Assembly (NCBI GenBank): GCA_025823825.1
Contig: GCA_025823825.1_4720.1
Reading direction: 5' to 3' (one strand)
DNA from: a phage
DNA length: 64,000 nt
Shown: positions 1 to 64,000 of the stretch, one piece after another
How the letters are laid out: every line of letters starts with the position of its first letter
How positions within the stretch are numbered: the stretch's first letter is position 1
Position numbers and translations under genes: made by a program
Notes under the pieces: model-generated
The model's input: only the letters and a program-made list of their open reading frames with translations
What the model was told of the DNA's origin: nothing
Database searches by the model: none

Positions 1-3000
1 TTACTTGTAGGCACCGCAATGGGCTTTGATGAGGAAAAGCACCGCTTGCATCGGTTTATTGAACTGTTGCCATAACGTCAATGCCGGATGGAACAGCCAA
101 TCTTCCAGGCCGAGAACAATACCGTAGTTAACGACATTATTAACATCGTTCTCAACGTTGAGTTCGCTGTCCAGGAATTTATCGATTGAACGCAGGGTCT
201 GCATGGCGTTGTCAGCAATAAGCCAAGCTTCATGCGCTTCACGAGCCGCACGCAGCACTGCCTCCAGTTCGCTGATAGTAGCTACCGGTAATTCCTCGCT
301 GGTGAGGTCGTCAGAAACCGTAAACTGGCGATTGATACCGGTGTAGATCCACTGCATCAGTTTCGCTGCTTCCTCGTTCGGGTTGTTACGCGTTGTCGCA
401 TAAGTCGCGCTCACCTTCACGATGTGTGTTTCACCAAGATACGCTTTGGAACCAATGCCTTTACGATCGCTGTCTTTCCACGGTTGTACGGTAGCGACCA
501 TGAGCTTATCCCATTTCTGAATAGGAATACGCTTCAGACCAACAACCGATCCGGCGGATGTTTCGGACTGGTTGCTCTTCCGCACGTCGCTGAGTTCACG
601 ATCGATAGCAACGATTAATTCACGCGTCATGTTACCAAGCATTTTGATTTCACCCAACGCAGCGATGAGCTTCTTCACATCGGTAACAGGTTCACCATCG
701 ATGGTAAGATGACGGATGAAACGTTTCAGAATAATCCGTTCTGCTGCTGGGTTACCGCGACGCGCTTTAGCCAATGCTTGCTGCGTTTCGGCGAACAGCT
801 TATCCCATGGAGCCGTAGCGGCGGTATAGTAACGGTGGTTGGTTTCAATCCAGTTACCGATACGGTTGACCGCGCTCTTAACGGTATCCATGAATCCTTC
901 CATCGCAATTTCGGTAGCTTCGACGTTACCCTGGAAGTTATCAGGACCGATCTCACGTGCCGCTACCAGAATACCTTCCACCGCGCTCACCGCATGACGA
1001 CCGATAGCCAGATTTCGCTGTGCTTCTTCAGCACGCTCAACGAATTCCACTACCGCAGGATCGTCGACGATTTCCGCCTCGGCAACAACACGAGTACCTG
1101 CATCGCCTTCCAGTGTTTCGATGGTGACAACCGGATCGTTTTCACCAGCAACATCCTGATACTCTTCCTGTTTGAGATCGCCATCATCGGCCGCTGCAAC
1201 AGCGGTGAGTATACGAACGGTAACATCGCCGAGTTCTTTTGCAGCGAATCCGTAAACAGTGCATGCGGTCGTTGCAAAGTTCATCAGAGTACGTGTGCGC
1301 TGCGTGACGTAGCGTGCGCCTGATTCGTTTTCCACTTTGTCTAGATCGCGGAGTAACTGCTCGGCCGTCTCCTGAAGTTGAGTAGCTGCTTTCAGGAGGT
1401 CTTCGTCAAACAGTTTCGTTGACGCATCGATCAGCATTTCAACGCTAACGTTGGACGGTACAGCATCATCCTGCTGTTTCATGGCGCTAAGTTCGTCACG
1501 GAACTCACGAATGCCGTTTAACGCATCGTCGATGGAATATCCGAACGCTTTCACGCCTGCCATTCCAAGAGCGGCTTTCATTTCACCTGGATGCTGAACT
1601 TGCTCGCCTTCCTTGCTGTTCTTTAACTCATCGAAATATTTCTTCGACGCGTCCGCAATACGTTTACTGTCTTTAACCGCATTTACGATCTTATCGACAG
1701 ATTTCGAGTCGTTTGCGAGCAGGGTATCCAGTTTATTCCACTCAACGTCAACCTTCTTGGTGTCGCTCGGCGGAGGAAGCAGTTTCATCACTGGTGCTGT
1801 GCGTTGTTCTTTGGTCAGCTTGTTGGCCTTCTCTTCGATTTTTTTCTTATTAACACCAAAGAGATTTTTCAAACGCGCCACGAGGGCTTTTAAGAACTTC
1901 GCGACCGCTTCGTAAACCGACTTCAGAATCTGTTTAAAGCGACCCGGCTGCTTTTCCCCGTCTTCCAGATTGAGATCGCTGTTCAGTGCGACATCAAGCT
2001 GTTTGTACGATTCCATGATGTATTCGTCTTTGATTTCAGGACGAATCTCGAAGCTTTCCATCGGACCTTCAGCCGGACGGAATTCCATTTTCAGTTCGCC
2101 TTGCAGGGTAGGGTCGACAATGGCGATCGCTTCACCCTGACCATCAGCGTTAAAGCGTTCAGCGTAACGAGTACGGCGAACAATAACACTCTTATCCCCA
2201 TCAAGACGACGTACTACCATGGTGCCAGGAATGTACGGTTGTTCTGTTTCAATGACGGTTACATCTGTTTCACCCTCACCGAGAATAACAGATGCACGCT
2301 GTTCAACAACAGGAACATCTAATACACCACGGGCTTCCAGCTCTTGATGAATTTCGAACGACTCTTGTTTCAGATCTTCATCTTCTTCGTTTTCGTCGCC
2401 TTCATCATCGTCACCTTTGGTGTTTTCATCACCCTTGGTGGTTGTGTCGTCGGTGGCACCAGCGTCAGCGTCGGTGTTAGCAGGTTCTTCGGACGCAGGT
2501 TCGGTGGTGTTGTCCTCCGTGGACGACCCGTCAATGTTATCGACATCAACATCACCTTGCAGTTCTGTTTCCTGAGCAACTGCTTCGGCTTTCTGCTCGC
2601 CGGTATTACCATCATTAGCGTCGACAACAGGTTGTTCGTCAGCGACGGTATCTTCAACCTTTTCTACTTTCTCTACGACATGTTTAATCACGGTGACTTT
2701 GATGGGTTCTTCCGTTGTTTTGGTTTCTGGCGTCACCTCGGCTGCCGCAGCAGCTGTTTCAGCAACAGGTTCTGCTTTTTCCGGTTCGACGACATTACCT
2801 TTAACGCCTTCGGTGGTTTCTGCAGGTTGCGCCGTCTGTTCGATTTGTGCCGGATTGGTCGGATCGATGGCGTTAGCCGCATCCTGAATCTTGTTCTTCA
2901 GGTTGTCACGGTCAGCGTTAACGGTCGGGTCATTGGTTACTTTCGGTGCCGGGGTTTCGGTCGGCGCGTTTGCTGGATATGGGTTCTTCGGCTCTTCGCC

Positions 3001-3378
3001 AGGTGCGGTTGGTACCGCGATCAGAACGAACGGTTGAACGTCGTTACCGTCTTCCATGGTTACGCCGCCGTTACTTGGCGTGAAACGAATTCGCAAACTA
3101 CCATCAATAGGACGGGTCACAATAACAGCGCGTACGACATCTTCACCGTTCTCATCCGTGCTACGAATCACACGAACGGCGTCATCAACAGTAGCCCCTT
3201 CCTCGAGCGTATCTGATTCGATCGTCGCTTCGATGCTGTCTGGCCGTGCCGCTGTAGGTAATGCGATCACCTGCTCTTCTTTATCAGTAGAAAGCGTCGC
3301 TTTGACTTCGATCGGTGTATCGCCGCTTTCCAGGTTAAGATGCGACTTACGCATCAGATCAGCTAACGATTTTTTCAT
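1..3378 (-). CDS. large hypothetical protein (1125 aa) with strongly acidic low-complexity central region; probable virion/morphogenesis protein by context
   Basis: Complete ORF, ATG at 3378 preceded by AAGAGGA, TAA at 1-3; D/E-rich stretch (DDDEGDENEEDEDL); no recognisable catalytic motif. Confidence 0.75.
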   Translation of the reverse strand: MKKSLADLMRKSHLNLESGDTPIEVKATLSTDKEEQVIALPTAARPDSIEATIESDTLEEGATVDDAVRVIRSTDENGEDVVRAVIVTRPIDGSLRIRFTPSNGGVTMEDGNDVQPFVLIAVPTAPGEEPKNPYPANAPTETPAPKVTNDPTVNADRDNLKNKIQDAANAIDPTNPAQIEQTAQPAETTEGVKGNVVEPEKAEPVAETAAAAAEVTPETKTTEEPIKVTVIKHVVEKVEKVEDTVADEQPVVDANDGNTGEQKAEAVAQETELQGDVDVDNIDGSSTEDNTTEPASEEPANTDADAGATDDTTTKGDENTKGDDDEGDENEEDEDLKQESFEIHQELEARGVLDVPVVEQRASVILGEGETDVTVIETEQPYIPGTMVVRRLDGDKSVIVRRTRYAERFNADGQGEAIAIVDPTLQGELKMEFRPAEGPMESFEIRPEIKDEYIMESYKQLDVALNSDLNLEDGEKQPGRFKQILKSVYEAVAKFLKALVARLKNLFGVNKKKIEEKANKLTKEQRTAPVMKLLPPPSDTKKVDVEWNKLDTLLANDSKSVDKIVNAVKDSKRIADASKKYFDELKNSKEGEQVQHPGEMKAALGMAGVKAFGYSIDDALNGIREFRDELSAMKQQDDAVPSNVSVEMLIDASTKLFDEDLLKAATQLQETAEQLLRDLDKVENESGARYVTQRTRTLMNFATTACTVYGFAAKELGDVTVRILTAVAAADDGDLKQEEYQDVAGENDPVVTIETLEGDAGTRVVAEAEIVDDPAVVEFVERAEEAQRNLAIGRHAVSAVEGILVAAREIGPDNFQGNVEATEIAMEGFMDTVKSAVNRIGNWIETNHRYYTAATAPWDKLFAETQQALAKARRGNPAAERIILKRFIRHLTIDGEPVTDVKKLIAALGEIKMLGNMTRELIVAIDRELSDVRKSNQSETSAGSVVGLKRIPIQKWDKLMVATVQPWKDSDRKGIGSKAYLGETHIVKVSATYATTRNNPNEEAAKLMQWIYTGINRQFTVSDDLTSEELPVATISELEAVLRAAREAHEAWLIADNAMQTLRSIDKFLDSELNVENDVNNVVNYGIVLGLEDWLFHPALTLWQQFNKPMQAVLFLIKAHCGAYK

Positions 3379-3393
3379 AAAGCGTTATTCCTC

Positions 3394-4500
3394 TTAAAAG
3401 TAATATTTCAGCGCCTCGCGAGAGACATCAAGCATAGCCGCTGTTGAATTCGTAAAGAACTCGGCATAGCCCACAAGCGGCACCTTGATCCACGCGGTAT
3501 ACGCTGTAAGGTATCGAGAAAGGGCTACCATAGCATCATCAGAAGCAGTAGTAACTGACAACTGACCTTGTTGACGATAAACGTCGTTAAGTTTTGCTTG
3601 TAGATTCCCTGCGATTTCGAGTAACTCGTTGGCGTACTTTTTACGATGGTAACTAACCAGCAAATCAACACCCGTATTTACAGACTCGAGTAGCACACCA
3701 ACTTGTTCTAATGTTGGCGTTGTAACCACCATATCCAGTTCAACGGACGGTACATCCTGGACTTCAAACCGTGCAGATTGAATAGCGAGGGACTGTTGAA
3801 TTGAACCAGAACCTGAGGCGGTAACCTGATCGAGTCGTAGCGTACGGTTGCCCAGTAACGTTACGTTGACGAGTTTCGATTCGTTCAGCGTACTGTAGAC
3901 TTTATGCAATAACGTATACGCATCACGGTTAATCACATCGATTAATGCGGTATCCGTCTGTTTTAAGATAATGTCGAGCGCTCTATCTAACGTATTAGCG
4001 AACTGCTTGAAGTCATCACGGAACGACGAAGACAAGAGATATTCAGCGATTGCTAAATTCTGCTTGTATAACGTATTCCCGGTTGTGAAATCGAACCCAA
4101 AACTGTTCCCATACCGTAGGTGCGGAGCCAACGTCGACGAAGCTTCGAAGCTTTGCGCGATGGGTTTCCGACCAACGGCTTTTGTGTAATGACGGCGGAT
4201 GTTGCTGAGTTCGAGTTGTAGTGCGCGACTACGATCGATAAACCGTGCGATAAACGCGGTAATGTTCCGCAACGTTGTCCAGATCGCATCGATGATGGCT
4301 TTGATGATTTTCATCGCAAGCTGATTGTACGATTCCATCGTGAGGAGATCAGCACTTTCTGTGGTATAACCGGTTGCCGGAATACCGCCTGCTTGCTGAT
4401 AAATAAGCTGGTGAATTTGTCGTTGCGTTGCTGTCTCTGGCACAGGTAATGTTTTTAACAAGCTTAACGCTTGAATCTGTCCGTCATAGGTCTGCAGCAT
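3394..4500 (-). CDS. hypothetical protein (368 aa from internal ATG; track start 4542 gives 382 aa)
   Basis: Internal ATG at 4500 has GAGGAA 7 nt upstream and cuts overlap with upstream gene to 17 nt; the ATG at 4542 lacks an RBS. Confidence 0.65.
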   Translation of the reverse strand: MLQTYDGQIQALSLLKTLPVPETATQRQIHQLIYQQAGGIPATGYTTESADLLTMESYNQLAMKIIKAIIDAIWTTLRNITAFIARFIDRSRALQLELSNIRRHYTKAVGRKPIAQSFEASSTLAPHLRYGNSFGFDFTTGNTLYKQNLAIAEYLLSSSFRDDFKQFANTLDRALDIILKQTDTALIDVINRDAYTLLHKVYSTLNESKLVNVTLLGNRTLRLDQVTASGSGSIQQSLAIQSARFEVQDVPSVELDMVVTTPTLEQVGVLLESVNTGVDLLVSYHRKKYANELLEIAGNLQAKLNDVYRQQGQLSVTTASDDAMVALSRYLTAYTAWIKVPLVGYAEFFTNSTAAMLDVSREALKYYF

Positions 4501-5785
4501 TGCTGGTTTCCTCAAGTTCGAGATGCGCGTCAAGATAATCATTAAGACCGTCGATGACGTCGCAGACAGTTAACAGGAATCGGGCAAAAGCAACCGCCTG
4601 GAAGCCGACGACGTTACGCGCGATACCCACACGTTGAACGATAGCGGATGCGGTGGTATCGTCGTTGTCCATCTGTTGTAGCAAACGCTCGTAAGGTTGA
4701 ATCCATTCGTCCTGGTCGGCAAGGCTTGCTTCAAGACAACGTTTAAATTCCAACTGTCGTAGCGTAGACCATAACGTACTTAATGCGTTGATGATCGCGT
4801 TGGTTCCGTCGATAACATCGTTTAACGGTAAGAAACGGAATCCGTCTTTTGCTGATTGGAAAGATACGGCTTCCCACACAACACTGAACTGCGTTCCTGA
4901 TGCGTCTTCGATGTTGTGTAATTTAAGGTAGGAAGCACCAACAGGAACGTCAACGGCCAGATCGTCTGTTCCGGTAGGTGTTAACGGCTTCTCGCATAAC
5001 GCCTCGTTGATGGCCTCGAGAATATTCTCCCAATAGGCTTCGTTTTCCGCAGCGATACCTTCTTTGTTATCCGCTGATGGTGCTTTTAGTAGCTGCATTA
5101 ATAACGGATCAAGTTGACGGTGCCATGCTGCGAGGATTCCTGTGTTCGTTACGATGTTTTCTGCGGTTTGTCGTAAATCAGCAATACTGCTTACCGCACC
5201 GCCTTTCGGATGGAGATATCGCCAGTTGTAGGGAAAGTTCTCCCAGAATGCGTTATCTTCATCGACGTCGTATTCGGAAATATTTTTCAACGCAGCCGCT
5301 TTCTTTAATAACGGCTTCACCTGACGAACGAATCGACGATAACAACGATTACAGGTATCGATCGCGTAGCGGTATAACTCGTTCATGTAAAGCCATAACG
5401 CTCGGGTTGCTTCTTTTGCGGTCTTGTCAAAACTTTCCATGTTCAGACTCATCCCGCTGGAAGTTTCCTCTTCCAGACCCTCGATGATGTGGTTTGGATC
5501 CATCCCCATCCCGGCTGCTGCGGTCGATGCGATATGTTTGATGGTGTTGATATCGCGTTCCTCGACTTCAGCCATGTTTGGGATAATGTCCAGTCTGAGT
5601 TTATTTAATGTTTGAAGGTGTTGTTCACCTTCTTTCATCACCGTGTTTGTTTCGTCGATTGAGTGAAACTGATTCTCAATATTACCGGCATCGAGAATGT
5701 TGCCAGCGATACCGAACGATTCTACAGGTTCATCATCAATCCCTTGAAACAACGATGTCATGGGTTGTTGTAACACGTTTTCCAT
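4484..5785 (-). CDS. hypothetical protein, member of tandem paralog family (433 aa)
   Basis: ATG with AGGAG upstream; shares conserved core (IASTAAAGMGM...EG...A..ALW) with 5935-7224 and 7234-8550. Confidence 0.75.
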   Translation of the reverse strand: MENVLQQPMTSLFQGIDDEPVESFGIAGNILDAGNIENQFHSIDETNTVMKEGEQHLQTLNKLRLDIIPNMAEVEERDINTIKHIASTAAAGMGMDPNHIIEGLEEETSSGMSLNMESFDKTAKEATRALWLYMNELYRYAIDTCNRCYRRFVRQVKPLLKKAAALKNISEYDVDEDNAFWENFPYNWRYLHPKGGAVSSIADLRQTAENIVTNTGILAAWHRQLDPLLMQLLKAPSADNKEGIAAENEAYWENILEAINEALCEKPLTPTGTDDLAVDVPVGASYLKLHNIEDASGTQFSVVWEAVSFQSAKDGFRFLPLNDVIDGTNAIINALSTLWSTLRQLEFKRCLEASLADQDEWIQPYERLLQQMDNDDTTASAIVQRVGIARNVVGFQAVAFARFLLTVCDVIDGLNDYLDAHLELEETSNAADL

Positions 5786-5892
5786 TTGGGACTCCTACGT
5801 AGGAAAATCTTGGCGGGTGATCATGTCCGCCATTTACCTTCTGAACCGTTGATTCAGAAGTCAAAAGATAACCGGATACCAATGCCATAAAA

Positions 5893-5924
5893 CCTTCCTC
5901 CAACCCAACAGGGAAGGAGGAAGG
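5893..5924. repeat. GC-rich extragenic hairpin element (CCTTCCTCC-N14-GGAGGAAGG)
   Basis: 9-bp perfect stem, loop AACCCAACAGGGAA, flanked by GCCATAA...TTATGC; between co-oriented minus genes. Confidence 0.6.
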
Positions 5925-5934
5925 GATATAGTGG

Positions 5935-7224
5935 TTATGCTTTTTCGGTCGCTGCGTTGAAGTATTTCGCTGCAGCAAATACAGCATCCGCATATTGGCG
6001 TATCGAAGCGCGAAGAATCTTGGTTGACAATACCGTACTTAAACGTGCCATTTCAGAAACCGCGCCTACATAAGGACGGATGGTTTCACGATCGGCTTCA
6101 GGCAGCTTGTCAAGCATGTCGCCCCACTTCGTTTTGATTTTCATACCGTTGAGTTTAGCGGTACGCTCCACAGAACCAGCCAAAGCTTCAACCATGTGGA
6201 AATAAGAGGGGTCGATCGTACGGAACACGTTAAGATAGGAAGTCAACGCACCTTTCAGTTCGTTATCGTCTTTGAAAATGTTTGCGTTCTCTATCTCACC
6301 GGTCACCGTCGTCTCGGCTTCAACCCGAATATTTTTCACCAACGTATAGGCTTTAATCGCGTCACGTTCGTTTTCGACGGCGTCGAGACCTTGAATAACG
6401 AAACGTTTCCCACCACTTTCTGGAAAAACAACTTTATTCAGAGCGGATTTGATAGCCAGCAGGTATTTGTCTAAGATAGACGGAAGCAGAGTTAGGTCGG
6501 TGAGGTCTGCGACCTTTTTATTGATATCGGCTACTTGCTTAAACAATGAATCCATCCCGCTTGCGCTTGCAGCGAGTTGTTCGATATGCTTGCTTGCAAA
6601 CATGGCATTCGCTGATTTCGCATTAGGGAACATATTGACCATATTTTCAGTGGGCTTATCCAGTTGTTTGATATGGCGTTCACCTTTATTCACGGCGGTT
6701 GCGATGCCGACAATTTTGTTGTATGCGACGACCAGGTTCTTGAACAGCATCTGGAGCAGTTTGAACAGTTGTTCAGCGATATTTGCAATGATTACCCAGA
6801 CGGCATATAACGCTTGCGCTGCGCGCTCTTTAAAGCCTTCCAGTACAATAGCTTGCCCTTCCACCAAACGATCGTCAGCTTGGAACATGTCTTCATCAGA
6901 CATCCCCAGGTTTGCTGCTGATGTCGAAGCAATCTGACGGATAAAGGCGACGTCGCTTGCACGTGCTTCAGGGATCGTGGGTGCGATCATATACGCTGTA
7001 TCTTCCAGTGTCGCTGATGTACGCACTGCAATCTCAGCCAGTTCGCTGGATTCATCGATTGCCTCGTCGGTACGTTGAATTACCAACTCAACTTCACCCT
7101 CTTCAATTTCTGCGTTAGGATCGTTCTGCTCCGCCGGAATCGTTGCGAGGAGATCTTCAGCACTCAGTAGAGAGAGTTCGAATGCGTTTTTATTGACGTT
7201 GTCAAAAAGAGAAATGCGGGCCAT
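5935..7224 (-). CDS. hypothetical protein, paralog family member with acidic AxE-rich N-terminus (429 aa)
   Basis: ATG with AAGGA RBS; motif SDVAFIRQIASTSAANLGM...VEGQAIVLEGFKERAAQALYAVW aligns with neighbours. Confidence 0.8.
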   Translation of the reverse strand: MARISLFDNVNKNAFELSLLSAEDLLATIPAEQNDPNAEIEEGEVELVIQRTDEAIDESSELAEIAVRTSATLEDTAYMIAPTIPEARASDVAFIRQIASTSAANLGMSDEDMFQADDRLVEGQAIVLEGFKERAAQALYAVWVIIANIAEQLFKLLQMLFKNLVVAYNKIVGIATAVNKGERHIKQLDKPTENMVNMFPNAKSANAMFASKHIEQLAASASGMDSLFKQVADINKKVADLTDLTLLPSILDKYLLAIKSALNKVVFPESGGKRFVIQGLDAVENERDAIKAYTLVKNIRVEAETTVTGEIENANIFKDDNELKGALTSYLNVFRTIDPSYFHMVEALAGSVERTAKLNGMKIKTKWGDMLDKLPEADRETIRPYVGAVSEMARLSTVLSTKILRASIRQYADAVFAAAKYFNAATEKA

Positions 7225-7233
7225 GTTAGTTCC

Positions 7234-8550
7234 TTAACCTTTGGTATAAGCGTTAACGAGAGTATTGATAAATGAAGTCAGTGCGCGAAGATATTGGTAA
7301 GCGAATTGGTTTTCAATGCGGTTCTCTTTACCACAAAGCAGAATCGCGCGCTTAACGAGCTTAGGATAGATCTCGACATACGGTTGGTAGCTTGCGTCAA
7401 AATTCTGCTCGTTGAAGCGTTTCATGGTGATTTCCTGGATACGCTCCATGGTGCGAATTTTATTGCGAGAGAATATCTCAGAGAAAGCACGTCCGCGTTT
7501 TGTTACCATCAACAAATCTTTCGCGAACGTAAGTTGTCGAACGCTACGCAAATCGTCAGGTGTTGGTAGGACGTACGTTTCTGGATCGTTATCCCATTCA
7601 ACATCTTCAACGACAATATCCAAGTCGAGGTAACGTTTAACAGCATCGATGATATTGTCTTTTGACGCATCGAATTCTTTCAAGAAGACTGCACCGTTGA
7701 CGTAGCGGATGCGTTTCCCGGAAACCGTTGGGGTGATAACATCAGCACCTTCCACGGAACCGCGATTTTCCAGTGTCGATTTGACAGCGTGCAAGAAAGA
7801 CAGATAATCAACAGGAAGTTTTTCAACCTTATCTAAATGGAAGTCGATGATGTTTAACCCTAAACCATCAATAACTGAATAACCGTCCGATTTAAGGAAC
7901 ATCTGATTGAAGGTATCAATGTTGCTTTTCAGCGCGTCTACACCACCAACGTTGTTACGGTTAGGGAAAAGCGTCCGCCACTCCGCTTTAAACGCAACTT
8001 CTTTATTTTCCTCGTATTTGCCTTTGGGCATCTGTTCGAGGGCTGCAACGGCTTTCTGAAAATTACGTGTCTCGTCGTAAACAAGACGGGTAAGCTTCTC
8101 GAAAGCTGCTGCCAGTGTCAGGGCAATATCAACAATGATATCCCAGATCTTTTTCATGGCTTTTACAACGGTGTCCTTAAACCCTTCAACAACCAAAGCT
8201 TCTCCAACTTCAACACGATCGGTTGGAGCTAACAATGTTTCAGAGGGTAGACCCAAAGCAATCGATGCGGATTCTTGAACGTTACGAACCAATGCAACGT
8301 CGCTGTAATTAGCCGATTCGATAGTCGGGGCAACATCAAAACTGATTTCCCGTAATGCTTCAACAGCAGGGAAAGCACGATCAAGTGCATCTTCATGTTC
8401 GTCGATTGTTGCCAAACGTAATTCAACACCGTCCGCGTCGATGACCTCAGCTGTCGGTTCCGCAGCAAGCGCCTCAGCAACAATAGGATATTTTTCAAAC
8501 GCCTCAAGGCTGATATCGCCTTGCGACCCAAATAGCGGTATGTGTACCAT
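7234..8550 (-). CDS. hypothetical protein, paralog family member (438 aa from ATG; track start 8574 is TTG)
   Basis: Internal ATG (MVHIPLF) preceded by GGAGA; motif SDVALVRNVQESASIALGL...VEGFKDTVVKAMKKIW parallels 5935-7224. Confidence 0.75.
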   Translation of the reverse strand: MVHIPLFGSQGDISLEAFEKYPIVAEALAAEPTAEVIDADGVELRLATIDEHEDALDRAFPAVEALREISFDVAPTIESANYSDVALVRNVQESASIALGLPSETLLAPTDRVEVGEALVVEGFKDTVVKAMKKIWDIIVDIALTLAAAFEKLTRLVYDETRNFQKAVAALEQMPKGKYEENKEVAFKAEWRTLFPNRNNVGGVDALKSNIDTFNQMFLKSDGYSVIDGLGLNIIDFHLDKVEKLPVDYLSFLHAVKSTLENRGSVEGADVITPTVSGKRIRYVNGAVFLKEFDASKDNIIDAVKRYLDLDIVVEDVEWDNDPETYVLPTPDDLRSVRQLTFAKDLLMVTKRGRAFSEIFSRNKIRTMERIQEITMKRFNEQNFDASYQPYVEIYPKLVKRAILLCGKENRIENQFAYQYLRALTSFINTLVNAYTKG

Positions 8551-8598
8551 GTGTTGTCTCCAGTAATGATTCAAAAGATAAACCTGAGCGGCATAGAA

Positions 8599-8630
8599 CC
8601 CTCTCCCAACCCGTGAGGGAAGGGAGAGGG
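8599..8630. repeat. GC-rich extragenic hairpin element (CCCTCTCCC-AACCCGTGAGGGAA-GGGAGAGGG)
   Basis: 9-bp stem; loop with inner CCC/GGG pairing around GNRA-type GTGA. Confidence 0.6.
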
Positions 8631-8652
8631 AATATGTCAGTTTATTAACTGA

Positions 8653-9984
8653 TTATTTCTGTTCTGCGTCAGCCGGTTTCTCAGCCGTCTGGCCGCCGTA
8701 CTCTTTCAGCATTTTAGCAACGCCATCCAGAACAGCATTACCTGCCTGAACACCGTACTTCATCAGGCTAACCTGCGGGTTGATGTAGCAAGAACGTGCG
8801 TCTTTCAGTGCAGACAGCACGGTTTTAACACGCTGTTTTTCCTGAGCAGAAACTTCGCCTTTCTTAGACAGTTCAGCTTCCATATCGTCGCCGAATTTAA
8901 CGGCGTCTTTGAAGCCCTGGGATTTCTTACCGATGTTACCTTTCGCAGCCAGCAGTTTATCAGCCAGTGCTTCAACACTGTTGATCACCGCAGCCAACTG
9001 GTTCGGGGACAGTACATCAGCTTCCTGTTCCATCGCGGTGATTGCGTTATTACCGCGTTCCCAGGTAACTTTACCGTCGGTGGTTTTGAATCCCCAACCG
9101 TTCGGACCTTTCACATCAGCGATCGCAGGTGCGTTCAGTTTGTCGGTGTACTCAGTATGTGATTTAGACTTAACGAGTTCAACGAATTTATCCGCACGAT
9201 CGTCAGCCGCCTTCATTGCTTTCTCGAAGGTATCTGCGATTTTGCTTGATGCGCCAGCGATATCGGTATCGCCAATGTAACCGGTAACAGTGGTGCCCAG
9301 TTTAACTTTCGCGTTCTTCGGAGAGCCTTTACGTTTGGCGATCATTTCTTTCAGTTTAGCCGCACGCGCTTTCAGTTTGGTTGCACCGTCGAAGATACGA
9401 TCGATGAACTTCACGAAGTTGTCCCAGGTGGATTTCAGGAAGTTCTTAATTGCGGTCCACAGTTTCTGCCACCATTTTTGTTCTTCCAGGAAGATCATGT
9501 TGGTTGCATCGTAACGGGAAGCGGAACCGCCGAAGCTTTCGAAGGACGGCATGGTTTCCGGCAGTTTGAAACCGATAGTACCACACAGACGTTTCAGATT
9601 ACGCATGTGTTCCTGAGCGGTTTGTGCAGACATACCGCCGTCTTTCAGGTAGCTTTCGGTCGCAACAACGGTTTCCGTCAGTTCATCCATGGCTTCGTCC
9701 ATGGCTTCTGCGGTTTCGTCGTCTTTTGCAATTTCGATAACAACGGCATCAACCTGCTCGATATCACCACGAACTTCGATAGCCAGTTCGGTTTCAGCTG
9801 CGGTATCTTCAGCAATTTCAGCACGTTCGGTCAGTTCAGCGACAACGGTTTCATCCGCTGCTGCAGCATCAGCTGCCGGTTCTGCTTCAACGGTTGCCGC
9901 TGCATCCGGATCGATTTCAGCAGCAAGTTGAACCAGCTGTGCGTTAGATGGATTTGCGACAAGACGATCAAAAATAGAAGGCAT
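8653..9984 (-). CDS. hypothetical protein with very acidic Ala/Glu-rich N-terminal third (443 aa); possible distant member of the same family
   Basis: ATG with AAAGGA RBS; N-terminal 100 aa dominated by A/E/D/T; TAA stop at 8653. Confidence 0.75.
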   Translation of the reverse strand: MPSIFDRLVANPSNAQLVQLAAEIDPDAAATVEAEPAADAAAADETVVAELTERAEIAEDTAAETELAIEVRGDIEQVDAVVIEIAKDDETAEAMDEAMDELTETVVATESYLKDGGMSAQTAQEHMRNLKRLCGTIGFKLPETMPSFESFGGSASRYDATNMIFLEEQKWWQKLWTAIKNFLKSTWDNFVKFIDRIFDGATKLKARAAKLKEMIAKRKGSPKNAKVKLGTTVTGYIGDTDIAGASSKIADTFEKAMKAADDRADKFVELVKSKSHTEYTDKLNAPAIADVKGPNGWGFKTTDGKVTWERGNNAITAMEQEADVLSPNQLAAVINSVEALADKLLAAKGNIGKKSQGFKDAVKFGDDMEAELSKKGEVSAQEKQRVKTVLSALKDARSCYINPQVSLMKYGVQAGNAVLDGVAKMLKEYGGQTAEKPADAEQK

Positions 9985-10049
9985 AATTTTGTTTCCTTTA
10001 CAATAAATTGCACATTAGCTAATGCGGCTTAAGTGAACCGTCAGTTCAC

Positions 10050-10580
10050 TTAAAAGCCCTTAAAACCCGGTGCCATAGGTTGCCCAAACACCGCATTCAA
10101 AGTACATATGATGTCCTGGATACCATTGTCCCAATGGAGCCAAGTACGCACCATCTCTTCGTCTGACAACGCGATATAACTCATAAGTTTACCGCTGCTT
10201 TCCAGACGTTGGTGTGAACTTAACGATTGACGATCTGACCAGTTATCAATCAGTTGTCCAGCAATCTGAACGTTTGTGTCTCGTCTACCCGTGTGAATGA
10301 ATCGTAGCGTATCACGGATAAACTCCAGACTGGTGAAGTTCAGATTTGGGTTATGGCTGTTCATTTCCACCCAATCGGTGATGGGGTACATCAAACGATA
10401 AAGGGTAGAAAGAACCTGACGCTCATATTTCCAATCATCGAGAGGAGTACCGTCGACCAAACGCTGATACAAACTAACAACGTCACGATCGTAGTTCTCC
10501 TGGCGTTTTACGCCGTTAACCGGAAATCCAAAGAACCCGGTACCGTATAACGTTAAAGGGACGTCACGAAGTGCACTCAT
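10050..10580 (-). CDS. hypothetical protein (176 aa from internal ATG)
   Basis: Track start 10712 is TTG and would overlap upstream gene by 136 nt; internal ATG at 10580 forms an ATGA overlap with the stop of 10577-11479. Confidence 0.6.
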   Translation of the reverse strand: MSALRDVPLTLYGTGFFGFPVNGVKRQENYDRDVVSLYQRLVDGTPLDDWKYERQVLSTLYRLMYPITDWVEMNSHNPNLNFTSLEFIRDTLRFIHTGRRDTNVQIAGQLIDNWSDRQSLSSHQRLESSGKLMSYIALSDEEMVRTWLHWDNGIQDIICTLNAVFGQPMAPGFKGF

Positions 10581-11479
10581 ACAGCCGCCTCTTCTTTTCG
10601 TTTGATGTCGTAACGAAGTTTCTTCAGCCTGTCTTCGTGATATTCGATCTGCTGCTGGATTTTTGGATCGTTGCCCGCATTCTGTTGCTTTTGCTTCAGT
10701 GACAAAATCCAATACTCCAGCGCTTGGGCTTCTTCTTTGGCTGCTTGTAATGATGCTTCTTCACGTTCGCTGCGCCAGATACGGAAACGGTAAACAAGCG
10801 TGTCGGTTACATCGCCGTTAGCCCACGAACCCATACGCATCGGGTCAGTATTACCCGCATTGTACAATCCGTTACCAACACCGTCTTCATCAGAAACCAC
10901 GACATCCGGGATTTTATCCAATCCAGCAAGGATCTGTTGTTTCTGTCCACATAGCACCTCGGTGGCAACGGCGAAACCGTACATATTGGCGGTCAGGTAA
11001 GCAATCTCGTTTTTGGTGAAGAACTCACCAAGTGCTTTATCACCACCCGGCATGCTTTCGCAGATGACCGTCGCACGAAGCAGCGTACGAGCGTAGCTAA
11101 CGTAGAAGCCCAGAGACTCAACAAGACGTACCAGAGCGGCTTCTTTGAAACTCAGACCGTCAGCAGCAACATCGATTTCCAGGTTTTTGTTAACGCGTTT
11201 AACAATTTCTGGAATCAGATCAACAGCATTACGTAGCGCTAAGTGAACGTTTTCTACCCAGCTTCCAGAGCGAACGCGGGTTAAACGCTGGTGCAGATCC
11301 TTATCAGCAAGTTTCCATAGGGCGCTTTCACCCTTTTGGAGAAGCGAAGCGGATGTCTCGTAGTAAGGAATCGCGGTGTTGTTGATTTCGTCACGGATTG
11401 ATTCGAGTGCGTCAGCAACACCTGTGCGTTTAAAAAGCGGCTTCAAACCGCGAATGAATTCTTTAAAATCAATTGCCAT
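10577..11479 (-). CDS. hypothetical protein (300 aa)
   Basis: ATG with AGGTG upstream; no recognisable motif. Confidence 0.75.
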   Translation of the reverse strand: MAIDFKEFIRGLKPLFKRTGVADALESIRDEINNTAIPYYETSASLLQKGESALWKLADKDLHQRLTRVRSGSWVENVHLALRNAVDLIPEIVKRVNKNLEIDVAADGLSFKEAALVRLVESLGFYVSYARTLLRATVICESMPGGDKALGEFFTKNEIAYLTANMYGFAVATEVLCGQKQQILAGLDKIPDVVVSDEDGVGNGLYNAGNTDPMRMGSWANGDVTDTLVYRFRIWRSEREEASLQAAKEEAQALEYWILSLKQKQQNAGNDPKIQQQIEYHEDRLKKLRYDIKRKEEAAV

Positions 11480-11518
11480 GAGTGAGCACCTATGCTATTT
11501 CGAAACAGGTTGCGAGTG

Positions 11519-12625
11519 TTAACGAATCTGTGGGACGTTTCCGGTACGGAGCGCCTGGAGGATCGTCAGGAGATCGGAACCCGAGGTTGACGAACTGTTG
11601 GATTTTTCCAGTTGCTTGAAGCTTACGGTGGTCCCTTGATCCAAGCTGTGGAAATAGAAGGTCACCATCTCTTCAGCTTCGTCGATGATGATCAACTGCA
11701 TTGCGAGGGCTTCAGCCATGACTTTCTGACGTGTGTTATAGTCAGATAAACGACGTCCGATCTTACGCTCGATGGCTTCCTGGTTAGCCTTAGAGATGAT
11801 ATAGGTGGAGGCGATTGCTCCAGAAGAAGGGATCTTTGTGCTCGCTGCAGCTTTTGCGGCATTGATGCGCGCAGCATTAACAGCCTTGCGGATACCCTCT
11901 TTATCCATACGTGAGATTCGTTTATGCTCACGAACCAGATCGCTAAGCAGGATCATATCGCTCCAGAAAGACAGCTCACCAGCCATCATGCGATGCCAAC
12001 GTGCTCGCCAGGTGTTCTGTGGGCCACCGATCGCTAAAATCGCTGCAAGCACTTCCGCCGGTGAACTCGCGATACGCATGCTGATGTTCAATGGCATTTT
12101 CATCGTTGCCTGACCATCGGTCAGCGTCACGGTTAAGAACTTGCCGGTGACCGCGTTCGCATCTTTGTTCAGCAATTCGATCGCTGCGTCGCTGGCTCCA
12201 ACATCGGTGCTATTTTTTTGTTTCCCCAGCAGGTTGAATCCTTTGTCATCAAGGAAAACAAGGCTTTTGCTATCCGCACTTTCCAGTGCTAATTTGACAG
12301 CCTTATCCATCAGATTAGCGTTACGATTTGGGTTCACACGACCCAGCGTTTTATCGACACTGATATTACCCACCTGCATGATGGTGTTCAACGCCAGTAA
12401 ATAGAACCCGGTATACATGTTTTCAGCGGTGCGCATGCAGTTGCCTAACGCATTGCGTGCGTCGCTATAATACAACTCACGTTCAAAGATCAGCGGTGCG
12501 ATAACGCGTGAAGGTTGTGAGAGTTCAACCAGCGAACCTGGCTGGATAAGTTTATTAACTTCGTAGACTTTAGCGATACCGGACGCAACAACGTTAACAG
12601 CGTCGGCAATTTCTGATGCTACCAT
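11519..12625 (-). CDS. hypothetical protein (368 aa)
   Basis: ATG with AAGGA RBS; start is only about 34 nt from the divergently oriented start at 12660. Confidence 0.75.
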   Translation of the reverse strand: MVASEIADAVNVVASGIAKVYEVNKLIQPGSLVELSQPSRVIAPLIFERELYYSDARNALGNCMRTAENMYTGFYLLALNTIMQVGNISVDKTLGRVNPNRNANLMDKAVKLALESADSKSLVFLDDKGFNLLGKQKNSTDVGASDAAIELLNKDANAVTGKFLTVTLTDGQATMKMPLNISMRIASSPAEVLAAILAIGGPQNTWRARWHRMMAGELSFWSDMILLSDLVREHKRISRMDKEGIRKAVNAARINAAKAAASTKIPSSGAIASTYIISKANQEAIERKIGRRLSDYNTRQKVMAEALAMQLIIIDEAEEMVTFYFHSLDQGTTVSFKQLEKSNSSSTSGSDLLTILQALRTGNVPQIR

Positions 12626-12659
12626 ATTGAAATCCTTATTTACAAATAAAGGAAAGAAA

Positions 12660-13865
12660 ATGTCTAATTACTACGACCAAGCTATTCAAACCATTCAGGA
12701 GAATAATGCGTCGTTAACACCCGAAGCTGTGGAGGCAGCGGGCAATGCGGTGTTATTCACTGATTCGGATTGGGCAATAGCGCGGAAGAATATTCGTACC
12801 AGTGTCGGTCAAGGGACATACGAGGACAGTATCGCCAGACGGTATCGGAATGTGTCACCTATTCCAGGGAACAGCCCGATTCCGATTAACCGCGATCATG
12901 CCGGTATTACCTTCTTTACACGACCTAATTTACATCTTACCGACGCGAACTTAAAACGAGATCGACGTTTGTGGTCGTTACGCACGGATAACCCTAACAG
13001 TATTCAGGCTGTTGTCCGCGACTACTTGGACCCTGTGGGTGCCAGAAAGCGGAACCATCGAGGACGTGCCATCGTCGATGAGCGCAATCCATTCATAAGT
13101 ATACTGACGGACAACCTGACGGATATCAGCGGTTTCAATGACATGGAAATGCAGGTCTATCAGGGCAAACCGGGATTACGCCAAGAAACCGTTGTGATGG
13201 CTGACGGTTCAGTGGATATGTTTCAACCCTATAACCTGAACGCGACGTTCAAGAACATCATGGGTAACCCCATCATGTTCCTTCATTATATTTGGTTGAT
13301 TTACATCGCTGGTGTGCATAATGGCGAACTGACGCCAAGCCCTCAGGCCATCATTGATAATGAGATGGATTACTGGACAAGATGTTATCGTATCATCTTG
13401 GATCCGACTGGGATGTATGTTCGTTATATCTTCGCACCGACCGCGATGTTTCCTGTCGGACTACCGATTGGTAATATGGCCAACTACAGCATCGATAAAC
13501 CCTTCACGCAAGATAACGAACGTATCACTATTCCATACCAAGCGGTTGGTAACAACGCATTTGATGAGATTCTGAAGGATGAATTCAATCGACTTGTCCT
13601 GATGTTCTATTACGGTGAGAACGATACCCGTACGTTCCTTGAAGATGAGGAGTTGGTACCTATCTCACCCTACGAGCGTCGAATCATGTCGTATCGTGTC
13701 GATATGTATCCATTTATTCATCCGTTGACCTCAGAGCTTCTTTGGTTCGTACCCGCTGATGATTACAACGAATTCTATCTGGATCTTGAGCCGTCGGCGT
13801 TACCACCGGATACGTTCAGTCGCGATCTTGTCCGTACCACCATTCCGCAAAATTACGAGGGATAA
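12660..13865 (+). CDS. hypothetical protein (401 aa from ATG; track start 12627 is TTG)
   Basis: ATG preceded by AAAGGAAAG; first gene of a two-gene plus-strand island. Confidence 0.75.
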   Translation: MSNYYDQAIQTIQENNASLTPEAVEAAGNAVLFTDSDWAIARKNIRTSVGQGTYEDSIARRYRNVSPIPGNSPIPINRDHAGITFFTRPNLHLTDANLKRDRRLWSLRTDNPNSIQAVVRDYLDPVGARKRNHRGRAIVDERNPFISILTDNLTDISGFNDMEMQVYQGKPGLRQETVVMADGSVDMFQPYNLNATFKNIMGNPIMFLHYIWLIYIAGVHNGELTPSPQAIIDNEMDYWTRCYRIILDPTGMYVRYIFAPTAMFPVGLPIGNMANYSIDKPFTQDNERITIPYQAVGNNAFDEILKDEFNRLVLMFYYGENDTRTFLEDEELVPISPYERRIMSYRVDMYPFIHPLTSELLWFVPADDYNEFYLDLEPSALPPDTFSRDLVRTTIPQNYEG

Positions 13866-13868
13866 TAA

Positions 13869-16862
13869 ATGAGCGTAACCAACAAAGATCTTGCTGAACA
13901 GCTCAATCGCTATATGCTTTCACCTATTGAAATGCAGGCTGTTGCAAGCGATATGATCCGTTTGGCTTCTGATGGTGAATTAACCCTGGTTGATCCCAGC
14001 TGTCCGTTTGTTTATCTGCTGGAGGTTGCAACGGCGACGGCGGCGAACCAGAACGCGCGGGATGAGTCCCGTGTTCGCGAACTGTATCCAAAACTTGCGA
14101 CCAACTGGAGCCAGCTTTATCGTTGGATGTATGATGAGTCGTACGTTGGACGTTTCGCAATGCCGGGTAAAACGGAAATCATCTATTCGTTAGGGTATCA
14201 GGAAATCCTCGATCGTGCTGTAGAGATTCCCAACACCATCGCCTCCGATGATTTAAGCCGTTCTTACAGCCGTAAGTTAGTGATACCACGTACGACGGCG
14301 TTTACGGTGGCTGGGATGGATTTCGGGTTGCATTATCCCATCGAAATCCAAGTACAAGCGCACGACCAGATACGTGTCGTTTATAACACTGATAACATCA
14401 GCCCATTGCAAACCTTGGAGAGTAACCAAGTTGAGTATGGGGTTGTTCGTGTAAAAGCGGGTAAAGTGTTGGTGATGCGTATCCCGCTGTTCCAGTTTAA
14501 AACGCTGGTAAAAGATGTGCCGTTTAACAGCGTTCACGGGATGAACAGCAGCATTACCTTCGAAGATCAGTTTTACCATTGTCGTGCGTACATGTCGTCG
14601 GATAACGATACCTGGACGGAGATAGCGACAACACACAGTCAGCAGATCTACGATCCGTTAACACCAACTATCGCGTTACAAGTAGAAGGGAACAAACTTA
14701 ACTGGCGTGTTCCTGAAATTTATTTGTCTCAAGGTACGATGGATAAAAGCACCATTCGACTTGAGGTGTTGACGACGAAAGGGAAAATCAGCGTCGACCC
14801 GTCTGATTACGACGTGACCGATTGGAAAGATAACTACATCGATTTGTCACCAAAAGCTGAACAGAAATACAGTGCGCCGCTAAGTGCGTTCAACATTAAA
14901 GGGATTTATAGCGAAGGGGCATTGTCGGGTGGGCGATCTGCGTTAACGTTCGAGGAACAACGTGAACGTGTTATGGCGGGCGTGAACAAAACCAAGGTAC
15001 CGATCACGGGAACGCAGGTAGAGCTGGTGCTTCAAGATGCGGGCTATGGGATGGTGACCACCATCGACAACGTAACCAATCGTTCGTTCCTGGCAACCCG
15101 AGATTTACCGCAATTGAGCGACAGCGTGCCGCAAGCCGGTTCGTTGATGGGGTCTTTCTATACGTCAGCTGCAGCATTGGTGAAAAGTAAGTTTGTCGCT
15201 GATAACGGCGATCGTATTACGATTAAACCTGACTGCCTGTATCGTGACAGTAACGGAAGTATCACACTGTTGTCAGACGATGAAATTGACCGTATTAATG
15301 CAGGCAACTCCGATGCGAAGTTGAACGCGGTAAACAACGCCATGTTGTTTTACAGTCCGTTTCATTACGTATTAGACGCAACAAGCGATTTCGACATACA
15401 TGCTTATTACCTGGATGCCCCTAAGATCGGCACGCAAGCATTCCTCGACGCGAACGAGACAATCCCGTTAACCGCTATGGTGACCGGATACCGTCTGGAT
15501 CGTATCGCCGAAGGATATCGTCTAAGCCTCATTGTAGAAGGTAACGACGCATGGAAAGCGCTCGACGATAAAAACGTGCACATCCAGCTGGGGTTCAATC
15601 CGCGTGGTGAGGGTGATTACGCAACGATGTTAGCATCGCCTACAACCGATGAACAAGGTCGTCGTTTGTTCACTTTCGATATCACCACGAATTATGATTT
15701 TACACGAATCCTGGCCGATGATTCCACGGCGTATGAACCATATATCGCATTGACTTCGTTCTCGATGTATGAATCGACACCGCGGGATTATTGGGCATCA
15801 CTGCAGCAGTATTTGGAAATATTCCATGTGGTGACGGATTACGCGCCGGAAGATGTCGACGGTATCTTACACAGCGCTTCCGATAATTACCTGGTTAAGA
15901 AACTCACGCTTCAAAATGGGTATTGTTTCTACCGTGAACGTCTCACCGCAACCTTTGGTTATGATCTGGATGGTCTTTGGATGCGCTCACGTACGGTGGC
16001 CTCGGAGATTACGTATAAACGTTACACCGAGAACATTCCGTGGGTGTATGATGAAGATATCCCAGCGACGGATGAGACCGGTTCTGTTATCATCGAGCAG
16101 GGTGACGATGGTACGTTGTCGGTTAAATATCTGCATCGTAAAGGTGACCCGAAATTAAACAGTGATGGAAGCCAAGCCTATCGTTACTTGAAAGGCGACA
16201 TCATGAAAGATAATTACGGTAATCCGATCCCCGTCGATGAACGTGAGGTTCTGCGTAACCTGGACATGTTCTTTATTGATGCGTCGTATCTGTTAGCGAA
16301 CGATACAGACGTGATTGAGTATCGTAACGCGATTCCTACGCAGCTTATCGAATGGATCCAGAACGATATCGACACGTTCAGGAATTTCTGTTACGAAGAA
16401 ACAGAGATTTCATTGTATCCTAAGCAATCGCTGGGGTATGTGGATGTTATTGTGGAAAACGGATTGGAAACGACGCTTCCTGCCGCCCTCTCGTTCAACG
16501 TGACACTGTACTTACCAGCTAAGCAATACGCTGACCTGGATTTACGTCAAGTCCTTCAAGCGATGGTATCGAAAGTCATCAATGAATGCTTGACATCCCG
16601 TACAGTAGCTAAAGCAGAAATGATCGCGATGATTCGTGAGGAAGGAGGTGACGACATCCTGAACGTTGAAATCGATGATTTTGGACCAGGTAAGAACCTC
16701 AGTGTTTATACCGCGAAGAACGACGGTGTTCGTTGTGCGGTGAAGAAAGAGCTTTATGTGAAAGCGGATGGTATCTTGTCCGTACGTGAAGCGATCGATG
16801 TAAGTTTTGTGAAACATGCACAAAGCAACAGCACAGCGTTAGCGCAAGGCCTTCGTGTTTAA
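13869..16862 (+). CDS. large hypothetical protein (997 aa)
   Basis: ATG 3 nt after upstream TAA, GAGGGA RBS; no recognised motif. Confidence 0.8.
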   Translation: MSVTNKDLAEQLNRYMLSPIEMQAVASDMIRLASDGELTLVDPSCPFVYLLEVATATAANQNARDESRVRELYPKLATNWSQLYRWMYDESYVGRFAMPGKTEIIYSLGYQEILDRAVEIPNTIASDDLSRSYSRKLVIPRTTAFTVAGMDFGLHYPIEIQVQAHDQIRVVYNTDNISPLQTLESNQVEYGVVRVKAGKVLVMRIPLFQFKTLVKDVPFNSVHGMNSSITFEDQFYHCRAYMSSDNDTWTEIATTHSQQIYDPLTPTIALQVEGNKLNWRVPEIYLSQGTMDKSTIRLEVLTTKGKISVDPSDYDVTDWKDNYIDLSPKAEQKYSAPLSAFNIKGIYSEGALSGGRSALTFEEQRERVMAGVNKTKVPITGTQVELVLQDAGYGMVTTIDNVTNRSFLATRDLPQLSDSVPQAGSLMGSFYTSAAALVKSKFVADNGDRITIKPDCLYRDSNGSITLLSDDEIDRINAGNSDAKLNAVNNAMLFYSPFHYVLDATSDFDIHAYYLDAPKIGTQAFLDANETIPLTAMVTGYRLDRIAEGYRLSLIVEGNDAWKALDDKNVHIQLGFNPRGEGDYATMLASPTTDEQGRRLFTFDITTNYDFTRILADDSTAYEPYIALTSFSMYESTPRDYWASLQQYLEIFHVVTDYAPEDVDGILHSASDNYLVKKLTLQNGYCFYRERLTATFGYDLDGLWMRSRTVASEITYKRYTENIPWVYDEDIPATDETGSVIIEQGDDGTLSVKYLHRKGDPKLNSDGSQAYRYLKGDIMKDNYGNPIPVDEREVLRNLDMFFIDASYLLANDTDVIEYRNAIPTQLIEWIQNDIDTFRNFCYEETEISLYPKQSLGYVDVIVENGLETTLPAALSFNVTLYLPAKQYADLDLRQVLQAMVSKVINECLTSRTVAKAEMIAMIREEGGDDILNVEIDDFGPGKNLSVYTAKNDGVRCAVKKELYVKADGILSVREAIDVSFVKHAQSNSTALAQGLRV

Positions 16863-16883
16863 AACAAAATAGCGTGAGCATAA

Positions 16884-16915
16884 CCCTCCTCCAACCCGTA
16901 AGGGAAGGAGGAGGG
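16884..16915. repeat. GC-rich extragenic hairpin element (CCCTCCTCC-AACCCGTAAGGGAA-GGAGGAGGG)
   Basis: Canonical copy between convergent genes; flanks GCATAA/TATGC extend the palindrome. Confidence 0.65.
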
Positions 16916-16924
16916 AATATGCTG

Positions 16925-19717
16925 TTATCTTACGTTATTGCTATTCTGTTGTTCACTGAACCAACCATACACCTTGAGATCGGTACCGTATTTCAATGCG
17001 ATATACGCATTCAGCGCAGCACAGAACAAAGACGCGAATGCCCATATCAGCGAAGGATCAACATCTTCCGTTACCACTGGGAGAGTATTATCCGGTTCCC
17101 ATGATGGTGAACTGTCCATGAACGTCGCGTACCATCCCCGCCGTTGTTCTTCGGTGGTAAAGTCGCTGTGGGGTTCCAATGCTTCTTTTGCCAGACGTCG
17201 ATATTCGAACATATGCGTTGCTAAAGCCGACGAGTTACCAGATTCGCCTTCATAGTTCGGATCCACCGCATAACAGAGTTCTGTTGAATCTAACAAAGCA
17301 ACCGCCTGTGTGATGCTGTCGGCAGTGCCTGCACCATAGAGCTCGATAGACCGCGAAAGCTTCTCACAGAACGCATTTAACGCGGAAGGATTGGACACCT
17401 GAAGGTCAAGGCCTAATGTCCACGGATAGTTACTGAATACACCCGTAAACCGTGGCATAACACCCAACAGATGCTGTCCGATTACAGCGCGGTTATAAAC
17501 AGCCCTGTTATAGACTTGAAACGCAGCCTCCAAGGCTTGGTTATAATGACGACGAAGTTCGTCACGCGAGTTGCGGAATCTGTTTGCCGCGAGACTCGTG
17601 GCTGCGACGCTACAAACATCGTAATTGGTGGACGAGAGCACAACCTCGTTAAGATCGAACGCTTCCTGTTTCAATGTTCCGCTAACAGCCACCGCTTCGC
17701 TGTTCGCTTTATCGACAACAGTACTCAAAGCGTTGATGTAACGCTTAGCCCGGACTTCCAGCCATTGTGCGATGCCGAGAATATCCACCGCAGCTTTAGC
17801 AAGATCGCGAGCATTCACGATTTCGTTCTTCAACGCCCCTAAATCTTTATTTTCAGGCGATGAGGCTTGTTGACGAATCATGCTGTTCAACATGGTAAGC
17901 AGATTATCCAACTCATGTCCACTGACCTTGTTACGTGCATCGGTAATCGGCCCTTGCAGGAATTTACGGCAACCATCGTTGTATCGAATCAGTTTATCCA
18001 CATCGATAGATTCGTTCGTGGATTCCTTGAACTGATTCTTCAATTCTTCACGGTAATCATGGATTTCACTTGCGAGATTATCGATAGTGATACCGTTATG
18101 TCCAAGAAGAACTTTATTGAAGTTACCTTTCTCGAATGCCAGAGCAAGACCTTCACGAATCTTAGCGAGTTTATCCTGATCGAGTTCACGACCGTTCGAT
18201 AGCTCTTTCACTTCCGAGCTGATTAATGCCGAAACGTTACCCAGATTGTCGGTAACCCCTTTGAACGCTCCCGACCAAATCGTTCCTGCTTCAGCGTATT
18301 TCGCAATGGTCTGAATACCGACGGTGTGCAGCGACGCTAAACGTTTCTTCGTGCCTTCGGTAAGCAGAGCGTCTTTAGCTCGCGTAAGCTGACTGTTATT
18401 AGCTTCTGCCTGCTGAATCGCTGCTTTCGCACTTCCATTACGCCAGCTCTTAACCAGCCAATCAACCAAACGTTTTAGGATATTGACGGTGTATTCCATT
18501 GTCCGCCGTAACGTTTCCCACGCGCTTTCTGCGGTATAGATGCCGTACCCTTCCATCTTCGTTGGGTCAAAGAAACCTTCCTGCATGAGATCAATACGGG
18601 TGTAGCCATCAGCAGCTTCTACTTCCGCCTGGGTTTTATCCCAGAAGTCGTCGCTCTTTGCAGCAACCGCTGTATCTTTAACGTCCAGGATGATCTGACC
18701 AACCGTTTGTGCAAACAGCAAGGCCGCACGTACCGATTGTGCGAACATCCGCTGATATTTGATTCGAACGCATTGCATCTGGGTTAGCAGATTCAGTTGT
18801 GCGATCCCATCCAAGGTGCTATCCTGAGCAAGCCCTTCGGCTTTAGCGATAACCTGTTTTACACGTTCAGCGACATCACCATACTGCTGGCAAACATCCC
18901 GCAGAATACGTGCCGCGAAGACCCCGGTACCGATATAGTTCAATAGGTCTTTTAACGACCATTCGGTCGGACAATCGGTCGGCGCAATAGGGAGTAAGCA
19001 ACCATCACCGTCCATGAATCTCTCTAATGCGCTAATATCCTGATTTTCTACGCTCATGGGGATATCGACATCAGCCGCTTGCAGATCCAGCATCTGTTGT
19101 AGGATGTTGGTATCGGCTTGTACAAGCGTCGCAAGCGCTTGGCTGTGTGCGATTATTGGTAACGCAGGTGACCATACTGCAGCAAGCTTGTCGGCGTGAC
19201 GTTGAATGGCATACCCCATATCCTCGATCACATCGGGATGCTCGATAACCCCCTGAAGCGTTTGATGTAGCTCACCGAGTTGCTGAGACAGATCGACCAT
19301 CATGGTGTTGAAGGTTTCGCCATCCTCTTTGTGGTTGTCCAGACGCTCGAGTTCATGTCGAAGCAATGTGACGAGCTGTCCGTTGCCTTCTTGCTTCAGC
19401 TTGCTTTCCATTAACGTAATGGCTTTATCGACGATCTGACACGCTTCACGAAAACCGGTTGTGGAAGGAAGCTCTGTCCATAACGCCAGCGGTTTACCGT
19501 CAAGGGCTTCCGGCATCGATAACGAAAGCATAGACAGTTGTTGACGTGATACTTGCTGTTCACGGTGTAGTGTTTCTTTTAACGCCAAGAGATCGTCAAG
19601 AAACGCGCCGTTAAGGGTGGTCGTACGCGGTGTTGAATTAATACCGTCAGTTAACGATTCAAGCACCAGGAGACCGTTATCAGCTGAAGAGAGTCCCGCG
19701 GCAAGATATTTGTTCAT
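16925..19717 (-). CDS. large hypothetical protein (930 aa)
   Basis: ATG with upstream ACGGAG; long uninterrupted frame. Confidence 0.8.
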   Translation of the reverse strand: MNKYLAAGLSSADNGLLVLESLTDGINSTPRTTTLNGAFLDDLLALKETLHREQQVSRQQLSMLSLSMPEALDGKPLALWTELPSTTGFREACQIVDKAITLMESKLKQEGNGQLVTLLRHELERLDNHKEDGETFNTMMVDLSQQLGELHQTLQGVIEHPDVIEDMGYAIQRHADKLAAVWSPALPIIAHSQALATLVQADTNILQQMLDLQAADVDIPMSVENQDISALERFMDGDGCLLPIAPTDCPTEWSLKDLLNYIGTGVFAARILRDVCQQYGDVAERVKQVIAKAEGLAQDSTLDGIAQLNLLTQMQCVRIKYQRMFAQSVRAALLFAQTVGQIILDVKDTAVAAKSDDFWDKTQAEVEAADGYTRIDLMQEGFFDPTKMEGYGIYTAESAWETLRRTMEYTVNILKRLVDWLVKSWRNGSAKAAIQQAEANNSQLTRAKDALLTEGTKKRLASLHTVGIQTIAKYAEAGTIWSGAFKGVTDNLGNVSALISSEVKELSNGRELDQDKLAKIREGLALAFEKGNFNKVLLGHNGITIDNLASEIHDYREELKNQFKESTNESIDVDKLIRYNDGCRKFLQGPITDARNKVSGHELDNLLTMLNSMIRQQASSPENKDLGALKNEIVNARDLAKAAVDILGIAQWLEVRAKRYINALSTVVDKANSEAVAVSGTLKQEAFDLNEVVLSSTNYDVCSVAATSLAANRFRNSRDELRRHYNQALEAAFQVYNRAVYNRAVIGQHLLGVMPRFTGVFSNYPWTLGLDLQVSNPSALNAFCEKLSRSIELYGAGTADSITQAVALLDSTELCYAVDPNYEGESGNSSALATHMFEYRRLAKEALEPHSDFTTEEQRRGWYATFMDSSPSWEPDNTLPVVTEDVDPSLIWAFASLFCAALNAYIALKYGTDLKVYGWFSEQQNSNNVR

Positions 19718-19732
19718 AAAACACTCCGTTGG

Positions 19733-19764
19733 CCCAGGGGAAGGTTTTCAGCCTTCCCCTAGGG
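19733..19764. repeat. GC-rich intergenic hairpin (AGGGGAAGG-TTTTCAG-CCTTCCCCT), variant loop
   Basis: Stem of 9-12 bp between 16925-19717 and 19777-22581. Confidence 0.5.
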
Positions 19765-19776
19765 TTATAAACACAA

Positions 19777-22581
19777 TTAAGCTAATTTACCGAAACCGGC
19801 TTTCTGCAGTTTCTCGTTGATCAGTTTTGCTTCCGCGAAAACATAATCACGATACGCAGTCACTAACGCATCCACACGTGAACGCAAGGCTTCTTCGAAG
19901 CTATACCACGCAGCGATTTCACGAATCTGTGCGTTGATATAATCAACGGTTGAGCGAAGCTCGGTTGCGTTTTCTTGCGGGATGGCTTTCACCTGGCGAG
20001 CAACGTCATTTAAACGACGGAACTGCGTTTCGATTTCTTTAAACTTACTGTCGGCAAGTTTGCTGAATTCGTCACCGGAACGTGTAAATAACAGATAGCT
20101 GTTGCCGTCAAGTGCGGTCGCTAACTGCTGAAGTACGTTGGTGTCCGGATACACAGGAGTACCGCTTTGCAATACTTTCTCACCGAATTCCGCGAAGTCC
20201 TTCGGCGGTAAGTGCGCAGACGTTGTCAACTCGTTGAAACGGAAAGTCAGCGAATTGTCATACAGCATCCGGTACGCTTCCATGCCCTGTTTCATGGTAC
20301 CAGCCAGGTTGGCCAGACGCGGAGCAATCTCACCCTCTTTAGCGCGTTTCTGGTCTTCTAACGCCCCTTCCAGTTCTTTACACTGGTCATTCAGATACAC
20401 GATACGATCGGGACGCAGACGACGCATCTCACGAAGAATAGTATCCAGCTTACCTTCCTGGAAATAACCCAACGTTAAAGACGTACACGCTTGCTGAAGA
20501 CGATCGAAGACCGGTAAGGTCACCATCTCCTTACGGATACCATCAACAATCGCAGAAACAGCCGAAAGTTTCTGTTCTGTCGTTAATGGAACATCAGAGA
20601 CCGACTTGCTGGGCGCACCAACAACGTTACGCATTGCGTCGGTATCCTCGGTTTTATCAACCTCTTTACGAACATGCTCATCAGGAACATAAACGTTCGC
20701 ATTACGTTTCGCCTGCTTGATGGCATCGTTGGCCGCTTTTTCGGTGGCTGCTACGCTATCGGCACGTTTCTTCAAGAGTTCAATAATCCAGAGCACCAGA
20801 CGACGAATCGCAGTGTAGGCTGTCGTGATGATGACACCGATAACCGCCATCTTCATGATACCGAACGATTCCATGGTCGGCTCTAACGCCTGGTCGGGCA
20901 TATACCGTTCACGCAGCTCCAGATAGATCTGCTCATCCGGTTTGCTGATCTCGCCACGATGCGAAGTCCGATAGATGGCTTCGTCAATCTCAACAAGATC
21001 TTTGCGTGCCTGACGGTCTGTTTCGGTCAAATAAGCGCAGCCGGATACGTCGTCTTCAAAACTTTCGAACTTAAAGAAATCGACAACCATCTTGGCAAGC
21101 GCCTCTTTCTTAGCAGGATCGAGTGTCTTCGCATCTTCTTTTTGCTTATCCATTTTTTCCTTGAATTTCTCTTTGTAGTCATTCAAGGGTTTTACCGCTC
21201 TTGCTTTCAACGCGTTATAGATAGCTTTCCACTCATCGTTACGTTCGAGGACAATGAAATGGTTTTTGAGTTCGAAAGCGCGATAGCGTGCAACGAGCTG
21301 TTCTACCTGAATATGAGCGAGTTGGATATCCATTAACCAACGCGACATCGCCGAGATCAAACGGCTATAAGCGAACAACGTTTGGTAGGTTAACTTCATG
21401 TATGTTTCATACAGCTCAATATCGCCGCTCTGAATATTGGCTGTTGGATTCATTTCCTTTGTTGCCTTGAAGACCTGTTCTGCTTCTCTCAGCGTCTTTT
21501 CGAACTTAACGTCATTAAACGCAGTGAATGGTTCAGCCAACTCATGCATTTTATCGTGGAGTTCGCGGATCCAAGCTTCCTTGCTGTCGCGGATGGTGTT
21601 TTCATCATGGAGCACGGTTTGATGTTTTCGTACCCATTCTTCCACGATATCAGCAGCGGAAACAATCGGAACGCGATCTGAAATGAGCGGGACGATCGTG
21701 TGAAGCGCCCCGACACATTCTGGCGTGTCCCAGTGTTTCTGGAGTTCATCACGGAAACGGTTAATGTTTTCTAAGGTGGTACCTAAATCAAGGAAAGTGC
21801 CGCCATTATGACTCATCTGTGCAACCAGATCGGCAAATACCTTTTGTTTTTCGATGACAAAAGGAACCATCCGCATAAGCCATTCAGCAGTTGCTTTAGC
21901 CTTTTCTTTCAGGTTCTTATCAGCGATTTCCTTAAGGTTAATCGCGCTACCGTATCCAGCAAGTTCGTTGTAGACGTCGTTAAGCGTCATTTGTTTATCC
22001 AACATTTCTTTGAAACGTGGATAATCTGCACCTAACGCGTCGATGACTTCTTGGATGATGTCGTCTGTGGTAGCGATAAATTTATTTGTGCCGCCGTAAT
22101 GCTTCCAGATTTTCTGCAGCGTCTTCTTAAAGAATTCGAAGACGAATGTCCAGATACGTTTGATGAGTTCCCAGACTTTCTTCGCACCATCGACAAACAG
22201 TTTAGAGACCTTGGCAACGAATCCTTCCTGCACTAACTCAACGCCGTTACGTGATGGGATTTCCGTGAAGAAAGCATCTGGCAGTTGTTTCGGGAACGCA
22301 TCACCAAGACGCATACGCAATTCGGGTACATCGGCACGAGAAATACCACGCGTCGTTAGCTGCTCGTGAAGACGAACGTTTTCTTCACCAGAGGCTACGA
22401 ATTCGTTAACGTCAAATGAAACCAGTTCTTGATCTTCGGTGGTAACGACGCTTGAACCATCGCTGGTTTGGATGTCTTCGTCAGGGAACGCCATGAGCAT
22501 ACCGTGACGCATTTCAACCACTCCGTAATCGGTTGCTAAACCGAATTCGTTGTGATCGGGGGTAATAACTGGGATACTCAT
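19777..22581 (-). CDS. large hypothetical protein (934 aa)
   Basis: ATG preceded by AAGGAGAG; ATGA overlap with stop of 22578-23018. Confidence 0.8.
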   Translation of the reverse strand: MSIPVITPDHNEFGLATDYGVVEMRHGMLMAFPDEDIQTSDGSSVVTTEDQELVSFDVNEFVASGEENVRLHEQLTTRGISRADVPELRMRLGDAFPKQLPDAFFTEIPSRNGVELVQEGFVAKVSKLFVDGAKKVWELIKRIWTFVFEFFKKTLQKIWKHYGGTNKFIATTDDIIQEVIDALGADYPRFKEMLDKQMTLNDVYNELAGYGSAINLKEIADKNLKEKAKATAEWLMRMVPFVIEKQKVFADLVAQMSHNGGTFLDLGTTLENINRFRDELQKHWDTPECVGALHTIVPLISDRVPIVSAADIVEEWVRKHQTVLHDENTIRDSKEAWIRELHDKMHELAEPFTAFNDVKFEKTLREAEQVFKATKEMNPTANIQSGDIELYETYMKLTYQTLFAYSRLISAMSRWLMDIQLAHIQVEQLVARYRAFELKNHFIVLERNDEWKAIYNALKARAVKPLNDYKEKFKEKMDKQKEDAKTLDPAKKEALAKMVVDFFKFESFEDDVSGCAYLTETDRQARKDLVEIDEAIYRTSHRGEISKPDEQIYLELRERYMPDQALEPTMESFGIMKMAVIGVIITTAYTAIRRLVLWIIELLKKRADSVAATEKAANDAIKQAKRNANVYVPDEHVRKEVDKTEDTDAMRNVVGAPSKSVSDVPLTTEQKLSAVSAIVDGIRKEMVTLPVFDRLQQACTSLTLGYFQEGKLDTILREMRRLRPDRIVYLNDQCKELEGALEDQKRAKEGEIAPRLANLAGTMKQGMEAYRMLYDNSLTFRFNELTTSAHLPPKDFAEFGEKVLQSGTPVYPDTNVLQQLATALDGNSYLLFTRSGDEFSKLADSKFKEIETQFRRLNDVARQVKAIPQENATELRSTVDYINAQIREIAAWYSFEEALRSRVDALVTAYRDYVFAEAKLINEKLQKAGFGKLA

Positions 22582-23018
22582 GCATTCTCTCCTTGCAGTG
22601 CGTTAGCGAAAGCCGTTGCAAGTTGCGCAACCAGTTTCGGATCAACGCCTTCGATAACGTCAGGCAGCCCTGCGGTTTCTTGGTCACGAACAGCGGAGGC
22701 TAATAACAGCATGGTTTCAGGTGCGGTCGGCTCATGCACCATGCGGTAACGCAGGCACCAGAAGTAGCGAGCAACGTCTAACGCATCAGCCAGCCCGATA
22801 ACCAGTACCTTGTTCAGCTTATCCAGCCCTTCACGGATTTTAGGGAGATGTTCGCGAACGAAAATGCTATCTGCGGTCAGATCTTCTTTTTCAGCGAATA
22901 CCGGCATGCTGTAACCGGCGATGTAACCAGCGGCAATACTTAACGCGCGGGTCTGTTGTTCGGCTGGGAAGTCACGTACCAGGTCTTTCAGCTGAACGGC
23001 GAAATCAGAAATATTCAT
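22578..23018 (-). CDS. hypothetical protein (146 aa from internal ATG)
   Basis: Internal ATG (MNISDFAV) has AAAGGAA 8 nt upstream and avoids overlap with 23050-24360. Confidence 0.6.
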   Translation of the reverse strand: MNISDFAVQLKDLVRDFPAEQQTRALSIAAGYIAGYSMPVFAEKEDLTADSIFVREHLPKIREGLDKLNKVLVIGLADALDVARYFWCLRYRMVHEPTAPETMLLLASAVRDQETAGLPDVIEGVDPKLVAQLATAFANALQGENA

Positions 23019-23049
23019 GTTAAATTCCTTTATAGTAAAATAGAAGAGA

Positions 23050-24360
23050 TTAAGCGATAATGGAATCAAGAGTCGCTGCGGTTTTGAACAGATCGCTGTT
23101 CATTGTAGAAGAAAGGACTTGCTGAATTTCTTCCTGTTTAACGGCTTTACGAACTCCAGGACGAAGGATAAGCGTAACAATCTGCATAAATGTACGGTTG
23201 TTGTTCATCGCGCTTAACGTTTCATCAATTGTTTTGATGGTATCTAACGTAGTGGAGCGTATGTCGCTAGGGAGGTCACGATCTTTCAGACGTATAATCA
23301 AATCTTGTTTGATTTTTCTGAATCGTTCCATATCGTTGTCATAGATGCTGTATGTCGGATCTAACCAAACTGCAAGCGCCATAGCAGCAACAAATATTGC
23401 CATACCAAGAATATTAACCGAGGTGAAGCTGATCGCTATCAAAATTGTCACGGCTGCATCTTTAATGAAGGAGAGCCAGAACATCGTTTTTGACTTCATG
23501 GAGTTGGTGCCATAAAGTCGAAACATTTTAGCAAGCCCGCTAACGAGATACTCCCCACTGCCGTGACGCGTAGCGAACTGATCGGCCATGAATTCGGAAG
23601 CAACGTCGGTATATCGTCCAGCGTTGTTTACATTTCTTAACTGCATCGCTTTGTTAGACACGTAAACCGTGTACCAGACACTACCGTCGTCTGAATCACT
23701 GATTTTGTCTACGTCGACGTTGGTATCCAACGTTTTGTTTAACGCTTTCGCCAGTTCGATACGTTTTACCTTATCGGTTGTTCCCAACAGTTCGCGCTGC
23801 ACGGTCATGATTGAGGCTTCGACACGAACCGTTTCCGACAATGTTTCAAGGAAGGTAAATGCGTGCCCGATTTCATGCAGCATTATGGCTGCTTTTTCTT
23901 CCGGAAGAAAGGGTTCTGTTGCTGTTAGCAATTCATACGTGATGGCAGAACGAATCTTCAATTCTTCAAAGATACCGTAAACACGACCTTTTTCTAAATC
24001 GACGTAACCGACAGGTGTATCTTTAATCTTCTTAAGGAGCGTAACACCATCAGCACCACGCATCCATAACCGGTGATAGTCTGCCAGGATTGTGTTGTTT
24101 GTCGAAATATCCGGCGGGTATACGTAGGCATTCATCTGACCCATTTTCACGTCGACCGAGAATTCGATGTTCAACCCCGTATAGCGTTTGACCATCTTGG
24201 TTAAATGACCGTCCTTGAAAACGTTTAAAACATCTTTTTTATCCAGTCCCTGTTTGCTTCTGAAGAACTCGGTCATTTCCTTGAACAAGGAACCATCCTG
24301 AAACTTGATGGCCTCCATCGTTAATTCGTCATGACCATACACGCGTTGTAGTAATGACAT
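23050..24360 (-). CDS. putative zinc metallopeptidase-like protein with HExxH motif and C-terminal transmembrane hairpin (436 aa)
   Basis: HEIGH zincin signature (MLHEIGHAF); about 40-residue hydrophobic stretch FWLSFIKDAAVTILIAISFTSVNILGMAIFVAAMALAVWL. Confidence 0.7.
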   Translation of the reverse strand: MSLLQRVYGHDELTMEAIKFQDGSLFKEMTEFFRSKQGLDKKDVLNVFKDGHLTKMVKRYTGLNIEFSVDVKMGQMNAYVYPPDISTNNTILADYHRLWMRGADGVTLLKKIKDTPVGYVDLEKGRVYGIFEELKIRSAITYELLTATEPFLPEEKAAIMLHEIGHAFTFLETLSETVRVEASIMTVQRELLGTTDKVKRIELAKALNKTLDTNVDVDKISDSDDGSVWYTVYVSNKAMQLRNVNNAGRYTDVASEFMADQFATRHGSGEYLVSGLAKMFRLYGTNSMKSKTMFWLSFIKDAAVTILIAISFTSVNILGMAIFVAAMALAVWLDPTYSIYDNDMERFRKIKQDLIIRLKDRDLPSDIRSTTLDTIKTIDETLSAMNNNRTFMQIVTLILRPGVRKAVKQEEIQQVLSSTMNSDLFKTAATLDSIIA

Positions 24361-24372
24361 TGTACACTCTCT

Positions 24373-24390
24373 AAATTTACGTAAATTTAA
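24373..24390. promoter_or_regulatory. perfect 18-bp AT-rich palindrome TAAATTTACGTAAATTTA in divergent intergenic region
   Basis: Self-complementary 18-mer about 13 nt upstream of the 23050-24360 start, inside the 220-nt gap separating it from the PolB-fragment gene. Confidence 0.4.
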
Positions 24391-24581
24391 GGGCTAATGG
24401 ATCGGCTGGCCGCACCAATCACAATGTGTTCGTTGCTATGCAACGGCATTCATAGAAATACCTTTTGACGGTAACATCACCCATCACACCCCAAGCAATA
24501 AGAGTGGTCGGTTAAAAACAACAGAACGTGAGGATGATATAGAAATTCACCTTTTAACACCTATTACGAGTTTAGCAAGCC

Positions 24582-26333
24582 ATGAGCGAACAAGAACGAA
24601 AACCTAAGAAGAAACTGCTCGGTATTCAATGTCGACACATCAGTTATAACGAAGCGAACGATGGCAGCAAGAACGACCTCATGATCGCAAAAGAGATCAT
24701 GTTCTTTGATGACAATACGCAAGCGACGAACCTTCGCTTCTTTGAGAATTACAAACGTCCGTTTTGGGTGACGGTAGAGAGTAAACGTAAGAACAAATAT
24801 AAAAAGGAAAGCGAGAAGCTCTCGCATGTGCGTCGCTACGATGTCCGCCAAAGCGAACTGGTTGAAAAGATCAGCTCGGTACTTTATAAAAGACGTGCTG
24901 ACGATAACACCCGTTTACAGCAGCTTGCACGGAGTCCATACCTCTATGGAACGGACGTTAGCGCCAGCTGTTATTTAAAAACCCAGTACAACACAAAATG
25001 GCCGGAATACGTCGATAAATTACCCGCTTCCATTGCCTGTTTCGATATCGAAACCGACGTTGTCCACGGACACGGTAAGATCGTTTGTATGTCTATTACA
25101 ATGGGATACAATGCGATACTTTGCTATACCAAGGACTTCGTTGGTCATATTCCGAATGCCATTGAGAAAACCCATGAGAAGATTCGATATTACCTGGCCG
25201 AACGTCTGAATACCAAAGAAGATCCCCACGCATTCGAAAAATATCAGTACGATGTTCGAATCGTAGAAAGCCCGGCACAAGCGGTCATCCAATGCATGCA
25301 GAAGGTTCACGAATGGCAGCCGGATTATCTCCTTGGCTGGAATATCGCGTTCGATATTCCGCGTATGCTCCAGGCACTGAACGAGGAAGGGTATCGTCCC
25401 GAGGATGTTTTCTCCGATCCTCGCGTACCACCTAAGTATCGTATTGCTCGCTGGGTGCCACCGAAGACCGACAAGGTATCTGCTTCAGGTCGTAAAACCA
25501 ACCTTACCCTCGAGCAAACCTGGCCGATGTTTTATACGATGGCTACGTATCAGGTTATGGATGCGATGTGTGGTTATAAGTTCGTTCGTTTAGGAAGACC
25601 GGATGAAGGACGCTATTCACTCGATGCGGTATTAGAGCGAAATAAATGCCATACGAAATTAAAAGCAATTCCTGGTACAGAAGGGTTCACGGAGCTCGCC
25701 TGGCACGAAGAGATGCAAACGAACCATCAAATCGACTACGGCGTATATAACCTTTGGGATAACCAGGGTATTGAGGCGTTGGACCAGAAAACAAAAGACT
25801 ATTCGATGACCATCCCTATCCGTTTAGCGGCGTCGGATTTGAAAGATTTCAGTTCTAACCCTAAACGTATCTGCGATAAACTTTTCTTCGTTTATCTTAA
25901 CCGTGGGGAAGTCATGGGATGTACCGCTGACGACATGACCCAGGAAGAAGATAAGTGGGTTATCTCACGAGCTGGACATATCGTCACATTACCATGCGAT
26001 CTCATGGCTGACAACGGCATTCATCTCTTCTGGGATATGCCGAACCTGAGAAGTTATATCCGTCTATTCGTTGCAGACCTTGACATTAGCAGTTCATACC
26101 CAAATGGGCAGATCCTGTTGAATCTATCCAGAGCATGTGTTTTTCGTGAGCTCTCGCGCATTGAGGGCGTCTCTGACTATCAATTCAGGAAGTTAGGTAT
26201 CAACTTTATTACCGGAGGTAAAACGAACGCTGTAGACTTCTGTAGAATCGTTTATAAAGCACCGTCGATGTTTGAACTTTTAGAACATTTCGATGCGACG
26301 CGTCCAAAAGAGGAAGCGCGGACCATCGAATGA
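24582..26333 (+). CDS. family B DNA polymerase N-terminal part: 3'-5' exonuclease domain plus palm motif A; motifs B and C absent (583 aa)
   Basis: Exo I FDIETD, Exo II WNIAFD, Exo III-like YNLWD, motif A-like DLDISSSYP; ORF stops about 75 aa after motif A with no KxxxNSxYG or YGDTDS. Confidence 0.65.
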   Translation: MSEQERKPKKKLLGIQCRHISYNEANDGSKNDLMIAKEIMFFDDNTQATNLRFFENYKRPFWVTVESKRKNKYKKESEKLSHVRRYDVRQSELVEKISSVLYKRRADDNTRLQQLARSPYLYGTDVSASCYLKTQYNTKWPEYVDKLPASIACFDIETDVVHGHGKIVCMSITMGYNAILCYTKDFVGHIPNAIEKTHEKIRYYLAERLNTKEDPHAFEKYQYDVRIVESPAQAVIQCMQKVHEWQPDYLLGWNIAFDIPRMLQALNEEGYRPEDVFSDPRVPPKYRIARWVPPKTDKVSASGRKTNLTLEQTWPMFYTMATYQVMDAMCGYKFVRLGRPDEGRYSLDAVLERNKCHTKLKAIPGTEGFTELAWHEEMQTNHQIDYGVYNLWDNQGIEALDQKTKDYSMTIPIRLAASDLKDFSSNPKRICDKLFFVYLNRGEVMGCTADDMTQEEDKWVISRAGHIVTLPCDLMADNGIHLFWDMPNLRSYIRLFVADLDISSSYPNGQILLNLSRACVFRELSRIEGVSDYQFRKLGINFITGGKTNAVDFCRIVYKAPSMFELLEHFDATRPKEEARTIE

Positions 26334-26359
26334 ATCAAGTATGTTGATCCTCGTTTAAC

Positions 26360-26430
26360 AAAAAAAGAAAACGCATGCGAAGCCCCTCCCCCTGGCGGAA
26401 GCCGGAGGGAGGGGTGGAGGTTTTATGCGT
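26360..26430. terminator. putative bidirectional intrinsic terminator between convergent PolB-fragment gene and 26433-26879
   Basis: Hairpin CCCCTCCC-N16-GGGAGGGG flanked by T-rich tracts on both strands (TTTTATGCGTTTTTAATTATT on plus; GCGTTTTCTTTTTTTG on minus). Confidence 0.6.
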
Positions 26431-26432
26431 TT

Positions 26433-26879
26433 TTAATTATTGCTGCTGGGGTTATCGCCCGGATTATATTCGATGCTGTAGGCGACGTCGCGGTCTGTCG
26501 TATGAACGACAAGCGTGACGGGGAAATCATAATGCGCGGTTTTGTCTCGAACGAACGGGGTAAAGAGATCCGTATAACGTATTAAGTCTTCCCTGGTGTA
26601 ATCGGAAGGGAAGAAGGCATCGATGGTTATTGAATCTTCATAGAGGCGTATGATCAGCTTATCCAGAAGGTTGCTATATTGGTTAGCTGGGGTGACGTTC
26701 AGGTGACAGAAGTCACCGTCTTCTGCTTCTCGCAATACCCATACCGTGGTATCCTGTAACGTATTTTCAAGGATCTCGAAAATGCAGTTTGCTGTAAGTC
26801 TTAGTTTATTTGTTACTTCATGGTTAGGGGAATAATGCTCACGAATGTTTTTCACTGCGTCTTTGATAGAGAAAGTCAT
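26433..26879 (-). CDS. small hypothetical protein, paralog family A (149 aa from internal ATG)
   Basis: Internal ATG (MTFSIKD) with AAAGGAG 9 nt upstream; C-terminal motif HYDFPVTLVVH...EYNPGD shared with 28869, 29394, 28099 and 31238 genes. Confidence 0.6.
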   Translation of the reverse strand: MTFSIKDAVKNIREHYSPNHEVTNKLRLTANCIFEILENTLQDTTVWVLREAEDGDFCHLNVTPANQYSNLLDKLIIRLYEDSITIDAFFPSDYTREDLIRYTDLFTPFVRDKTAHYDFPVTLVVHTTDRDVAYSIEYNPGDNPSSNN

Positions 26880-26892
26880 TGCTGCTGCTCCT

Positions 26893-27186
26893 TTAAAAGA
26901 TATCAAGCCATGAGGATGGAGGAACCAGTTCGCTGGTAAAGTAATCGCCACTGATACCACTATCATCAAAGTGACGTTCGTTGTAACACTGGACGAGCTT
27001 ACCTCCACGTTCTTTCTGATACCATCCAAGGATACTATTAAGACCTCTGTCCACGCATTCGAATGCTTGAGTAATAACATCCTCAACGACGGAGGCTGCC
27101 GTGGGACCATTGAATAGACGATCTAAGCGCTTTTTCATCGATTTGGTTTTCTCGTTCATGATTTCTTTTCCTGTTATAATCGGCAT
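26893..27186 (-). CDS. small hypothetical protein (97 aa)
   Basis: ATG start; RBS candidates inside adjacent hairpin arm (GGAAGGG) or internal AGGAAAAG before a second ATG. Confidence 0.55.
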   Translation of the reverse strand: MPIITGKEIMNEKTKSMKKRLDRLFNGPTAASVVEDVITQAFECVDRGLNSILGWYQKERGGKLVQCYNERHFDDSGISGDYFTSELVPPSSWLDIF

Positions 27187-27190
27187 ACAA

Positions 27191-27222
27191 CCCTTCCCCG
27201 GCCTTGACGGCTAGGGAAGGGG
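27191..27222. repeat. GC-rich extragenic hairpin element, degenerate copy (CCCTTCCCC...GGGAAGGGG)
   Basis: Imperfect stem, flanked by GGCATACAA...CTATGC. Confidence 0.45.
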
Positions 27223-27235
27223 CTATGCTACGTTG

Positions 27236-27634
27236 TTATGCTTCGCAATCAGCTGAAGGCGTCGCGCCTTTCTTACCAGCGATACGCCAAATCCGACACG
27301 CTGGGTAATGGTTAACCTCTAGAGAGCAAGGAATGTTATATTTCTCTTCCAGCGCATAAAGACATTTCGTTAGCTGCTCCAGCGCGTTCTCGTCGTGTCG
27401 TAACGCGTGGTGACCTAATCGATGTTGGTCGTTCTTTATATACGCCTCGAAGAGAACATGTTGGCGATGTACGCTGACGTTTACAGCCTCGAGTATAGCT
27501 TGGTCGAGCATACGACTAAAGCACATCAACGAGTCAGATACGTTTTCTCGCTTAACCAGATCGATCATGGCGGGAATATACGAATGGTCGATGTTATCGA
27601 TGACCGCTTTAGCGACGGAATCAGCAACGTTCAT
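27236..27634 (-). CDS. small hypothetical protein, paralog family B (132 aa from internal ATG; track start is GTG)
   Basis: N-terminus MNVADSVAKAVIDNIDH aligns with MSIVESIVKAVNDNIDH of 27671-28066; shared C-terminal EEKYNIP(C/F)SLEVN. Confidence 0.65.
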   Translation of the reverse strand: MNVADSVAKAVIDNIDHSYIPAMIDLVKRENVSDSLMCFSRMLDQAILEAVNVSVHRQHVLFEAYIKNDQHRLGHHALRHDENALEQLTKCLYALEEKYNIPCSLEVNHYPACRIWRIAGKKGATPSADCEA

Positions 27635-27670
27635 CTTTTTAATCCCTAGTTTGTTATTGATCACGTATAT

Positions 27671-28066
27671 TTACTCTTTGACGTCAGTTGTCGTTTCGAC
27701 ATGCTTCTCACTACTGACGTACCAGAGCAGGTACGTTGGGAAAAGATTGACCTCTAAGCTAAATGGGATATTGTATTTCTCTTCCATTTTGCAGAGATGT
27801 TCTTTAAGTAAATTTCTCGCGTCTCTGTCACCACGAACAGAGTGCCAGTCTAGTTCTTTGTTCTCCTTTACCAGGATCTCTACGATGATACGTTGCTCGT
27901 GAACCTCGGTTTTCACAGCGGCAAGTAAATCGCTGCTATCAAAACGGGTAAAACGAATGTATGAACCAGGTGTTTTTTCTTGTTTAATAATATCGATCAT
28001 GGTAGAAATGCGCGGATGATCGATGTTGTCGTTAACAGCTTTAACGATGGATTCTACAATGCTCAT
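27671..28066 (-). CDS. small hypothetical protein, paralog family B (131 aa)
   Basis: ATG with AAGGA RBS; tandem duplicate of 27236-27634. Confidence 0.7.
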   Translation of the reverse strand: MSIVESIVKAVNDNIDHPRISTMIDIIKQEKTPGSYIRFTRFDSSDLLAAVKTEVHEQRIIVEILVKENKELDWHSVRGDRDARNLLKEHLCKMEEKYNIPFSLEVNLFPTYLLWYVSSEKHVETTTDVKE

Positions 28067-28098
28067 TTTTTATCCTTAATGTTATCGATTTGGAAATA

Positions 28099-28866
28099 TT
28101 ACTTATTTTTGCTTTCTTTATAGACAGTTGTTACCCACGATGGGAAAGCCGGATGGAAACAGAGCGTGAACGTAACTGTCGTATCGTATTTAAACGCACA
28201 GTTCACTAACCGGGTATCTAACGTTTTCCTTAATCCGTCATCATCGTTATCGATGATGGTCATATCTCTTAATATCCCAAGCACGTTAACGCCATCGGGT
28301 GTCTGGGTTACGACAAGTCGTCGTAATGGCCCGCATGTATAGTCACGTACAAATCCTTTCTTCGGGTCCGATACCCTGTTTAACGCATCGTGATTTTTGA
28401 TGAATTCATCGGCGATACAATAGGTTTGTTCCCTTGCTTTATCGGGATCGTATTCTGCTAATAGTTCCTTCGTGTCGAACGTTATCATGTTATTATCATT
28501 CGATTCAGAAGGGAAACATAAAACTAAACGAACAGGGTATTCGTATTGATCTGTTCTTGTTTCGAAAGCATTAGCTAGACACGGCTTGTATGCCTTTGCG
28601 TCGACATTGTCCAAACATGGATGCAATAATGCATGAATAACGGCACCATCGTCAGTTAAACCGAATTCCAGAAATTGTACCCTATCAGTATCCGCTACGG
28701 TTTTCTGAAGGTACGCTTTACCGTTAACAATATCGGTATCCCACATATCGTCGTTTAACGATTCTTCAAACTTATCGAATATATGGTTTACGAGATTGAC
28801 GAGTTCATCAATACGGCACTGTTGGTTGAATTCGATTAATCGTTGAACTTTATCTTTGATAGACAT
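28099..28866 (-). CDS. hypothetical protein, family A-related with internally duplicated motif (255 aa)
   Basis: Contains two copies of the family A strand motif (QYEYPVRLVLCF and KYDTTVTFTLCF). Confidence 0.7.
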   Translation of the reverse strand: MSIKDKVQRLIEFNQQCRIDELVNLVNHIFDKFEESLNDDMWDTDIVNGKAYLQKTVADTDRVQFLEFGLTDDGAVIHALLHPCLDNVDAKAYKPCLANAFETRTDQYEYPVRLVLCFPSESNDNNMITFDTKELLAEYDPDKAREQTYCIADEFIKNHDALNRVSDPKKGFVRDYTCGPLRRLVVTQTPDGVNVLGILRDMTIIDNDDDGLRKTLDTRLVNCAFKYDTTVTFTLCFHPAFPSWVTTVYKESKNK

Positions 28867-28868
28867 GA

Positions 28869-29327
28869 TTACCCATTAGCTCCTTCTTCGTCTGGAGAGT
28901 ATTCCATCGTGTAGAATTCATAACCATCGGAAAACTTGAGTGTTAATGTAATAGGGAAATCGCACGGCATAGCTGATTTCGTAAATGCGTTATTAGCAAC
29001 ATCGGCCAACCGACGTATAGCATCAGTCCCGCTGACGCTGAACGGTAGTTGTATGTTGATAAGGATGCGGTGCTTGTAAACATGGAAAACAACGGTACTG
29101 TCAAGATAAACGCTATGGAACGGTATTGTTGGGATGCGTTCCACGATGGTAAAATACGTCCCGTCATTATCGCTATGTCCCACCGACCAAATATCGGATT
29201 TGCGTAGATTTTGTTTGAGAGATTCGATGCTTCGAGTGACGGTCTCATCAACAGGCGTGACGTAAGTGTCTTTATGCGAGTCGAAAAGTTCGTTGACGTT
29301 AGATTCGAATGAATACATTGTTGCCAT
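28869..29327 (-). CDS. small hypothetical protein, paralog family A (152 aa)
   Basis: ATG with GAGGTAG RBS; C-terminal PCDFPITLTLKFSDGYEFYTMEYSPDEEG. Confidence 0.7.
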   Translation of the reverse strand: MATMYSFESNVNELFDSHKDTYVTPVDETVTRSIESLKQNLRKSDIWSVGHSDNDGTYFTIVERIPTIPFHSVYLDSTVVFHVYKHRILINIQLPFSVSGTDAIRRLADVANNAFTKSAMPCDFPITLTLKFSDGYEFYTMEYSPDEEGANG

Positions 29328-29393
29328 TATTCTACCTCAATGGTTTAACCGATACGTGCCCCACCTAACAAGGGACACGTTATCGTTGATTAA

Positions 29394-29888
29394 TTACTCT
29401 TCTGTGTTTTCATTATCGGGATCGTAGTGGAATTCGAACAGCCCTGAACCGTCGTGTCCGTTGATTGTTAGTATAACGGGCATATCGAATCCTCGGACGC
29501 GCGAATGAAAACATTGTGCTAATTTTAGTTTGGCGTATGCCGCTATTTCATTGACGGCAATACACGACTCACCTGTTATACTCAGTATAACGTCGATACT
29601 AACAACGTTGTCGTGCAACGCAAAACGCCAGCGATCGATACGATTATTATCTTTATCGGTTGTCTCGTTTACGAGATAGACTTTATCGTCAACCGACAAA
29701 GCGGGACTCCAGCAACGATCGTTTATTAAATTCGCCTGGAGTTTTAGTATCGTCTGATCGATAATATCCCAACACGTAACCAGCGTGGTGTCAGGCACTG
29801 AGTAGAGAAGGGCGTGCACTTTATCCTTTATTTTAAGTGCTTCCGCAGGACGTCCGCAAATACCATGCATTTCAACTTTCTTATTCAT
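29394..29888 (-). CDS. small hypothetical protein, paralog family A (164 aa from ATG; track start is GTG)
   Basis: C-terminal GFDMPVILTINGHDGSGLFEFHYDPDNEN matches family A motif. Confidence 0.65.
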   Translation of the reverse strand: MNKKVEMHGICGRPAEALKIKDKVHALLYSVPDTTLVTCWDIIDQTILKLQANLINDRCWSPALSVDDKVYLVNETTDKDNNRIDRWRFALHDNVVSIDVILSITGESCIAVNEIAAYAKLKLAQCFHSRVRGFDMPVILTINGHDGSGLFEFHYDPDNENTEE

Positions 29889-29931
29889 ATTCACTTCTTT
29901 CTTAATCTAAATGTTAGTTGGGGTGGGATGC

Positions 29932-30534
29932 TTACATGCTTTCTAGCATATTGACGATCATGGAACCCATACCGAAACTCGGTCTTTCACCGATGTACTC
30001 AGCAAGCTGGCGATGGACGTCTTTTGGATTTCCTTCTTCACCATCGGCATCGATGTAAACCGAAAAAGAAACCGAATCGGAATCCACGCTGATAACCAGA
30101 CGACGTTCATTGCGTTCCTTGAGCGTGTCGACGATAGATGCTTTCAGTACCGGGATCGCATTCATCGCGTGCAAGATATCTCCATCGGGTTTCGGCAGAT
30201 CGATCTTTTCTTTCAGGTCGATATTGATGTTGGTTACAATTGGGTTGAGGTCGACCTTGACGTAATCGTTAGGGTACATGCGAATAATCGCACGATCGAT
30301 ATCTGAACCGTAAAAGTCAACACGTGGCTTTAACACTTCTTTGTTTGGATCCATGTTTTCATCCATACCCGCCCGCAAGAAACGTTCTACGTTATCCAGT
30401 TCACGATAAACTGACGCTTCGATTTCTTTCAGATAGTTGGCTGCGGTTTCATGTTCTTTACGCAGCTCGTCTTTAAGGAGCTGTACGGTGGTTTCACTGG
30501 AACGAATGCTGTTCGCGAATTGGGTAATTGACAT
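29932..30534 (-). CDS. hypothetical protein (200 aa from internal ATG; track start is TTG)
   Basis: Internal ATG (MSITQF) with AAGGAA 7 nt upstream. Confidence 0.65.
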   Translation of the reverse strand: MSITQFANSIRSSETTVQLLKDELRKEHETAANYLKEIEASVYRELDNVERFLRAGMDENMDPNKEVLKPRVDFYGSDIDRAIIRMYPNDYVKVDLNPIVTNINIDLKEKIDLPKPDGDILHAMNAIPVLKASIVDTLKERNERRLVISVDSDSVSFSVYIDADGEEGNPKDVHRQLAEYIGERPSFGMGSMIVNMLESM

Positions 30535-30637
30535 ATCGAATTCCTTAAATTCTCTTGAGTTCAATTAATGATGAAAAGCTGTAAAAAAAAAAAAGGTGGG
30601 GCGAACCCCACCAAAACGTCAGACACACGCGGGAAAA

Positions 30638-31063
30638 TTAATTCAGTGATGCATATAAGGCATAACGACTGTAGATCTCAACCGCCGGTCCGTTATGCGT
30701 TAACAGACCGTCTCGGCTGTAATACTGGAAAAATGAATAACGTTTGTCGAAGTGATAAACAAAAGCAATGTCTTTGCCGTCAAAACCTGTGATGCGTGGT
30801 CTGTTTTTATCTAGCAATGCTTTGACTTTTAACAGTGTTGCCGCACGTGCTTTAACGTTAGGGATCAAGCCATCACAATCGATATAAACAGTGTAACCTG
30901 TTTCAGATGTTGCGACGGTCGTATTGCGATTGACGCGGAAGATTTTTGTTTCGTATGTACTATCTTCAAGAATTGGGTTTTGTTTTTCGTATTTTCGTTT
31001 ACGCAGAAATTCTACAACGGTGATATAGTTAGCGGTAATATGCCCGGTTATAGCTTGTATCAT
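30638..31063 (-). CDS. small hypothetical protein (141 aa), weak family A resemblance
   Basis: ATG with AAGAGGA RBS. Confidence 0.65.
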   Translation of the reverse strand: MIQAITGHITANYITVVEFLRKRKYEKQNPILEDSTYETKIFRVNRNTTVATSETGYTVYIDCDGLIPNVKARAATLLKVKALLDKNRPRITGFDGKDIAFVYHFDKRYSFFQYYSRDGLLTHNGPAVEIYSRYALYASLN

Positions 31064-31237
31064 CTTGACATCCTCTTATATCGGATTGGTTGCAATTGTC
31101 TTAAATAGATGATAAGATATTTTGCTCTTATCACTAAGGTAATGTAGTCGTGAAATAAACTGCGTTAACAAGAAATAAAAAACAGCATAGAAACCTCCTC
31201 CCCCATCCTTCAAGAGGACGGTGGGAAGAGGGAGAGA

Positions 31238-31639
31238 TTAAATGTCGTGGACGGCAATGCCGTTTAACCAGCAATACAGCTTAACGCGACACGGATACCG
31301 CTTCGTTGCAGCAACCATTTCATCACGTAAACGCTGGTAGATTTCATCCTGGTGTTCACGTTCAATGGGGTAATCAGCCCAACATTCGATCATGACGTCA
31401 CCATTCGTCAGAATCGTCGTACGCATCCTGTCCTGGATACGGCGGTCTTTCCCGGCGTTAGGGAAATACATTCCTTCAGTACGAATAAGGTCGCCGCAGG
31501 GCATGACTAACCATTCGTTCGTTTTGCCGGTATTCTTATAATCCATTACAGCTTGCATTGCGGTGTCAACGCTAAAAGAAACATAATTCCAAACGGATGT
31601 CCAACGATAGATTGCGGGTTGTTCGAGTGTTTCGTTCAT
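31238..31639 (-). CDS. small hypothetical protein (133 aa), family A-like C-terminus
   Basis: ATG with AGGAAAAG RBS; C-terminal RYPCRVKLYCWLNG resembles the family A strand motif. Confidence 0.65.
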   Translation of the reverse strand: MNETLEQPAIYRWTSVWNYVSFSVDTAMQAVMDYKNTGKTNEWLVMPCGDLIRTEGMYFPNAGKDRRIQDRMRTTILTNGDVMIECWADYPIEREHQDEIYQRLRDEMVAATKRYPCRVKLYCWLNGIAVHDI

Positions 31640-31695
31640 GGAGTGCTTTTCCTATTTTTATTTTCTGCACAGGATAAATTCAACGGCATAAAGCC

Positions 31696-31725
31696 CTTCC
31701 CTGCCCTTATATGGGGCGGGAAGAG
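31696..31725. repeat. GC-rich extragenic hairpin element, degenerate copy
   Basis: CCCTTCCCTGCCC...GGGGCGGGAAG with flanks CGGCATAAAG/TTTATG, in the 200-nt gap 31640-31852. Confidence 0.4.
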
Positions 31726-31852
31726 TTTATGACCGCAGTGAGAATCTCTCACGACAAGCTCACGACGATTATCGCATCACCCCGCGAGTGAGGGAGATCA
31801 GGATCACCTCCTACGTCGTAATGACAGCAATCCTGTTACGTCGCCTTAGACG

Positions 31853-32479
31853 TTATGCAAAGCGACGCATGTAACCTGCCAGATAGTTACGCGTATCGAA
31901 GTAGGCAATTTCAGGAATTGCGATATTAAGGTCGATAGCACGGATTTCAACTTGGCGACGGCTTTCATCATAGATCGCATCCATCAGACGCAGTACTGTC
32001 AGGAAAGCCATGCGGGTATGGTAGTCCAGCGGCATGTTATCGATACCGCGATACAGATAACGGTTTGCGTTAAATGCCCCTTCGCTGTTATCTTTCCAGA
32101 TCTTCAGAATATCAGCAAAGGCGGTGCGGAAAACCTCAGGATTATCCACATCCAGTAACGCACGGAAAGCAGACATTAAAGACCGCTGATGACGGATCAA
32201 CGACTGCGGCGTTTGCGGCATGGTCGGACCCATTTCTTCCGCATATTTCTGGAACGGAGCAACCAGGGTTGCGGCACGAGAAGCCACGATAGAAACAGCA
32301 GGCGATTCTTTCACCGCCGGTTTCGCAGGCTTTTCTTCAACAACGGTTTCCTTCTTCTCAACAGCGACCGTTTCCGGCTGTGCTACAACATCACTAACCG
32401 GAGCATCTGCAACGGTGGTTTCTACCGCAGTAATCTCCTCGTCCATTTTTGCAGAACGTTGGTCTTTATTCTTGCTCAT
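31853..32479 (-). CDS. hypothetical protein (208 aa) with Lys/Glu/Pro/Val-rich N-terminal linker
   Basis: ATG with AAAGGAAA RBS. Confidence 0.7.
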   Translation of the reverse strand: MSKNKDQRSAKMDEEITAVETTVADAPVSDVVAQPETVAVEKKETVVEEKPAKPAVKESPAVSIVASRAATLVAPFQKYAEEMGPTMPQTPQSLIRHQRSLMSAFRALLDVDNPEVFRTAFADILKIWKDNSEGAFNANRYLYRGIDNMPLDYHTRMAFLTVLRLMDAIYDESRRQVEIRAIDLNIAIPEIAYFDTRNYLAGYMRRFA

Positions 32480-32504
32480 GTTTATTTCCTTTCATTTAAC
32501 AAGG

Positions 32505-33806
32505 TTAACTAATATAAAGTTCAGGATCGTAAGGCGCTAACGATACACTGGCGTTATGCATTGCTTTCATCATAGTGTTCATGAAAACGTTGTTTACACC
32601 GGTGATCTCTGCCCCGATCGCGTCTGGGGTTGGAGCCATCGCGTTACCGCAACAGGTAGCACAGTATTCCAATGGGCCTGCTTTACAACGTTGAGGATCA
32701 CGTAACTTGATGGTCTGTCCTTCCAAGGAAGCAAGTAATTCAGCATCAATAAGTTTAAGCGCTGCGCCGTCGATCATGTAACGGCCGACAAGCAGCTTAT
32801 CTTTGATATGATCGCGGTTTACCGTGAACAGAATATGTTCGTGGGTACCACAGTCGTCCATCGTGATTTTAAGGTTCTGTGTCGCACGTTGTGATTCTTT
32901 CGCCGTCTGTCCCGCTAAAGCGGTCAGTGCGCCACGTGAGAACGAACCTGCACGTGCACTGTTGTTGTACTCCGCCCAATGGTCGACACGCATCCCTTCA
33001 GCCAGGCTGTGTGTGATAACGTTACGTTTACCAGGGTCAACGAAGTCGGCTTCAACCCCCATCATGATGTGTGTTTTCTTTCGAGTATTACCGAAACTCT
33101 TGCCTGGGTTAATATAGAACCCTTCCGATTCATCACCCTTAAAGGATTCCTTATCCATTTTGGTTAGCGTAGCTTCGAGTTTGATCAGTTCTTCAGGCGT
33201 GAACTTACCTTCCTCTTGTAAGCGTGCTAACTCTTTATCGCGATAGGCAATAATATCATCATCGACCGTTAACGCTTTATCGCTCATCGATGGGACAATT
33301 AAACGGTTGATAGCGGTTAACGCACTAATATTGTTGGTGAATTTCTTCACTTCGCTTGCGTACAGCGGGCCAATAGGACGTTCGTTAGGATCGGGTATCC
33401 CCTCTTCGGGATCGTCCGCTACGCGTGGCGCAATCAGTGATTCCAGTGTACCGCTGGTCAACCGTCCTGCCTGATATTCAATCTGAATACCGAAAGCATC
33501 ATAAAGGACGTACATATTGAACAACGCTTCACCGAAGGTTGTGGTGGTCGTATTCTTAACCGACGGTAGATCACCAGGTGCGAGCTCCAATGGCTCCCAG
33601 AAACTCAACAAGGGTTTTGTTGGCTCGGTTTCCCATTGATGTTCTTCACCGTCGATGGTAACCGTAACGACGTTACCTTGACGATGTAATTTGGGCTGAT
33701 ACTTCTCAGCACCACCTTCCGTAAAAGCAAACGCGTCGTTAATCCATTCAAGATAACGGTAGTGCCCTTCACGCATCGCGTAAAGGAAATATTCACGAGG
33801 TGTCAT
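32505..33806 (-). CDS. hypothetical protein (433 aa) with C-terminal Cys cluster (CKAGPLEYCATCCGN)
   Basis: ATG with AAAGGAG RBS; possible metal-binding cysteines; no named family recognised. Confidence 0.75.
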   Translation of the reverse strand: MTPREYFLYAMREGHYRYLEWINDAFAFTEGGAEKYQPKLHRQGNVVTVTIDGEEHQWETEPTKPLLSFWEPLELAPGDLPSVKNTTTTTFGEALFNMYVLYDAFGIQIEYQAGRLTSGTLESLIAPRVADDPEEGIPDPNERPIGPLYASEVKKFTNNISALTAINRLIVPSMSDKALTVDDDIIAYRDKELARLQEEGKFTPEELIKLEATLTKMDKESFKGDESEGFYINPGKSFGNTRKKTHIMMGVEADFVDPGKRNVITHSLAEGMRVDHWAEYNNSARAGSFSRGALTALAGQTAKESQRATQNLKITMDDCGTHEHILFTVNRDHIKDKLLVGRYMIDGAALKLIDAELLASLEGQTIKLRDPQRCKAGPLEYCATCCGNAMAPTPDAIGAEITGVNNVFMNTMMKAMHNASVSLAPYDPELYIS

Positions 33807-33819
33807 GTAACAACTCCTT

Positions 33820-34692
33820 TTAAACCTGGGTCAGGTCGCCGCGACGTGAAACGAACTCTGATAACGCTCGGGTTGCTTCTTTGGATTCTTCAGCCATCGG
33901 GAAGTTTGCGGTAATAAGTTCTCGTAAGACGGGAATAATTTCATTATCTTCGAGATCAGAAGCTAAAGCGAATGCAATCAGTTCTTGGGTGTATGCATAC
34001 GGTTGCTGGCGTAATGTAGCCAACTGATTCCGACACTGCGCCATCAGCAAGTCTAGTGGAACCGCTATTGTACCCCCTTCATCAATATATTGGCTGAACA
34101 CCGGTGGGAACGCATCGCCGATTACACGAATTCGTCGACGAATATGATCCGGAATCAGGACGTTTTCTTCATCGACGACGTTTTCGCTATCTTTCTCCAG
34201 CTTCTTGGTCAGTACCTCTTGAATACGTGGAAGTAAGCTTGAATGTACGAAACTGATTAACGGTGTTACGTTAACAGCATCAACGCCGTAAATATGATGC
34301 GCGCATTCCGCCAGCGCTTCAGCTGTGGTGTAGTCTTCATCTTCAACGATAGCGAGTAGAAAAGCGGTATCGTCGTGTGTTTCCAGGTCTAATAACGTAG
34401 ACGCCAGTGCATGAAGATATTTCAGGCTATCCAGAGTTAGCTGTCCTTCGTTAATTCGGATCCCGAAGGCAAGCAATTGTTGTTTATAAAGTTCGATACA
34501 TCCGTTTGTTAAAATGATATCTAATTCGTTTAAATCGTATTGTTCCCCAGCACCTGATAACATCGTACTGCAGAACGTTTCCAGTTGTTCGCATTTAAAA
34601 TCTTGGTATAAACGATGCATGCAGTGCTGTAACAGCGTACGCCTTGTTTCAGGGATCTTACCTTCTAACAAAGCCAAGACGGAATCAATCAT
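33820..34692 (-). CDS. hypothetical protein (290 aa from ATG; track start is GTG)
   Basis: ATG preceded by GGAG; first gene of minus-strand operon facing the divergent gap 34693-34788. Confidence 0.7.
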   Translation of the reverse strand: MIDSVLALLEGKIPETRRTLLQHCMHRLYQDFKCEQLETFCSTMLSGAGEQYDLNELDIILTNGCIELYKQQLLAFGIRINEGQLTLDSLKYLHALASTLLDLETHDDTAFLLAIVEDEDYTTAEALAECAHHIYGVDAVNVTPLISFVHSSLLPRIQEVLTKKLEKDSENVVDEENVLIPDHIRRRIRVIGDAFPPVFSQYIDEGGTIAVPLDLLMAQCRNQLATLRQQPYAYTQELIAFALASDLEDNEIIPVLRELITANFPMAEESKEATRALSEFVSRRGDLTQV

Positions 34693-34788
34693 ATCCACTC
34701 CGATGCGGTAAATGTCTACTAGCTCTCATAATCTATTGAAGAAACTACCGGCTTACGCCAACTTAGATTAATCAGGAGTAACCATCCC

Positions 34789-35262
34789 ATGCCAGTTTCA
34801 TCCAAACCAAGAAAAAAATCAGTAGGAAAACCGAAAGCTCAGGAAACAACAGCAATTCGTTGGGACGAGTTACGTGAACCTATCGAAAACTGCGAATTGT
34901 TATTGGGCACCCTGGGTGCGGCTATTTACCAAGCGACGCAGCCCTGTCGTTTACGATTAACCCAAAACAAACGTGATGAGTTCGTTGCGTTATCAACAAG
35001 CACGAATAAAGATCTGACCGAACTTCAAACCGAGTTGACGACGATCAAGAACTCCATTACGCCGATGTACGGTAAAGAAGTCGATGAACAAAGTATTCTG
35101 TTACAGTACAACTACGGGATGTCGTTAATGAACATCCTGGAACGCGCATCCGATATTCTGCGTCCTGACGTTGCACGCCTGAGCCAACTGCGTGTTGAAG
35201 GGATGGAGAACCAGATCCGATTCGCTAACAGTGTTAAATCTCAAGGAGCCACCGAAGCATGA
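34789..35262 (+). CDS. hypothetical protein (157 aa), basic N-terminus
   Basis: ATG with AGGAGT RBS; ATGA overlap with next gene. Confidence 0.7.
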   Translation: MPVSSKPRKKSVGKPKAQETTAIRWDELREPIENCELLLGTLGAAIYQATQPCRLRLTQNKRDEFVALSTSTNKDLTELQTELTTIKNSITPMYGKEVDEQSILLQYNYGMSLMNILERASDILRPDVARLSQLRVEGMENQIRFANSVKSQGATEA

Positions 35263-36944
35263 GCGAACAAGAAAAAGAAGTCGTGACGAATCAGGAAGCC
35301 ACCGAACGTTCAGAGTCGTCCGTTGAAACTACGATTCCGGCAAGTTCCGAGCCGGTTGGTTCCGCACAGCAGGAAAGTAAAGACGAAGTCAGCACGACTA
35401 AAGAAGATGTAGTGGCTCCAGAAGCAACCCGTGAAGAAGAACCATCACATCCACCGCTAATCGATTTCTCGAAGGCGACGATACGTTTCCAATGCGAAGA
35501 CATTCGTCCTAAGAGCCCGAAGAAAACAAAACGCCAGCCGTTGGTGTTACCGTTATATTCTCCGCGTGTACAGACAACGTATTACCGGGAATACATCAAC
35601 GAAGCAATGGATACCGTACAAGCCATTGTCGCTCAACGCGGTAAACCGACAGACGAACAGTTTGATAAATTCAGTAAAGCGGTGGTGCAATCGGTTGCTG
35701 ATGGACAATATCATCCGCGTGGTCCAGCTCACGATCGTGCGTTGGAACGTAAGGGCAGTCAGTGGACTAACGTGCCCGTAGACTCATCGGGTGTTGGTCG
35801 CGTTATTCCTGGCATCCCGCAACCGAACCATATTCCTGATGATGTCGAAGCGCCGCTGACAGGAACCGATGCGATCTATTTTGCCATCCGTAATACGAAA
35901 TCAGGTGCGCCTGCGGTAATGCCGTTATGGCATAGCGGTATTAAGCTGCAGTTTAATCCGCCGTCAAATGAACGTGTTGCAATTATGCACGAACGTATTG
36001 CTCGCGATAAAATCCTGGGTGGACGTGATAGTACCGGCTTCCTGTTTTCGGCAACCTCGATTATCACCATGAAGCACGCAATCGAATTAGCATTAGAATG
36101 CTGCTACATGGCCAACGTACCTAACCTGGATATACAGCGTTTGAAAGACATTATTCCGGTTACCGATGTTCCAGCGTTATTGTTGAACGTGTTGGTAACC
36201 ATGTATCCGTACGGATATCCTTACGTACAGACCTGCTATCAGAATCCAGAAACCTGCGACTATCGTGTCGAAGATACCGTAAGCTTTGCGAAACTCTATC
36301 AAGTTGACAACAGCGCAATAACCAAACGTATGCGACAGATCATGACCGAAGGTCCGGTCATGACAGATGAACTTTTGCGTGAGTATGCAAACGAACTGGG
36401 TGAAACAAACTCCCGTACGCTGGATCTGTCCGACAACGGTTCTGTTATCATTGAGCTTGAAGTACCGAAGATCTCACGACAAATCGCCATGGGCGAACGC
36501 TGGTTAAGCGATACCCTGGAAGATCTGCGTGATATTCTATCGCGTCCGTCAATGACCGAAGAAGAGCGTGATCGTGTTATTCGTGAACGTCAGTTCTATA
36601 GCTGGATGCGTCAGTATGATGCGTGGATCAAATCGATGCACGTGTCAGTAAACGGTACCATGCGTCGTGTAAGCGATGCGGATACAGCAACGGTATTAGC
36701 GCAGCTGTCTCGTGATAGCGATCTTCGTGAACGCTATATCGATGGGTTGATGCAATTCATCGGTGATTCGACGATTGCGCTTGCAGCAATGCCTGCCTGG
36801 AAATGTCCGAAATGTAATGCCGATATTGCTGACAATCTGCGTGACCAGAAATACTACGATCTGATTGCTTTGGATGTACCCCAGCTTTTTTTTACCCTAA
36901 ACTCCGTCCAATCTCTTCAGGAGGGGATGGACGCGGTATTCTAA
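35259..36944 (+). CDS. hypothetical protein (561 aa); U8 slippery tract 17 codons before its stop
   Basis: ATG start coupled to upstream gene; C-terminal region contains CTT TTT TTT ACC (see finding). Confidence 0.8.
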   Translation: MSEQEKEVVTNQEATERSESSVETTIPASSEPVGSAQQESKDEVSTTKEDVVAPEATREEEPSHPPLIDFSKATIRFQCEDIRPKSPKKTKRQPLVLPLYSPRVQTTYYREYINEAMDTVQAIVAQRGKPTDEQFDKFSKAVVQSVADGQYHPRGPAHDRALERKGSQWTNVPVDSSGVGRVIPGIPQPNHIPDDVEAPLTGTDAIYFAIRNTKSGAPAVMPLWHSGIKLQFNPPSNERVAIMHERIARDKILGGRDSTGFLFSATSIITMKHAIELALECCYMANVPNLDIQRLKDIIPVTDVPALLLNVLVTMYPYGYPYVQTCYQNPETCDYRVEDTVSFAKLYQVDNSAITKRMRQIMTEGPVMTDELLREYANELGETNSRTLDLSDNGSVIIELEVPKISRQIAMGERWLSDTLEDLRDILSRPSMTEEERDRVIRERQFYSWMRQYDAWIKSMHVSVNGTMRRVSDADTATVLAQLSRDSDLRERYIDGLMQFIGDSTIALAAMPAWKCPKCNADIADNLRDQKYYDLIALDVPQLFFTLNSVQSLQEGMDAVF

Positions 36945-37006
36945 TCGATCCGCGATACGGGTTACATGACGGACAACTTGTTCGTAATGATGAAAAAATC
37001 TGGGAA

Positions 37007-37366
37007 TTGCTGTTAGCGCGTAAAGGCGATGGTGGCATGAAACTGAACATCGAAATGGGTATTGCGTACGATACCATGTTTGGCTTGTACGATCGTGTTA
37101 ACGACTGGACGCCGTTGAAATGGGTTGCTCAGCACCCCGCTGAAGATCCCTGGGACAGATTAGGGATTAAGCCCTTAATCGAGGATTATGTTCGATTCGG
37201 TATTAAAGAGTTCATGACGTTGGATGCGTTTTTACAAGCACCGTATCCTTACGCGCAAACGGTACTCAAAATCGCACAAGACGAACTGCGGAAACGTAGT
37301 GCGGTACTGGACGACGATGAGGACAAGTTACGACGAGAAGAAGAACGTTTACGAAACGGAAAATAA
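37007..37366 (+). CDS. hypothetical ORF, possibly expressed only as a -1 frameshift extension of 35259-36944
   Basis: Track start is TTG with no RBS; frame is open back to 36845 with no ATG until 37037. Confidence 0.4.
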   Translation: MLLARKGDGGMKLNIEMGIAYDTMFGLYDRVNDWTPLKWVAQHPAEDPWDRLGIKPLIEDYVRFGIKEFMTLDAFLQAPYPYAQTVLKIAQDELRKRSAVLDDDEDKLRREEERLRNGK

Positions 37367-37367
37367 A

Positions 37368-37877
37368 ATGGCGAGATTTACCAGTTTGATTGGGTTGGAT
37401 ATTTGGGAAACACCGGCTGACGTTCGGGTTATTCCTGTCAACACCGTCGGTGTGATGGGACGCGGTCTTGCCAAACAGGCAGCCGATCGCGTCCCCGGTC
37501 TTCTTGAAGCGTACCGTAAGCAATGTCAAGATGGGTTTAAGGTGGGCGAAGTCGTATCGTATCAACACGGCGATAACGATCAACTCACCTACGTGTTGTT
37601 TCCATCAAAATCGGATTGGCGTGAAAGAACACGACGCGAGTATATCGTTAACGGATTACTGGCGTTAAAAGCGTGGTTATTGGAGCTTCAGTTCGAAAGA
37701 GACGGCTTCTCATACCAGCGTCCGGCTGAACCGCTGATTGTCGCAATTCCTCCGGTTGGTTCTGGTTGCGGTAATATCGGTTATGGACAATCTGAAACAA
37801 TCCAGCCTCAATGGGTACGCGCACAAATCAAACAGTATCTTGCCACCGTACCGAACGTTCATTTCTACTTGTTCTAA
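37368..37877 (+). CDS. putative macro-domain (ADP-ribose binding/hydrolase-like) protein (169 aa)
   Basis: ATG 1 nt after upstream TAA; N-terminal VRVIPVNTVGVMGRGLAKQAADR resembles the macro-domain Gly-rich ADP-ribose-binding loop. Confidence 0.5.
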   Translation: MARFTSLIGLDIWETPADVRVIPVNTVGVMGRGLAKQAADRVPGLLEAYRKQCQDGFKVGEVVSYQHGDNDQLTYVLFPSKSDWRERTRREYIVNGLLALKAWLLELQFERDGFSYQRPAEPLIVAIPPVGSGCGNIGYGQSETIQPQWVRAQIKQYLATVPNVHFYLF

Positions 37878-37893
37878 CGCAAAGGTAACATAA

Positions 37894-37925
37894 CCCTCCT
37901 CCTTCCCTCACGGGTTGGAGGAGGG
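37894..37925. repeat. GC-rich extragenic hairpin element, inverted orientation (CCCTCCTCC-TTCCCTCACGGGTT-GGAGGAGGG)
   Basis: Loop is the reverse complement of AACCCGTGAGGGAA; between convergent macro-domain gene and 37943-38317. Confidence 0.6.
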
Positions 37926-37942
37926 CTTATGCTGTTATGCTA

Positions 37943-38317
37943 TTAATGTTCGTTCCAGATGGCATCTTCCGGTGGAACAATAGGATCTTTCTTCGGCATT
38001 GATGGCACTTCATGACGATGCTTACGGAACTGCCTATCAATAACCTCACGAAGCCGGTACGCGTCAACCCAGGTTGATTTATTGAACAGCTCCAACGTCA
38101 CAGTTAATCGTGTTCTTGACATTGAATAGCTTTTCTTCGCAATCAAATTGGGATAATTCAGTTGAGCGAACCACGCACGTATTTGTGCTTCGGTAAAAGC
38201 GATGCTGTAATAACTAAGTTTACCGTCATTAAAATCGTGCGCGTGGGTGTAACGTCCAGCGTAACGCCAGACAAGATGCACATTCAGATCGATCCATGGT
38301 GGGGTGGTATCAGCCAT
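37943..38317 (-). CDS. hypothetical protein (124 aa)
   Basis: ATG with GAGGG RBS. Confidence 0.65.
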   Translation of the reverse strand: MADTTPPWIDLNVHLVWRYAGRYTHAHDFNDGKLSYYSIAFTEAQIRAWFAQLNYPNLIAKKSYSMSRTRLTVTLELFNKSTWVDAYRLREVIDRQFRKHRHEVPSMPKKDPIVPPEDAIWNEH

Positions 38318-38326
38318 GTGTTACCC

Positions 38327-38896
38327 TCAACGATTCTTCATCACTTTACCCAGGCTTTCGATATTATCCCAAAAGCGATTTTTACTTGGCGCATCGCCGA
38401 CGATAACCGACATCAAATCGCGACGTTCACGACTGATGATGCCCTGTGATTTCCAGATCACCATCGTCCAGCAAGCAGCCAGAACGAACAGATGATTAAT
38501 ACTCGGTTTGGTTTGCGCGATGAACGCGAGCCATGCCCAGATACCGGTATATACTATCGTCACTAAAAAGAGCGAGATTGTTGCAACGACAACAACGAAG
38601 TTTTGGACAGCGGGTTGATTCGCGTTATCATGAATAGCGGTAAGATCAGGAAGGTTACCTTCAACTGAACTCGTTTCATCGATTTCCAATTCTTCGATTT
38701 CTTTTCGTGTGTCGGGAGCTAATCCGGCATCATCAAGATGCTTTTTTAACCGCTGTATACTTAATCGTTGACCGATAGGAATGTTGATGTTGTCGTAACT
38801 ATTAAGCGCATCAACCAGGGAGCGCCCGTCAACGAGAACCAAGCTCGCAGTACCCATTGTCTGCGGTTTTATTTTGTAAAGGTCTTTTACTTTCAT
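38327..38896 (-). CDS. hypothetical membrane protein (189 aa), two predicted transmembrane helices
   Basis: ATG with GGAGGTGG RBS; hydrophobic stretches FVVVVATISLFLVTIVYTGIWAWLAFIA and LFVLAACWTMVIW. Confidence 0.65.
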   Translation of the reverse strand: MKVKDLYKIKPQTMGTASLVLVDGRSLVDALNSYDNINIPIGQRLSIQRLKKHLDDAGLAPDTRKEIEELEIDETSSVEGNLPDLTAIHDNANQPAVQNFVVVVATISLFLVTIVYTGIWAWLAFIAQTKPSINHLFVLAACWTMVIWKSQGIISRERRDLMSVIVGDAPSKNRFWDNIESLGKVMKNR

Positions 38897-38917
38897 GTAG
38901 ACACCACCTCCAACGTG

Positions 38918-41530
38918 TTAAGCGTCTGGTGTAAAATCAAAAGGAATGTCCGTACGAATGATATCATAACGTTTTCCTAGGAAATAAAACTCTTCGGGAA
39001 CCTGGCCGGGAATAATGCTATCGCCGATGAACTGCGGATACGCCCAGATGTACTGAGTGAGTCCTTCGAACTTATCCAGGTTATTTGCGTGGTTACCCAT
39101 GATACGTTTCCAGAGTTCGCGTTTATACGGTGTTTTAACATCGAATCCATAAAGCGGTGCAAGATCTTCACCAGGAACAAATCCCAGGTAATAATGGATC
39201 TGACTAACCGGGAAACCAAGCGTATCTCGCGGAATGGTGATCGCTTGCTCAGCCTTGGTGACATGCGTTTCAATAATCCAGTCGTAGCACTCCGAATAGA
39301 ACCGATCGAATTTCTCTGGGTTATACCACGCTTTGGGAAGATTCAGTTTCTCCGTGAACGCGTTCGACATGATCGTCGGCAAGAACGGAAGAACGCCGGT
39401 TTTGATCTGCGTGTATTTCGATTTTACCCGGTTAACCAAATTCCAGCAACTGTATCCTAATTGGTCGTTACAAAACTCAACGTAGAGATCGTAGTCACCA
39501 CCGGATAACGGGTTGTTAATATCACCGATGTCTGCGGCGTATTTGTTGGGATATCGGTTATTGAAAGCCAGTTTGGTTTGGTAATCGTAGATACACGGTT
39601 TGTTGTTCGCTGTATTGATCCACCACCAGGGTTCACCTATTTGCACACAAATGTCCTGGACATGGGGGTAGATGATATCAGCAAACGCGGTTAACACGTC
39701 CCCTAACCACGCCATCGCCTGTTGGTTACATGGAGACAGCAACCAGGACGGTGGTGTATATCCGGTTGCGGCGATGTTTCCTTCCCAATCCTGCTGCGCC
39801 CACTCGAACGGGCATGCTGTACTCATCAATTCGTAACTTAAACTGATGGTGACAGAGAAATGGTGTTTTGCAGCATATGCGGCGAAAGCTTCATGCCACG
39901 CGATACAGGGTGGATTTAATACATCCGTGGTGTTCACCAGTAACTTACCCGCACTTGGCGTCCAGACAGTATCGTAGAAATGCGACATTCCAACATAATG
40001 CACTAATTCATCTTGATACCCCGCATAAACCAGGTTTTCAAATACGCGCTCCGGCGTGATGTTGTAATGGTCATCGTAAGCGGTTATCGCACGAAGTTCG
40101 TGTGGTGTACAATGATGGCGATTAACCGTCATTTCTTGATACACCCCATCGATAGGAAGAATCTCGAGGGTTAAACCGAGGTCGATTGGCGTTTCCAGAT
40201 AGGTCGTTTCAGTCGCATCTTCCTTATAATGTCGAGAACTCATGCTGAACATCAACGACGTTACCGATTCGAGTTCGATAGGCTCGTCAGCATAGAACCC
40301 CGCCATTGCGTCATTGAAATCGATCGTTACGATTGCGCTTCTACCGTCTTCAGAGACATCGGTGGCGTATCGGGTTAATGAGATATACTGACGGCTATCG
40401 TCTTTGTGTACGATGGTTAGAACCGGCGGGTTTTCGGTATCTGCAAAGTTACGCTGATCGCCAGTAAACGTGATCTTCGCTTTAAAGATCAAACCGAATA
40501 ACGACGTCATGGGATCATACGCAATACAACCGTGATCCAGCGTATCCGTTGTCCGCCATTCTATCCCGACCAACCCGTTAGCGGTATGGCATCGCATATA
40601 CGCATTAAGGACCATGTCTTCACTGACAACCGCGAAGTTCTCTGTTGACTGACCGTTGATAATCCAATACATCGGTTGCCAGAGGTTACGCGTACCTTTT
40701 GCGTAGCGGTAGGTTGGTGCGCCTTTAGGGTTGCCATTATTGAGATGGAATACGGCAGTACCTTGATAATGGTCGTTCGTATTAATCGGAACACTGTAAG
40801 CATCACCGAGATCCGTACGTTCGACCTTCGTGACTGTTGCGTTTTCAAATAACCCACGTAGCGCCGGTAAACCGATATCTTCAGGCGCGTTTTCTCGACG
40901 AATCGCATCCGCGATGCGGTGGGCTAAGGCAGGGTAAATGACCTCACCCTGCTGTAGGTTTGCAAGACCTACAAAGCGATCGGGGTCGATGCTAGCAATC
41001 AATAACTCGACATCACCCTTCGTTCTATCGTCGTTAAGATATTTCAGTCCGGTAAGGTCAAGATGCTGAATAAGCGACAACAGGTTGTATTTACGGTTTT
41101 CAACAGTTAGTACAAGATCGCCTGCCCAAACCAAACTTCCCTCATCCGCTGTTACTTTAACGGATTGTCGGCCTGTGGTAGACGTTGTTGTCGTTTTATT
41201 TAATTGTCCTTGTAGGAAGTCGGTTGCGAGGTCAAAGGCAATGCCGTAACGGTCAGCGACCGCTTGCATGATTTCACGTAACTGGGTATCTTCTTCAATG
41301 ATAATCTTGACAGGTATTCCCAAGAACGCTTTAGCGAGGTCTCGTTTAACCAACGAGACGAATACGGATTTGTAGTATCGACTTCCATCTTTCCCTTTAA
41401 AAAGAATGGAGGTTGTTTCGGGTGCCGATAGAACACGTGCAAATTCAACATCGTCGAAAGTAAGAGAAAGTCCGTTTTTCTCGTTGGTTAATCTTAGTAT
41501 TTCATTTTGCGCGGTTTCATGTAACTTCAT
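38918..41530 (-). CDS. putative receptor-binding protein/tailspike (870 aa) with shared N-terminal anchor domain
   Basis: N-terminal 110 aa (RDLAKAFLGIPVKII...ADRYGIAFDL) conserved with N-termini of 47425-47952 and 48108-49862 genes; divergent C-terminal region. Confidence 0.7.
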   Translation of the reverse strand: MKLHETAQNEILRLTNEKNGLSLTFDDVEFARVLSAPETTSILFKGKDGSRYYKSVFVSLVKRDLAKAFLGIPVKIIIEEDTQLREIMQAVADRYGIAFDLATDFLQGQLNKTTTTSTTGRQSVKVTADEGSLVWAGDLVLTVENRKYNLLSLIQHLDLTGLKYLNDDRTKGDVELLIASIDPDRFVGLANLQQGEVIYPALAHRIADAIRRENAPEDIGLPALRGLFENATVTKVERTDLGDAYSVPINTNDHYQGTAVFHLNNGNPKGAPTYRYAKGTRNLWQPMYWIINGQSTENFAVVSEDMVLNAYMRCHTANGLVGIEWRTTDTLDHGCIAYDPMTSLFGLIFKAKITFTGDQRNFADTENPPVLTIVHKDDSRQYISLTRYATDVSEDGRSAIVTIDFNDAMAGFYADEPIELESVTSLMFSMSSRHYKEDATETTYLETPIDLGLTLEILPIDGVYQEMTVNRHHCTPHELRAITAYDDHYNITPERVFENLVYAGYQDELVHYVGMSHFYDTVWTPSAGKLLVNTTDVLNPPCIAWHEAFAAYAAKHHFSVTISLSYELMSTACPFEWAQQDWEGNIAATGYTPPSWLLSPCNQQAMAWLGDVLTAFADIIYPHVQDICVQIGEPWWWINTANNKPCIYDYQTKLAFNNRYPNKYAADIGDINNPLSGGDYDLYVEFCNDQLGYSCWNLVNRVKSKYTQIKTGVLPFLPTIMSNAFTEKLNLPKAWYNPEKFDRFYSECYDWIIETHVTKAEQAITIPRDTLGFPVSQIHYYLGFVPGEDLAPLYGFDVKTPYKRELWKRIMGNHANNLDKFEGLTQYIWAYPQFIGDSIIPGQVPEEFYFLGKRYDIIRTDIPFDFTPDA

Positions 41531-41552
41531 TAAAAACCTCAGCCCTTTAGAA

Positions 41553-42194
41553 TTAGATGTACTGCTTACCGCCCACGAAGGAAGTTAACCAGTTCCCGCT
41601 GACGAGTTGTGATACCCAACCTGGAACGGCTCTACCATTCTGGCTCATGATGTTACCACACCAACCAGGGAATCCGGGACGGATGTAATAGAAAGTTAAA
41701 TTGTAGAGATGGCAATTCCATACCGCAACGTTATGTTTACCAGAAACCGCTTTAAAGATAAACGCGACAGGTAACGGAGACGATAACAATTCGGTCACAG
41801 GGACGGCTGACCAGTTCGCATTCGCGTTCCATGGTTGCCAGGTATGGCTACGCGAGTCACCGTTAACGTTACCGTTGCTACCGCGTCCGCCCGCGTTCCA
41901 CCAAAGCGATGGACTCATGTTCTTAAGTGAGGTAAATTGCTGTGGTGGAATATTCGGAATGATAACAGGGTTGGTACCTTGTCCGTGTTTCTTTTCTTTT
42001 GCGTTCACATAGCCGTTTATCGATTCCAGGTATTTGGTACCAGGATAATTGTTCTGGACTTGTGTCGCAATATCACGAACATCGAACGTCCAGCAGATCA
42101 TGGTGTTGTAGTAAGCATCGGTGTTGTCGTACCATGCGTTACCATCTTGTAAACGTGCGCCACTATTCGGTGTTTTATCTGTGTTTATAGCCAT
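41553..42194 (-). CDS. hypothetical protein (213 aa), paralog of 42306-43022
   Basis: C-terminal IRPGFPGWCGNIMSQNGRAVPGWVSQLVSGNWLTSFVGGKQY nearly identical to neighbour. Confidence 0.7.
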   Translation of the reverse strand: MAINTDKTPNSGARLQDGNAWYDNTDAYYNTMICWTFDVRDIATQVQNNYPGTKYLESINGYVNAKEKKHGQGTNPVIIPNIPPQQFTSLKNMSPSLWWNAGGRGSNGNVNGDSRSHTWQPWNANANWSAVPVTELLSSPLPVAFIFKAVSGKHNVAVWNCHLYNLTFYYIRPGFPGWCGNIMSQNGRAVPGWVSQLVSGNWLTSFVGGKQYI

Positions 42195-42305
42195 AGTGTT
42201 GTCCTATACTGCGATGATTGAGATATCGGATGCCGGATGTGTGTTGCCATCAGGTGGTACGTACAGAAACACCCACAGATAAAACAGTAGCTTCTCTAAC
42301 TTCAA

Positions 42306-43022
42306 TTAAATTGAAGTTAGATATTGTTTACCTCCAACAAACGACGTTAACCAATTACCTGAAACAAGTTGCGATGCCCAGCCAGGCACTGCCCTACCGT
42401 TCTGGCTCATCACGTTACCTGCCCATCCCGGAAAACCCGGTCGGAAAATATATACTTGAATATGTGTTAAAGCGTTATCATTACCACTGCCAACAGCAAC
42501 GTTACGACTCCCAGATGACGGGAAATATTCTTTTAAGAACAGAGGATCGGTTGCTAATAAAGATGCGGGCCAAGGGTTCGCGGATGCATCAACATCGAAT
42601 TCGGTCCATCGCCATTTACGTCCCGTGTCGAACCATGTCGATGTACCACCACCCCTCACGGCAAGATTGCGCGCATCACGGACATTATAAATTGATTCGA
42701 TGTTACGCCATCCACCTTTTGCAGCGTTTGCTGCATAGCAAACCGCATTACCACCATTCTTCTTCTCGTAAACGGTTCGTTTGATATGAACACGGTCGAT
42801 GAACGCTTCACCGTATTTGTTGACGAGCGTTTGTGCGATATCACGAAGATCGTGCATGTGAAAAGCGATGTCTTCGTTATGGAACCATGTTGTCTGGTTC
42901 CAGACGGTACCGTTTGGTTCGGCACACATCGATCGGATATTGTTGCGTTGATTAATCGCGATAAAACCCATTGTATACCTCGTTCCTATTCTCAAAAAGG
43001 AAATTTCATACGATGACGCCAT
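42306..43022 (-). CDS. hypothetical protein (238 aa from internal ATG), paralog of 41553-42194
   Basis: Internal ATG (MASSYEISF); the upstream residues of the track ORF are a translated hairpin element whose arm GGAGGAGC serves as SD. Confidence 0.7.
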   Translation of the reverse strand: MASSYEISFLRIGTRYTMGFIAINQRNNIRSMCAEPNGTVWNQTTWFHNEDIAFHMHDLRDIAQTLVNKYGEAFIDRVHIKRTVYEKKNGGNAVCYAANAAKGGWRNIESIYNVRDARNLAVRGGGTSTWFDTGRKWRWTEFDVDASANPWPASLLATDPLFLKEYFPSSGSRNVAVGSGNDNALTHIQVYIFRPGFPGWAGNVMSQNGRAVPGWASQLVSGNWLTSFVGGKQYLTSI

Positions 43023-43026
43023 AGCA

Positions 43027-43056
43027 GCTCCTCCTTCCCTTACGGGTTGGAGGAGC
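43027..43056. repeat. GC-rich hairpin element whose arm provides the SD of 42306-43022
   Basis: Minus-strand reading GCTCCTCC-AACCCGTAAGGGAA-GGAGGAGC-TGCT-ATG. Confidence 0.6.
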
Positions 43057-43064
43057 ATACTTAA

Positions 43065-43571
43065 TTACTCGCTGATAACCTCAACGGAATTGGGATCAGC
43101 GATCATCGCACGGTCAGTAGAACAATTGAAGAAGACCATGCCGACACCATCGCCGTTCGAGTTCAGGGTTGAACTTACGTAAGACAGGGTTGGTTTATTC
43201 ATGCGGTAGAAGCGTTCGCTGGTAGCGGTATTGAACCCCAGATCAACGTAGTCTTTCACCGTGGTATACAACTGTGTGGATTCGAAAACGGTTACCGGAG
43301 AGTCGACGGTAAACTGACTACCTTCATCCACAACCAGAACTTTATCGTTCCAGATTTCAGTGGTTGAAAACTTCGGTTTCCAATGTTCGAATTCCTGGGT
43401 TGCTCCCCAGCAGGAATACACAGCGAGATTGCTGTTCTTCTCAACCGGTTTCAATCCCACCAGTTGTGTCAGGTCTTTATCCAGGTTCGGTAAGCCTTCC
43501 AGCGTAGCGCACCCACCCAGAGAAAGTACCATCAACATACCAAGAATAATCGCGCAGAGTTTCTTCATCAT
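43065..43571 (-). CDS. putative lipoprotein (168 aa)
   Basis: Signal peptide MMKKLCAIILGMLMVLSLGGC with lipobox-like LGGC. Confidence 0.7.
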   Translation of the reverse strand: MMKKLCAIILGMLMVLSLGGCATLEGLPNLDKDLTQLVGLKPVEKNSNLAVYSCWGATQEFEHWKPKFSTTEIWNDKVLVVDEGSQFTVDSPVTVFESTQLYTTVKDYVDLGFNTATSERFYRMNKPTLSYVSSTLNSNGDGVGMVFFNCSTDRAMIADPNSVEVISE

Positions 43572-43619
43572 TAGATTTCCTTATGTGTTAACGGAAGTGA
43601 CTTCCATAAGGATTGATGA

Positions 43620-44072
43620 TTACTTTTTGAGCGCTTTAAGTTCTTCTTCCAACGCTTCCACTTTTGCCGTAAGCTTCTGTACTTGTTTGATTAATGGAAC
43701 CACCAAACGTTCGTACATAACACCTTCAGCGACGAGTCCGTTAGAAGAAACGATAGCGGGGTCATCTTCTTCGGTTGCATCACGCCAGTGCACGTACTGC
43801 GGTGCGATCTCACCAACCTCTTCAGCAATCAACCCATACCAACCCCAATCCTTGTTGTCTGCTTCACATGTGGAACGATACCAAACAGGACGCATCTCCA
43901 ATACTTTATCCGCTTGTTCATCCGTGATATTCTCGATATCTTTCTTATAGCGACGCGACGACGTTGAACGAAACACATTGTTGATCCCAGAAACAGGACT
44001 GATATACATGTTAGCCCCGCTGGTTGTAGTGCTAATGTCCCATACCGCAAATCCGCCGTTACTCCCATTTTT
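43620..44072 (-). CDS. S74-type intramolecular chaperone-like domain, open frame out of phase (+1) with upstream tail fiber gene; probable frameshift-fused fiber C-terminus or homopolymer artefact
   Basis: SSRRYKKDIENI...WYGLIAEEV...PQYV...YERLVVPLIKQVQKL...LEEELKALKK matches the auto-processing chaperone pattern; frame open from 44072, first ATG only at 44009; A7 run at junction. Confidence 0.55.
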   Translation of the reverse strand, partial: KNGSNGGFAVWDISTTTSGANMYISPVSGINNVFRSTSSRRYKKDIENITDEQADKVLEMRPVWYRSTCEADNKDWGWYGLIAEEVGEIAPQYVHWRDATEEDDPAIVSSNGLVAEGVMYERLVVPLIKQVQKLTAKVEALEEELKALKK

Positions 44073-47000
44073 TTACGATCAATGTGTTGGCAATAATGTC
44101 CAGGTTATTGTCGTAACCGGTTAATTGTCTTTCCGTTACATAACTGGATAGATTGACCGAGTAGTTCTTACTGTTATAACAACGACGCCATCCTGGGCTG
44201 TTGGTACTGCCATTATAGTTGTCGTAGCTATAAATGAACTCGGAGTTGGTTTTCGCACCACTGACGGAAGACGTGGTTGCGGTCGTAACACGGATGGTAT
44301 AGTTTGTCATCCCGAAGCTAACGACCTCGATAACAGCACCAGCCAGAGGGATAATACCGCACTTGGTTTCACTGTCTGGGATGTATGCGCTGTCGGCAGC
44401 TGCGAAGGAGCAACGTGCGACCCAGGCGCGGGTATTGAATGCACCTTGGTTTTGCAACAACGTGATAAACGATGAGGTCGTAATCGAGCTGTTATTATCA
44501 CCGGTGATCAACCAGCCGGTCGGGCATGCGGTTGCGCCAACGTTTTTCGCTGTTAACGTGATGTTCTGCGATCCGTCGAAGGCTACGCCACTGATAGTGC
44601 GCGCAGTCTGCAGTTTCGTCGCCGTTGCTGCGTTCCCTGATGTGTTCTGGTTCCCTGCGGCGTTAACACCCGGCAGATTGATATTCGCACTACCGTCGAA
44701 AGACACCCCACCAATGGTGCGGGCGGTTTTCAGTTTTGTCGCCGTGGCGGCATTACCGGTCGTGTCTTGGTTACCGGTGGTGTTTACCCCAGGTAGGTTG
44801 ATATTGGCCGTTCCGTTAAATGAAACACCACCAATCGTCCGTGCCGTTTGCAACTTCGTTGCGGATGCCGCATTCCCCGTGGTGTTTTGGTTACCTGTTG
44901 TATTCACACCTGGGATACTATCCTTAGATGTGTAGATCTGTGCCCATTCCGACCAGTTCGCATCTGATGCATCACGACGCGAACGTAGGTAAGCTGGAGC
45001 GTGTGCGCCTGAAGTACCTGACCATCCAATAAGGATCTCACCTTCACCTACTGCGGTTGCTCCTTTAAGATGAACAACGTTACCGTAGGCTGTAGGGTAT
45101 CCGTTATTGTACGCTTCATACATCTGGATGCCCGTATTGCTGCCCTGGGTCGCATTAGCTAAAGCGGTGACTCGTCCCATGGAAGCGAGCACGTTAATGC
45201 TAAAGCTAATATCAGTTGTACCATCAAAGGCGACCCCATTAATCTTCCGTGCTGTTTGGAGTTTCGTGGCAGTAGCCGCATTACCAGAGGTACTCTGATT
45301 ACCTGCTTTGTTCACGCCTGGTAAATCAATGTTGGCGGTTCCATCAAAGGACACACCCCCTATGGTTCTCGCCGTCTGAAGTTTTGTTGCTGAACCGGCG
45401 TTTCCGGAAGTGCTTTGATTACCCGCCGCGTTAACACCCGGTAGGTTAATGCTAGCAGAACCATCAAAAGAAACACCACCGATTGTGACAGCCGTTTTCA
45501 ATTTCGTGGCTGTCGCAGCGTTACCCGTTGTATTCTGATTGCCAGCTGCATTGACGCCAGGTAATGCGATATCAGCTGTGCCATCGAACGCGACACCGCC
45601 TATTTTACGGGCGGTTTGTAGCTTGGTTGCTGTAGCGGCATTACCGCTGGTATTTTGCGTACCGGCTTTATTTACACCGGGAAGATCGATGTTAGCAGAA
45701 CCGTCGAAGCTGACGCCACCTATTGTTCTTGCGGTAGCGAGTTTAGTTGCTGTGGTTGCAGCATTACCAGCCTTTAACCATTCGCCCCATGGGCCATCCA
45801 CGCCGTTCCATGAAGCTGTTAAACTACGTACGTAAATATTTCCTGTACGTACGGTGTAACGCTGTGTTCCACCGAATTGCCCAGCTGGGAGCACTTCGAT
45901 GTAACCTACTGCGTTTGCTTCAGGGAAATTGTGGGCAGCATCAGCATTCGTTGACGTTTGTTTGGACCAAATACCCACAGACGCTTCAACCGGACCGTAG
46001 GTATTTAGATTCGCATCGGTGGGAAGCTGTCCTCGGAAACGTCGGAATAATGAAGCTGTTAACCCCAACGTTGTTTGCATCCCTTCAATGCTTGACTGCG
46101 ATAAAAGCGCCCGAGCTGTCGACGTGATAGCCGCTAAAGCAACCTTATCCGTACCGGTAAAATACGGGAATTTGTTTGCTGAAGTTGCTAAACCTGAAAG
46201 GGCGGTCAGTAATGCGTTAAGGGGTTGTTTCCCAGCCAGCGCGTTAGTTACTGTTGTTGCGAAATTAGGGTCGTTGCCTAAAGCTTGAGCCAGCTCATTA
46301 AGCGTATTTAGCGCTTCTGGCGACGAGTCGATCAGTGATGCGATAGCACGCATCACAAATTCCGTGTTGGCGATCTGTTGACTGCTATCGTTATCTGCAG
46401 CCGTAGGTGCTGCTGGGATACCGGTGAACACAGGGTTATTAAGATCTGCCTTGAGAGCGATGAGACGTCTAAGCGCTTCGACATCGACTTTCAGGTTTTC
46501 CCATCCGACGAGATAACCATCACCGGTTGTATGATAACGGTTGTACCAAAAATCACCATTGACACCGAAATAGAATATTCCTTTCTCTTCGTATTGTGGG
46601 CCGGAACTGTTCCGTGATGAGCTAATGTATTTTATTTCGATAAGGCCGTCGAATACCACTCCTGGGATGATTTTATTATTTCCAGCTGGCTGTGATACTT
46701 GGTACATCCCCGGGGTTGCGGCTTTAACCCACGTTAAGAATTCTGTTACTCCGGCGCTACCACTGAAATTCTTAACGTCGGTAAGTATCGCCCCATAACC
46801 GAACATACCGGGTAGAGCAACTCGTCCGCTGGTACGGTCACGAATATTTGATGCGACGACAGGCAGCTGTTTACGAACATTGTTAACCGCCTTAGGTGTG
46901 GCCGATTTTGTCTCGTCATCGCTATCGATGGCGTTGCTCAGGATGGTCAGTCCTCGAGTATTTGTGGTCGCATCAGGAAGAAACGCGTTATCCAACACCT

Positions 47001-47418
47001 TAAGTTGTACAGCGCTCGTGTTACTAACAACGAGATACATCTGACAGTTAAGAACGCTGGATGCACCTTCAGTAGGCACCGGCTTATATCTTTCCGGTGC
47101 GCTGCAAACAGCGATCAGAACACCCTGATCGTCATACAGACCGATTTCACGTACCCAGAATCCACCTTGGTTTACAGGAATAATACCCTCAACAATAATC
47201 CTGGTTGTGTCATCCGTATCGACACGGATATTAGCAACTTCCCCACGATAAACTTCGTGTACGAGCGCTGTTTGACCAACAGCCGGTGTCGGTATCGACC
47301 CGTTACCATCGCCAACAGCAAAATGTGTGATTTTTAGTTTCTCGCCACCAGGAAGTAGTGCGGCGGCGATACGTTCAGCGCCTTTATCGGTAATGACCGT
47401 TTTATATGTTGTACTCAT
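44059..47418 (-). CDS. tail fiber protein (1119 aa) with P2 gpH-like N-terminal domain and tandem 33-aa fiber repeats
   Basis: N-terminus TVITDKGAERIAAAL...ITHFAVGDGNG...GQTALVHEVYRG...GGFWVREIGLYDDQGVLIAV resembles the P2 gpH / lambda Stf fiber N-terminus (from memory); 8-9 repeats of TARTIGGVSFDGSANIxLPGVNxAGNQxTSGNAATATKLQ. Confidence 0.85.
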   Translation of the reverse strand: MSTTYKTVITDKGAERIAAALLPGGEKLKITHFAVGDGNGSIPTPAVGQTALVHEVYRGEVANIRVDTDDTTRIIVEGIIPVNQGGFWVREIGLYDDQGVLIAVCSAPERYKPVPTEGASSVLNCQMYLVVSNTSAVQLKVLDNAFLPDATTNTRGLTILSNAIDSDDETKSATPKAVNNVRKQLPVVASNIRDRTSGRVALPGMFGYGAILTDVKNFSGSAGVTEFLTWVKAATPGMYQVSQPAGNNKIIPGVVFDGLIEIKYISSSRNSSGPQYEEKGIFYFGVNGDFWYNRYHTTGDGYLVGWENLKVDVEALRRLIALKADLNNPVFTGIPAAPTAADNDSSQQIANTEFVMRAIASLIDSSPEALNTLNELAQALGNDPNFATTVTNALAGKQPLNALLTALSGLATSANKFPYFTGTDKVALAAITSTARALLSQSSIEGMQTTLGLTASLFRRFRGQLPTDANLNTYGPVEASVGIWSKQTSTNADAAHNFPEANAVGYIEVLPAGQFGGTQRYTVRTGNIYVRSLTASWNGVDGPWGEWLKAGNAATTATKLATARTIGGVSFDGSANIDLPGVNKAGTQNTSGNAATATKLQTARKIGGVAFDGTADIALPGVNAAGNQNTTGNAATATKLKTAVTIGGVSFDGSASINLPGVNAAGNQSTSGNAGSATKLQTARTIGGVSFDGTANIDLPGVNKAGNQSTSGNAATATKLQTARKINGVAFDGTTDISFSINVLASMGRVTALANATQGSNTGIQMYEAYNNGYPTAYGNVVHLKGATAVGEGEILIGWSGTSGAHAPAYLRSRRDASDANWSEWAQIYTSKDSIPGVNTTGNQNTTGNAASATKLQTARTIGGVSFNGTANINLPGVNTTGNQDTTGNAATATKLKTARTIGGVSFDGSANINLPGVNAAGNQNTSGNAATATKLQTARTISGVAFDGSQNITLTAKNVGATACPTGWLITGDNNSSITTSSFITLLQNQGAFNTRAWVARCSFAAADSAYIPDSETKCGIIPLAGAVIEVVSFGMTNYTIRVTTATTSSVSGAKTNSEFIYSYDNYNGSTNSPGWRRCYNSKNYSVNLSSYVTERQLTGYDNNLDIIANTLIVKKWE
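44540..45760 (-). repeat. in-frame tandem repeats of about 99 bp (33 aa) inside the tail fiber gene, two blocks
   Basis: Repeated peptide unit read in translation; coordinates back-calculated from protein positions, approximate. Confidence 0.7.
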
Positions 47419-47424
47419 GGCGTT

Positions 47425-47952
47425 TTATCCCGGGTAAATAGTGATGGTGTCACCAACGATAGTTGTAGCACCGGCGTAAAGATACGCTGGTGATGCCTCA
47501 CGTTGGTTTGTCACGATAAGATCCAGTCTCCCACGCCAAACCACGGAGGTATTCGCGATGGGAATCGAGATCTTCTTGGAAGTATCGTCACGAAAATTAA
47601 TGGCGGTAGCAAGGGTAACTGAATCAAAATCAACGTCGGGTTCAAAGTTGAATCCGTATTGATCTGAAATAGCTTGAATAACCGCTCTTATGGTTGTTGT
47701 TTCAACCGACTCCAAAACGATTTTTATCGGTATTCCTAGAAATGCTTTCGCGATATCACGTCGTGTGTAAGTGATAAAACTTTCACCACACCACCTTGTT
47801 CCTTCATTTGCTGTGACGATCACTTTTGCCCTGTTAGCACCAGAACTCCCATCCAGGGTTAAAGTGAGATCGGAGTTGCTGAATACACTACCGTTACGTT
47901 GGTTTATCAACGTAATAAGTTCGTCTTTCCATGGTGGGTAAAGTGAACGCAT
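47425..47952 (-). CDS. short protein (175 aa) made mostly of the shared RBP N-terminal anchor domain
   Basis: Internal ATG (MRSLYPPWKDELITLINQRNG) preceded by GGAGGAGGG; aligns with N-termini of 38918 and 48108 genes (RRDIAKAFLGIPIKIV...DQYGFNFE). Confidence 0.65.
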   Translation of the reverse strand: MRSLYPPWKDELITLINQRNGSVFSNSDLTLTLDGSSGANRAKVIVTANEGTRWCGESFITYTRRDIAKAFLGIPIKIVLESVETTTIRAVIQAISDQYGFNFEPDVDFDSVTLATAINFRDDTSKKISIPIANTSVVWRGRLDLIVTNQREASPAYLYAGATTIVGDTITIYPG

Positions 47953-47975
47953 ATGCGCACCCTCCTCCAATAATC

Positions 47976-48020
47976 AAATTAAAATGCAAAACGCCTCGAA
48001 ACCAGGGTGCGATTCGAGGC
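47976..48020 (-). terminator. putative intrinsic terminator (hairpin GCCTCGAA-N12-TTCGAGGC followed by U-rich tract on minus strand)
   Basis: 8-bp stem, then GUUUUGCAUUUUAAUUUG on the minus-strand transcript, downstream of 48108-49862. Confidence 0.4.
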
Positions 48021-48107
48021 AAACGTAAACAGTCTTAACGACCGCATAAAATTCCGCGCATATTACCCCCCCCCCTCGACGAAGCGAGGTAGAGGAGGAT
48101 AACACGA

Positions 48108-49862
48108 TTATGCTGCTACATACCCAGGCCAACGTTCTCTTGGCCAGTTTGTTGCGCCCTGTCCAACGTTGTCCTTACCAGAAGTTACATTACTTACATC
48201 CCAACCACTAAGATCCTGGTTAAATGCGGTGTTGTTACGCATCATGAGGTCGATATTACGTAATGATTGGGTATTCCAGCCGGAAATGTCTTGGTTGAAT
48301 GCCGTGTTGTAAGCAAACATGTTAACAACGTTTTGTAATTTTGAAGTGTTCCAGCCGCTAATATCGCCATTGAACTGCATGTTCGAGAACATACTGCTAG
48401 CATCGATAAGACTATCTGTTTTCCAGTTAACCAGCTTGTTCTCATCAAGTGCGTTGCAACTACTGAACATGTAACTCATGTTGTTAACTTTGGATACATC
48501 CCATTTATCTAACCCGTTACCAACGAACTCGTAACAAGCTTGGAACATCCAGCTCATGTCGGTAACCTGGCACACATTCCATTTGCTAAAGTCGAGGTTG
48601 AGTTTTGCGCATCCGGAGAAAGTTTTATACATACTGGTGATACGACTAACATCCCATTCTTGAATGTTAGGATCATTAAGTATAGATAAGAATTGGAACA
48701 ATCCGTCTAACGACGTCCATTTCTCTGGAATACGGTTTGGTACTGTACGGAGCGATGAAAGGTTATTGGTTGACGGAGAGCGGAACATACCGTTATCCCA
48801 ATTTACGATTTCCGTAATGTTGTACCCACGGATCGTTTGGCGTCCATTACCATTATACACAGACCCTGTTGCAGTTATTGTATATTCGTTTGTATCAGCA
48901 TACGTATATTCAGCCTGTGTAGGCCACTCACCTATTACATCCCTATTCCCATCACCCCAGTCAATGGAAATATCTATCCAACCATCAAGATCTAGGGTAA
49001 CGGTCCCGCCATTGGTCTTCAGGATGTATTTACCTGCATTGTCGGTATAATAACAAACAATCATCGCACCGTACAGGTTACCAATTTGCCAATCATCCTT
49101 TTGAGTTACCGCGATTTGTGCTGTACCACGCTGTAAGAAAAGTACCGTACGGTTCTCGTCAGTCTGTAGTGCGGTTAGTGCTTGAGTCTTATCATCGTCG
49201 GTAATTTCACCGGCTTCCATTAAAGCACTTAACATTCTTTCGAAGTACTCGATAGGCAACTGAGGTCCTACCGACATATCAACTGATGGAACAGTGAGAT
49301 CATCCAATGCTGCTGCCGTTGCGAGGACTAATGATCCCTTGGCGGTGTCTGTTTCTTGGAGGTAACGCAGTCCCGTAATCTGGTACGCTTGAATGATTGT
49401 AATCAGATCCAGTGTATCGTTAATGACCTGTACTTGTAAATGTCCAGACCAAACATAGCTGCTTTCAGCAATCGGTAATTCGACCGACTGAATACCCGAC
49501 GTTTCAAAACTGATCTTCTTATTAAGATCGGCTTCCAGGAAATCAACAGCTAGGTCGAAATTTATACCGTACTTCTCAGCGATGGAATCTACAATGTTCC
49601 TGAAAGCAACATCGGTACTTACGATGAAACGTAACGGGATCCCGGTGAACGCGTTGGCAATATCTCGACGAACATACGTGAGCGACTGCTCGAAGAAATA
49701 AGGACTGTTATCTCCAGGTTTGATGGTTACCTGGCATACTTCAGGATGTTCAGCTGGAATGAAAGATTCGAATTTAACGTCGGTTTCCTTCAACGATAGC
49801 ATGTTCTTCCGGTTTACCAACGCCAGAAGATCAGCTTTCCACCCAGGATAAACTGTAGACAT
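48108..49862 (-). CDS. putative receptor-binding protein (585 aa): shared N-terminal anchor domain plus C-terminal DUF285/BspA-type repeats
   Basis: Internal ATG (MSTVYPGWKADLLALVNRKN) with GGAG RBS; C-terminal repeats ...MFxxxxxFNQDISGWNTxxxxNxxxMF... typical of the Mycoplasma DUF285 / BspA-like family. Confidence 0.7.
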   Translation of the reverse strand: MSTVYPGWKADLLALVNRKNMLSLKETDVKFESFIPAEHPEVCQVTIKPGDNSPYFFEQSLTYVRRDIANAFTGIPLRFIVSTDVAFRNIVDSIAEKYGINFDLAVDFLEADLNKKISFETSGIQSVELPIAESSYVWSGHLQVQVINDTLDLITIIQAYQITGLRYLQETDTAKGSLVLATAAALDDLTVPSVDMSVGPQLPIEYFERMLSALMEAGEITDDDKTQALTALQTDENRTVLFLQRGTAQIAVTQKDDWQIGNLYGAMIVCYYTDNAGKYILKTNGGTVTLDLDGWIDISIDWGDGNRDVIGEWPTQAEYTYADTNEYTITATGSVYNGNGRQTIRGYNITEIVNWDNGMFRSPSTNNLSSLRTVPNRIPEKWTSLDGLFQFLSILNDPNIQEWDVSRITSMYKTFSGCAKLNLDFSKWNVCQVTDMSWMFQACYEFVGNGLDKWDVSKVNNMSYMFSSCNALDENKLVNWKTDSLIDASSMFSNMQFNGDISGWNTSKLQNVVNMFAYNTAFNQDISGWNTQSLRNIDLMMRNNTAFNQDLSGWDVSNVTSGKDNVGQGATNWPRERWPGYVAA

Positions 49863-50063
49863 AAGCACTCCAATCATGGGGGCGAACGCCCCCCATCAGT
49901 TAAATGATCGTTTACGTCGCGTAAGGGTAATATAATTGCTGTGAGCCATATCAGAAGTTCACAACATTCTGAATCATAAGGTTACGTCGTTGGAAACAAA
50001 CCGATACAGATTCTTCATAGAACATTGAGATGATGGAAACCTAATTCGTACCATGAAAGCCGC

Positions 50064-50118
50064 AATAAAAAAAAGAAAAATAGGAAAACGGTGTTCATCC
50101 TTTTAGGGATGAACACCG
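50064..50118 (-). terminator. rho-independent terminator downstream of 50139-50717
   Basis: Perfect 12-bp stem CGGTGTTCATCC/GGATGAACACCG with 6-nt loop, followed on the minus strand by a long U-rich tract. Confidence 0.75.
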
Positions 50119-50138
50119 CGTACCGTTATGTTGAATGC

Positions 50139-50717
50139 TTAGTAAGGAATCAGATCGTTAAGCTTCTCTTCTTCGATAACAAAGAAGTTGTTCTGGTCGT
50201 CTAAATCTGTTAACAAGACTTGCCCGACAGTAAAGCATGTACCACCTTTCTTAGGTGTCCATACCGGCTCGTTCGTTACCTTATCAGGATACCATTTGAA
50301 ACGATTGGTATCCAAGAAGAACGCCGCTTTGTTCTCTTTATCGGTTGAACGATAACTAACCAATGCGGGCCACTCAATCCAGGTATTCGTACACGGTACA
50401 TGTAAAGGGTACCACGCACGCCAACATTTACCTGGTCTGTTAGGATCTATCCAATATTTAGCAAACAATACAGCATCTTTATACTGTTTCTGCATCAGCA
50501 TTTCGAGGACAAGTTCGTTAATTGGTAAACCCGCCTTTTCTTTCGTCACACTAGGAAAACCGACGTACACGTTATTCTTCGACACGGATGATGTAACAAC
50601 ACCGGTAACTAACGGTCTGCTCGGTTTACGTTTCTGTTCTTTCCGACGTGTGTAAAAGAATAGTCCGACAGATACAGCAACAAGTATAATAAACAACACT
50701 ACCTTAATCCAGCTCAT
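50139..50717 (-). CDS. hypothetical membrane-anchored protein (192 aa)
   Basis: ATG in ATGA overlap with upstream gene; N-terminal signal-anchor WIKVVLFIILVAVSVGLFFY followed by basic stretch. Confidence 0.7.
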   Translation of the reverse strand: MSWIKVVLFIILVAVSVGLFFYTRRKEQKRKPSRPLVTGVVTSSVSKNNVYVGFPSVTKEKAGLPINELVLEMLMQKQYKDAVLFAKYWIDPNRPGKCWRAWYPLHVPCTNTWIEWPALVSYRSTDKENKAAFFLDTNRFKWYPDKVTNEPVWTPKKGGTCFTVGQVLLTDLDDQNNFFVIEEEKLNDLIPY

Positions 50718-51463
50718 TCGTCAATTTCTCCTTCTACAAACAGAGTCAATTTGATTTCAGGGTCATAGAACATGGTAATCACACCATCTTGCTCTACTGA
50801 ACGCTGCGCTGTCCATATTAACTGTTCATCCCGAATATCAAATTTATGCCGCTCATCACTCACCACAGCTTCTGCGTCGACGTAATGGTAAACATCGCCG
50901 AGAGGATTCTCAATCCAGCCGCGTACCATCAAACGTTCTTTTTGTTTACGTGTAAAGAAGCGATAAGGATCTTCGCACGTGCGCCACACATCCCCGTTCT
51001 CGTTAACCAGTTCATCATAAACTTTAGAGAGTTCGTCAGGTACCGGAATCAAAATGTTATCCTGATAGTTCGACCAGAAACGACGTACATCTTGGATCAA
51101 CTCATCGTCCTGCAGTTTAATTACCGCGTCACTATAATCGATTTCAACAGTATCGATATCAAGACGGGTAAACGGAAGAGCGTCTAGGTTTATCACAGCG
51201 ACATCGATCCGATCATGATGAATATAAACCCACCCATCAAACCACCTGTAACCATCAGCTTGATATAGCGTTGTGTGGTATCTGACGACGTTGATGTCTT
51301 CGAACGATTCTAATAAGGCTTTAGCTGCTAAAAGCGGCGAAAAGTTCTTTGATTGTCCTGGTTTACGTATTTCTTCTTTGATGAACAATTTACCAAGAGC
51401 TGGATGTTCGATAACAAAACCGCAGGAGAGCATGATGCTTCCTTGATAACGTGCTTCTTGCAT
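50714..51463 (-). CDS. hypothetical protein (249 aa from internal ATG)
   Basis: Internal ATG (MQEARYQ) with GAGGAA 7 nt upstream. Confidence 0.65.
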   Translation of the reverse strand: MQEARYQGSIMLSCGFVIEHPALGKLFIKEEIRKPGQSKNFSPLLAAKALLESFEDINVVRYHTTLYQADGYRWFDGWVYIHHDRIDVAVINLDALPFTRLDIDTVEIDYSDAVIKLQDDELIQDVRRFWSNYQDNILIPVPDELSKVYDELVNENGDVWRTCEDPYRFFTRKQKERLMVRGWIENPLGDVYHYVDAEAVVSDERHKFDIRDEQLIWTAQRSVEQDGVITMFYDPEIKLTLFVEGEIDE

Positions 51464-51638
51464 TTTCCATTCCTCAAACAAATGTGTGTCTTTTACGCGA
51501 CATGATTACTAGTACACAGGTTACTGGATTTCTGTAAAAGTTAATTTTCGTAAACTAAAAGAAAATGTATCCGTGTTTCCTGGTTCTTCCCCTCCACAGC
51601 CTCAGGAAGAGAAGAACCGTTTACTAAGTTGTTATGTA

Positions 51639-51896
51639 TTAAAATGCATTGATTGGATTGTTCAGCGCTTTATCGCGAATTTGAATCGCTGCCAGCATTG
51701 CTTTCTGATACGAATCGTAAGCATCAACAGAAACCGTCATATCAACCAATTTCTCTAATACGGATTCAGCCGCTTTTACGCGGATGCGGAACTTGGTGAT
51801 GACGTTATCTTTGTTACGGTAAACCGTGATGTGGTGCAGCGGCTGGACATTGGTTTTATTCGTTTTAACGGATTTAGTTGCTTTGATCGTTTTCAT
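51639..51896 (-). CDS. small basic hypothetical protein (85 aa)
   Basis: ATG with AAGGAAA RBS. Confidence 0.6.
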   Translation of the reverse strand: MKTIKATKSVKTNKTNVQPLHHITVYRNKDNVITKFRIRVKAAESVLEKLVDMTVSVDAYDSYQKAMLAAIQIRDKALNNPINAF

Positions 51897-51950
51897 GATG
51901 ATTTCCTTCTTTATTAGGATGATTACGTTTAGTCAGTTTAACGGCATAAA

Positions 51951-51975
51951 CCCTTCCTGCCTTACGCAGGAAGGG
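51951..51975. repeat. GC-rich intergenic hairpin (CCCTTCCTGC-CTTAC-GCAGGAAGGG)
   Basis: 10-bp stem, flanked by CGGCATAAA, between 51639-51896 and 51990-52487. Confidence 0.5.
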
Positions 51976-51989
51976 CATACGGATTTGTT

Positions 51990-52487
51990 TTACGTGTGTC
52001 GTCGTTTACCAAAGAAAATGTGGCTGTCTACCACGGTGATATTGGTAGCATGTTTTCTGAAATGCTTAGGGCGAAGATGTTTCGCGTTAAAGAATACGGC
52101 TCCTCGTGTTGGGTCGGCTTTATGGTAAGCCGCAATGTCAGTATAACGTAATGTTGCGACCTCTCGTGCTATTGCTCTTGCTCGCTCAAAAGCAGCATGA
52201 TCGCGTATGACAATACGCCTTTGTTTTGTCCAGGGGAATTGACCTCTCTGCAGTACGACGTCTTTGACGTTCGTAGGGAATCGGTAGTCCATAGATCGAT
52301 TATGTATTAAAAACGCAACGGAGTATTGCCCTTTTACAGATTCGCCTCTGGCTTCCATATACACAGCGCATGCGACGATCTCTTTCCGGCAATCGATTCT
52401 AGGTCCTGCGTTCACCGATGCTTGACTGAACGGTGTGATAAGCAACATAACAAGCCCTAAAATCAACGTGTGTAAAATACCTTGCAT
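51990..52487 (-). CDS. SleB-type cell wall hydrolase (Hydrolase_2 family) with N-terminal signal peptide; endolysin candidate (165 aa)
   Basis: CAVYMEARGESVKGQYSVAFLIHNRS...VLQRGQFPW matches the SleB signature; N-terminal hydrophobic signal LILGLVMLLITPFSQASVNA; ATG with GAGGT RBS. Confidence 0.75.
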   Translation of the reverse strand: MQGILHTLILGLVMLLITPFSQASVNAGPRIDCRKEIVACAVYMEARGESVKGQYSVAFLIHNRSMDYRFPTNVKDVVLQRGQFPWTKQRRIVIRDHAAFERARAIAREVATLRYTDIAAYHKADPTRGAVFFNAKHLRPKHFRKHATNITVVDSHIFFGKRRHT

Positions 52488-52740
52488 CTTAATAACCTCA
52501 CGATAAGGTGCTGTCCACTGGCGTCTTGATAACGCATCCCGTCTATCGGGTTGTTCTATTCAGCGGGCAGCAGGTTAGCGTCAGATGTTTGCCCGACATC
52601 CACGACAGAAATAAACGGTACTGAAAATACGGTCTCCTCTGGTTTGGCAATAAACATAACGTTGGATAACAGAACCCATTTCCCGCATCCAACGCGGTAA
52701 AGGTGTACATCGTTTGAATTCATATAGTTTCTCAAAGATG

Positions 52741-53052
52741 TTAACCTCTACCGTCAAGCCATAGGTTGTATTTATCCCGAAGGTATGGATCACGATAAAT
52801 ACGTCGATAGACTTGATACGGTATAAACTTGCAATGTACGAGTTCGTCGCTTAATTTATGACGTCGCTCCATACCGTTGTGAATACGACGTATCTCCCGG
52901 ATATTAAAGGTTGTTTTATTCAAGAGAATAGACATAATGACGGATCGATGATCCAGATTAAAGATCGCCATTACGCCTCGTATCTCGCGTAAAACAACTT
53001 CTCTATCGACAAGGATGCGATTATTTAACTTAAGATTCTCCGTGATACCCAT
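52741..53052 (-). CDS. hypothetical protein (start uncertain)
   Basis: Track start is GTG and overlaps upstream gene; internal ATGs at 53061/53052; competes with overlapping ORF 52581-52793. Confidence 0.35.
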   Translation of the reverse strand: MGITENLKLNNRILVDREVVLREIRGVMAIFNLDHRSVIMSILLNKTTFNIREIRRIHNGMERRHKLSDELVHCKFIPYQVYRRIYRDPYLRDKYNLWLDGRG

Positions 53053-53401
53053 AACCTTCATCCTCGACACGTCGACACATCGGTAAAAATAAACACCAGC
53101 TTGTTGCACTGAGGATCGCCGTTACGATGATATTTGCGATATCACTCAATCGAGCATCGGCTTGCCACATAACAAGCATAAAAAGAACGTACGCGAACCC
53201 ATACACGACAAACCGTCTGATGTTACGCGTCGACCACGTACAAATATACAAAAGGGGAAGTTGTCCTATAACACAAACGATGGTTCGGATAACGTAATAA
53301 ACGCGTTCCGTCGTTGTTTCAAAATCGATATTCGCTGCAGAAATCCCGATCATTATAAAAGTGAAAATGAAATAGATTTTTGCGTATGTCTTTAAACTCA
53401 T
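53030..53401 (-). CDS. hypothetical integral membrane protein (123 aa), about 4 predicted TM helices
   Basis: Hydrophobic segments IYFIFTFIMIGISAA, VIRTIVCVIGQLPLLYI, FVVYGFAYVLFMLVMW, IIVTAILSATSWCLFL. Confidence 0.6.
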   Translation of the reverse strand: MSLKTYAKIYFIFTFIMIGISAANIDFETTTERVYYVIRTIVCVIGQLPLLYICTWSTRNIRRFVVYGFAYVLFMLVMWQADARLSDIANIIVTAILSATSWCLFLPMCRRVEDEGYGYHGES

Positions 53402-53417
53402 GGCTTTTCTCGTTCGT

Positions 53418-53612
53418 TTATTTGCGTTTTCCTACATTCCTCAACAAGGTAACGATAACGAATACCGCTATCATCAAGAAGACGAACCATAACCCTACGT
53501 TAATTCGGGCGGCTGGTACATCCACCATAAGGAACATCGTCCCACAAAAACCAATTACCATCCATGCTAAGACCATCCCTGTTAATCCCCGTAGTAGCAT
53601 ATGTCCCATCAT
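53418..53612 (-). CDS. holin-like small membrane protein (about 64 aa) with tandem start codons
   Basis: AAGGAG then ATG ATG (MMGHM); two TM segments and basic C-terminal tail RNVGKRK; track start 53651 is TTG. Confidence 0.5.
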   Translation of the reverse strand: MMGHMLLRGLTGMVLAWMVIGFCGTMFLMVDVPAARINVGLWFVFLMIAVFVIVTLLRNVGKRK

Positions 53613-53785
53613 GAACTCCTTCTTACTTTTTCTGATAGAGCGATGATTCAAATTTTAGAAACACCGCTAACGCGAGTGCGATTAATAACGCACGTACCCA
53701 CATACCTCCTTGACAACTGTTGTACAACATAAAGACCAGAGCGATGCCGCCCATATGCAGGCGGCACTTATCGAACAGTGTTGGT

Positions 53786-53995
53786 TTATACATAAGAGAT
53801 CAATCGTTGAGTGATTTTTACTTTGCCTTTACCTGGGCCTTTCTTACAGCGATTCAACAGACGGATACGAGTTCGGGTTACGACGTCGCCATCATAATCA
53901 GCCTGGAACTGTGATAAGAAAGCAGGTTGTATCGGATCGACACCAGGATTGCTATAGAAAGGATTGAGACTTAAAAGAGGGTTAGCTGGAATCAT
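53786..53995 (-). CDS. small hypothetical protein (69 aa)
   Basis: ATG with AAGGA 7 nt upstream. Confidence 0.45.
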   Translation of the reverse strand: MIPANPLLSLNPFYSNPGVDPIQPAFLSQFQADYDGDVVTRTRIRLLNRCKKGPGKGKVKITQRLISYV

Positions 53996-54013
53996 CGTAT
54001 TGTCCTTACTCAG

Positions 54014-54364
54014 TTATTTACCCAGATAGAGGTATTCACCACCCTGAACAACACCGGTTGCTGGATCAACAAGTATACGAACCCGCGCGTAGGTCTTGAA
54101 AGAGGGGTTGAAAACTTCGAAGTCCGCCACTTTCAATTTCACGCTGGGGTTGATTGGGTTCTTAACACCAGGAAGTTCTTTCGGGGTACCGAAGTCAACA
54201 CCGCATTCTTCAAGGTCTGCTGGCGTCATGCTCTCCATGGCCATGTAGATTGTTTTTGCTTTATCGTAAACTTCCGGGCTATCCAGCAATCCCGCCTGCG
54301 CCGAACCGATAACACTACCGAACAGAATAGCAACAGCAACAAACAATTTAGTTAACGTTTTCAT
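54014..54364 (-). CDS. secreted hypothetical protein (116 aa)
   Basis: Signal peptide MKTLTKLFVAVAILFGSVIGSAQA; ATG with AAGGAAA RBS. Confidence 0.65.
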   Translation of the reverse strand: MKTLTKLFVAVAILFGSVIGSAQAGLLDSPEVYDKAKTIYMAMESMTPADLEECGVDFGTPKELPGVKNPINPSVKLKVADFEVFNPSFKTYARVRILVDPATGVVQGGEYLYLGK

Positions 54365-54402
54365 GATCGTTTCCTTAATAACTTAAATAAACCAATTTAG
54401 TA

Positions 54403-54825
54403 TTAACGTACAGCCGCTACGCTGCGAGCGCATGCCTGAATATCATCGGTGTTTACGATGATGGTTTCGTTAAACGCACGAATACGTGCGCGACGTGCTT
54501 CTTTAAGGCTGGCGATTGCGCTAGCAGCTTGATCTGTATTCGCAAGGCTAATAACCGGGATCAAACGCATGTCAGGACTGCAGATATTCAATGCTTGGTA
54601 CACACGTCCATTGATTCCCACGGTATCAGACATCGGATAGTGCGCACGGCATTGAAATTGACCCATGACAACAAGCGAACGATCGGAGATACCAATCTGA
54701 TAACGGCCGTCTTCGCTGTAGGCGTAGCAGTTATTCCCACGAGCCATCCAGTTAGCCTGTGCTTGTGTGCTAACAAAAGCCAGGGTGGTGACGATAGCGA
54801 ATACGATATTTTTGAACAGTTTCAT
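54403..54825 (-). CDS. secreted hypothetical protein (140 aa from internal ATG)
   Basis: Internal ATG gives signal peptide MKLFKNIVFAIVTTLAFVSTQAQA; AAGGA 8 nt upstream. Confidence 0.6.
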   Translation of the reverse strand: MKLFKNIVFAIVTTLAFVSTQAQANWMARGNNCYAYSEDGRYQIGISDRSLVVMGQFQCRAHYPMSDTVGINGRVYQALNICSPDMRLIPVISLANTDQAASAIASLKEARRARIRAFNETIIVNTDDIQACARSVAAVR

Positions 54826-54883
54826 GATAAAGATCCTTATTGAAATAAAATCGGTATAAAGGCCCCCATTTAGGGGGACCTGA

Positions 54884-55201
54884 TTAGTTTGCACGTAAGA
54901 AATGACCCAGAACCGTTACGATTGGAAACAGCCCTGTAACAGTATTATCACCCGAAAACATCATCATTGTTCCGTTAACGGTGATGAAACGGATGTCGGT
55001 TGCGGACCCATCGATAGCGACAAAACGCATCGAGTTCGGTGGAAGGTCCTCAACCACTTCCACGAGGTACTCGCGATTATCAAAGGCTTCTTTAACACGA
55101 CGCATGAAACGAATCAAGGTTCCTTCCGCGTCAGCTTCCAAATGACCTAAGATATCGCGATTATTACGAATAGCAAATACAGCCATTTTAAACATACTCA
55201 T
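54884..55201 (-). CDS. hypothetical protein (105 aa)
   Basis: ATG with AAAGGA RBS. Confidence 0.6.
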   Translation of the reverse strand: MSMFKMAVFAIRNNRDILGHLEADAEGTLIRFMRRVKEAFDNREYLVEVVEDLPPNSMRFVAIDGSATDIRFITVNGTMMMFSGDNTVTGLFPIVTVLGHFLRAN

Positions 55202-55309
55202 CTTGACATCCTTTTATATTGGATTGGTTGCTAATAATTCAAGGTGAAGCTGATTACTGCATTGCTTCACCTAAGTAATATAGCCGTGAAAATTAATGTA
55301 TTAACCCAT

Positions 55310-56263
55310 TCACGCTTTTGCTAAGTAGGGTTGGATCTCATTAATCCGTTTAACCACAACCTCAGGGAAAAGTTTGAGTATTTCATCAGGTGGTATCGTA
55401 CCTTCTGTCCAACGATAGCGTTCGACCATCTCGATGCGTGGACTCCCTCCGACATCAGCGATACGAAAGATACAGGCGATGCCTAAATCGAAGCATACGC
55501 TGTAAATATCTTCCGTACCTCCTTTATCAGCAAGTATTTTCGCAAAATGCTCGTTGTCAGGAAGAATGGCTAAATTACGGATACACCAAACATTACTACC
55601 CATTTCTTCAAGTTTTGGGTAAGTTAAAGTGTGTCCGTATTGTGTTAACCATCGATGACTTTCGAGGTAGAAGTCCTTATCCCCTGGTCGATAACCCAAT
55701 ATCACTCCCGTGTAGAAGAGATTGGGCATATCGAGCAGTTCTCGAATCGTTGGGCCGGTATGCTCCCAGAGACAGATTTGTTTACGGTCTATATCGTAAT
55801 CTGTGACGTTACTCACCTCCCAACTTATCGTAAGTTCATCGGCAACACGCCAACCTAAAGCATGTTCGCCACCAAGCAGATTAACAATGGCCGATATTTC
55901 ATACTTGTCAAATACACCCAAATTACACGGCGGCTGCATCGTACGTAATGGCTCCCACAGCACATTGTAATCATAGAGCAAATGGCGACATAAACTTTTT
56001 GTTAGGGGTGTCTGTTCAGTGAAAAGTGGAAGAATCACCGTATCCAATAACGGGCGTAACGGATGATCGTTCGGTGGTAACGGGGCAGCCAGCCGACCTC
56101 CTTCTTTGGGGTAATCGAGACCAAACCCGTAGCGCTCCGAAATAAGCGCAACCAGCACTTTTGCTACGCGGTTACGTAGCATGCGATGGATATCATCACT
56201 GTAACTGAATTTCGGTTTATTTCCGCAAACGAAGGTGAAGTATCTAGGCGATAGCTTAACCAT
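55310..56263 (-). CDS. hypothetical protein (317 aa from internal ATG; track start is TTG)
   Basis: Internal ATG (MVKLSPRYF) with AAGGAA 6-7 nt upstream, 10 nt after stop of upstream gene. Confidence 0.7.
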   Translation of the reverse strand: MVKLSPRYFTFVCGNKPKFSYSDDIHRMLRNRVAKVLVALISERYGFGLDYPKEGGRLAAPLPPNDHPLRPLLDTVILPLFTEQTPLTKSLCRHLLYDYNVLWEPLRTMQPPCNLGVFDKYEISAIVNLLGGEHALGWRVADELTISWEVSNVTDYDIDRKQICLWEHTGPTIRELLDMPNLFYTGVILGYRPGDKDFYLESHRWLTQYGHTLTYPKLEEMGSNVWCIRNLAILPDNEHFAKILADKGGTEDIYSVCFDLGIACIFRIADVGGSPRIEMVERYRWTEGTIPPDEILKLFPEVVVKRINEIQPYLAKA

Positions 56264-56273
56264 AGTCTTTTCC

Positions 56274-56720
56274 TTAATCCAGATAGTACGTGATGGATAG
56301 GTCTTTTCCATCGAATACAATATCCGTGCAGTCGTGGATGGTCGGTAATACCATTTTTGCTGCTATTGGGACGTATGCTTGCAACTCCATGAAGTTATTC
56401 ATACGGAACGCACGACGTACCATCAGCGGCGTTAGCGTAAACGTTACGCTGACGTTACCGCTTGGGAGCAGGTGCATTATCGCATGTCCATGATCGCACC
56501 AGCAATGGTTTTCGATCCATCCGGTGTAAATCAGAATGTCTTTATCTTCGTCGTAATAAGCAATGCCGGGCTGCTTTAGATGACTAGTGAATCGAGAGGC
56601 TTGCTCGTAGCCTGCACGCAACATTCGAGCAACCAGTCGAGTATTGTTAGCGATTCGATTCTGTTCGTTGGTTTTTGTGGTTTTGAAAATTTCGATACGT
56701 TCTGCTTTTGTAATTTGCAT
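56274..56720 (-). CDS. hypothetical protein (148 aa) with Cys/His cluster (CWCDHGH)
   Basis: Complete ORF; possible metal-binding residues. Confidence 0.65.
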   Translation of the reverse strand: MQITKAERIEIFKTTKTNEQNRIANNTRLVARMLRAGYEQASRFTSHLKQPGIAYYDEDKDILIYTGWIENHCWCDHGHAIMHLLPSGNVSVTFTLTPLMVRRAFRMNNFMELQAYVPIAAKMVLPTIHDCTDIVFDGKDLSITYYLD

Positions 56721-56798
56721 GATTACTGTCCTTTTGAAATATGTTTAGATAAGGAGGATTTACCGGGTATTAAAAAGTTATTTGGTGTGTAATGTTTT

Positions 56799-57398
56799 TT
56801 ACTTAGGTTCCAGTATTGGTCCGAACAACCAGAATGTCAGACGCTGGTAAACCTGTTCGATGACTGCAGCTTCTGTTTGCTCTTCTAGTGCTTTCCCTTT
56901 CTTATGTTGTATTTCTGGCGGGATGTCGCCGTTGTAAACATACTCTGTTGAGAAGTCCCACGCCAGCCGTTTACCGAAAGTGGGTAAGAACACCTCTTCG
57001 AATCGGAACGCTTTCGAATTCCAATGCAACAGCTGATCGGATTCAACACGTAAAGCTTTATTACGTTTGCTTGGCATGTTTCCGAAGTACTGAACGATAG
57101 CTGATTTCATAACCCGATCTGCGAAGTCTTTGGCTTCGGCCTCATCGAGGGGAGGCAGACGATGTGATAGATTCAGCTTGCGTTGTTCAACATCGATCTT
57201 ACGCATCGCTTTAATCAAATCACTAGGAACGATTTTACCCTTATGGCCTTCCTGTCGGTGTATGAAACACCCCTGGAATAACACGCAAAGTTCTTGAGGC
57301 GCGCTACTTTCCATTCGTCCGTAAGCAACGATCACCGAACGACGACGATCAATAACTTCGCGGATAAACCGCGGCTCAGTAATACTCACCACTGTCAT
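56799..57398 (-). CDS. hypothetical protein (199 aa)
   Basis: ATG with AAGAGGG RBS. Confidence 0.7.
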   Translation of the reverse strand: MTVVSITEPRFIREVIDRRRSVIVAYGRMESSAPQELCVLFQGCFIHRQEGHKGKIVPSDLIKAMRKIDVEQRKLNLSHRLPPLDEAEAKDFADRVMKSAIVQYFGNMPSKRNKALRVESDQLLHWNSKAFRFEEVFLPTFGKRLAWDFSTEYVYNGDIPPEIQHKKGKALEEQTEAAVIEQVYQRLTFWLFGPILEPK

Positions 57399-57442
57399 TT
57401 AAAGCCCTCTTTATCTTTTTCCATTTCTCTTTACATAACCAC

Positions 57443-58114
57443 TTAAGACGTTGCCATCTTATCTTCCAGAGACTTCTTCGGTAAACCATGGATAACTCCT
57501 TCCGGGGTTAAGAACACACAGTCTGGATTCTGCGTTCGTGAACGGTCGTCTGGACTGTTCAACGAAAACAGCAATGCAGAAATACCTTTTGTCCGATTTA
57601 ACGTTGCGACGATCACATCAAGCTGTCGTAGCGCATCCGATACCGTTCGATGAGGAACGATTCGCGACTGTTTGAAGCTGGCTAACCGCCAAGTCTCGAA
57701 CAAACAACGCAGTTTAAACACGTCGGACGGAATAGCTGTAGATCCCTGTTCGATAACCTCAACCCGATCAGCTTCAGGATAACCTACAGCAACCGCACTA
57801 AAGTGTCTTACCCCATTATGAAAATCATCGATAGACGCTTCAGCGTATTTACATACCGTACCAGAAACGACCATCACTTTTGCTAAACCGCGATAATTGA
57901 TCGTTAACGGAATACGAAATACGCGTAAAGCATGTTCCGGATTTAATGAGACGTCATTCACTTTCGCAGATACCAGCGCACCTCGTTCATATCGAGCTTT
58001 GAACGGCAGCCCATTATAAACGGGATTGATCACAACGCCCCCTGGGGAGGCGTTAGCGTTAAGATGAGTGTTAAGCCAATCGGATACTTCCTGTCTGCTG
58101 GTTACGATTAACAT
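57443..58114 (-). CDS. hypothetical protein (224 aa from internal ATG)
   Basis: Internal ATG (MLIVTSRQ) has GGAGGA with 7-nt spacing; alternatives at 58129 and 58147. Confidence 0.6.
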   Translation of the reverse strand: MLIVTSRQEVSDWLNTHLNANASPGGVVINPVYNGLPFKARYERGALVSAKVNDVSLNPEHALRVFRIPLTINYRGLAKVMVVSGTVCKYAEASIDDFHNGVRHFSAVAVGYPEADRVEVIEQGSTAIPSDVFKLRCLFETWRLASFKQSRIVPHRTVSDALRQLDVIVATLNRTKGISALLFSLNSPDDRSRTQNPDCVFLTPEGVIHGLPKKSLEDKMATS

Positions 58115-58139
58115 AAAACGGTCCTCCATTTCTTTTCCT

Positions 58140-58790
58140 TCATTCATGACGCATATCTTCCAAATCATCCTTTTGTTTTGTAAATTCTGATTGCTTGCGA
58201 TAAACCGCCCATGCGTCGTATATACCGTTAAAAGTCAAATGACGCGCATTTAAGTTCACGGTGAATTCTTCCACAGAGGCAAAATCCGAACGAAGCATCG
58301 AATGGAAGGTGTCATCTCCAGTGCAGCCTCCGTACCCTTCGCCCTGATAAACCAAAAGCTGGTGGGGTTGGATACGTGCGGCAACCAACGCCGCTTGTGA
58401 TTCGTGGTAAGGTGGCCACGACAGTAGAATAACGTCGTACTGTGAAAGATCGATGTTTGTGTAGTCCGCTTGCTGGATATCATCAATAAACGGATGGGGG
58501 TGTATTGCGATGTCGTACGCGGTAATATCCTCAACACCAAGTTTACGTAACACGTAAGTCAGGTAACCTGTCCCACAACCCAAGTCAGCGATGCGTCGCC
58601 CGTAACAGATGTTCGCTAACTGGAGCGCGGTATCCATGGTTAACAACGACCATCCAACATGCTGGGTATATTCTTCACGGACAATCCATTGTTGATGGTG
58701 CGTCATCGGTTCTAAGATAGCAGCAAGCTGCTGGTACGGCAACGGCATTTTGGTTTCGCCTTGCGTGAGTAATGCAATAACATCGTTCAT
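58140..58790 (-). CDS. class I SAM-dependent methyltransferase (217 aa from internal ATG), possible amino-methyltransferase
   Basis: Motif I IADLGCGTGYL, acidic AYDI after it, then DVILLSWPPYHE resembling the xPPY catalytic motif; internal ATG with AAAGGA RBS; the track N-terminal extension is a translated intergenic hairpin. Confidence 0.65.
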   Translation of the reverse strand: MNDVIALLTQGETKMPLPYQQLAAILEPMTHHQQWIVREEYTQHVGWSLLTMDTALQLANICYGRRIADLGCGTGYLTYVLRKLGVEDITAYDIAIHPHPFIDDIQQADYTNIDLSQYDVILLSWPPYHESQAALVAARIQPHQLLVYQGEGYGGCTGDDTFHSMLRSDFASVEEFTVNLNARHLTFNGIYDAWAVYRKQSEFTKQKDDLEDMRHE

Positions 58791-58814
58791 TCTGTTTCCT
58801 TTTATCGGCATAAG

Positions 58815-58833
58815 CCCTCCCATGCCGGGAGGG
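58815..58833. repeat. GC-rich intergenic hairpin (CCCTCCC-ATGCC-GGGAGGG)
   Basis: 7-bp stem flanked by CGGCATAAG, between 58839-59267 and the methyltransferase start. Confidence 0.45.
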
Positions 58834-58838
58834 TACAA

Positions 58839-59267
58839 TTATTCATTTTCAATAACTTTAAGATTCGGTGTACCAAGCGTTTTCTTCACCAACGCTTCGG
58901 CAACACGTTTCTCGATGAAATCGGTCGCATTGCTTCCGTCTATCGTACGCATGTCGCCACGGAAGTTATTGAAGACCATAAACAAGTCACAACCGTCGAT
59001 AGGTATCGCAAGATCATAACTGACTTGTGATGCCGTGAAATGGACACCCACGACAACGGCGGGAACGAATTTAACCGCTGTGTTATCTCCTTCTTCTCCG
59101 GTTCCGAACGGAAGCTCAACACGATCACCGATAGAGAACTGTGAGACATCATTAATCGCGTGAGTTAGTGCGATTCGTTGCATGTCGGCGATCTTTTCCT
59201 TATTCGCGTCGCAAGGTAGGTCCAAGACTTCTTCCAACGTGAAGAATTTACGATCGAACCAGCTCAT
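58839..59267 (-). CDS. hypothetical protein (142 aa)
   Basis: ATG with AAAGGAG RBS. Confidence 0.65.
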   Translation of the reverse strand: MSWFDRKFFTLEEVLDLPCDANKEKIADMQRIALTHAINDVSQFSIGDRVELPFGTGEEGDNTAVKFVPAVVVGVHFTASQVSYDLAIPIDGCDLFMVFNNFRGDMRTIDGSNATDFIEKRVAEALVKKTLGTPNLKVIENE

Positions 59268-59268
59268 G

Positions 59269-59802
59269 TTAAGCTCCTTTGTGTTTTACGGACGATGTTA
59301 ACCAGGACGATCTTACCGTGAAACCCTCAGACTCGTAGAACGCCTGGGCTTCATCATTGTCGGCGCGAACATCCAGACCGATAGAATGGCCACCGCACTG
59401 GTAAGCGATGTTGCGCGCCTCATTCATCAAGGCATGGCCGATCCCGCGTCCGCGATATTCGGGTTTTACAATAATCGATGTAACGTCATGAATGCCCATA
59501 TGGCTCTCTGTATTCACTTCCAAGAGGCCTACCGGCATCGAAGCGATAGCATCGATCATAACGACCAACATTGCAGTATCTGGTAAACGCTTTTCTAATT
59601 CTAAAGCATCGTACTCGCGTTTTAAATCGGGGATATTCTCAAACATAAACGTGGTAGCCCATGCCTCTGATTCTACATCGTCGAGAATACGGTACAGCTC
59701 ACGAATCTGTCGTTTATGTGGGTAAAGGTGTGGATCGGCAGCCGTTGAGGCGATAACGCAATAGAACGGTCGTTCATTAATAACTACTGTTTTGATGCTC
59801 AT
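59269..59802 (-). CDS. GNAT-family N-acetyltransferase (177 aa)
   Basis: Acetyl-CoA binding motif VKPEYRGRGIGHALM and C-terminal AQAFYESEGF; ATGA overlap with upstream gene. Confidence 0.8.
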   Translation of the reverse strand: MSIKTVVINERPFYCVIASTAADPHLYPHKRQIRELYRILDDVESEAWATTFMFENIPDLKREYDALELEKRLPDTAMLVVMIDAIASMPVGLLEVNTESHMGIHDVTSIIVKPEYRGRGIGHALMNEARNIAYQCGGHSIGLDVRADNDEAQAFYESEGFTVRSSWLTSSVKHKGA

Positions 59803-60305
59803 GCTAAAATTCCCTCATTACCTAACAGTCGATTACGATGACGTCGGTACATTTGACAAAGTGTTGTGATTTGATAATGTTTGTTATAACGTAATTCGAT
59901 ACGTTTTTGCACCTCTTTCCATGAAAGTTTATCGTATTGCCGATAACGATGGATTTCATTTAACATACGAAGACGAGTAGGATCGGTGTTCTTTATCGTC
60001 GTGAGCTTCACACGTTGATATCCACGCTGTAGTCCCGATTCGGAATACGTGACGTCAAACTCATCTTGAATGATGGTAATGATCTCCCGCCACCGACGGT
60101 TCTCGCCGTCACGTAAATGGACAACCCGCGATAAGATATCGTTCCGATTACGATGACTCAGTTTAATGTTAAGCATTGAAGCAATCGCGCTAATTGCTCT
60201 CTGACTCCGTCCTAACGCTTCACCTATTTCTTTCGATGTCATGACGCCCGCGTTTCGGCGTATGAATGCGATTTCGGTTGTTGTGTATTCTTTACCTGCT
60301 GCCAT
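59799..60305 (-). CDS. Myb/SANT-like helix-turn-helix repeat protein, array member A (168 aa)
   Basis: EIGEALGRSQRAISAIASML and W-containing repeats (WREIITIIQDEF, WKEVQKRIELRY) shared with the next five genes. Confidence 0.7.
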   Translation of the reverse strand: MAAGKEYTTTEIAFIRRNAGVMTSKEIGEALGRSQRAISAIASMLNIKLSHRNRNDILSRVVHLRDGENRRWREIITIIQDEFDVTYSESGLQRGYQRVKLTTIKNTDPTRLRMLNEIHRYRQYDKLSWKEVQKRIELRYNKHYQITTLCQMYRRHRNRLLGNEGILA

Positions 60306-60769
60306 TTCTTACCACGTGTGTTATAATAGTAACGCTGACAAAGATGTGTGTGATGATACTCCCGTTTGAACTCGACGCTGATAATGCGAGCAACTTCTCT
60401 CCAGTTAACTCCTTCATGCCGAAGTGCTGTAATACGGTCTGAAATTTTGCACCATTCATCTGGATCGTATCGTCGTAGTTTGAGTCGTCGTATTACGGAG
60501 GCGACACTCGCTCTCGATCGACCAAGATGATTTGACAGTTGTTTAACCGAGTATCTGTGGATATTGTCACGAATATAGGAAATCTCGTTGTCCGTATATG
60601 CCTCATTGGTTCTCGACGAAGGGAACAGCATATACAACTTATTCTTAATCGCGCTTTCTGTGCGTTGAAATACAGAAGCCAGCTCACTAACCGGTGGTCT
60701 GGGTATCTGGTCCGCGTAATACTCGAGGCGCGAGAGTTCCTCATCTGTCCAGCGACGACACTTGCGCAT
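60239..60769 (-). CDS. Myb/SANT-like HTH repeat protein, array member B (176 aa from internal ATG)
   Basis: Internal ATG (MRKCRRWTDEELSRL) with AAGGAG 7 nt upstream; QLSNHLGRSRASVASVIRRL; WREVARIISVEF. Confidence 0.7.
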   Translation of the reverse strand: MRKCRRWTDEELSRLEYYADQIPRPPVSELASVFQRTESAIKNKLYMLFPSSRTNEAYTDNEISYIRDNIHRYSVKQLSNHLGRSRASVASVIRRLKLRRYDPDEWCKISDRITALRHEGVNWREVARIISVEFKREYHHTHLCQRYYYNTRGKKWQQVKNTQQPKSHSYAETRAS

Positions 60770-61244
60770 GGGCAACTCCTTTGTTTTTCGTGTAGTAACA
60801 CCAACGTTGATACAACGCATGTTTATTCGTTGTAATCCCAAATTTAACAACAACGTCGTATGTGATAACATTCCAATTTTGGGTAACGTTAAGTCGTTCC
60901 GCGATAAACGCGATAATCGCTTCCCGTTCTTGCTTGGTTAGCGCACGACGAATTCTATTAAGCCGTATAAACTGACGAACCGAGTCATACGAACGGTTTA
61001 AATCGTACGCAATCTCCCTCAGCGATTTTTGTTTGATTACCGACTTGATGTACGCGCGTTCTTCTTCCGTATACGGTCGATGCTTTTGACGTTGACGTAT
61101 TCCCAAACGTCCCAGACGCGCGTCGATGCTGGCGCGTGTTCGTCCTGTCCGTTGTGCGATTTCATCAATCGTCAGCGACGTGTTCAAATACAGGTGTGTA
61201 ACATCTTTTAACTCATCGTCACACCACGGCCGAGGTCGTCCCAT
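60741..61244 (-). CDS. Myb/SANT-like HTH repeat protein, array member C (167 aa)
   Basis: PWCDDELKD...IDEIAQRTGRTRASIDARLGRL; WNVITYDVVVKF; GAGGGA RBS. Confidence 0.75.
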   Translation of the reverse strand: MGRPRPWCDDELKDVTHLYLNTSLTIDEIAQRTGRTRASIDARLGRLGIRQRQKHRPYTEEERAYIKSVIKQKSLREIAYDLNRSYDSVRQFIRLNRIRRALTKQEREAIIAFIAERLNVTQNWNVITYDVVVKFGITTNKHALYQRWCYYTKNKGVAHAQVSSLDR

Positions 61245-61722
61245 CTTGTATCCCTCTTTTCTTTCTATGATGCCACCAACGCTGATAGACAGCTTGCTTC
61301 GTACGTGTTATGCCAAAATGCGCATTAACCCGTTCAGCAATGTGGTGCCAATCCTGTGTTTCTTCCAACAATGTATCAACGAAGGCTATGAAGATCTTAG
61401 TATCATCCTCACTTAACCGCTTGAAACCATGACGGTGTGCTATCGTTCTAATACTGTTTGGATCTCTGTTTAAATCGCGTGCGAGTTGTTTGTAACTTTT
61501 GTGTTTGCAGTGCACTCTGATGTATTCCAACTCATCGACACTGAAACGTTTATGCGGTTTACGACGTTCAACATTTAAGTACCTCAACCTAGATTCGATT
61601 GCCCCATACGTCGTTTCCATGATTTCCGCGATTTCACGGATTTTTAATTTCGGATGGCGGTGGTACAATTTCAGCAACTGTTCATCGTCCTTACGATTCC
61701 ATCGTCGTACTGGAGGTTTCAC
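61219..61722 (-). CDS. Myb/SANT-like HTH repeat protein, array member D (167 aa, GTG start)
   Basis: GTG preceded by AGGAGA; RWNRKDDEQLLKLY...IREIAEIMETTYGAIESRLRYL; WHHIAERVNAHF. Confidence 0.7.
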   Translation of the reverse strand: MKPPVRRWNRKDDEQLLKLYHRHPKLKIREIAEIMETTYGAIESRLRYLNVERRKPHKRFSVDELEYIRVHCKHKSYKQLARDLNRDPNSIRTIAHRHGFKRLSEDDTKIFIAFVDTLLEETQDWHHIAERVNAHFGITRTKQAVYQRWWHHRKKRGIQDGTTSAVV

Positions 61723-61735
61723 AACGAGATTTCTC

Positions 61736-62203
61736 CTATTCTACGCGTTTTAATGCTTGAGTGTAGTAGAGGGCATGAACACCGCTTAACGTGTAATGGG
61801 TGTTAAATTCGTTATTGATGATATTCTGTATTCTCTCCCAGGTTTTCTTCTCTTTTCTAAGAGTATGTATTCGGTGATAGATCATCTCTCGACGTTGCGC
61901 TTTGCACGCGATAATACCGTAGCGGTAGCAGAGTTTAGCGATCGCATCCACGCTACGATTGAACATTACCGCGGCTTCTTTCACGCTGTGCGTCTTGAGA
62001 TAATCGGCTAACATCACGCGTTCTTCGAAACAACAATAGCGGTGACGCGACGTGAGTTTCCAGCGCTTGCGATTACGGTTAATTCGACCTTGAACCGAAC
62101 CTTCCGTTCGGCCAAGTCGTACCGCAATCTCTTGCATCGGTATACCGTTTCGGTACAGGGTAATCAACATCGCATCTTCTTCGGGTGTCCAGTCCTTGAC
62201 CAT
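61736..62203 (-). CDS. Myb/SANT-like HTH repeat protein, array member E (155 aa)
   Basis: DWTPEEDAMLITLYRNGIPMQEIAVRLGRTEGSVQGRINRNRKRW closely follows the Myb repeat pattern (WTxEED ... W); WERIQNIINNEF. Confidence 0.75.
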   Translation of the reverse strand: MVKDWTPEEDAMLITLYRNGIPMQEIAVRLGRTEGSVQGRINRNRKRWKLTSRHRYCCFEERVMLADYLKTHSVKEAAVMFNRSVDAIAKLCYRYGIIACKAQRREMIYHRIHTLRKEKKTWERIQNIINNEFNTHYTLSGVHALYYTQALKRVE

Positions 62204-62215
62204 AATGCCACCCCA

Positions 62216-64000
<1,785 letters not shown>

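Follow-up and report, generated by a model that had tools for sequence, protein, structure and literature searches.

The window, the 64,000-nucleotide stretch of phage DNA analyzed here, contains a minus-strand gene run at 38.9 to 48 kb in which two adjacent genes encode proteins A and B. Sequence comparison indicates that A and B are anciently duplicated copies of one uncharacterized protein. We tentatively propose, giving the reading slightly less than even weight, that both are minor fiber- or baseplate-associated glycan-binding accessory proteins, each combining a swappable N-terminal domain with a constant interaction motif. The features of the locus are collected in Table 1.

Table 1. 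Features of the A/B locus, in window coordinates
Feature	Coordinates	Strand	Description
DUF7941 + NCTSP_N + TIM-barrel protein	38918..41530	-	870 aa; homolog of Goslar gp86 (gp086)
Paralog A	41553..42194	-	213 aa; ortholog of Goslar gp087 (Goslar_00087 / YP_009820772)
Invariant Trp/Gly motif of A	41556..41678	-	aa 173-213, PGFPGWCGNIMSQNGRAVPGWVSQLVSGNWLTSFVGGKQYI
B-A spacer	42195..42305	-	holds part of the palindrome at 42295-42321
Paralog B	42306..42971	-	221 aa, counted from ATG 42971
Invariant Trp/Gly motif of B	42309..42440	-	aa 178-221, PGFPGWAGNVMSQNGRAVPGWASQLVSGNWLTSFVGGKQYLTSI
Leader of B	42972..43064	-	in order: hairpin, box CGTCATCGTATGA, RBS GAGGTATACA, ATG 42971
Lipoprotein	43065..43571	-	168 aa; Goslar gp088 ortholog; lipobox LGGC; lipoprotein signal peptide
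Long tail fiber + Peptidase_S74 chaperone part	43620..47418	-	the two are split here by a frameshift

Tandem paralogs and their shared motif

Pairwise BLASTP of A against B gave 35% identity over 230 columns (E 3e-35), confirming the first-pass annotation, which had described the two as tandem paralogs. The identity is uneven, at 27% over 158 aligned N-terminal codons and 90% over the final 41, and the divergent N termini and conserved C terminus of that description therefore hold as well. So does its mention of Trp-rich proteins, since tryptophan makes up 11 of 213 residues in A (5.2%) and 10 of 221 in B (4.5%). Neither sequence contains a signal peptide or a transmembrane segment. Between the two genes lies a perfect 12-bp palindrome (42295-42321) whose loop contains the stop codon of B; in locus L004 and cluster P0001, AAA replaces this stop and readthrough adds 34 residues to B.

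The common C terminus reads RPGFPGW(C/A)GN(I/V)MSQNGRAVPGW(V/A)SQLVSGNWLTSFVGGKQY, in agreement with the consensus originally quoted. It consists of two repeats of ~15 residues with the form (F/V)PGWxxxxxSxN (GFPGWAGNVMSQNGR and AVPGWASQLVSGNW; shuffle P ~2e-4). A 13-sequence alignment showed that the core F-P-G...P-G...G..L, which both A and B have, is invariant across the family and that G, S-Q, and W are nearly so. The Trp residues have been lost from the motif in P0009 and P0015 (PGS/PGK, PGN/PGA).

At the DNA level, the motifs of A and B are 72% identical, with a longest identical run of 11 nt. Their synonymous sites have reached saturation, with a pN of 0.08. The same codon is used at 8 of the 33 identical residues that have degenerate codons, compared with 11.6 ± 2.6 expected if codon choice were independent. 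Amino acid identity of 90% combined with saturated synonymous sites points to conservation at the protein level and to an old duplication, and the codon comparison indicates that purifying selection, acting strongly on the protein, maintains the motif. Recent gene conversion and a recombination scar were both rejected on the basis of the DNA identity, the codon count, and the short identical run. Selection for extra synonymous divergence, by which repeat-mediated deletion would be avoided, was not supported (P 0.12).

Mosaic history of the N-terminal domains and the slot upstream of A

The region is ~95 to 97% identical to that of Escherichia phage Goslar. Goslar is a 237-kb nucleus-forming chimallivirus. 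Its gp087 (QBO63880 / YP_009820772), annotated as a hypothetical protein, is orthologous to A, has the same gene position between gp088 and gp086, and shares 98% amino acid identity with A in the N-terminal domain. Goslar carries one copy of the family, whereas the window carries two, and no counterpart of B was found in Goslar or in the 50,697 phage records searched, where the best matches were below 60% identity. The N-terminal domain of B is 98% identical in amino acid sequence to that of the L004 gene and 95% identical to that of cluster P0001.

Nucleotide identities were compared separately for the N-terminal domain and the motif. The A gene of the window is 71% identical to that of L004 in the N-terminal domain and 98% identical in the motif, while against Goslar the values are 97% and 86%, respectively. 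For B of the window and B of L004, they are 95% and 89%. Because the two parts differ in identity, they have separate histories, and the border between domain and motif is a recombination joint. These comparisons indicate that N-terminal domains swap on a constant motif.

The interval upstream of A is itself variable. The order is lipoprotein, B, A, gp86 in the window and in L004, and lipoprotein, a P0003-type allele, A in L002. The A gene of L002 starts with GTG and carries both a TGG>TGA stop and a Gly>Arg change in the invariant SGNW, lesions which show that A is decaying there. In Goslar and eight metagenomic loci (L014-L021), the lipoprotein gene is followed by a 177-nt spacer and then by A. 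What remains of a P0003-type gene in the Goslar spacer is its leader with ~12 initial codons, and this stump is fused to sequence 62 nt upstream of A, corresponding to a deletion of ~670 bp. The spacer is thus a deletion remnant, which makes the two-gene state ancestral to the Goslar state. In the divergent locus L013, the order is lipoprotein, P0002 (B type, 70% identical), gp85, and A, gp86, and the long fiber are all missing. At least one intact family copy was present per genome among the related contigs compared.

Two regularities were considered. Four genomes hinted that the allele in the B slot is tied to the type of fiber end (S74 versus Tfa), but this is not established, as L018 and L019 combine another fiber end with a deleted slot. 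Strict coupling of the family gene to gp86 or to the long fiber is contradicted by L013.

Extent of the gp087 family

We define the gp087 family by an N-terminal sandwich joined to the PGW double-repeat motif. A word-indexed search of 5.8e9 proteins returned 6 relatives, a profile search for relatives found 8, and exhaustive profile searching of 1.84e9 cluster representatives with HMMER gave only 11 matches, with scores of 5e-102 for the A-type cluster and 6e-95 for the B-type cluster. All 11 matches cover both the N-terminal domain and the motif (profile positions ~25 to 215), as do the full-length HMM matches of A and B themselves. The motif did not occur apart from the N-terminal domain in any of these 11 matches. 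Family members occur in the named phages Goslar, Serratia phage PCH45, and Salmonella phage SPLA10; the family is limited to jumbo phages, and these three named hosts are of the chimallivirus type. PhiKZ appears to have no member.

The PCH45 member (QFP93093, 370 aa) and the SPLA10 member (WNT47125, 218 aa), both annotated as hypothetical, have the same N-terminal domain and motif and are 28% and 43% identical to B, respectively, over the aligned stretch. Unlike A and B, PCH45-type members carry an extra beta domain of ~140 residues after the motif. Members of 316 to 368 aa likewise have an added beta-rich domain past the motif, and in Moabite-like phages the extra domain is encoded on its own, as a 175-aa protein, in the syntenic slot. 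The motif is therefore internal in the longer homologs, and its original description as strictly C-terminal does not apply to the family as a whole. The main text of the Tn-seq paper makes no mention of the essentiality of the PCH45 homolog.

Neither the family profile nor A or B matched anything in Pfam, PHROGs, NCBIfam, or the PDB sequence profiles, and the suggested membership in an adhesin, chaperone, or carbohydrate-binding module (CBM) family is not borne out at the sequence level. A and B match no curated CBM or DNRLRE family (Pfam, NCBIfam, and PDB-sequence profiles). They do not match the Tfa/Caudo_TAP profiles PF02413 and PF28596, with which the same library detects the true Tfa genes of relatives, nor do they match Gp38_N or show S74 similarity in Pfam or PHROGs. 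DUF7941 (PF25613) is absent from A and B and is matched in the neighboring genes at 38918-41530 and 47425-47970; the flanking DUF7941 genes include the ortholog of Goslar gp091.

Genomic neighborhood and virion detection

The first-pass annotation had placed A and B between tail fiber genes. The host-recognition cluster stands, with the long fiber upstream and the DUF7941/TIM-barrel protein downstream, but the immediate upstream neighbor is the lipoprotein gene. The fiber with its Phage_tail_fib N terminus occupies 44059-47418 (Goslar ortholog gp090), and the Peptidase_S74 part occupies 43620-44009. Across the family, members in 6 of 8 lineages lie within one gene of a fiber or DUF7941 gene, whereas two distant members lie elsewhere, and the linkage is thus suggestive rather than universal. 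In PCH45, SPLA10, L005, L010, and L023/24, the family gene sits directly 3' of a ~575-aa fiber gene with Peptidase_S74 and precedes an opposite-strand phrog_3216 "baseplate assembly protein" gene. The L003 gene adjoins endolysin and DUF7941 genes. Neighbors of the family gene are non-structural in L009 and L022, and P0008 and P0015 are surrounded by non-structural genes.

Published label-free mass spectrometry of Goslar virions lists gp087 with 4 peptides, 28.6% coverage, and ~19 (13 to 30) copies per virion; the protein appears in Table S4 only and is neither discussed nor modeled in the structure paper (10.64898/2026.04.21.720040). The same data give ~43 copies of the fiber gp090, ~52 of the Tfa protein gp089, ~4.5 of gp086, and ~737 of the lipoprotein-like gp088, along with ~20 of thymidylate synthase, ~126 of chimallin, and ~170 of PhuZ (10.64898/2026.04.21.720040). 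Virion proteomics, named at first reading as a check, therefore does detect gp087, although at the level of co-purifying thymidylate synthase. The detection is compatible with a minor structural protein and is no proof of one, since contaminants reach the same level. In the Goslar cryo-electron microscopy map, the peripheral baseplate and fibers were left without model or assignment, and the authors propose that DUF7941 proteins, gp86 included, form a filament cloud with carbohydrate-binding or -hydrolyzing domains (10.64898/2026.04.21.720040). Genome-wide host screens identified the Goslar receptor as the LPS outer core ("GluII"; galU, hldE, waaF, and rfaY) (suppl. 10.64898/2026.04.02.716166), which means that this phage reads glycans.

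The same neighborhood and copy numbers could be expected if A and B were assembly factors, that is, chaperones or helpers of the neighboring fiber or DUF7941 proteins. The motif would then hold on to some conserved part of its client, and the protein, which would not bind the host, would be carried over into virions in sub-stoichiometric amounts. Family genes directly follow a fiber gene or a Tfa/S74 chaperone gene, and A ends 22 nt before the gp86 homolog begins. The Goslar Tfa protein is likewise present in virion preparations, gp087 is low and non-integer at ~0.4 per fiber chain, and the motif alone is modeled as disordered. We nevertheless consider this role unlikely. A and B lack similarity to Caudo_TAP, Gp38_N, and S74, the same A protein (98% identical) occurs in phages with Tfa-type, S74-type, and other fiber ends, and L013 retains a family member at a locus devoid of the presumed clients. 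A fast-diversifying beta-sandwich would also be unusual for a chaperone.

Predicted fold and the role of the motif

An AlphaFold2 model of B (8 sequences; pTM 0.70) shows, in the 238-aa construct, a beta-sandwich at residues 20-195 with pLDDT values of 80 to 90. The motif has a pLDDT of ~40, and the last strand (KQYLT) returns to the sandwich at pLDDT 78. Thus, the "C-terminal domain" of the earlier description is accurate as a conserved stretch and not as a domain, because the 41-residue motif is not modeled as an independent fold. In the model of the long homolog P0016, a confident sandwich is followed by a low-confidence motif and a second beta domain at pLDDT 60 to 70. Superposition of the BFVD model of Goslar gp087 on the B model gave TM scores of 0.72/0.79, indicating that A and B share a fold.

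The predicted fold is a beta-jelly-roll or sandwich of the kind that characterizes CBMs, and the best PDB matches of the N-terminal part are carbohydrate-binding modules. Foldseek against the PDB gave no match at E <= 1e-3, and jelly-roll (picornavirus-type) capsid proteins scored like CBMs. The carbohydrate-binding function suggested from the sequence is thus in line with a CBM-like predicted fold, but the match is generic and no CBM profile accompanies it.

Because the motif was never found apart from the N-terminal domain, it does not behave as a docking module of the promiscuous kind and might instead form an integral loop or the binding site itself. This speaks somewhat against a shuffled docking module and keeps in play a second alternative, in which the motif is a ligand site for some unvarying structure of the host (the inner-core LPS or the membrane interface, for example), and the variable sandwich is a scaffold or a second specificity. 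Aromatic double repeats of this composition (3 Trp, 2 Phe, and Gln/Asn/Ser) are typical of sugar-stacking or interfacial segments, the return of the last strand to the sandwich in the B model would allow the motif to be a long loop excursion, and Goslar needs the LPS core. Several observations run the other way: long homologs place the motif in a linker-like position flanked by two beta domains; the Trp loss in P0009 and P0015 is unexpected for a stacking platform; and the model confidence is low, with no match to a known motif. On balance, we regard a ligand-site motif as quite unlikely.

Leader of gene B and the adjacent lipoprotein

The longest open reading frame of B extends over 42306-43058. 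The start of B is most likely the ATG at 42971 (MGFIAINQ...) and not the ATG at 43022 given by the first-pass annotation, which would lengthen the protein by 17 residues. The ATG at 43022 is ATA in L013, A aligns from the second Met, and the apparent Shine-Dalgarno sequence GGAGGAG of the upstream start is the 3' arm of a hairpin; together, these observations place the start at 42971.

Alignment of the segment between the lipoprotein stop codon and the family gene in six loci revealed three conserved elements: a strong hairpin, the invariant box CGTCATCGTATGA, and GAGGTATA(C/A)AATG. In the window, the hairpin lies at 43027-43056 (-25.4 kcal/mol, z -6.2); in L013, an unrelated and stronger hairpin (-38.4 kcal/mol) takes its place. 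The box is kept in all Goslar-like loci and might be read as a late promoter of the phiKZ type, which has TATG at the start site. It was rejected as a recurrent promoter, since the window holds 21 matches against 24 expected and is not enriched. A search for sigma-70-like sites gave none. On its 5' side, the variable slot is bounded by the leader of B.

Each of the 13 Goslar-like loci has the lipoprotein gene as the immediate upstream neighbor of the family gene, even L013, where the fiber and gp86 are missing. In T5-like phages, genes for exclusion lipoproteins adjoin receptor-binding genes. Both facts would suit a non-virion envelope role shared with the lipoprotein, for example, receptor masking or superinfection exclusion (compare T5 Llp and phi80 Cor) or shielding of progeny from debris, with the family protein as a cytoplasmic or released partner. 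Such a role is very unlikely, given that the strong hairpin and conserved leader between the genes suggest separate transcription units, that A and B carry no export or membrane signal, that no lipoprotein gene adjoins the PCH45- and SPLA10-type members, and that gp087 peptides were found in virion preparations.

Proposed mechanism and significance

In the model that we favor, A and B would be low-copy virion proteins of the fiber or peripheral-baseplate region, each composed of a jelly-roll beta-sandwich of ~175 residues (CBM type) followed by the 41-residue Trp/Gly double repeat. The fast-evolving, recombining N-terminal domain would point to the host and bind a surface glycan. The invariant motif would be the constant part and may fold only upon meeting an unchanging partner, which could be the place on the virion where it docks or, in an oligomer, other copies of itself. 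Upstream of A, the slot would act as an exchangeable cassette, occupied by a B-type allele, a P0003-type allele, or a deletion, and a single phage may thus carry one adhesin specificity or two on a common anchor.

Several points count against this glycan-binding model. The fold likeness is generic, and HMM links to CBM, adhesin, and fiber families are absent. The copy number of gp087 is within the range of evident contaminants, the polarity of a variable N terminus and a conserved C terminus is the reverse of that in most fibers, and P0008 and P0015 lie in non-structural surroundings. The P1-S-like fiber of Goslar could by itself account for the LPS dependence.

A broader claim, which we consider somewhat unlikely, is that the gp087 family constitutes a previously unrecognized exchangeable adhesin-cassette system of nucleus-forming jumbo phages with the motif as its universal plug. 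The ~41-residue PGW double repeat may plug into the peripheral baseplate or fiber apparatus, and one or two CBM-like heads per genome (A slot and B slot) may tune which glycans are read. If so, gain, loss, and swapping in the slot would be a main route by which Goslar-like phages change their host range.

How chimalliviruses recognize their hosts is poorly understood, and the Goslar and PhiKZ structures lack a model of the peripheral baseplate and fibers. Should A and B be adhesins with a docking motif and a variable head, they would be candidate components of the missing density. The host range of jumbo phages might then be engineered by swapping N-terminal domains on the constant motif, and the state of the B slot would provide a simple typing marker for Goslar-like phages. 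If they are assembly helpers only, the locus represents an ordinary duplication of an accessory gene.

Comparison with known systems

The closest structural likenesses of A and B are beta-sandwich CBMs, namely, the DNRLRE-type chondroitin sulfate-binding (8wab) and alginate-binding (7vbo) modules and families CBM35/6/36/4/15/22. Sequence identity to these is 7 to 10%, and the PGW double-repeat motif has no counterpart in them.

In the way that they may work, A and B are best compared with the tip adhesins gp38 of T-even phages and with the Tfa/U-type proteins of Mu, P1, and P2, which stay on the fiber. Each of these is a small separate protein encoded just 3' of a fiber gene, and each has one constant and one quickly exchanging part, with cassette-like variation between relatives. 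A and B differ from them in three respects: homology is absent (Gp38_N and Caudo_TAP unmatched), the polarity is reversed, with a variable N terminus and a constant C terminus, and the predicted fold is a jelly roll, whereas gp38-type proteins form a polyglycine-II sandwich. A and B are therefore not a new kind of system. They belong to a very narrow uncharacterized family whose variable head, ultraconserved short motif, and cassette slot are a variation on exchangeable host-recognition modules.

Variation at the two paralog slots

In the related locus L002, the copy of the Goslar gp087 ortholog (paralog A) begins with GTG, reads TGA instead of TGG at codon 98, and carries a Gly>Arg change in the invariant SGNW; it looks like a pseudogene. 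The slot between the lipoprotein gene and A, held in the window by paralog B, is occupied in L002 by a third allele (P0003-type). Together, these two states suggest that the A and B slots are functionally redundant. In Goslar, the 177-nt "intergenic" spacer between gp088 and gp087 is what a deletion has left of a P0003-type paralog: it retains the leader and ~12 codons, with the junction 62 nt upstream of gp087. Eight metagenomic loci (L014-L021) have a spacer of the same length.

The palindrome at the B stop codon has a folding energy of -12.9 kcal/mol (z -4.6). At the stop position, AAA is read in locus L004 and in B-type protein cluster P0001 (135 member sequences), and their B protein is 34 residues longer (KLKLEKLLFYLWVFLYVPPD...), reaching the start of A.

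Features of the paralog region and related loci
Feature	Locus	Coordinates	Strand	Remarks
AT-rich palindrome, perfect 12-bp	window	42295-42321		TAA stop of B inside loop
Hairpin 3' of lipoprotein gene	window	43027-43056	(-)	GCTCCTCC AACCCGTAAGGGAA GGAGGAGC
Hairpin counterpart	L004	7140-7170		14-nt center TTCCCTTACGGGTT
Lipoprotein, 168 aa	window	43065-43571	(-)	classical lipoprotein signal peptide (MMKKLCAIILGMLMVLSLGG|C)
Peptidase_S74 intramolecular-chaperone part of long tail fiber	window	43620-44009	(-)	separate ORF
Long tail fiber ORF	window	44059-47418	(-)	C-terminal Peptidase_S74 part split off
Frameshift site in fiber gene	window	44059-44074		A7 run at 44068-44074
DUF7941 protein, 181 aa	window	47425-47970	(-)	
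589-aa ORF	window	48108-49877	(-)	position matches 584-aa DUF7941+DUF285 protein of L004, L014
A copy	L002	2441-3082		pseudogene-like
gp088-gp087 spacer	Goslar (L001)	9196-9372		P0003-type remnant
CPT_Moabite_147, 175 aa	Moabite (L012)	4824-5351		hypothetical

The lipoprotein gene and its hairpin

The 14-nt hairpin center of L004 is the exact reverse complement of the window version: the loop has flipped between 8-bp inverted repeats. At this site L013 carries an unrelated and stronger hairpin; the L013 lipoprotein has another signal peptide, with the lipobox retained (LLTG|C), and a near-identical mature part. In Goslar virion preparations, the orthologous gp088 is present at ~737 copies and ranks fourth in abundance among unmodelled proteins (10.64898/2026.04.21.720040); the same paper makes no mention of its lipoprotein signal. 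Finding an exported lipoprotein in such preparations is odd. Could it be membrane debris, or a receptor blocker like T5 Llp?

The fiber gene and the conserved slot

One additional A in a homopolymer splits the window fiber gene from its chaperone part. The run is A7 in the window versus A6 in L004, in which the gene is a single 1009-aa ORF, and the surrounding nucleotide identity is 93%. Possible readings of the extra A are a sequencing artifact, a genuine mutation that inactivates the gene or makes it phase-variable, and a site where transcription slips. Upstream of the fiber, the 589-aa ORF, at whose position Goslar has gp092 (1199 aa), and the DUF7941 gene are further variable host-recognition genes.

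PCH45-type family members have an extra C-terminal domain, to which CPT_Moabite_147 of Serratia phage Moabite is homologous (~30% identity). The Moabite gene lies in the same slot, with fiber/gp131-like genes on one side and a phiKZ gp164-like baseplate gene on the other. Compared with the PCH45-type members, this arrangement suggests a fission or fusion of domains within a conserved slot.

What the first reader, a model, noticed from the sequence alone, without database searches (positions are those of the whole stretch)
43065..43571. Lipoprotein gene embedded between tail fiber genes: possible receptor-masking superinfection exclusion factor
168-aa protein with a clear lipoprotein signal (LSLGGC lipobox). 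In several phages (for example T5 Llp, Cor-type proteins) a small outer-membrane lipoprotein encoded next to the receptor-binding gene blocks the phage's own receptor after infection. The position here, immediately downstream of the fiber-chaperone region, fits that arrangement.
Basis: inference. Interest (0 to 1): 0.55.

Follow-up and report, generated by a model that had tools for sequence, protein, structure and literature searches.

The report
Conserved jumbo-phage outer-membrane lipoprotein gene
A giant E. coli phage of the Goslar type encodes, right after its long tail-fibre gene, a small protein that is almost certainly exported and lipid-anchored in the host outer membrane; it is real and conserved, but it does not change when the fibre tip changes, so it is probably not a mask for that fibre's receptor, and its role is still untested.

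Summary
Window 43065..43571 (minus strand) is a real 168-aa gene with a textbook lipoprotein signal (K3K4, hydrophobic core, L-G-G-C21, Ala at +2). It is 98% identical to the hypothetical protein Goslar_00088 and under strong purifying selection (dN/dS about 0.06).

It belongs to a very small family found only in enterobacterial nucleus-forming jumbo phages (Goslar-like and SPN3US/Kwan-like). The lipid Cys and two further Cys are invariant. The AlphaFold model is a tethered all-beta barrel with only generic fold matches. No sequence or fold link to T5 Llp, Cor, spanins or lysozyme inhibitors was found.

The SPN3US homologue gp159 is absent from the one SPN3US virion mass-spectrometry table I read, which lists neighbouring gene products. 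This favours a non-virion, envelope-acting protein.

The specific receptor-mask idea is weakened. The fibre tip and chaperone cassette is swapped right up to the lipoprotein's ribosome-binding site. Three chaperone types accompany lipoproteins that stay 86-100% identical.

It is the only credible lipoprotein in the Goslar genome, and no canonical spanin pair was found, so a lysis role remains a rival. My best reading is a late-made envelope-conversion or exclusion factor aimed at a conserved target. That function is inferred, not shown. Interest is moderate to low.

The parts
43065..43571 (-). Lipoprotein precursor CDS, 168 aa (167 aa if the second ATG at 43568 is used, as annotated in Goslar_00088).
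   Evidence: ORF list; 98% aa identity to Goslar_00088; dN/dS 0.06-0.07; phrog_9559, function unknown.
43576..43582 (-). Shine-Dalgarno AAGGAAA, 4 nt before the first ATG and 7 nt before the second.
   Evidence: Read directly from the sequence.
43512..43571 (-). Signal peptide, residues 1-20: n-region K3K4 and hydrophobic core LCAIILGMLMVLSL.
   Evidence: Sequence. It is the only hydrophobic segment of the protein. The equivalent region is present in all 24 aligned family members.
43509..43520 (-). Lipobox L18-G19-G20-C21. Cys21 is the predicted acylated first residue of the mature protein, followed by Ala22, so no inner-membrane retention signal.
   Evidence: Codons read. C21 is invariant and G20 at least 90% conserved in A2. 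The +2 residue is A/S/K/V/T/Q and never D.
43461..43508 (-). Flexible tether, residues 22-37; the lowest-confidence stretch of the model is residues 19-30. It carries a 9-residue insertion relative to the SPN3US/Kwan clade.
   Evidence: pLDDT profile; alignment gap pattern.
43119..43460 (-). Periplasmic all-beta meander barrel domain, residues 38-151. It holds the invariant Cys54 (43410..43412) and Cys150 (43122..43124), which lie on the first long strand and the last strand and probably form a barrel-closing disulfide.
43620..47418 (-). Upstream long tail fibre (1119 aa, 44059..47418) plus its C-terminal Peptidase_S74 intramolecular-chaperone part (129-aa ORF, 43620..44009). The two are split in this window by an A7 run at 44068..44074. 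This is context, not part of the lipoprotein.
   Evidence: Pfam hits. Near-identical contigs carry A6 and one 1265-aa protein. The tip region 43609..44537 is not homologous to Goslar.

Best explanation
The gene encodes a non-virion, phage-specific outer-membrane lipoprotein. [quoted passage not shown] The anatomy comes from the model and alignment: a roughly 115-residue beta-barrel, probably closed by a Cys54-Cys150 disulfide, hanging in the periplasm on a tether of about 16 residues. It is made from the late fibre operon. My committed inference on function is this: it converts the envelope of the infected cell by binding a conserved envelope component or a conserved step of phage entry. Infected cells and their lysis debris would then become refractory to Goslar-type particles, giving exclusion or protection against re-adsorption. 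It is not tuned to the receptor read by the neighbouring, exchangeable fibre tip. The export and anchoring part is well supported. The exclusion function is untested inference by analogy.
For: Lipobox and signal peptide are conserved across the family, with invariant C21, C54 and C150 and never Asp at +2. The family is confined to jumbo-phage contigs: only 18 hits among 1.84 billion representatives, about ten of them clear full-length family members and the rest fragments or weak multi-stretch matches, with no clear bacterial homologue. It is therefore a phage invention, not a captured host gene. The SPN3US homologue gp159 is not among the virion proteins in Table S4 of PMC5105663, whereas gp155 and gp160 are. 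In all Goslar-type genomes examined the gene directly follows a fibre or RBP-like gene, with gaps of 48, 44, 16 and 29 nt, implying co-transcription with late structural genes. Strong purifying selection (dN/dS 0.06-0.07), 86-100% identity across three different fibre-tip and chaperone cassettes, and presence in phages filed under E. coli, Salmonella and Shigella assemblies all point to a conserved target. Known precedent: virulent phages encode outer-membrane lipoproteins (Llp, Cor) next to RBP genes that prevent superinfection and loss of progeny on debris (PMC9586334; PMC11990801). Llp also has a disulfide tying its termini together.
Against: There is no homology or specific fold match to any exclusion protein. 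Late co-transcription would be too late for classical exclusion during most of the infection; from my own recollection, not checked in the papers read here, T5 llp is an early gene. In the SPN3US/Kwan clade the gene is a separate, oppositely oriented unit 1-2 kb from the endolysin and not beside a recognised tail fibre, so context does not consistently point to adsorption. It is the only lipoprotein in a genome without a recognisable spanin pair, which would equally fit a lysis role. No experiment on any family member was found, and a 2026 review of jumbo phages mentions neither superinfection nor spanins.
Confidence: 0.4

Rival explanations
1. One reading: an Llp/Cor-type mask of the specific receptor used by the adjacent tail fibre. 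The lipoprotein would bind the periplasmic face of that outer-membrane receptor and allosterically close its surface loops.
For: Outer-membrane lipoprotein placed immediately after the fibre and chaperone genes in all Goslar-type genomes examined. Non-virion in SPN3US. Precedent of Llp and Cor.
Against: The tip and chaperone cassette differs completely between the window and Goslar, while the lipoprotein is 98% identical and the recombination boundary excludes it. A third cassette (DUF4376) accompanies an 86% identical protein. dN/dS of 0.06 shows no diversifying pressure. SPN3US, which has a homologue, uses flagella. There is no similarity to Llp or Cor.
Confidence: 0.1
2. Lysis component: a non-canonical outer-membrane disruption factor standing in for the missing spanin. 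It might act together with secreted or periplasmic proteins of the phage.
For: It is the only credible lipoprotein encoded in the whole Goslar genome and the window. No type-II membrane protein with an embedded or overlapping lipoprotein was found. A probable lysis cluster lies at 51990..54894: a signal-peptide SleB-like hydrolase, small multi-TMD proteins and two secreted proteins, with no lipoprotein among them. In SPN3US, Kwan and pEa_SNUABM_43 the gene lies 1-2 kb from the GH108 endolysin. Late expression fits.
Against: There is no C-terminal TMD, so it is not a u-spanin. There is no adjacent or overlapping i-spanin gene. The protein is a compact, confidently folded barrel rather than the short proline-rich o-spanin type (the o-spanin description is from my own knowledge). 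In Goslar-type phages it lies 8.5 kb from the SleB-like hydrolase cluster and about 80 kb from the GH108 homologue gp24, so linkage to lysis genes is not conserved. In the SPN3US clade it is on the opposite strand to the endolysin.
Confidence: 0.2
3. Periplasmic inhibitor of a peptidoglycan hydrolase. This could be MliC/PliC/PhiA-like, or functionally like T4 Spackle. It would block the tail lysozyme of incoming related phages, or restrain the phage's own secreted hydrolase until lysis.
Confidence: 0.1
4. Other envelope or host-takeover role, for example modulating envelope stress, vesiculation or a carrier state, or a virion or assembly protein after all.
For: Goslar-type genomes turn up as 235-248 kb contigs in many E. 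coli, Salmonella and Shigella isolate assemblies, hinting at persistent association. Function is unknown for the whole family (phrog_9559).
Against: Nothing specific supports it. Virion membership is contradicted for SPN3US, and a cleaved lipoprotein signal is incompatible with cytoplasmic virion assembly.
Confidence: 0.2

Closest known systems
T5 Llp (lytic conversion lipoprotein) and the Cor lipoproteins of T1/phi80-type phages
   Same: Phage-encoded outer-membrane lipoprotein of a virulent phage, non-virion, encoded beside a receptor-binding gene. It carries a conserved Cys pair; Llp has a Cys11-Cys58 disulfide.
   Different: No sequence, profile or fold similarity. The mature size is about 147 aa, against roughly 60-70 aa for Llp as I recall it. 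The fold is a beta-barrel. The gene does not co-vary with the neighbouring receptor-binding tip. In Goslar-type phages it is co-oriented and apparently co-transcribed with late fibre genes.
Spanins (o-spanin Rz1 type; u-spanin T1 gp11 type)
   Same: Phage outer-membrane lipoprotein made late. It is the only lipoprotein in a genome lacking a recognisable spanin.
   Different: No partner i-spanin gene overlapping or adjacent. No C-terminal TMD. It is a globular, confidently folded domain. Linkage to the lysis genes is not conserved.
Lipid-anchored or periplasmic 8-stranded beta-barrels: MliC/PliC/Brucella PhiA, and the barrels of Neisseria NHBA, TbpB, HpuA and fHbp
   Different: The similarity is generic to the fold class. 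There are no shared motifs and no sequence signal.
Homologues already in databases: Goslar_00088, SPN3US_0159 (gp159), Kwan gp173, Huxley_164, Asesino_174 (phrog_9559)
   Same: True family members at 27-98% identity, with the same lipobox, Cys pair and predicted barrel.
   Different: None of them has an assigned or tested function. UniProt auto-labels some as 'Lipoprotein'. One GenBank record says 'DUF2846 domain containing protein', which Pfam scans of 24 members do not reproduce even at E up to 10.

Membership tests
Bacterial-type lipoprotein precursor (PROSITE PS51257-type rule) | K/R in the first 7 residues, an uncharged hydrophobic stretch, [LIVMFWSTAG]2-[LIVMFYSTAGCQ]-[AGS]-C, with Cys at position 15-35. 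| tested here: met
   K3 and K4; GMLMVL; S-L-G-G-C21. Conserved in 24 of 24 family members. It was the only genuine gene found by a lipobox scan of the Goslar genome plus the window.
Bacterial-type lipoprotein precursor (PROSITE PS51257-type rule) | Actual acylation and LspA cleavage, and outer-membrane localisation. | not testable with these tools
   Needs globomycin or palmitate labelling and membrane fractionation. The +2 residue is Ala, and never Asp in the family, which predicts Lol export in E. coli.
T5 Llp / Cor superinfection-exclusion lipoproteins | Sequence or structural homology to Llp or Cor. | tested here: not met
T5 Llp / Cor superinfection-exclusion lipoproteins | Encoded next to the receptor-binding protein gene. 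| tested here: met
   True for every Goslar-type genome examined. Not clearly true in the SPN3US/Kwan clade.
T5 Llp / Cor superinfection-exclusion lipoproteins | The allele tracks the receptor specificity of the neighbouring RBP. | tested here: not met
   98% identity across a complete tip and chaperone replacement. 86% identity with a third cassette. dN/dS 0.06.
T5 Llp / Cor superinfection-exclusion lipoproteins | Expression blocks adsorption or infection by the same phage. | not testable with these tools
   Requires adsorption and plating-efficiency assays.
Two-component spanin (o-spanin) | The lipoprotein gene is embedded in, overlapping or adjacent to a type-II inner-membrane i-spanin gene. 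| tested here: not met
   The flanking genes are the S74 chaperone ORF and a 250-aa protein without a TMD. No such pair exists anywhere in Goslar.
Unimolecular spanin (T1 gp11 type) | N-terminal lipobox plus a C-terminal transmembrane domain. | tested here: not met
   The only hydrophobic segment is residues 5-23. The C-terminus STDRAMIADPNSVEVISE is hydrophilic.
MliC/PliC lysozyme-inhibitor barrels | Family sequence motifs or profile match, and a specific fold match. | tested here: inconclusive
DUF2846 (label in GenBank MW384823) | Match to the Pfam DUF2846 model. | tested here: not met
   None of 24 members matches it, even at E up to 10.

The most novel reading that the evidence does not exclude
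The single lipoprotein of Goslar/SPN3US-type nucleus-forming phages is a new kind of envelope effector. One option is a receptor-independent exclusion factor that blocks a conserved post-adsorption step of chimallivirus entry. The other is the missing outer-membrane-disruption component of a lysis system that works without spanins. Either would define a new functional family built on a tethered periplasmic beta-barrel.
Probability: 0.25. Interest if true: 0.6.

Novelty: new variant of a known kind. Interest (0 to 1): 0.35.

Why it matters
Nothing is known about how nucleus-forming jumbo phages of enterobacteria deal with superinfection, with loss of progeny on debris, or with the outer-membrane step of lysis. 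A 2026 review mentions neither superinfection nor spanins. This gene is the only protein these phages appear to target to the outer membrane. It is small and conserved and should be easy to clone or delete, which makes it a cheap entry point to those questions. The comparison also gives a practical caution. Position next to a fibre gene is not enough to call a receptor mask, because here the fibre tip is exchanged without the lipoprotein. If the gene turns out to be an ordinary accessory gene with no phenotype, little is lost.

Tried and rejected
1. Word-indexed protein search with the single sequence found only 6 close relatives. An alignment query gave 29. An exhaustive profile search over 1.84 billion representatives gave 18. 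None of these added a clear bacterial homologue.

2. Pfam, PHROGs, NCBIfam, PADLOC and PDB-sequence searches gave no informative family.

4. I considered the GenBank label 'DUF2846' and rejected it.

5. I tested whether the 2-TMD protein tm189 (38327..38896), which is adjacent to the lipoprotein in relative L006, forms a conserved pair with it. It does not. tm189 homologues occur in other chimalliviruses next to thymidylate kinase, without the lipoprotein, and are absent from the SPN3US clade.

6. I looked for an embedded o-spanin in Goslar gp152. The host gene has no TMD, so the small ORF is spurious.

7. The sigma-70 promoter scan was uninformative: fewer hits than in shuffles, and these phages use their own RNA polymerases.

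8. I tried to read the SPN3US infection-proteome paper (J Virol 2019) for expression timing of gp159. It is not held.

9. Literature searches for gp159, Goslar plus lipoprotein, and spanin plus SPN3US or Goslar found nothing relevant.

Full report
WHAT THE WINDOW IS. The target ORF matches Escherichia phage vB_EcoM_Goslar (237 kb, a nucleus-forming jumbo phage) at 96.6% nucleotide identity. The window is collinear with Goslar from about 55 to 122 kb. It is 99.83% identical over 18.5 kb to a 241-kb metagenome scaffold, L014.

THE OBSERVATION. The ORF at 43065..43571 on the minus strand encodes 168 aa starting MMKKLCAIILGMLMVLSLGGC|ATLEG. It has two lysines in the n-region, an uncharged hydrophobic core, the lipobox L-G-G-C21, Ala at +2 and a good Shine-Dalgarno. 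The signal peptide is its only hydrophobic segment. The protein is 98% identical to Goslar_00088, annotated 'hypothetical protein'. Its 90% cluster holds 258 sequences. dN/dS is 0.058 against Goslar and 0.07 against an 86% relative, similar to the neighbouring genes. In a regex scan for lipoprotein signals over every possible start of every ORF in the window and the complete Goslar genome, it is the only hit that is a real gene. The others are antisense or tiny spurious ORFs.

THE FAMILY. tblastn finds homologues in 55 phage records, all enterobacterial jumbo phages. They are Goslar, about 27 Erwinia phages (Kwan, Wellington, Huxley, Machina, Asesino, phiEaH2 and others) and the Salmonella SPN3US group. 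SPN3US_0159, Kwan gp173 and the others all start with a signal peptide and lipobox (LLAGC, LLGGC). An alignment of 24 members shows invariant C21, Y52, C54, P66, G84, R120, Y122, S134, G140, G142 and C150. No member has Asp at +2. An exhaustive HMM search of 1.84 billion cluster representatives found only 18 proteins. About ten are clear full-length family members and the rest are fragments or weak multi-stretch matches. The word-indexed search found 29, on contigs of up to about 240 kb. No clear bacterial homologue was found, and no Pfam, NCBIfam, PADLOC or PDB-sequence match. The only PHROG is phrog_9559, of unknown function. The 'DUF2846' label on one GenBank record is not reproduced.

IS IT A VIRION PROTEIN? 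For the SPN3US homologue gp159, I read Table S4 of Thomas et al. 2016 (PMC5105663). It lists gp155 and gp160 with high spectral counts but no gp159. gp159 is also not mentioned in three SPN3US virion-proteome papers. A protein with a cleaved Sec/LspA signal is also topologically unable to join cytoplasmic virion assembly. No virion proteome of Goslar itself was available.

GENOMIC CONTEXT AND THE KEY TEST.
- Position in Goslar-type genomes. The gene directly follows a fibre or RBP-like gene in the window, Goslar, L007 (86% lipoprotein identity), L006 and L013 (48-49%), and L014-L017 (100%). Intergenic gaps are 16-48 nt, so it is most likely co-transcribed with these late genes.
- The homology break. 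blastn of the window against Goslar shows 97% identity downstream of the gene and 96% across the gene itself (window 42968-43608). Homology is lost completely across the fibre tip and chaperone (window 43609-44537).
- Three cassettes, one lipoprotein. Goslar has a P1-S-like tip with a Caudo_TAP assembly protein. The window has a Peptidase_S74 intramolecular chaperone. L007 has a DUF4376 protein. The exchangeable receptor-binding cassette stops 12 nt after the chaperone stop codon and excludes the lipoprotein, which stays 98% (Goslar) and 86% (L007) identical. A second RBP-like gene (48108..49877, against Goslar gp92) is also replaced.
- Hosts. The identical or nearly identical lipoprotein is found on phage-sized contigs from E. 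coli, Salmonella and Shigella assemblies.
- The distant clade. Distant family members belong to phages of Erwinia and to SPN3US, whose receptor is the flagellum. In that clade the gene is a lone, oppositely oriented unit. It lies between a DUF7941 protein (gp160, a head protein by mass spectrometry of tailless particles) and the DUF1353 / M15-like / GH108-endolysin genes.

Together these results argue against a mask tuned to the neighbouring fibre's receptor. They argue for a target that is conserved among Enterobacterales, or among the phages themselves.

THE LYSIS RIVAL. Because the gene lies near the endolysin in the SPN3US clade, I looked for spanins. The protein has no C-terminal TMD, so it is not a u-spanin, and no adjacent or overlapping type-II membrane partner, so it is not an o-spanin in the canonical arrangement. 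Neither Goslar nor the window encodes another credible lipoprotein. A probable lysis cluster lies 8.5 kb upstream on the same strand. It comprises a SleB-like hydrolase with a cleavable signal peptide (51990..52487), a 4-TMD protein (53030..53401), a 2-TMD protein (53418..53651) and two secreted proteins (54014..54364 and 54403..54894). None of them is a lipoprotein. The GH108 homologue is Goslar gp24, far away. The phage therefore lacks a recognisable spanin, and this lipoprotein is its only outer-membrane-targeted product. That keeps a non-canonical lysis role alive at about 0.2, although nothing positive supports it and linkage to the lysis genes is not conserved.

COMPARISON WITH KNOWN SYSTEMS. 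Llp of T5 and Cor of T1-type phages are small outer-membrane lipoproteins. They are encoded beside the RBP gene, disable the receptor from the periplasmic side, and protect against superinfection and adsorption to debris (PMC9586334; PMC11990801). The present protein shares the localisation signal, the non-virion status, the position in Goslar-type phages and a conserved Cys pair. It fails the homology test and the co-variation test, and it is a different and larger fold. It may still work in a similar way, by binding something at the periplasmic face of the envelope to exclude phage. But it is not a member of those families, and its target is unlikely to be the adjacent fibre's receptor. A Spackle-like or MliC-like inhibition of a peptidoglycan hydrolase is another way to get receptor-independent exclusion. 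The PhiA fold hit is too generic to support it.

VERDICT. This is a real, conserved, phage-specific gene for a tethered periplasmic barrel lipoprotein of the outer membrane, already present in databases as a hypothetical protein or 'lipoprotein' without function. My confidence is 0.4 for a conserved-target exclusion or anti-readsorption role, 0.2 for a lysis role, 0.1 for a fibre-specific mask, 0.1 for a hydrolase inhibitor and 0.2 for something else. Interest is modest. The gene would become more interesting only if experiments showed a receptor-independent exclusion mechanism or a spanin-free route through the outer membrane.

Noticed in passing
window 44059..44074 (A-run 44068..44074, minus strand); ORFs 44059..47418 and 43620..44009: The long tail fibre is split into a 1119-aa ORF and a separate 129-aa Peptidase_S74 ORF by one extra A in a homopolymer (A7). 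Near-identical contigs L014 and L016 have A6 and encode a single 1265-aa fibre with the S74 chaperone domain fused, and L015 and L017 have 838-aa fused versions. This is either a sequencing or assembly indel or a genuine frameshift mutation of the fibre.
   Followed up: yes
window 42295..42321 and 42306..43058: The 250-aa gene just downstream of the lipoprotein ends at a TAA created by a single substitution at 42308. Relatives have AAA there and read 35 aa further, through a hydrophobic stretch. The changed base is the central nucleotide of a perfect 12+12 bp palindrome that is conserved in the relatives. This may be a hairpin element at the gene boundary. A better start for this gene is probably the ATG at 43022, preceded by GGAGG.
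   Followed up: partly
window 43609..44537 versus Goslar (L001 10904..11961); also L007 8651..9220: The distal fibre tip and its chaperone form an exchangeable cassette. There are three different chaperone types in otherwise collinear phages: Peptidase_S74 in the window, Caudo_TAP in Goslar and DUF4376 in L007. A sharp homology boundary lies 12 nt after the chaperone stop codon.
   Followed up: yes
window 42306..43058 and 41553..42194: The 250-aa and 213-aa proteins share a conserved C-terminal stretch of about 45 aa (GFPGW.GN.MSQNGRAVPGW.SQLVSGNWLTSFVGGKQY) but differ elsewhere. Goslar has only the 213-aa copy. Neither has any Pfam or PHROG assignment. They may be a variable pair of fibre-associated proteins.
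   Followed up: partly
window 51990..54894 (minus strand): Probable lysis cluster: a SleB-like cell-wall hydrolase with a cleavable signal peptide (51990..52487), a 4-TMD protein (53030..53401), a 2-TMD holin-like protein (53418..53651) and two secreted proteins (54014..54364, 54403..54894). No spanin pair is detectable here or anywhere in the Goslar genome.
   Followed up: partly
window 38327..38896 and 37943..38317: A 189-aa protein with a soluble N-terminal half and two C-terminal transmembrane segments, followed by a 124-aa protein, closes the late operon. In the distant relatives L006 and L013 these two genes follow the lipoprotein directly or after one gene. Homologues of the membrane protein occur in other chimalliviruses (PCH45, PhiEaH1, Moabite, Klebsiella jumbo phages) next to thymidylate kinase.
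   Followed up: partly
cluster of the window protein; loci L014-L017: The exact lipoprotein sequence, and Goslar-type genomes as single contigs of 235-248 kb, occur in assemblies deposited as E. coli, Salmonella enterica (Kentucky, Panama, Typhimurium) and Shigella flexneri isolates. This suggests carrier-state persistence of these virulent jumbo phages in cultures, or contamination.
   Followed up: no
window 47425..47970, 48108..49877, 38918..41530; SPN3US gp160 (L002 8253..8780): The DUF7941 N-terminal domain marks many paralogues around the lipoprotein. In SPN3US the corresponding 'paralog family B' proteins, including gp160 next to the lipoprotein, were found in tailless particles and are regarded as head proteins. 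The tail-type Pfam labels (NCTSP) on the 870-aa neighbour should therefore be read with caution.
   Followed up: partly

Follow-up and report, generated by a model that had tools for sequence, protein, structure and literature searches.

In the tail fibre pb1 (LtfA) of phage T5, the C-terminal intramolecular chaperone (IMC) of the Peptidase_S74 family is cut off at the Thr1263-Ser1264 bond, with Lys1269 as the accompanying residue (PMC4690869). Together with the T5-like chain 8hqz_d, pb1 exemplifies a long trimeric fibre that carries a C-terminal S74 domain of about 113-133 residues. This domain has a Thr/Ser scissile bond (the slash marks the cleaved bond here and below) with a lysine at +5, and its alpha/beta core is followed by a coiled coil at the end. 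The IMCs of the K1F endosialidase endoNF (3gw6) and of the GA-1 neck appendage (3gud) as well as the ICA of MyRF (7dc3) fall into the same Pfam family. Fibre genes are also known in broken form. In lambda PaPa, a frameshift in the accessory side-fibre gene stf abolishes the fibre while the phage survives and persists in laboratory stocks, as far as the work of Hendrix & Duda (1992) is recounted in PMC12617516. In Warwickvirus phages (Drexlerviridae), a mini-fibre of 231 aa, also called a "lateral tail fibre chaperone" (for instance bas05_0029 of PeterMerian), contains an IMC. Its gene is disrupted in orkinos, AV105 and JLBYU19 by a homopolymer insertion (C5 to C6) that demands a +1 correction. 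Together, the Warwickvirus breaks and the lambda stf frameshift show that lesions of this type are common in accessory fibres.

The DNA analyzed here, a stretch of 64,000 nucleotides referred to as the window, stems from a Goslar-like jumbo phage with about 94% nucleotide identity to Goslar. Its tail fibre is the orthologue of the Goslar virion protein gp90 (gp090) over the N-terminal two thirds, and locus and flanking genes are orthologous as well. The similarity ends at a cassette comprising fibre tip and IMC which, as judged by sequence comparison, stands in for two parts of Goslar, namely the C-terminus of its fibre and gp089, a distinct gene for a Caudo_TAP tail-fibre assembly protein (Tfa). 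A tblastn search with Goslar gp089 gave no match in the window, the downstream open reading frame matches S74 only and no Caudo_TAP gene was found downstream of the fibre. The Goslar tip needs a trans-acting Tfa, whereas the window and seven relatives possess a tip-plus-IMC arrangement. The lambda Stf fibre relies on a separate Tfa chaperone, unlike the fibre in the window.

As written, the fibre reading frame consists of an N-terminal Phage_tail_fib collar, a Phage_fiber_2 repeat, about ten GNAATATKLQTAR..GGV.FDG repeats and a distal tip domain, and terminates with NTLIVKKWE at the junction ATC GTA AAA AAA TGG GAG TAA on the minus strand (Table 1). Hence the IMC is not the in-frame C-terminus of the fibre but sits in the +1 frame behind a run of seven adenines. 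The last stop of this frame is located at 44075..44073, from 44072 it remains open down to the stop at 43622..43620, and its translation reads K NGSNGGFAVWDISTTTSGANMYISPVSGINNVFRSTSSRRYKKDIENI...KALKK. An earlier note on this DNA had described a 1119-aa fibre ending in LIVKKWE at 44059, a different frame open from 44072 and no ATG with a ribosome-binding site in that frame ahead of 44009. All of these elements were recovered on the minus strand, and the first ATG is indeed 44009. The A7 run is the sole homopolymer of at least six bases between positions 43000 and 48000. Long runs are scarce in this genome, and among the 19 homopolymers of at least six bases in the 64 kb the junction run is not unusual. 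Deletion of one A yields a protein of 1265 residues, and the fused and cleaved product is predicted to give the tryptic junction peptide NGSNGGFAVWDISTTTSGANMYISPVSGINNVFR. On sequence evidence, we consider it about 90% probable that fibre and S74 chaperone belong to a single gene whose homopolymer has gained one base, and that this change is not a programmed recoding signal.

Table 1. Features at the fibre/IMC junction of the window.
Feature	Position	Strand	Remarks
Tail-fibre ORF as written, 1119 aa	44059..47418	-	stop TAA at 44061..44059
A7 homopolymer at fibre/IMC junction	44068..44074	-	GTA AAA AAA TGG; T7 on plus strand
+1-frame segment K-NGSNGGFAVWDISTTTSGANMYISPVSGINNVFRST	43962..44072	-	predicted last ~36 residues of mature fibre, upstream of cleavage site
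Peptidase_S74 IMC, 113 aa	43623..43961	-	alpha/beta core and C-terminal coiled-coil helix; stop 43622..43620
Predicted scissile Ser codon	43961..43959	-	
Lys (+5) codon	43946..43944	-	
Fibre tip plus IMC cassette	43609..44536	-	no nucleotide homologue in Goslar
Internal ATG (44009..44007) with SD-like GCGGGG (44020..44015)	44007..44020	-	possible independent start, putative

An S74-like identity of the +1 frame, proposed in the earlier note, was borne out by a profile search with Pfam Peptidase_S74 (PF13884; E = 1.8e-9, 38.1 bits at a cut-off of 22, profile positions 1-57 of 58), with a match that begins exactly at the predicted scissile serine. In phmmer searches, the frame aligned with the C-terminus of the T5-like L-shaped tail fibre 8hqz including the TS....K pattern, such that the motif RST/SSRRYK is placed over GTSGIEYK and Thr/Ser...Lys is retained. 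Residues R34, S35, T36, S37, S38, Y41 and K42 are each conserved in at least 90% of 32 homologues. The segment preceding the cleavage site is homologous to in-frame fibres of Escherichia albertii, E. coli prophages and Warwickvirus phages, with T14, T15, N20, R34, S35 and T36 nearly invariant. This homology sets in four residues past the A-run, upstream of ATG 44009. Both the identification of the S74 IMC and the homology from the A-run onward lie far beyond chance. An AlphaFold2 model attained a pLDDT of 80 overall and above 90 over the domain (residues 45-149), with a helix at 119-148, and the top PDB matches of this model in Foldseek were 7dc3, 3gud and 3gw6, all of them IMC/ICA structures. 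On the strength of the Pfam match, the Thr/Ser...Lys motif and the predicted structure, the +1 frame encodes a complete Peptidase_S74 IMC, for which autocleavage would be expected from sequence and by analogy. The relationship to T5 pb1 and 8hqz_d comprises a direct sequence match and an IMC-type predicted fold, but the T5 IMC is in frame while that of the window lies one base out of frame, the upstream tip domain of the window shows no kinship with the "bullet" domain of T5, and T5 is a siphovirus whereas the window derives from a Goslar-like jumbo myovirus. With 3gw6, 3gud and 7dc3 the fold is shared according to the structure search; identity amounts to just 11-27%, however, and the cargo in the window is a fibre, in contrast to the tailspike enzyme and the transcription factor among these proteins.

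Relatives of the cassette, designated L005 and L016 to L021, were recovered solely via protein-level searches. In all seven of them, originating from seven different samples, fibre and IMC are encoded in one frame, and A7 occurs only in the window. The junction reads GTC GTA AAA AAT GGG in L005, L016 and L017, GTA AAA AAC GGG in L018, L019 and L020 (A6 in all six cases) and GTA AGA AAT GGG in L021, where the run is interrupted. Instead of a chaperone gene of its own, L016 (GCA_007524145.1) and L017 (GCA_008106945.1) feature one unbroken reading frame of 1480 aa that begins with the ATG of the fibre and ends with the stop codon of the IMC. The last 311 residues of the A-deleted protein matched P0001, an in-frame protein from an ENA metagenome, with 100% identity and 100% coverage according to the search, two or three substitutions being visible by eye. 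P0002 and P0003, also in frame, are 97% and 96% identical to the A-deleted protein, and P0004 from E. albertii is 59% identical across 99% of the query, straight over the junction. The statement in the earlier note that such domains normally form the in-frame C-terminus of the fibre thus holds for the seven close relatives as well as for 62 of 62 homologue clusters. These 62 are the IMC-containing cluster representatives among the 120 matches listed, and they have at least 42 residues ahead of the scissile serine in every case and at least 75 in 60 cases.

In a comparison of four sequences, variable codons were synonymous throughout, both in the IMC frame (9/9) and among those scored in the upstream fibre frame (11/11, leaving out an Ile/Val codon beside the run), which indicates that the IMC frame is under purifying selection in this group. 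The window IMC frame exhibits no sign of decay, since it contains just one private substitution. The downstream frame is perfectly preserved; this would be expected as well if it were still expressed, a point that speaks against reading the extra A as a plain lesion. Near-identity DNA searches among phages retrieved Goslar alone, with the junction not covered, and among complete E. coli genomes they retrieved no match. An exact-pattern scan for the A6-A8 junction in IMG/VR, GTDB genomes and JGI metagenomes likewise gave no match. The truncated fibre of 1119 aa was not on record in an exact look-up, leaving the A7 allele without an independent sighting.

Apart from one gene split by a homopolymer sequencing error, the earlier note had considered that programmed +1 frameshifting or transcriptional slippage fuses chaperone and fibre. 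A split of one gene by a change in homopolymer length is supported, as fibre and IMC are in frame in the seven relatives and the A-deleted protein matches P0001, whereas recoding is not supported, as neither tract nor two-frame layout is conserved and no stimulator was found. A +1 ribosomal frameshift or RNA polymerase slippage on A7 as the normal route to the fusion, perhaps fixing a ratio of short to long products, could draw on the intact IMC frame and on the outcome of either event: exactly the wild-type VKNGS results if tRNA-Lys moves by +1 between the two overlapping AAA codons or if the transcript loses one A. In phiKZ-like jumbo phages such as Goslar, furthermore, transcription of the late genes is carried out by a non-canonical RNA polymerase of the phage. 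On the other hand, the two-frame layout is absent from all seven relatives, the slippery site is not conserved and even interrupted in L021 (AGA AAT), the upstream sequence ACATTGATCGTA is devoid of an SD-like element, and the next codon, AAA, places neither a slow nor a stop codon in the A site. Folding of the downstream RNA (MFE -28 vs. a shuffle mean of -28.6, z = 0.16) gave no stimulatory structure, and A7 stays below the runs of nine or more bases that lead to efficient slippage with E. coli RNA polymerase. Literature searches returned nothing relevant on frameshifting in IMC fibres nor, within titles and abstracts, on transcriptional slippage in tail fibres; a paper by Sharanji deals with an unrelated phage. 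We therefore rate programmed recoding as highly improbable. A classical -1 slip on A_AAA_AAA leads to the third frame (79-aa ORF) and not to the IMC frame. Less probable than any other explanation weighed here is an IMC encoded by its own gene of 129 aa starting at ATG 44009, whose product would act in trans on the truncated fibre in the way that Goslar's separate Tfa does. GCGGGG lies at a spacing of 5 nt from this ATG, with a duplex energy of -5.6 kcal/mol (gene median -6.2) that ranks in the top 10% of background ATGs, and two NCBI assemblies list the 129-aa product among their gene calls. In both assemblies, however, the frame is really continuous over 1480 aa, so that the call is a gene-calling quirk, and in the relatives the bases of GCGGGG and ATG are kept inside the continuous ORF, where they encode SGANM. 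Homology and synonymous-only variation extend past the ATG up to the A-run, a free-standing IMC is not found in any of the 62 IMC-containing clusters among the matches listed, and the truncated fibre would be deprived of about 36 conserved mature residues including the threonine of the scissile bond. In T5, moreover, the cleavage chemistry depends on a triple beta-helix that lies upstream in the same trimer and has folded correctly (PMC4690869). By analogy with that structure, an IMC probably cannot act in trans.

Reversible switching of the fibre through A6/A7, as reported for poly-G contingency tracts in Campylobacter phages, appears very improbable. It is in line with the difference in tract length between window (A7) and relatives (A6), with the C5/C6 polymorphism of the homologous Warwickvirus junction, where the gene is broken in three isolates from different laboratories, and with a potentially viable OFF state, because the phage has other host-recognition fibres. 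Yet A-runs of six to seven bases mutate far more slowly than typical contingency tracts, the OFF allele is confined to one of eight sequences (one A7, six A6 and one interrupted tract in the window plus seven relatives), and the run is wholly lost in one relative. The Warwickvirus case is close in that IMC and about 35 preceding residues are 59-65% identical to the window; it differs in that a short coiled-coil mini-fibre is affected instead of a 1265-aa fibre and in that the homopolymer consists of C rather than A. A scan of IMG/VR for the Warwickvirus C5/C6 junction gave a single match, a C5 allele.

For a single gene split by one additional A, we propose the following. In the normal state, a precursor of about 1265 aa (1480 aa in two relatives) would be made, its C-terminal IMC would trimerise, nucleate folding of the fibre tip and then cut itself off between Thr and Ser (RST/SSRRYK) by means of its Ser/Lys(+5) pair, in the manner of T5 pb1 and the K1F endosialidase. 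In the window, the extra base turns A6 into A7 and puts the final 150 codons out of reach in the +1 frame, with translation ending after VKKWE. The extra A may be a recent real insertion that amounts to a full or near knock-out of an accessory fibre, comparable to lambda PaPa stf as far as that case is described, or a homopolymer error of the assembly; from the sequence, the scales tip only slightly toward a real insertion. A generally error-prone assembly is weakly disfavoured because none of the approximately 55 genes shared with Goslar is shortened or split between frames, no further gene in the 64 kb is broken, and the remaining coding runs of at least seven bases, of which the window has just four, are intact. 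The lesion differs from that in lambda stf in that it resides exactly at the fibre/IMC junction and is possibly not real. Were the insertion real, the truncated fibre would presumably have lost its function, and full-length fibre would arise only by rare events, i.e., A7-to-A6 revertants, slipping of the RNA polymerase or tRNA-Lys moving by +1 on AAA-A. Any of these would restore exactly the wild-type V-K-N-G.

For annotation, the two reading frames are best entered as a single fibre gene with a frameshift, unless a check of the reads leads to a correction, and neither as a fibre with an independent "chaperone of endosialidase" nor as a recoding event. A real A7 allele would point to a fibre that is dispensable on the propagation host. 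It is very improbable that a working fibre is still produced despite a real extra A, be it by a late RNA polymerase slipping efficiently on A7 or by a reversible A6/A7 on/off switch; if true, this would be a nucleus-forming jumbo phage with a tunable accessory fibre. Of modest biological interest, yet useful for host-range prediction, is that the fibre tip encoded at one and the same locus of Goslar-like jumbo phages depends on Tfa in some of them and on an IMC in others.

The end of the fibre ORF, the A7 junction, the frame lying +1 to the fibre behind it and all coordinates are exactly as described in the earlier note. All genes concerned are located on the minus strand of the window, where the junction reads ATC GTA AAA AAA TGG GAG TAA. 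In agreement with the claim that the chaperone frame lacks an upstream start, its earliest ATG is found at 44009.

Features of the window, junction DNA of seven Goslar-like relatives with the same tip-plus-chaperone cassette (L005, L016-L021) and lesions in the mini-fibre gene of Warwickvirus isolates
Feature	Position or source	Strand	Remarks
Fibre ORF, 1119 aa, ending ...IIANTLIVKKWE	47418..44059	minus	stop TAA at 44061..44059
A7 run	44074..44068	minus	sole homopolymer of at least 6 bases within 43000-48000
+1 frame, product K-NGSNGGFAVWDISTTTSGANMYISPVSGINNVFRSTSSRRYKKDIENI...VEALEEELKALKK	open 44072 to 43620	minus	preceding stop 44075..44073 overlaps the run
Junction GTC GTA AAA AAT GGG	L005 (ENA), L016 (GCA_007524145.1), L017 (GCA_008106945.1, 241-kb phage-sized contig)		
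Junction GTA AAA AAC GGG	L018, L019, L020 (three further ENA samples)		
Junction GTA AGA AAT GGG	L021 (Logan SRR6504847)		
Warwickvirus C5-to-C6 insertion, TTTTTACCCCCC junction	L001 (orkinos), L002 (AV105), L012 (JLBYU19)		position homologous to the A-run of the window
Warwickvirus 1-nt deletion	L011 (ityhuna)		
Warwickvirus Tyr-to-stop change, the same in both	L010 (EC195), L013 (JLBYU07)		
Other coding runs of at least 7 bases	1839, 12213, 34812, 36886		all within intact genes
G10 tract, intergenic	48066-48075	minus	upstream of 175-aa DUF7941 gene, just past CCTCG...CGAGG hairpin
A12 run, intergenic	30583-30594		A8 in Goslar
589-aa DUF7941/DUF285 gene	48108-49877	minus	in place of Goslar 1198-aa tail protein gp092 plus gp093
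250-aa gene	42306-43058	minus	between gp087 and gp088 orthologues
213-aa gene	41553-42194	minus	neighbour and paralogue of the 250-aa gene
DNA polymerase ORF, continuous, 583 aa	24582-26333	plus	junction near 26078-26097

Fibre and Peptidase_S74 intramolecular chaperone (IMC) very probably (about 90%) constitute one gene split at a homopolymer. When the last 311 residues of the 1265-aa protein created by in silico removal of one A served as query, a metagenomic ENA protein (P0001) matched in a single frame (...IIANTLVVKNGSNGGFAVWD...) with a reported 100% identity over 100% of the query, of which by eye two or three residues differ, e.g., Ile/Val next to the run. Proteins P0002 and P0003 (97 and 96% identical) are likewise in frame, and P0004 (512 aa), a fibre from a prophage of E. 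albertii, matches right through the junction with 59% identity across 99% of the query. Compared with the seven relatives, GTA AAA AAA TGG is confined to the window, and L016 and L017 feature one unbroken 1480-aa ORF from fibre start to IMC stop. A 129-aa IMC product is recorded as a separate gene in GCA_008106945.1 (L008/L017) and GCA_007524145.1 (L009/L016); as the ORF is continuous there, we rejected this entry as an independent IMC gene and regard it as a gene-calling quirk. The 1480-aa ORF is missing from the gene lists for these two contigs of Goslar-like phages (241 and 145 kb). In L021, the source of P0003, the fibre is cut down to 362 aa, its N-terminal collar being fused directly to the final ~40 tip residues plus IMC, and the extreme C-terminus is also frameshifted (...KLTAKSGSAGRRT in place of ...KLTAKVEALEEELKALKK).

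The S74-like nature of the downstream frame, proposed earlier from the sequence, was confirmed by a Pfam Peptidase_S74 match (E = 1.8e-9, 38.1 bits, cut-off 22 bits) that begins at the Ser of RST|SSRRYK. In T5 pb1, cleavage at Thr1263|Ser1264 frees the chaperone and Lys1269 activates the serine (PMC4690869). The window shares the corresponding TS....K with 8hqz_d, a T5-like L-shaped tail fibre whose C-terminus was aligned to the IMC region by phmmer against PDB sequences, TS....K on TS....K and terminal helices included. Among 32 homologues, R34, S35, T36, S37, S38, Y41 and K42 are conserved to at least 90%. An AlphaFold2 model based on this alignment reached a mean pLDDT of 80, with values >90 for most of residues 45-149, and the PDB entries that it matched best are all intramolecular chaperones (7dc3, the MyRF ICA domain, E = 8e-5; 3gud; 3gw6). 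Residues ~1-35 were modelled poorly, as expected if they form part of the mature fibre's end, where the chains of the trimer intertwine.

In a comparison of the window with L005, L016 and L017, all nine variable codons of the IMC frame are synonymous, two of them located between A-run and ATG, and the same holds true for 11 of 11 scored variable codons in the fibre frame upstream of the run, from which the Ile/Val codon directly before the run was excluded. Downstream of the run the window carries a single private substitution, so the IMC frame has not decayed: either the lesion arose recently or is an artefact, or this frame continues to be used. Related phages encoding the chaperone as an independent gene, which the earlier note had considered, were not encountered: among the matches listed, at least 42 residues precede the scissile Ser in all 62 IMC-bearing cluster representatives and at least 75 in 60 of them. 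Judged from these listed sequences, a free-standing IMC would not be a trait of this S74-IMC fibre family.

An independent trans chaperone is very improbable. Initiation at ATG 44009 is conceivable, as this codon is preceded by GCGGGG and its anti-SD duplex energy (-5.6 kcal/mol vs. a median of -6.2 for 51 window genes) places it among the best 10% when all ATGs are ranked. Yet the relatives have conserved these bases inside their uninterrupted ORF, a fibre truncated in this way would be short of ~36 conserved mature residues and of the Thr that precedes the scissile bond, and the T5 cleavage chemistry requires a correctly folded upstream trimer (PMC4690869). Of the explanations offered in the earlier note, the splitting of one gene at a homopolymer is upheld by relatives that are in frame through the junction, whereas programmed frameshifting or slippage yielding a fibre-IMC fusion is very improbable: a recoding site should be conserved, yet none of the seven relatives has the two-frame layout, and in L021 a G interrupts the tract. 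Moreover, the required shift is +1, while the textbook -1 slip on A_AAA_AAA enters the third frame (79-aa ORF), the wrong one; there is no SD-like stimulator upstream of the run, the A-site codon is neither slow nor a stop, and a 131-nt segment spanning the site and extending downstream is no more stably folded than shuffled sequence (z = 0.16). With E. coli RNA polymerase, slippage is efficient on runs of at least nine bases, a figure that does not refer to the phage's own late polymerase, and A7 is shorter. On the other hand, if tRNA-Lys occasionally re-paired at +1 (from AAA to the overlapping AAA) or the mRNA lost one A, exactly V-K-N-G would be restored, making low-level leak-through to full-length fibre plausible. 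That A6/A7 acts as a phase-variable switch is hardly more probable than programmed recoding.

For the split gene, a real insertion of the extra A is favoured slightly over a sequencing error; the event is ordinary in either case. About 55 genes common to the window and Goslar all align full-length in a single frame. Such intact genes argue weakly against a generally error-prone assembly, since long runs are few (19 of at least 6 bases in 64 kb). Accessory fibre genes are frequently inactivated in propagated phages, which speaks in favour of a real lesion; in laboratory lambda, stf, an accessory fibre gene as well, is hit by a frameshift (PMC12617516). In Warwickvirus (Drexlerviridae), the homologous S74-IMC mini-fibre of 231 aa is broken in several independent isolates and intact in PeterMerian, BEBK14 and tunzivis; its C5-to-C6 insertion needs the same +1 correction as A7 in the window. 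These lesions suggest that the fibre is lost recurrently or that the boundary between fibre and IMC is a hot spot for homopolymer changes. The intergenic G10 and A12 tracts may be variable in length, as homopolymers this long are otherwise scarce in the genome.

The window shares 94% nucleotide identity with the nucleus-forming jumbo phage Goslar across 84% of a 24-kb query. Several differences lie outside the fibre gene. The 589-aa DUF7941/DUF285 version is also present in L005 and L016, the 1198-aa version being kept in L017 and L021; this locus is a second exchangeable host-recognition cassette, adjoining the fibre. The 250-aa gene is without Goslar counterpart, shares the C-terminal motif PGFPGW.GN.MSQNGRAVPGW.SQLVSGNWLTSFVGGKQY with its 213-aa paralogue and is represented by a 221-aa gene in L018-L020. 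In Goslar (region NC_048170 81190-82966), the DNA polymerase orthologue is annotated with 499 aa, followed by the NUMOD1/HNH endonuclease gp069 within a ~1.8-kb insertion and a 3' part of the gene devoid of annotation; the insertion, which is missing from the window, resembles a mobile element of homing-endonuclease or intron type.

Downstream of the Goslar fibre gene, which encodes the virion protein gp090 (1324 aa, P1 gpS-like), the Caudo_TAP assembly protein gp089 has a gene of its own, whereas in the window the chaperone is built into the fibre gene. Nucleotide similarity breaks off at 43608 and restarts at ~44537, and a search of the window for gp089 gave no match; the fibre tip and its trans chaperone have thus been replaced by another tip that brings its own chaperone. 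Goslar-like phages carry several further host-recognition fibres. The feature is an S74-IMC tail fibre, gained by a Goslar-like jumbo phage via cassette exchange and bearing a trivial lesion.

What the first reader, a model, noticed from the sequence alone, without database searches (positions are those of the whole stretch)
48108..49862. DUF285/BspA-type repeats in a phage receptor-binding protein
The C-terminal half shows at least five tandem units of the pattern ...(S/T)xMFxxCxxFNQDIS.WNVSxVTNMSxMF..., the hallmark of the DUF285 (Mycoplasma-type) / BspA-like repeat family. Its use as the distal domain of a phage tail protein suggests an adhesin-like binding module, possibly acquired from a host surface protein.
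Basis: partly seen in the sequence, partly recalled or inferred. Interest (0 to 1): 0.55.

Follow-up and report, generated by a model that had tools for sequence, protein, structure and literature searches.

The report
Jumbo-phage baseplate-filament protein with leucine-rich-repeat tip
This gene from a Goslar-like giant E. coli phage joins a module thought to build filaments on the phage baseplate to a leucine-rich-repeat (DUF285) domain that probably binds the host, but this kind of protein was annotated and described in 2026, so it is a new member of a known kind.

Summary

The window comes from a relative of the E. coli jumbo phage Goslar, a chimallivirus. The N-terminal 275 residues are not a classical tail-fibre anchor. 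They form a DUF7941 module, which is specific to chimalliviruses. A 2026 preprint on the Goslar virion proposes that this module forms head-to-tail filaments anchored at the peripheral baseplate. My model of it has PhiKZ gp127, an outer peripheral baseplate protein, as its best PDB match.

Goslar gp161 is a 45-48 % identical paralogue with three repeats. It was detected in virion preparations at about 111 copies.

In the window, the gene occupies the slot in the tail-fibre cluster where Goslar carries gp93 and gp92. Among 50 orthologues the N-terminus is conserved and the distal part is variable.

The best reading is a swappable adhesin tip on baseplate filaments, but binding has not been tested. 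Acquisition from the E. coli host is not supported. The exact protein is already in NCBI as "DUF285 domain-containing protein". Novelty: new member of a known kind.

The parts
48108..49862 (-). Complete CDS, 584 aa plus stop codon (48108-48110). Architecture: DUF7941 module, DWGDG beta-sandwich, DUF285/PARCEL LRR.
   Evidence: ORF list; Pfam; orthologues are 584 aa; the exact protein is NCBI HCQ4163556.1.
49868..49871 (-). GGAG ribosome-binding site, 5 nt upstream of the ATG at 49862.
   Evidence: Direct reading of the sequence.
49878..49893 (-). G+C hairpin (GGGGGC-GTTC-GCCCCC) that covers the upstream in-frame ATG at 49877. This argues against that start.
   Evidence: Direct reading.
50088..50119 (-). 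Strong intrinsic-terminator-like hairpin (13 pairs plus a T-run) after the upstream 192-aa gene, so the DUF285 gene starts its own unit.
   Evidence: Terminator scan; sequence.
49419..49862 (-). DUF7941 N-terminal globular domain, aa 1-148.
49278..49418 (-). DUF7941 linker, aa 149-195. Sequence is conserved (LxLITII..LTGLxYL..KGSL) but the segment is predicted disordered in the monomer.
   Evidence: pLDDT below 50 at aa 152-192; alignments A4. The docking role is taken from the preprint and is an inference for this protein.
49038..49277 (-). DUF7941 C-terminal globular domain, aa 196-275 (helices followed by beta-hairpins).
   Evidence: 36 % identity to the gp86 homologue through aa 245; the three-paralogue profile A5 matches an orthologue (P0041) through aa 273; pLDDT mostly 70-95.
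48813..49037 (-). Beta-sandwich with an IDWGDG...YTY...YTITATG motif (PKD-like by motif only), aa 276-350. It is the most variable part of the protein.
   Evidence: AF2 predicts strands with pLDDT above 90; entropy 0.82. The same unit precedes DUF285 repeats in the bacterial protein P0062. There is no Pfam PKD match.
48717..48812 (-). N-terminal cap of the solenoid, aa 351-382 (ITEIVNWDNG...VPNRIPEKW).
   Evidence: Alignment A1; model.
48186..48716 (-). Seven DUF285/PARCEL repeats of 24-26 aa, aa 383-559.
48111..48185 (-). C-terminal cap, aa 560-584 (TSGKDNVGQGATNWPRERWPGYVAA).
47993..48020 (-). Terminator-like hairpin (8-bp stem GCCTCGAA/TTCGAGGC, 12-nt loop, T-rich tail) between this gene and the next.
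   Evidence: Direct reading. The automatic scan did not list it because the loop exceeds 8 nt.
47425..47952 (-). Neighbour: 175-aa protein that is DUF7941 only (Goslar gp91 homologue, 88 % identical). It lies immediately upstream of the tail-fibre gene.
   Evidence: Pfam; tblastn. The ATG at 47952 has a GGAGGAGGG RBS.
44059..47418 (-). Neighbour: tail fibre, 1119 aa (collar-fibre N-terminus, P1 gpS-like repeats).
   Evidence: Pfam and PHROGs.
38918..41530 (-). Third DUF7941 protein of the window (870 aa; a complete DUF7941 module plus NCTSP_N and a TIM barrel). Homologue of Goslar gp86.
   Evidence: Pfam; profile search.

Best explanation
The gene encodes a virion protein of a Goslar-like chimallivirus.

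[quoted passage not shown] In the Goslar/PhiKZ model, the linker and C-domain of one protomer dock on the N-domain of the next. This builds flexible filaments that start at the outer peripheral baseplate. This step is taken from the preprint and is inferred for this protein.

**Payload (aa 276-584).** It consists of a small DWGDG beta-sandwich followed by a capped solenoid of seven DUF285/PARCEL leucine-rich repeats. I propose it is an adhesin displayed on or at the end of those filaments. It would bind a surface structure of the enterobacterial host in many copies, capturing cells before the tail fibres and baseplate commit.

**What is shown and what is inferred.**
- Shown: the domain architecture, the LRR fold prediction, the genomic position and the pattern of conservation.
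- Inferred: virion location, filament incorporation and binding.

**Role of the locus.** The gene is a self-contained cassette flanked by terminator-like hairpins. It occupies the slot where Goslar has gp93 plus gp92 (DUF7941 proteins, one carrying a large non-LRR payload). The locus therefore acts as an exchange point for host-recognition modules.
For: **Architecture**
- DUF7941 plus DUF285 by Pfam.
- The AF2 model has mean pLDDT 82.9, and above 90 over most of aa 200-584.

**DUF7941 module**
- NTD and CTD are folded and the linker (aa 152-192) is below pLDDT 50.

**Experimental context from the preprint**
- DUF7941 proteins are chimallivirus-specific.
- Purified gp22 forms filaments.
- gp161 (DUF7941 plus LRR) is virion-associated at about 111 copies, with 27 peptides and 54 % coverage.
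- gp161 is 45-48 % identical to this protein.

**Genomic position**
- The gene lies in the tail-fibre cluster: gp95 and gp94 homologues, this gene, gp91 homologue, fibre.
- It replaces gp93 plus gp92 of Goslar.

**Conservation pattern typical of receptor-binding proteins**
- Entropy is 0.25 in the N-domain, 0.82 in the beta-sandwich and 0.50 in the LRR.
- Within the repeats, scaffold positions are invariant and positions 1-2, 4-5, 9, 11-12 and 24-25 vary.

**Modularity**
- The DUF285 block also occurs joined to a gp92-type body (L004/P0060).
- This protein's N-terminal 219 aa occur joined to fibre repeats plus an S74 chaperone (L003/P0054).

**Recurrence**
- 11 of 50 long DUF7941 representatives carry DUF285, with 2-9 repeats.
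Against: - There is no experiment on this protein or on any DUF285 phage protein: no binding, no localisation, no host-range genetics.
- The filament-cloud model is a preprint proposal. It rests on AlphaFold dimers, negative stain of one protein (gp22) and mass spectrometry. The same preparation also contained chimallin and PhuZ, so 'virion-associated' is not airtight.
- No DUF7941 density was seen in the Goslar baseplate map.
- No sequence-level PDB match was found.
- The chimeric loci L003 and L004 are single short-read contigs and could be assembly artefacts. The gp93/gp92 deletion junction, however, recurs in an independent IMG/VR contig, L005.
Confidence: 0.6

Rival explanations
1. It is an ejected or internal virion protein. 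The LRR domain would bind a host cytoplasmic or envelope protein after injection, as the LRR effectors of type III secretion systems do, rather than a receptor on the cell surface.
For: - Chimallivirus virions package and inject many proteins.
- The paralogue gp161 is present at about 111 copies per virion, more than the tail fibre gp90 at about 43.
Against: - The N-terminal module's best structural match is a protein of the outer peripheral baseplate.
- The gene sits among fibre genes and occupies the slot of a large DUF7941 protein with a non-LRR payload.
- The conserved-anchor, variable-tip pattern fits an external recognition protein.
- A high copy number is what the filament model predicts.
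Confidence: 0.1
2. It is an adhesin for something other than the host cell, such as gut mucus, other surfaces or bystander cells. It would keep virions where hosts are found, like the Ig-like capsid decorations in the 'adherence to mucus' model.
For: - The payload combines a beta-sandwich with an LRR, as in bacterial surface adhesins.
- Relatives come from animal-associated enterobacterial isolates, and Goslar itself came from duck dung.
- Nearly identical proteins (same 90 % cluster) occur on phage contigs from E. coli, Salmonella and Shigella assemblies. This could mean the ligand is not host-specific.
Against: - The gene lies in a locus where host-recognition cassettes alternate.
- The variable positions suggest diversifying pressure, as expected from a changing bacterial surface.
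- No evidence bears on this directly, in either direction.
Confidence: 0.1
3. One reading: the DUF285 block was captured recently from a surface protein of the bacterial host.
For: - DUF285/PARCEL repeats are typical of bacterial surface proteins and are known to move horizontally (PMC2996958).
- A bacterial BspA-family protein shares the whole DWGDG-plus-repeat unit.
Against: - No match in 5,426 complete E. coli genomes.
- The best cellular relatives are only about 33-35 % identical and are not enterobacterial.
- Other jumbo phages are equally close, at 32-36 %.
- The DUF7941-DUF285 fusion exists in 11 clusters at the 50 % identity level, with 2-9 repeats, which indicates long residence in phages.
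Confidence: 0.05
4. It is a dispensable accessory gene that is not part of the virion, or a decaying one. It would be carried between two terminators and have no role in adsorption.
For: - It appears to be monocistronic, flanked by terminator-like hairpins.
- It is absent from Goslar at this locus.
- Deletion variants exist (L005).
Against: - The reading frame is intact and 584 aa long in about 50 clusters spanning 62-95 % identity, with scaffold residues strictly conserved.
- The paralogue is abundant in virion preparations.
Confidence: 0.05

Closest known systems
[quoted passage not shown] It is one of ten DUF7941 proteins in the Goslar virion study (bioRxiv 10.64898/2026.04.21.720040).
   Same: - Same architecture: DUF7941 module, DWGDG beta-sandwich, DUF285 LRR.
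- 45-48 % identity over aa 8-451.
- Same phage group.
- Both types appear to coexist in related genomes: P0013 and P0055 both have a longest contig of 235,874 bp.
   Different: - Seven repeats here against three in gp161.
- 584 aa against 483 aa.
- Different locus: gp161 lies next to a helicase gene, while this gene lies in the tail-fibre cluster in place of gp93 plus gp92.
- gp161 has mass-spectrometry evidence (about 111 copies per virion); this protein has none.
Goslar gp93 plus gp92, the occupants of the same slot in Goslar.
   Same: - Same position between the gp94 and gp91 homologues.
- Both are listed as DUF7941 proteins in the preprint.
- Proposed role in host recognition.
   Different: - Two genes instead of one.
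- gp92 is a 1198-aa protein with no DUF285, and Pfam finds no family in it. [quoted passage not shown]
- Low abundance: about 5 copies per virion.
PhiKZ gp127 with gp126, in the outer peripheral baseplate (PDB 9xqd).
   Different: PhiKZ gp126 and gp127 are DUF7941-only proteins without an LRR payload. The similarity is too weak to be seen by sequence search against the PDB.
Bacterial DUF285 / PARCEL / 'BspA family' surface proteins, for example Flavivirga eckloniae P0062, the Mycoplasma and Listeria lipoproteins that define PF03382 and TIGR02167, and the fold of Bacteroides ovatus BACOVA_04585 (4fs7).
   Same: - Same repeat family by profile.
- Same DWGDG-plus-repeat unit.
- Same LRR solenoid fold.
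   Different: - No signal peptide, lipobox or T9SS sorting domain. The protein is anchored by a phage module instead.
- About 33 % identity only.
- Pfam LRR_5, the BspA-type model proper, does not match.
Giant DUF285 proteins of other jumbo phages: OBP_145 (1713 aa), Yubaba_00370 'outer surface protein' (1915 aa) and the PARCEL ORFs of Vibrio phage pir03.
   Same: DUF285 arrays in jumbo phages, 32-36 % identical in the repeats. The OBP and Yubaba genes lie next to a baseplate or structural gene.
   Different: They are much larger, have many more repeats and show no DUF7941 module by Pfam.

Membership tests
DUF285 / PARCEL repeat proteins (PF03382, TIGR02167) | Profile match above the curated cut-off | tested here: met
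   PF03382: 150.4 bits against a cut-off of 25, E = 2.3e-44. TIGR02167: 65.4 bits against 30, four stretches.
DUF285 / PARCEL repeat proteins (PF03382, TIGR02167) | Tandem array of units of about 25-26 residues with a conserved MF...FN.DIS.WNVS..V scaffold | tested here: met
   Seven units of 24-26 aa at aa 383-559. Scaffold positions are invariant across 50 orthologues.
DUF285 / PARCEL repeat proteins (PF03382, TIGR02167) | Export and surface anchoring by a signal peptide or lipobox, as in the founding Mycoplasma and Listeria lipoproteins | tested here: not met
   The N-terminus MSTVYPGWKADLLALVNRKN has no hydrophobic core or lipobox, and a DUF7941 domain starts at about residue 12. No dedicated signal-peptide predictor was run.
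DUF285 / PARCEL repeat proteins (PF03382, TIGR02167) | Palindromic coding DNA, the 'P' of PARCEL (PMC2996958) | tested here: inconclusive
   A six-frame search with the repeat profile finds the motif only in the coding frame. Only ORFs of at least 60 aa were scanned, and no nucleotide-level test was done.
BspA-type LRR (Pfam LRR_5, PF13306) | Match to the LRR_5 profile | tested here: not met
   No LRR_5 match at E <= 0.1. One other DUF7941 protein out of 50 does match LRR_5.
BspA-type LRR (Pfam LRR_5, PF13306) | LRR solenoid fold similar to solved BspA-like proteins | tested here: met
Chimallivirus DUF7941 filament proteins (PF25613; Goslar gp22/gp23/gp161, PhiKZ gp126/gp127) | Profile match above the curated cut-off | tested here: met
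   76.9 bits against a cut-off of 27, E = 2.4e-21. 36 % identity to the full-length DUF7941 module of the gp86 homologue.
Chimallivirus DUF7941 filament proteins (PF25613; Goslar gp22/gp23/gp161, PhiKZ gp126/gp127) | N-terminal globular domain, disordered linker and C-terminal globular domain | tested here: met
   In the AF2 models aa 1-150 and 196-272 are folded, and aa 152-192 are below pLDDT 50. This is a prediction.
Chimallivirus DUF7941 filament proteins (PF25613; Goslar gp22/gp23/gp161, PhiKZ gp126/gp127) | Encoded by a chimallivirus | tested here: met
   The window is syntenic with Goslar. Neighbouring proteins are 79-100 % identical, and 721 bases match at 87.8 % DNA identity.
Chimallivirus DUF7941 filament proteins (PF25613; Goslar gp22/gp23/gp161, PhiKZ gp126/gp127) | N-domain fold like PhiKZ gp127 in the outer peripheral baseplate | tested here: inconclusive
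Chimallivirus DUF7941 filament proteins (PF25613; Goslar gp22/gp23/gp161, PhiKZ gp126/gp127) | Head-to-tail oligomerisation into filaments, and presence in the virion | not testable with these tools
   No multimer prediction or experiment was available. The preprint shows filaments for gp22, and about 111 copies per virion for the paralogue gp161.
Classical tail fibre or tailspike receptor-binding proteins | Fibre or spike anchor and trimeric shaft (for example Phage_tail_fib, a beta-helix or a C-terminal chaperone) | tested here: not met
   The protein has no such Pfam or PHROG domains. The neighbouring 1119-aa gene has them. The model is a monomeric multi-domain chain.

The most novel reading that the evidence does not exclude
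The LRR tip may not be a host-receptor binder at all. It could tether virions to animal mucus or other non-host surfaces, or it could act after ejection on a host protein. In that case a chimallivirus would display about 100 copies of a bacterial-type adhesin on micron-long filaments for habitat retention rather than for infection.

A milder reading concerns how the payloads change. Recombination between paralogous DUF7941 N-domains may be a built-in mechanism for exchanging the payloads of the filament cloud (LRR, glycosidase, fibre). The chimeras in L003, L004 and L005 would be its footprints.
Probability: 0.12. Interest if true: 0.6.

Novelty: new member of a known kind. Interest (0 to 1): 0.35.

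Why it matters
How chimalliviruses (nucleus-forming jumbo phages) find their hosts is still open. The peripheral baseplate and fibres are unresolved in both the Goslar and PhiKZ maps.

This gene gives a concrete, testable handle on that question. It is a self-contained cassette carrying a seven-repeat LRR payload on a DUF7941 anchor. It sits exactly where the reference phage carries a different payload. About 50 natural variants are available, and their differences cluster on the payload.

That makes it a good candidate for host-range swapping experiments and for engineering jumbo phages against E. coli, Salmonella and Shigella. It would also be a first functional test of a DUF285/PARCEL domain, a repeat family that was still uncharacterised when it was defined in 2010 (PMC2996958), for which my literature searches found no phage functional study.

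The idea itself (DUF7941 plus LRR for host recognition) was published as a preprint in April 2026, and the protein is already annotated. The finding therefore extends known work and does not open a new field.

Tried and rejected
- **Sequence search against the PDB.** The whole protein gave no match. A nine-sequence DUF7941 profile gave only a chance hit at E = 0.38.
- **PKD assignment for aa 276-350.** It is suggested by the IDWGDG motif, but no Pfam PKD family matches at E <= 0.1. I call it PKD-like by motif only.
- **Host origin.** Near and distant DNA searches of complete E. coli genomes were both empty.
- **TATATTAC motif upstream of the gene.** I recalled it as a PhiKZ-type early promoter. 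It occurs twice in the window against 2.15 expected, so it is not meaningful. The sigma-70 scan is below the shuffle expectation and is in any case not applicable to chimallivirus transcription.
- **P0060 as an 'independent N-terminus'.** Its first 380 aa turned out to be gp92 residues 743-1126. It is a gp92::DUF285 chimera, not a new scaffold.
- **DUF7941 in the giant DUF285 proteins of OBP and Yubaba.** Not found.
- **Literature searches.** Searches for DUF285 or BspA phage receptor-binding proteins returned genome annotations only, with no functional study.
Full report
**1. What is at the coordinates**

The region holds one long minus-strand ORF, 48108..49877 (589 aa).
- GGAG lies 5 nt upstream of that ATG.
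- The earlier ATG is buried in a GGGGGC-GTTC-GCCCCC hairpin.
- Nearly all of about 50 orthologue clusters are 584 aa long.

A 13-bp terminator-like hairpin with a T-run (50119-50088) follows the upstream gene. A second hairpin with a T-rich tail (48020-47993) follows this gene. The gene therefore looks like a self-contained unit.

**2.

- Pfam DUF285 (PF03382) matches at E = 2.3e-44, 150 bits against a cut-off of 25.
- NCBIfam TIGR02167, now called the PARCEL repeat, matches at E = 2.5e-18.
- Anchoring on the conserved tryptophan gives seven units of 24-26 residues at aa 383-559, plus a 25-residue cap.
- A profile made from the units re-finds each of them at 1e-10 to 1e-13 (partly circular, since it was built from them) and finds nothing else in the window.
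- The Pfam model for BspA-type repeats proper (LRR_5) does not match. 'BspA-type' is therefore true only in the loose sense that NCBI uses when naming such proteins.

**3. Which phage**

- The window shares 87.8 % DNA identity over 721 bases with E. coli phage vB_EcoM_Goslar, a 237-kb chimallivirus.
- It is syntenic with Goslar, and neighbouring proteins are 79-100 % identical.
- The exact 584-aa protein is NCBI HCQ4163556.1, 'DUF285 domain-containing protein [Escherichia coli]', on a 241,106-bp contig.
- Relatives in the same 90 % clusters lie on 236-248 kb contigs in assemblies labelled E. coli O157, Salmonella enterica and Shigella flexneri.

**4. Architecture**

| Residues | Element | Main evidence |
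|---|---|---|
| 1-148 | DUF7941 N-terminal globular domain | Pfam PF25613, E = 2.4e-21 |
| 149-195 | DUF7941 linker, conserved in sequence, pLDDT below 50 | |
| 196-275 | DUF7941 C-terminal globular domain | |
| 276-350 | beta-sandwich with an IDWGDG...YTY...YTITATG signature | |
| 351-382 | solenoid N-cap | |
| 383-559 | seven DUF285/PARCEL repeats | |
| 560-584 | C-cap | |

- BLAST against the window's own 870-aa DUF7941 protein (the gp86 homologue, whose DUF7941 match covers the full 276-position profile) gives 36 % identity over aa 11-245.
- A three-paralogue profile aligns an orthologue through aa 273.
- The full-length AlphaFold2 model has mean pLDDT 82.9, and above 90 over most of aa 200-584.
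- A bacterial BspA-family protein from Flavivirga has the same DWGDG-plus-repeat unit, twice. The sandwich therefore belongs to the DUF285 module.
- Foldseek on the whole model found nothing.

**5. What DUF7941 is**

A bioRxiv preprint of April 2026 (10.64898/2026.04.21.720040) reports the cryo-EM structure and virion proteome of Goslar. Its relevant findings are:
- DUF7941 is a chimallivirus-specific module found in ten Goslar proteins.
- gp22 and gp23 are present at about 580 and 2,140 copies per virion.
- Purified gp22 forms filaments.
- AlphaFold predicts head-to-tail docking of one protomer's linker and C-domain on the next protomer's N-domain.
- PhiKZ gp127 (N-domain) sits at the outer peripheral baseplate.
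- The authors propose a 'DUF7941 fiber cloud' for host recognition. [quoted passage not shown] The fibre gp90 is at about 43 copies, and gp92 and gp93 at about 5 each.

Two caveats come from the preprint itself. The preparation also contained chimallin and PhuZ. No DUF7941 density was resolved in the Goslar baseplate map.

**6. Relation to gp161 and to the locus**

Goslar gp161 is the closest characterised relative:
- It is 45-48 % identical over aa 8-451.
- It has the same domain order but three repeats instead of seven.
- It lies next to a helicase gene, far from the fibre cluster.

The window's gene is a second paralogue. An orthologue (P0013) and a gp161-type protein (P0055) both have a longest contig of 235,874 bp, so they probably sit in one genome.

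Gene order at the locus:

| Phage | Order |
|---|---|
| Goslar | gp95, gp94, gp93 (276 aa, DUF7941), gp92 (1198 aa), gp91 (175 aa, DUF7941), gp90 fibre |
| This window | gp95 homologue, gp94 homologue, this gene, gp91 homologue, fibre |

The LRR cassette thus replaces the gp93-plus-gp92 cassette.

Other contigs show further mosaics:
- **L003** keeps gp93 and gp92. It fuses this protein's first 219 residues (96 % identical) to fibre repeats and an S74 chaperone.
- **L004** joins gp92 residues 743-1126 to the DUF285 block (77 % identical).
- **L005** has the same gp93/gp92 deletion as L004. It also carries a small DUF7941 protein whose first ~80 residues are nearly identical to this protein's and whose remainder matches gp91.

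L003 and L004 are single short-read contigs and might be chimeric. The junction shared by L004 and L005, which come from different sources, argues that at least some of these rearrangements are real.

**7. Signs of a recognition role**

Across 50 orthologues (62-95 % identity), mean column entropy by region is:

| Region | Entropy |
|---|---|
| DUF7941 N-domain | 0.25 |
| Linker and C-domain | 0.53 |
| DWGDG sandwich | 0.82 |
| Repeats | 0.50 |

Within the repeats the variation is periodic. Scaffold positions (M/F at positions 3 and 6-7, F-N at 13-14, D-I-S-x-W-N-V at 17-23) are nearly invariant. Positions 1-2, 4-5, 9, 11-12 and 24-25 vary. This is the usual picture of a conserved anchor with a diversifying binding surface. 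It is suggestive, not proof.

**8. How common the fusion is**

- A DUF7941 profile finds only 226 clusters (at 50 % identity) among 1.84 billion representatives.
- Of 50 long members, 11 carry DUF285, one carries LRR_5 and one carries the NCTSP domains.
- The DUF285-bearing members are 467-872 aa long with 2-9 detectable repeats.
- DUF285 also occurs in at least 116 phage records, mostly jumbo phages and cyanophages.
- It occurs in giant proteins next to baseplate genes in OBP and Yubaba that lack DUF7941.
- It occurs in the annotated PARCEL ORFs of Vibrio phage pir03.

**9. Origin**

- The PARCEL paper documents a patchy, horizontally spread distribution of the repeat (PMC2996958).
- Nothing here points to the host. 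There is no match in complete E. coli genomes.
- The best cellular relatives are about 33-35 % identical and come from unrelated phyla.
- Other phages are equally distant.
- The direction and date of any transfer cannot be told from these data.

**10. Verdict**

- **Observation:** confirmed.
- **Interpretation:** partly supported. It is a DUF285 LRR on a probable host-recognition protein. The carrier, however, is the chimallivirus DUF7941 filament module and not a classical tail protein, and host acquisition is unsupported.
- **Mechanism:** my preferred reading, with confidence about 0.6, is a multivalent adhesin displayed on baseplate-anchored DUF7941 filaments, encoded in an exchangeable cassette.
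- **Novelty:** new member of a known kind. The protein is already annotated, and the concept was published for its paralogue gp161.

Noticed in passing
window 44059-44074 (minus strand); ORFs 44059..47418 and 43620..44009: The tail-fibre gene is split from its C-terminal S74 intramolecular-chaperone ORF by a frameshift in a run of seven A (44068-44074, GTAAAAAAATGGG). With six A the frame reads ...IVKNGSNGGFAVWDISTTTSGANMYISPV..., exactly as in the fused protein P0054. This could be a homopolymer sequencing error, a real inactivating or phase-variable change, or a site of transcriptional or translational slippage.
   Followed up: partly
L003 8001-11096; L004 70-2045; L005 2224-4416: The fibre-cluster locus is mosaic across Goslar-like contigs. 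Variants seen: an in-frame fusion of this protein's N-terminal 219 aa to fibre repeats plus chaperone; a gp92(743-1126)::DUF285 chimera; a recurrent gp93(1-81)/gp92(732-) deletion; and a small DUF7941 protein that is a hybrid of this gene's N-domain and gp91. This suggests recombination between paralogous DUF7941 domains, unless some of the contigs are assembly chimeras.
   Followed up: partly
protein clusters of window 48108-49862: Near-identical proteins lie on 236-248 kb contigs in pathogen-surveillance assemblies labelled E. coli O157, Salmonella enterica (including Typhimurium) and Shigella flexneri. One 90 % cluster has 142 members. Goslar-like jumbo phages therefore seem to travel with enterobacterial isolates, as a carrier state or as contamination, and their genes are named as bacterial proteins.
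   Followed up: no
window 38918-41530 (minus strand): An 870-aa protein with a full DUF7941 module followed by NCTSP_N and TIM-barrel_NCTSP domains, which Pfam names after a non-contractile tail sheath protein. It is the homologue of Goslar gp86. It is the third DUF7941 protein in the window.
   Followed up: partly
window 47425-47970 (minus strand): The mechanical ORF list starts the gp91 homologue at a TTG (181 aa). The ATG at 47952, preceded by GGAGGAGGG, gives the 175 aa seen in Goslar.
   Followed up: yes
window 48066-48075: A run of ten G (on the gene strand) lies about 30 nt after the stop codon, just downstream of a short CCTCG/CGAGG hairpin. Its significance is unknown, and it is a likely trouble spot for sequencing.
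   Followed up: no
L011 (OBP 135917-141058) and L012 (Yubaba 42930-48677): Both phages encode very large proteins made largely of DUF285 repeats: 1713 aa in OBP (Pfam E = 3.5e-155) and 1915 aa in Yubaba (E = 8.7e-182). Neither has DUF7941. Each lies next to a gene annotated as baseplate assembly or structural.
   Followed up: partly
bioRxiv 10.64898/2026.04.21.720040 compared with the PDB library: The preprint cites the PhiKZ outer peripheral baseplate entry as PDB 9QXD. The structure library lists the PHIKZ127 chain under 9xqd. One of the two is probably a transposition. The preprint text also twice writes DUF4391 where DUF7941 is meant.
   Followed up: no
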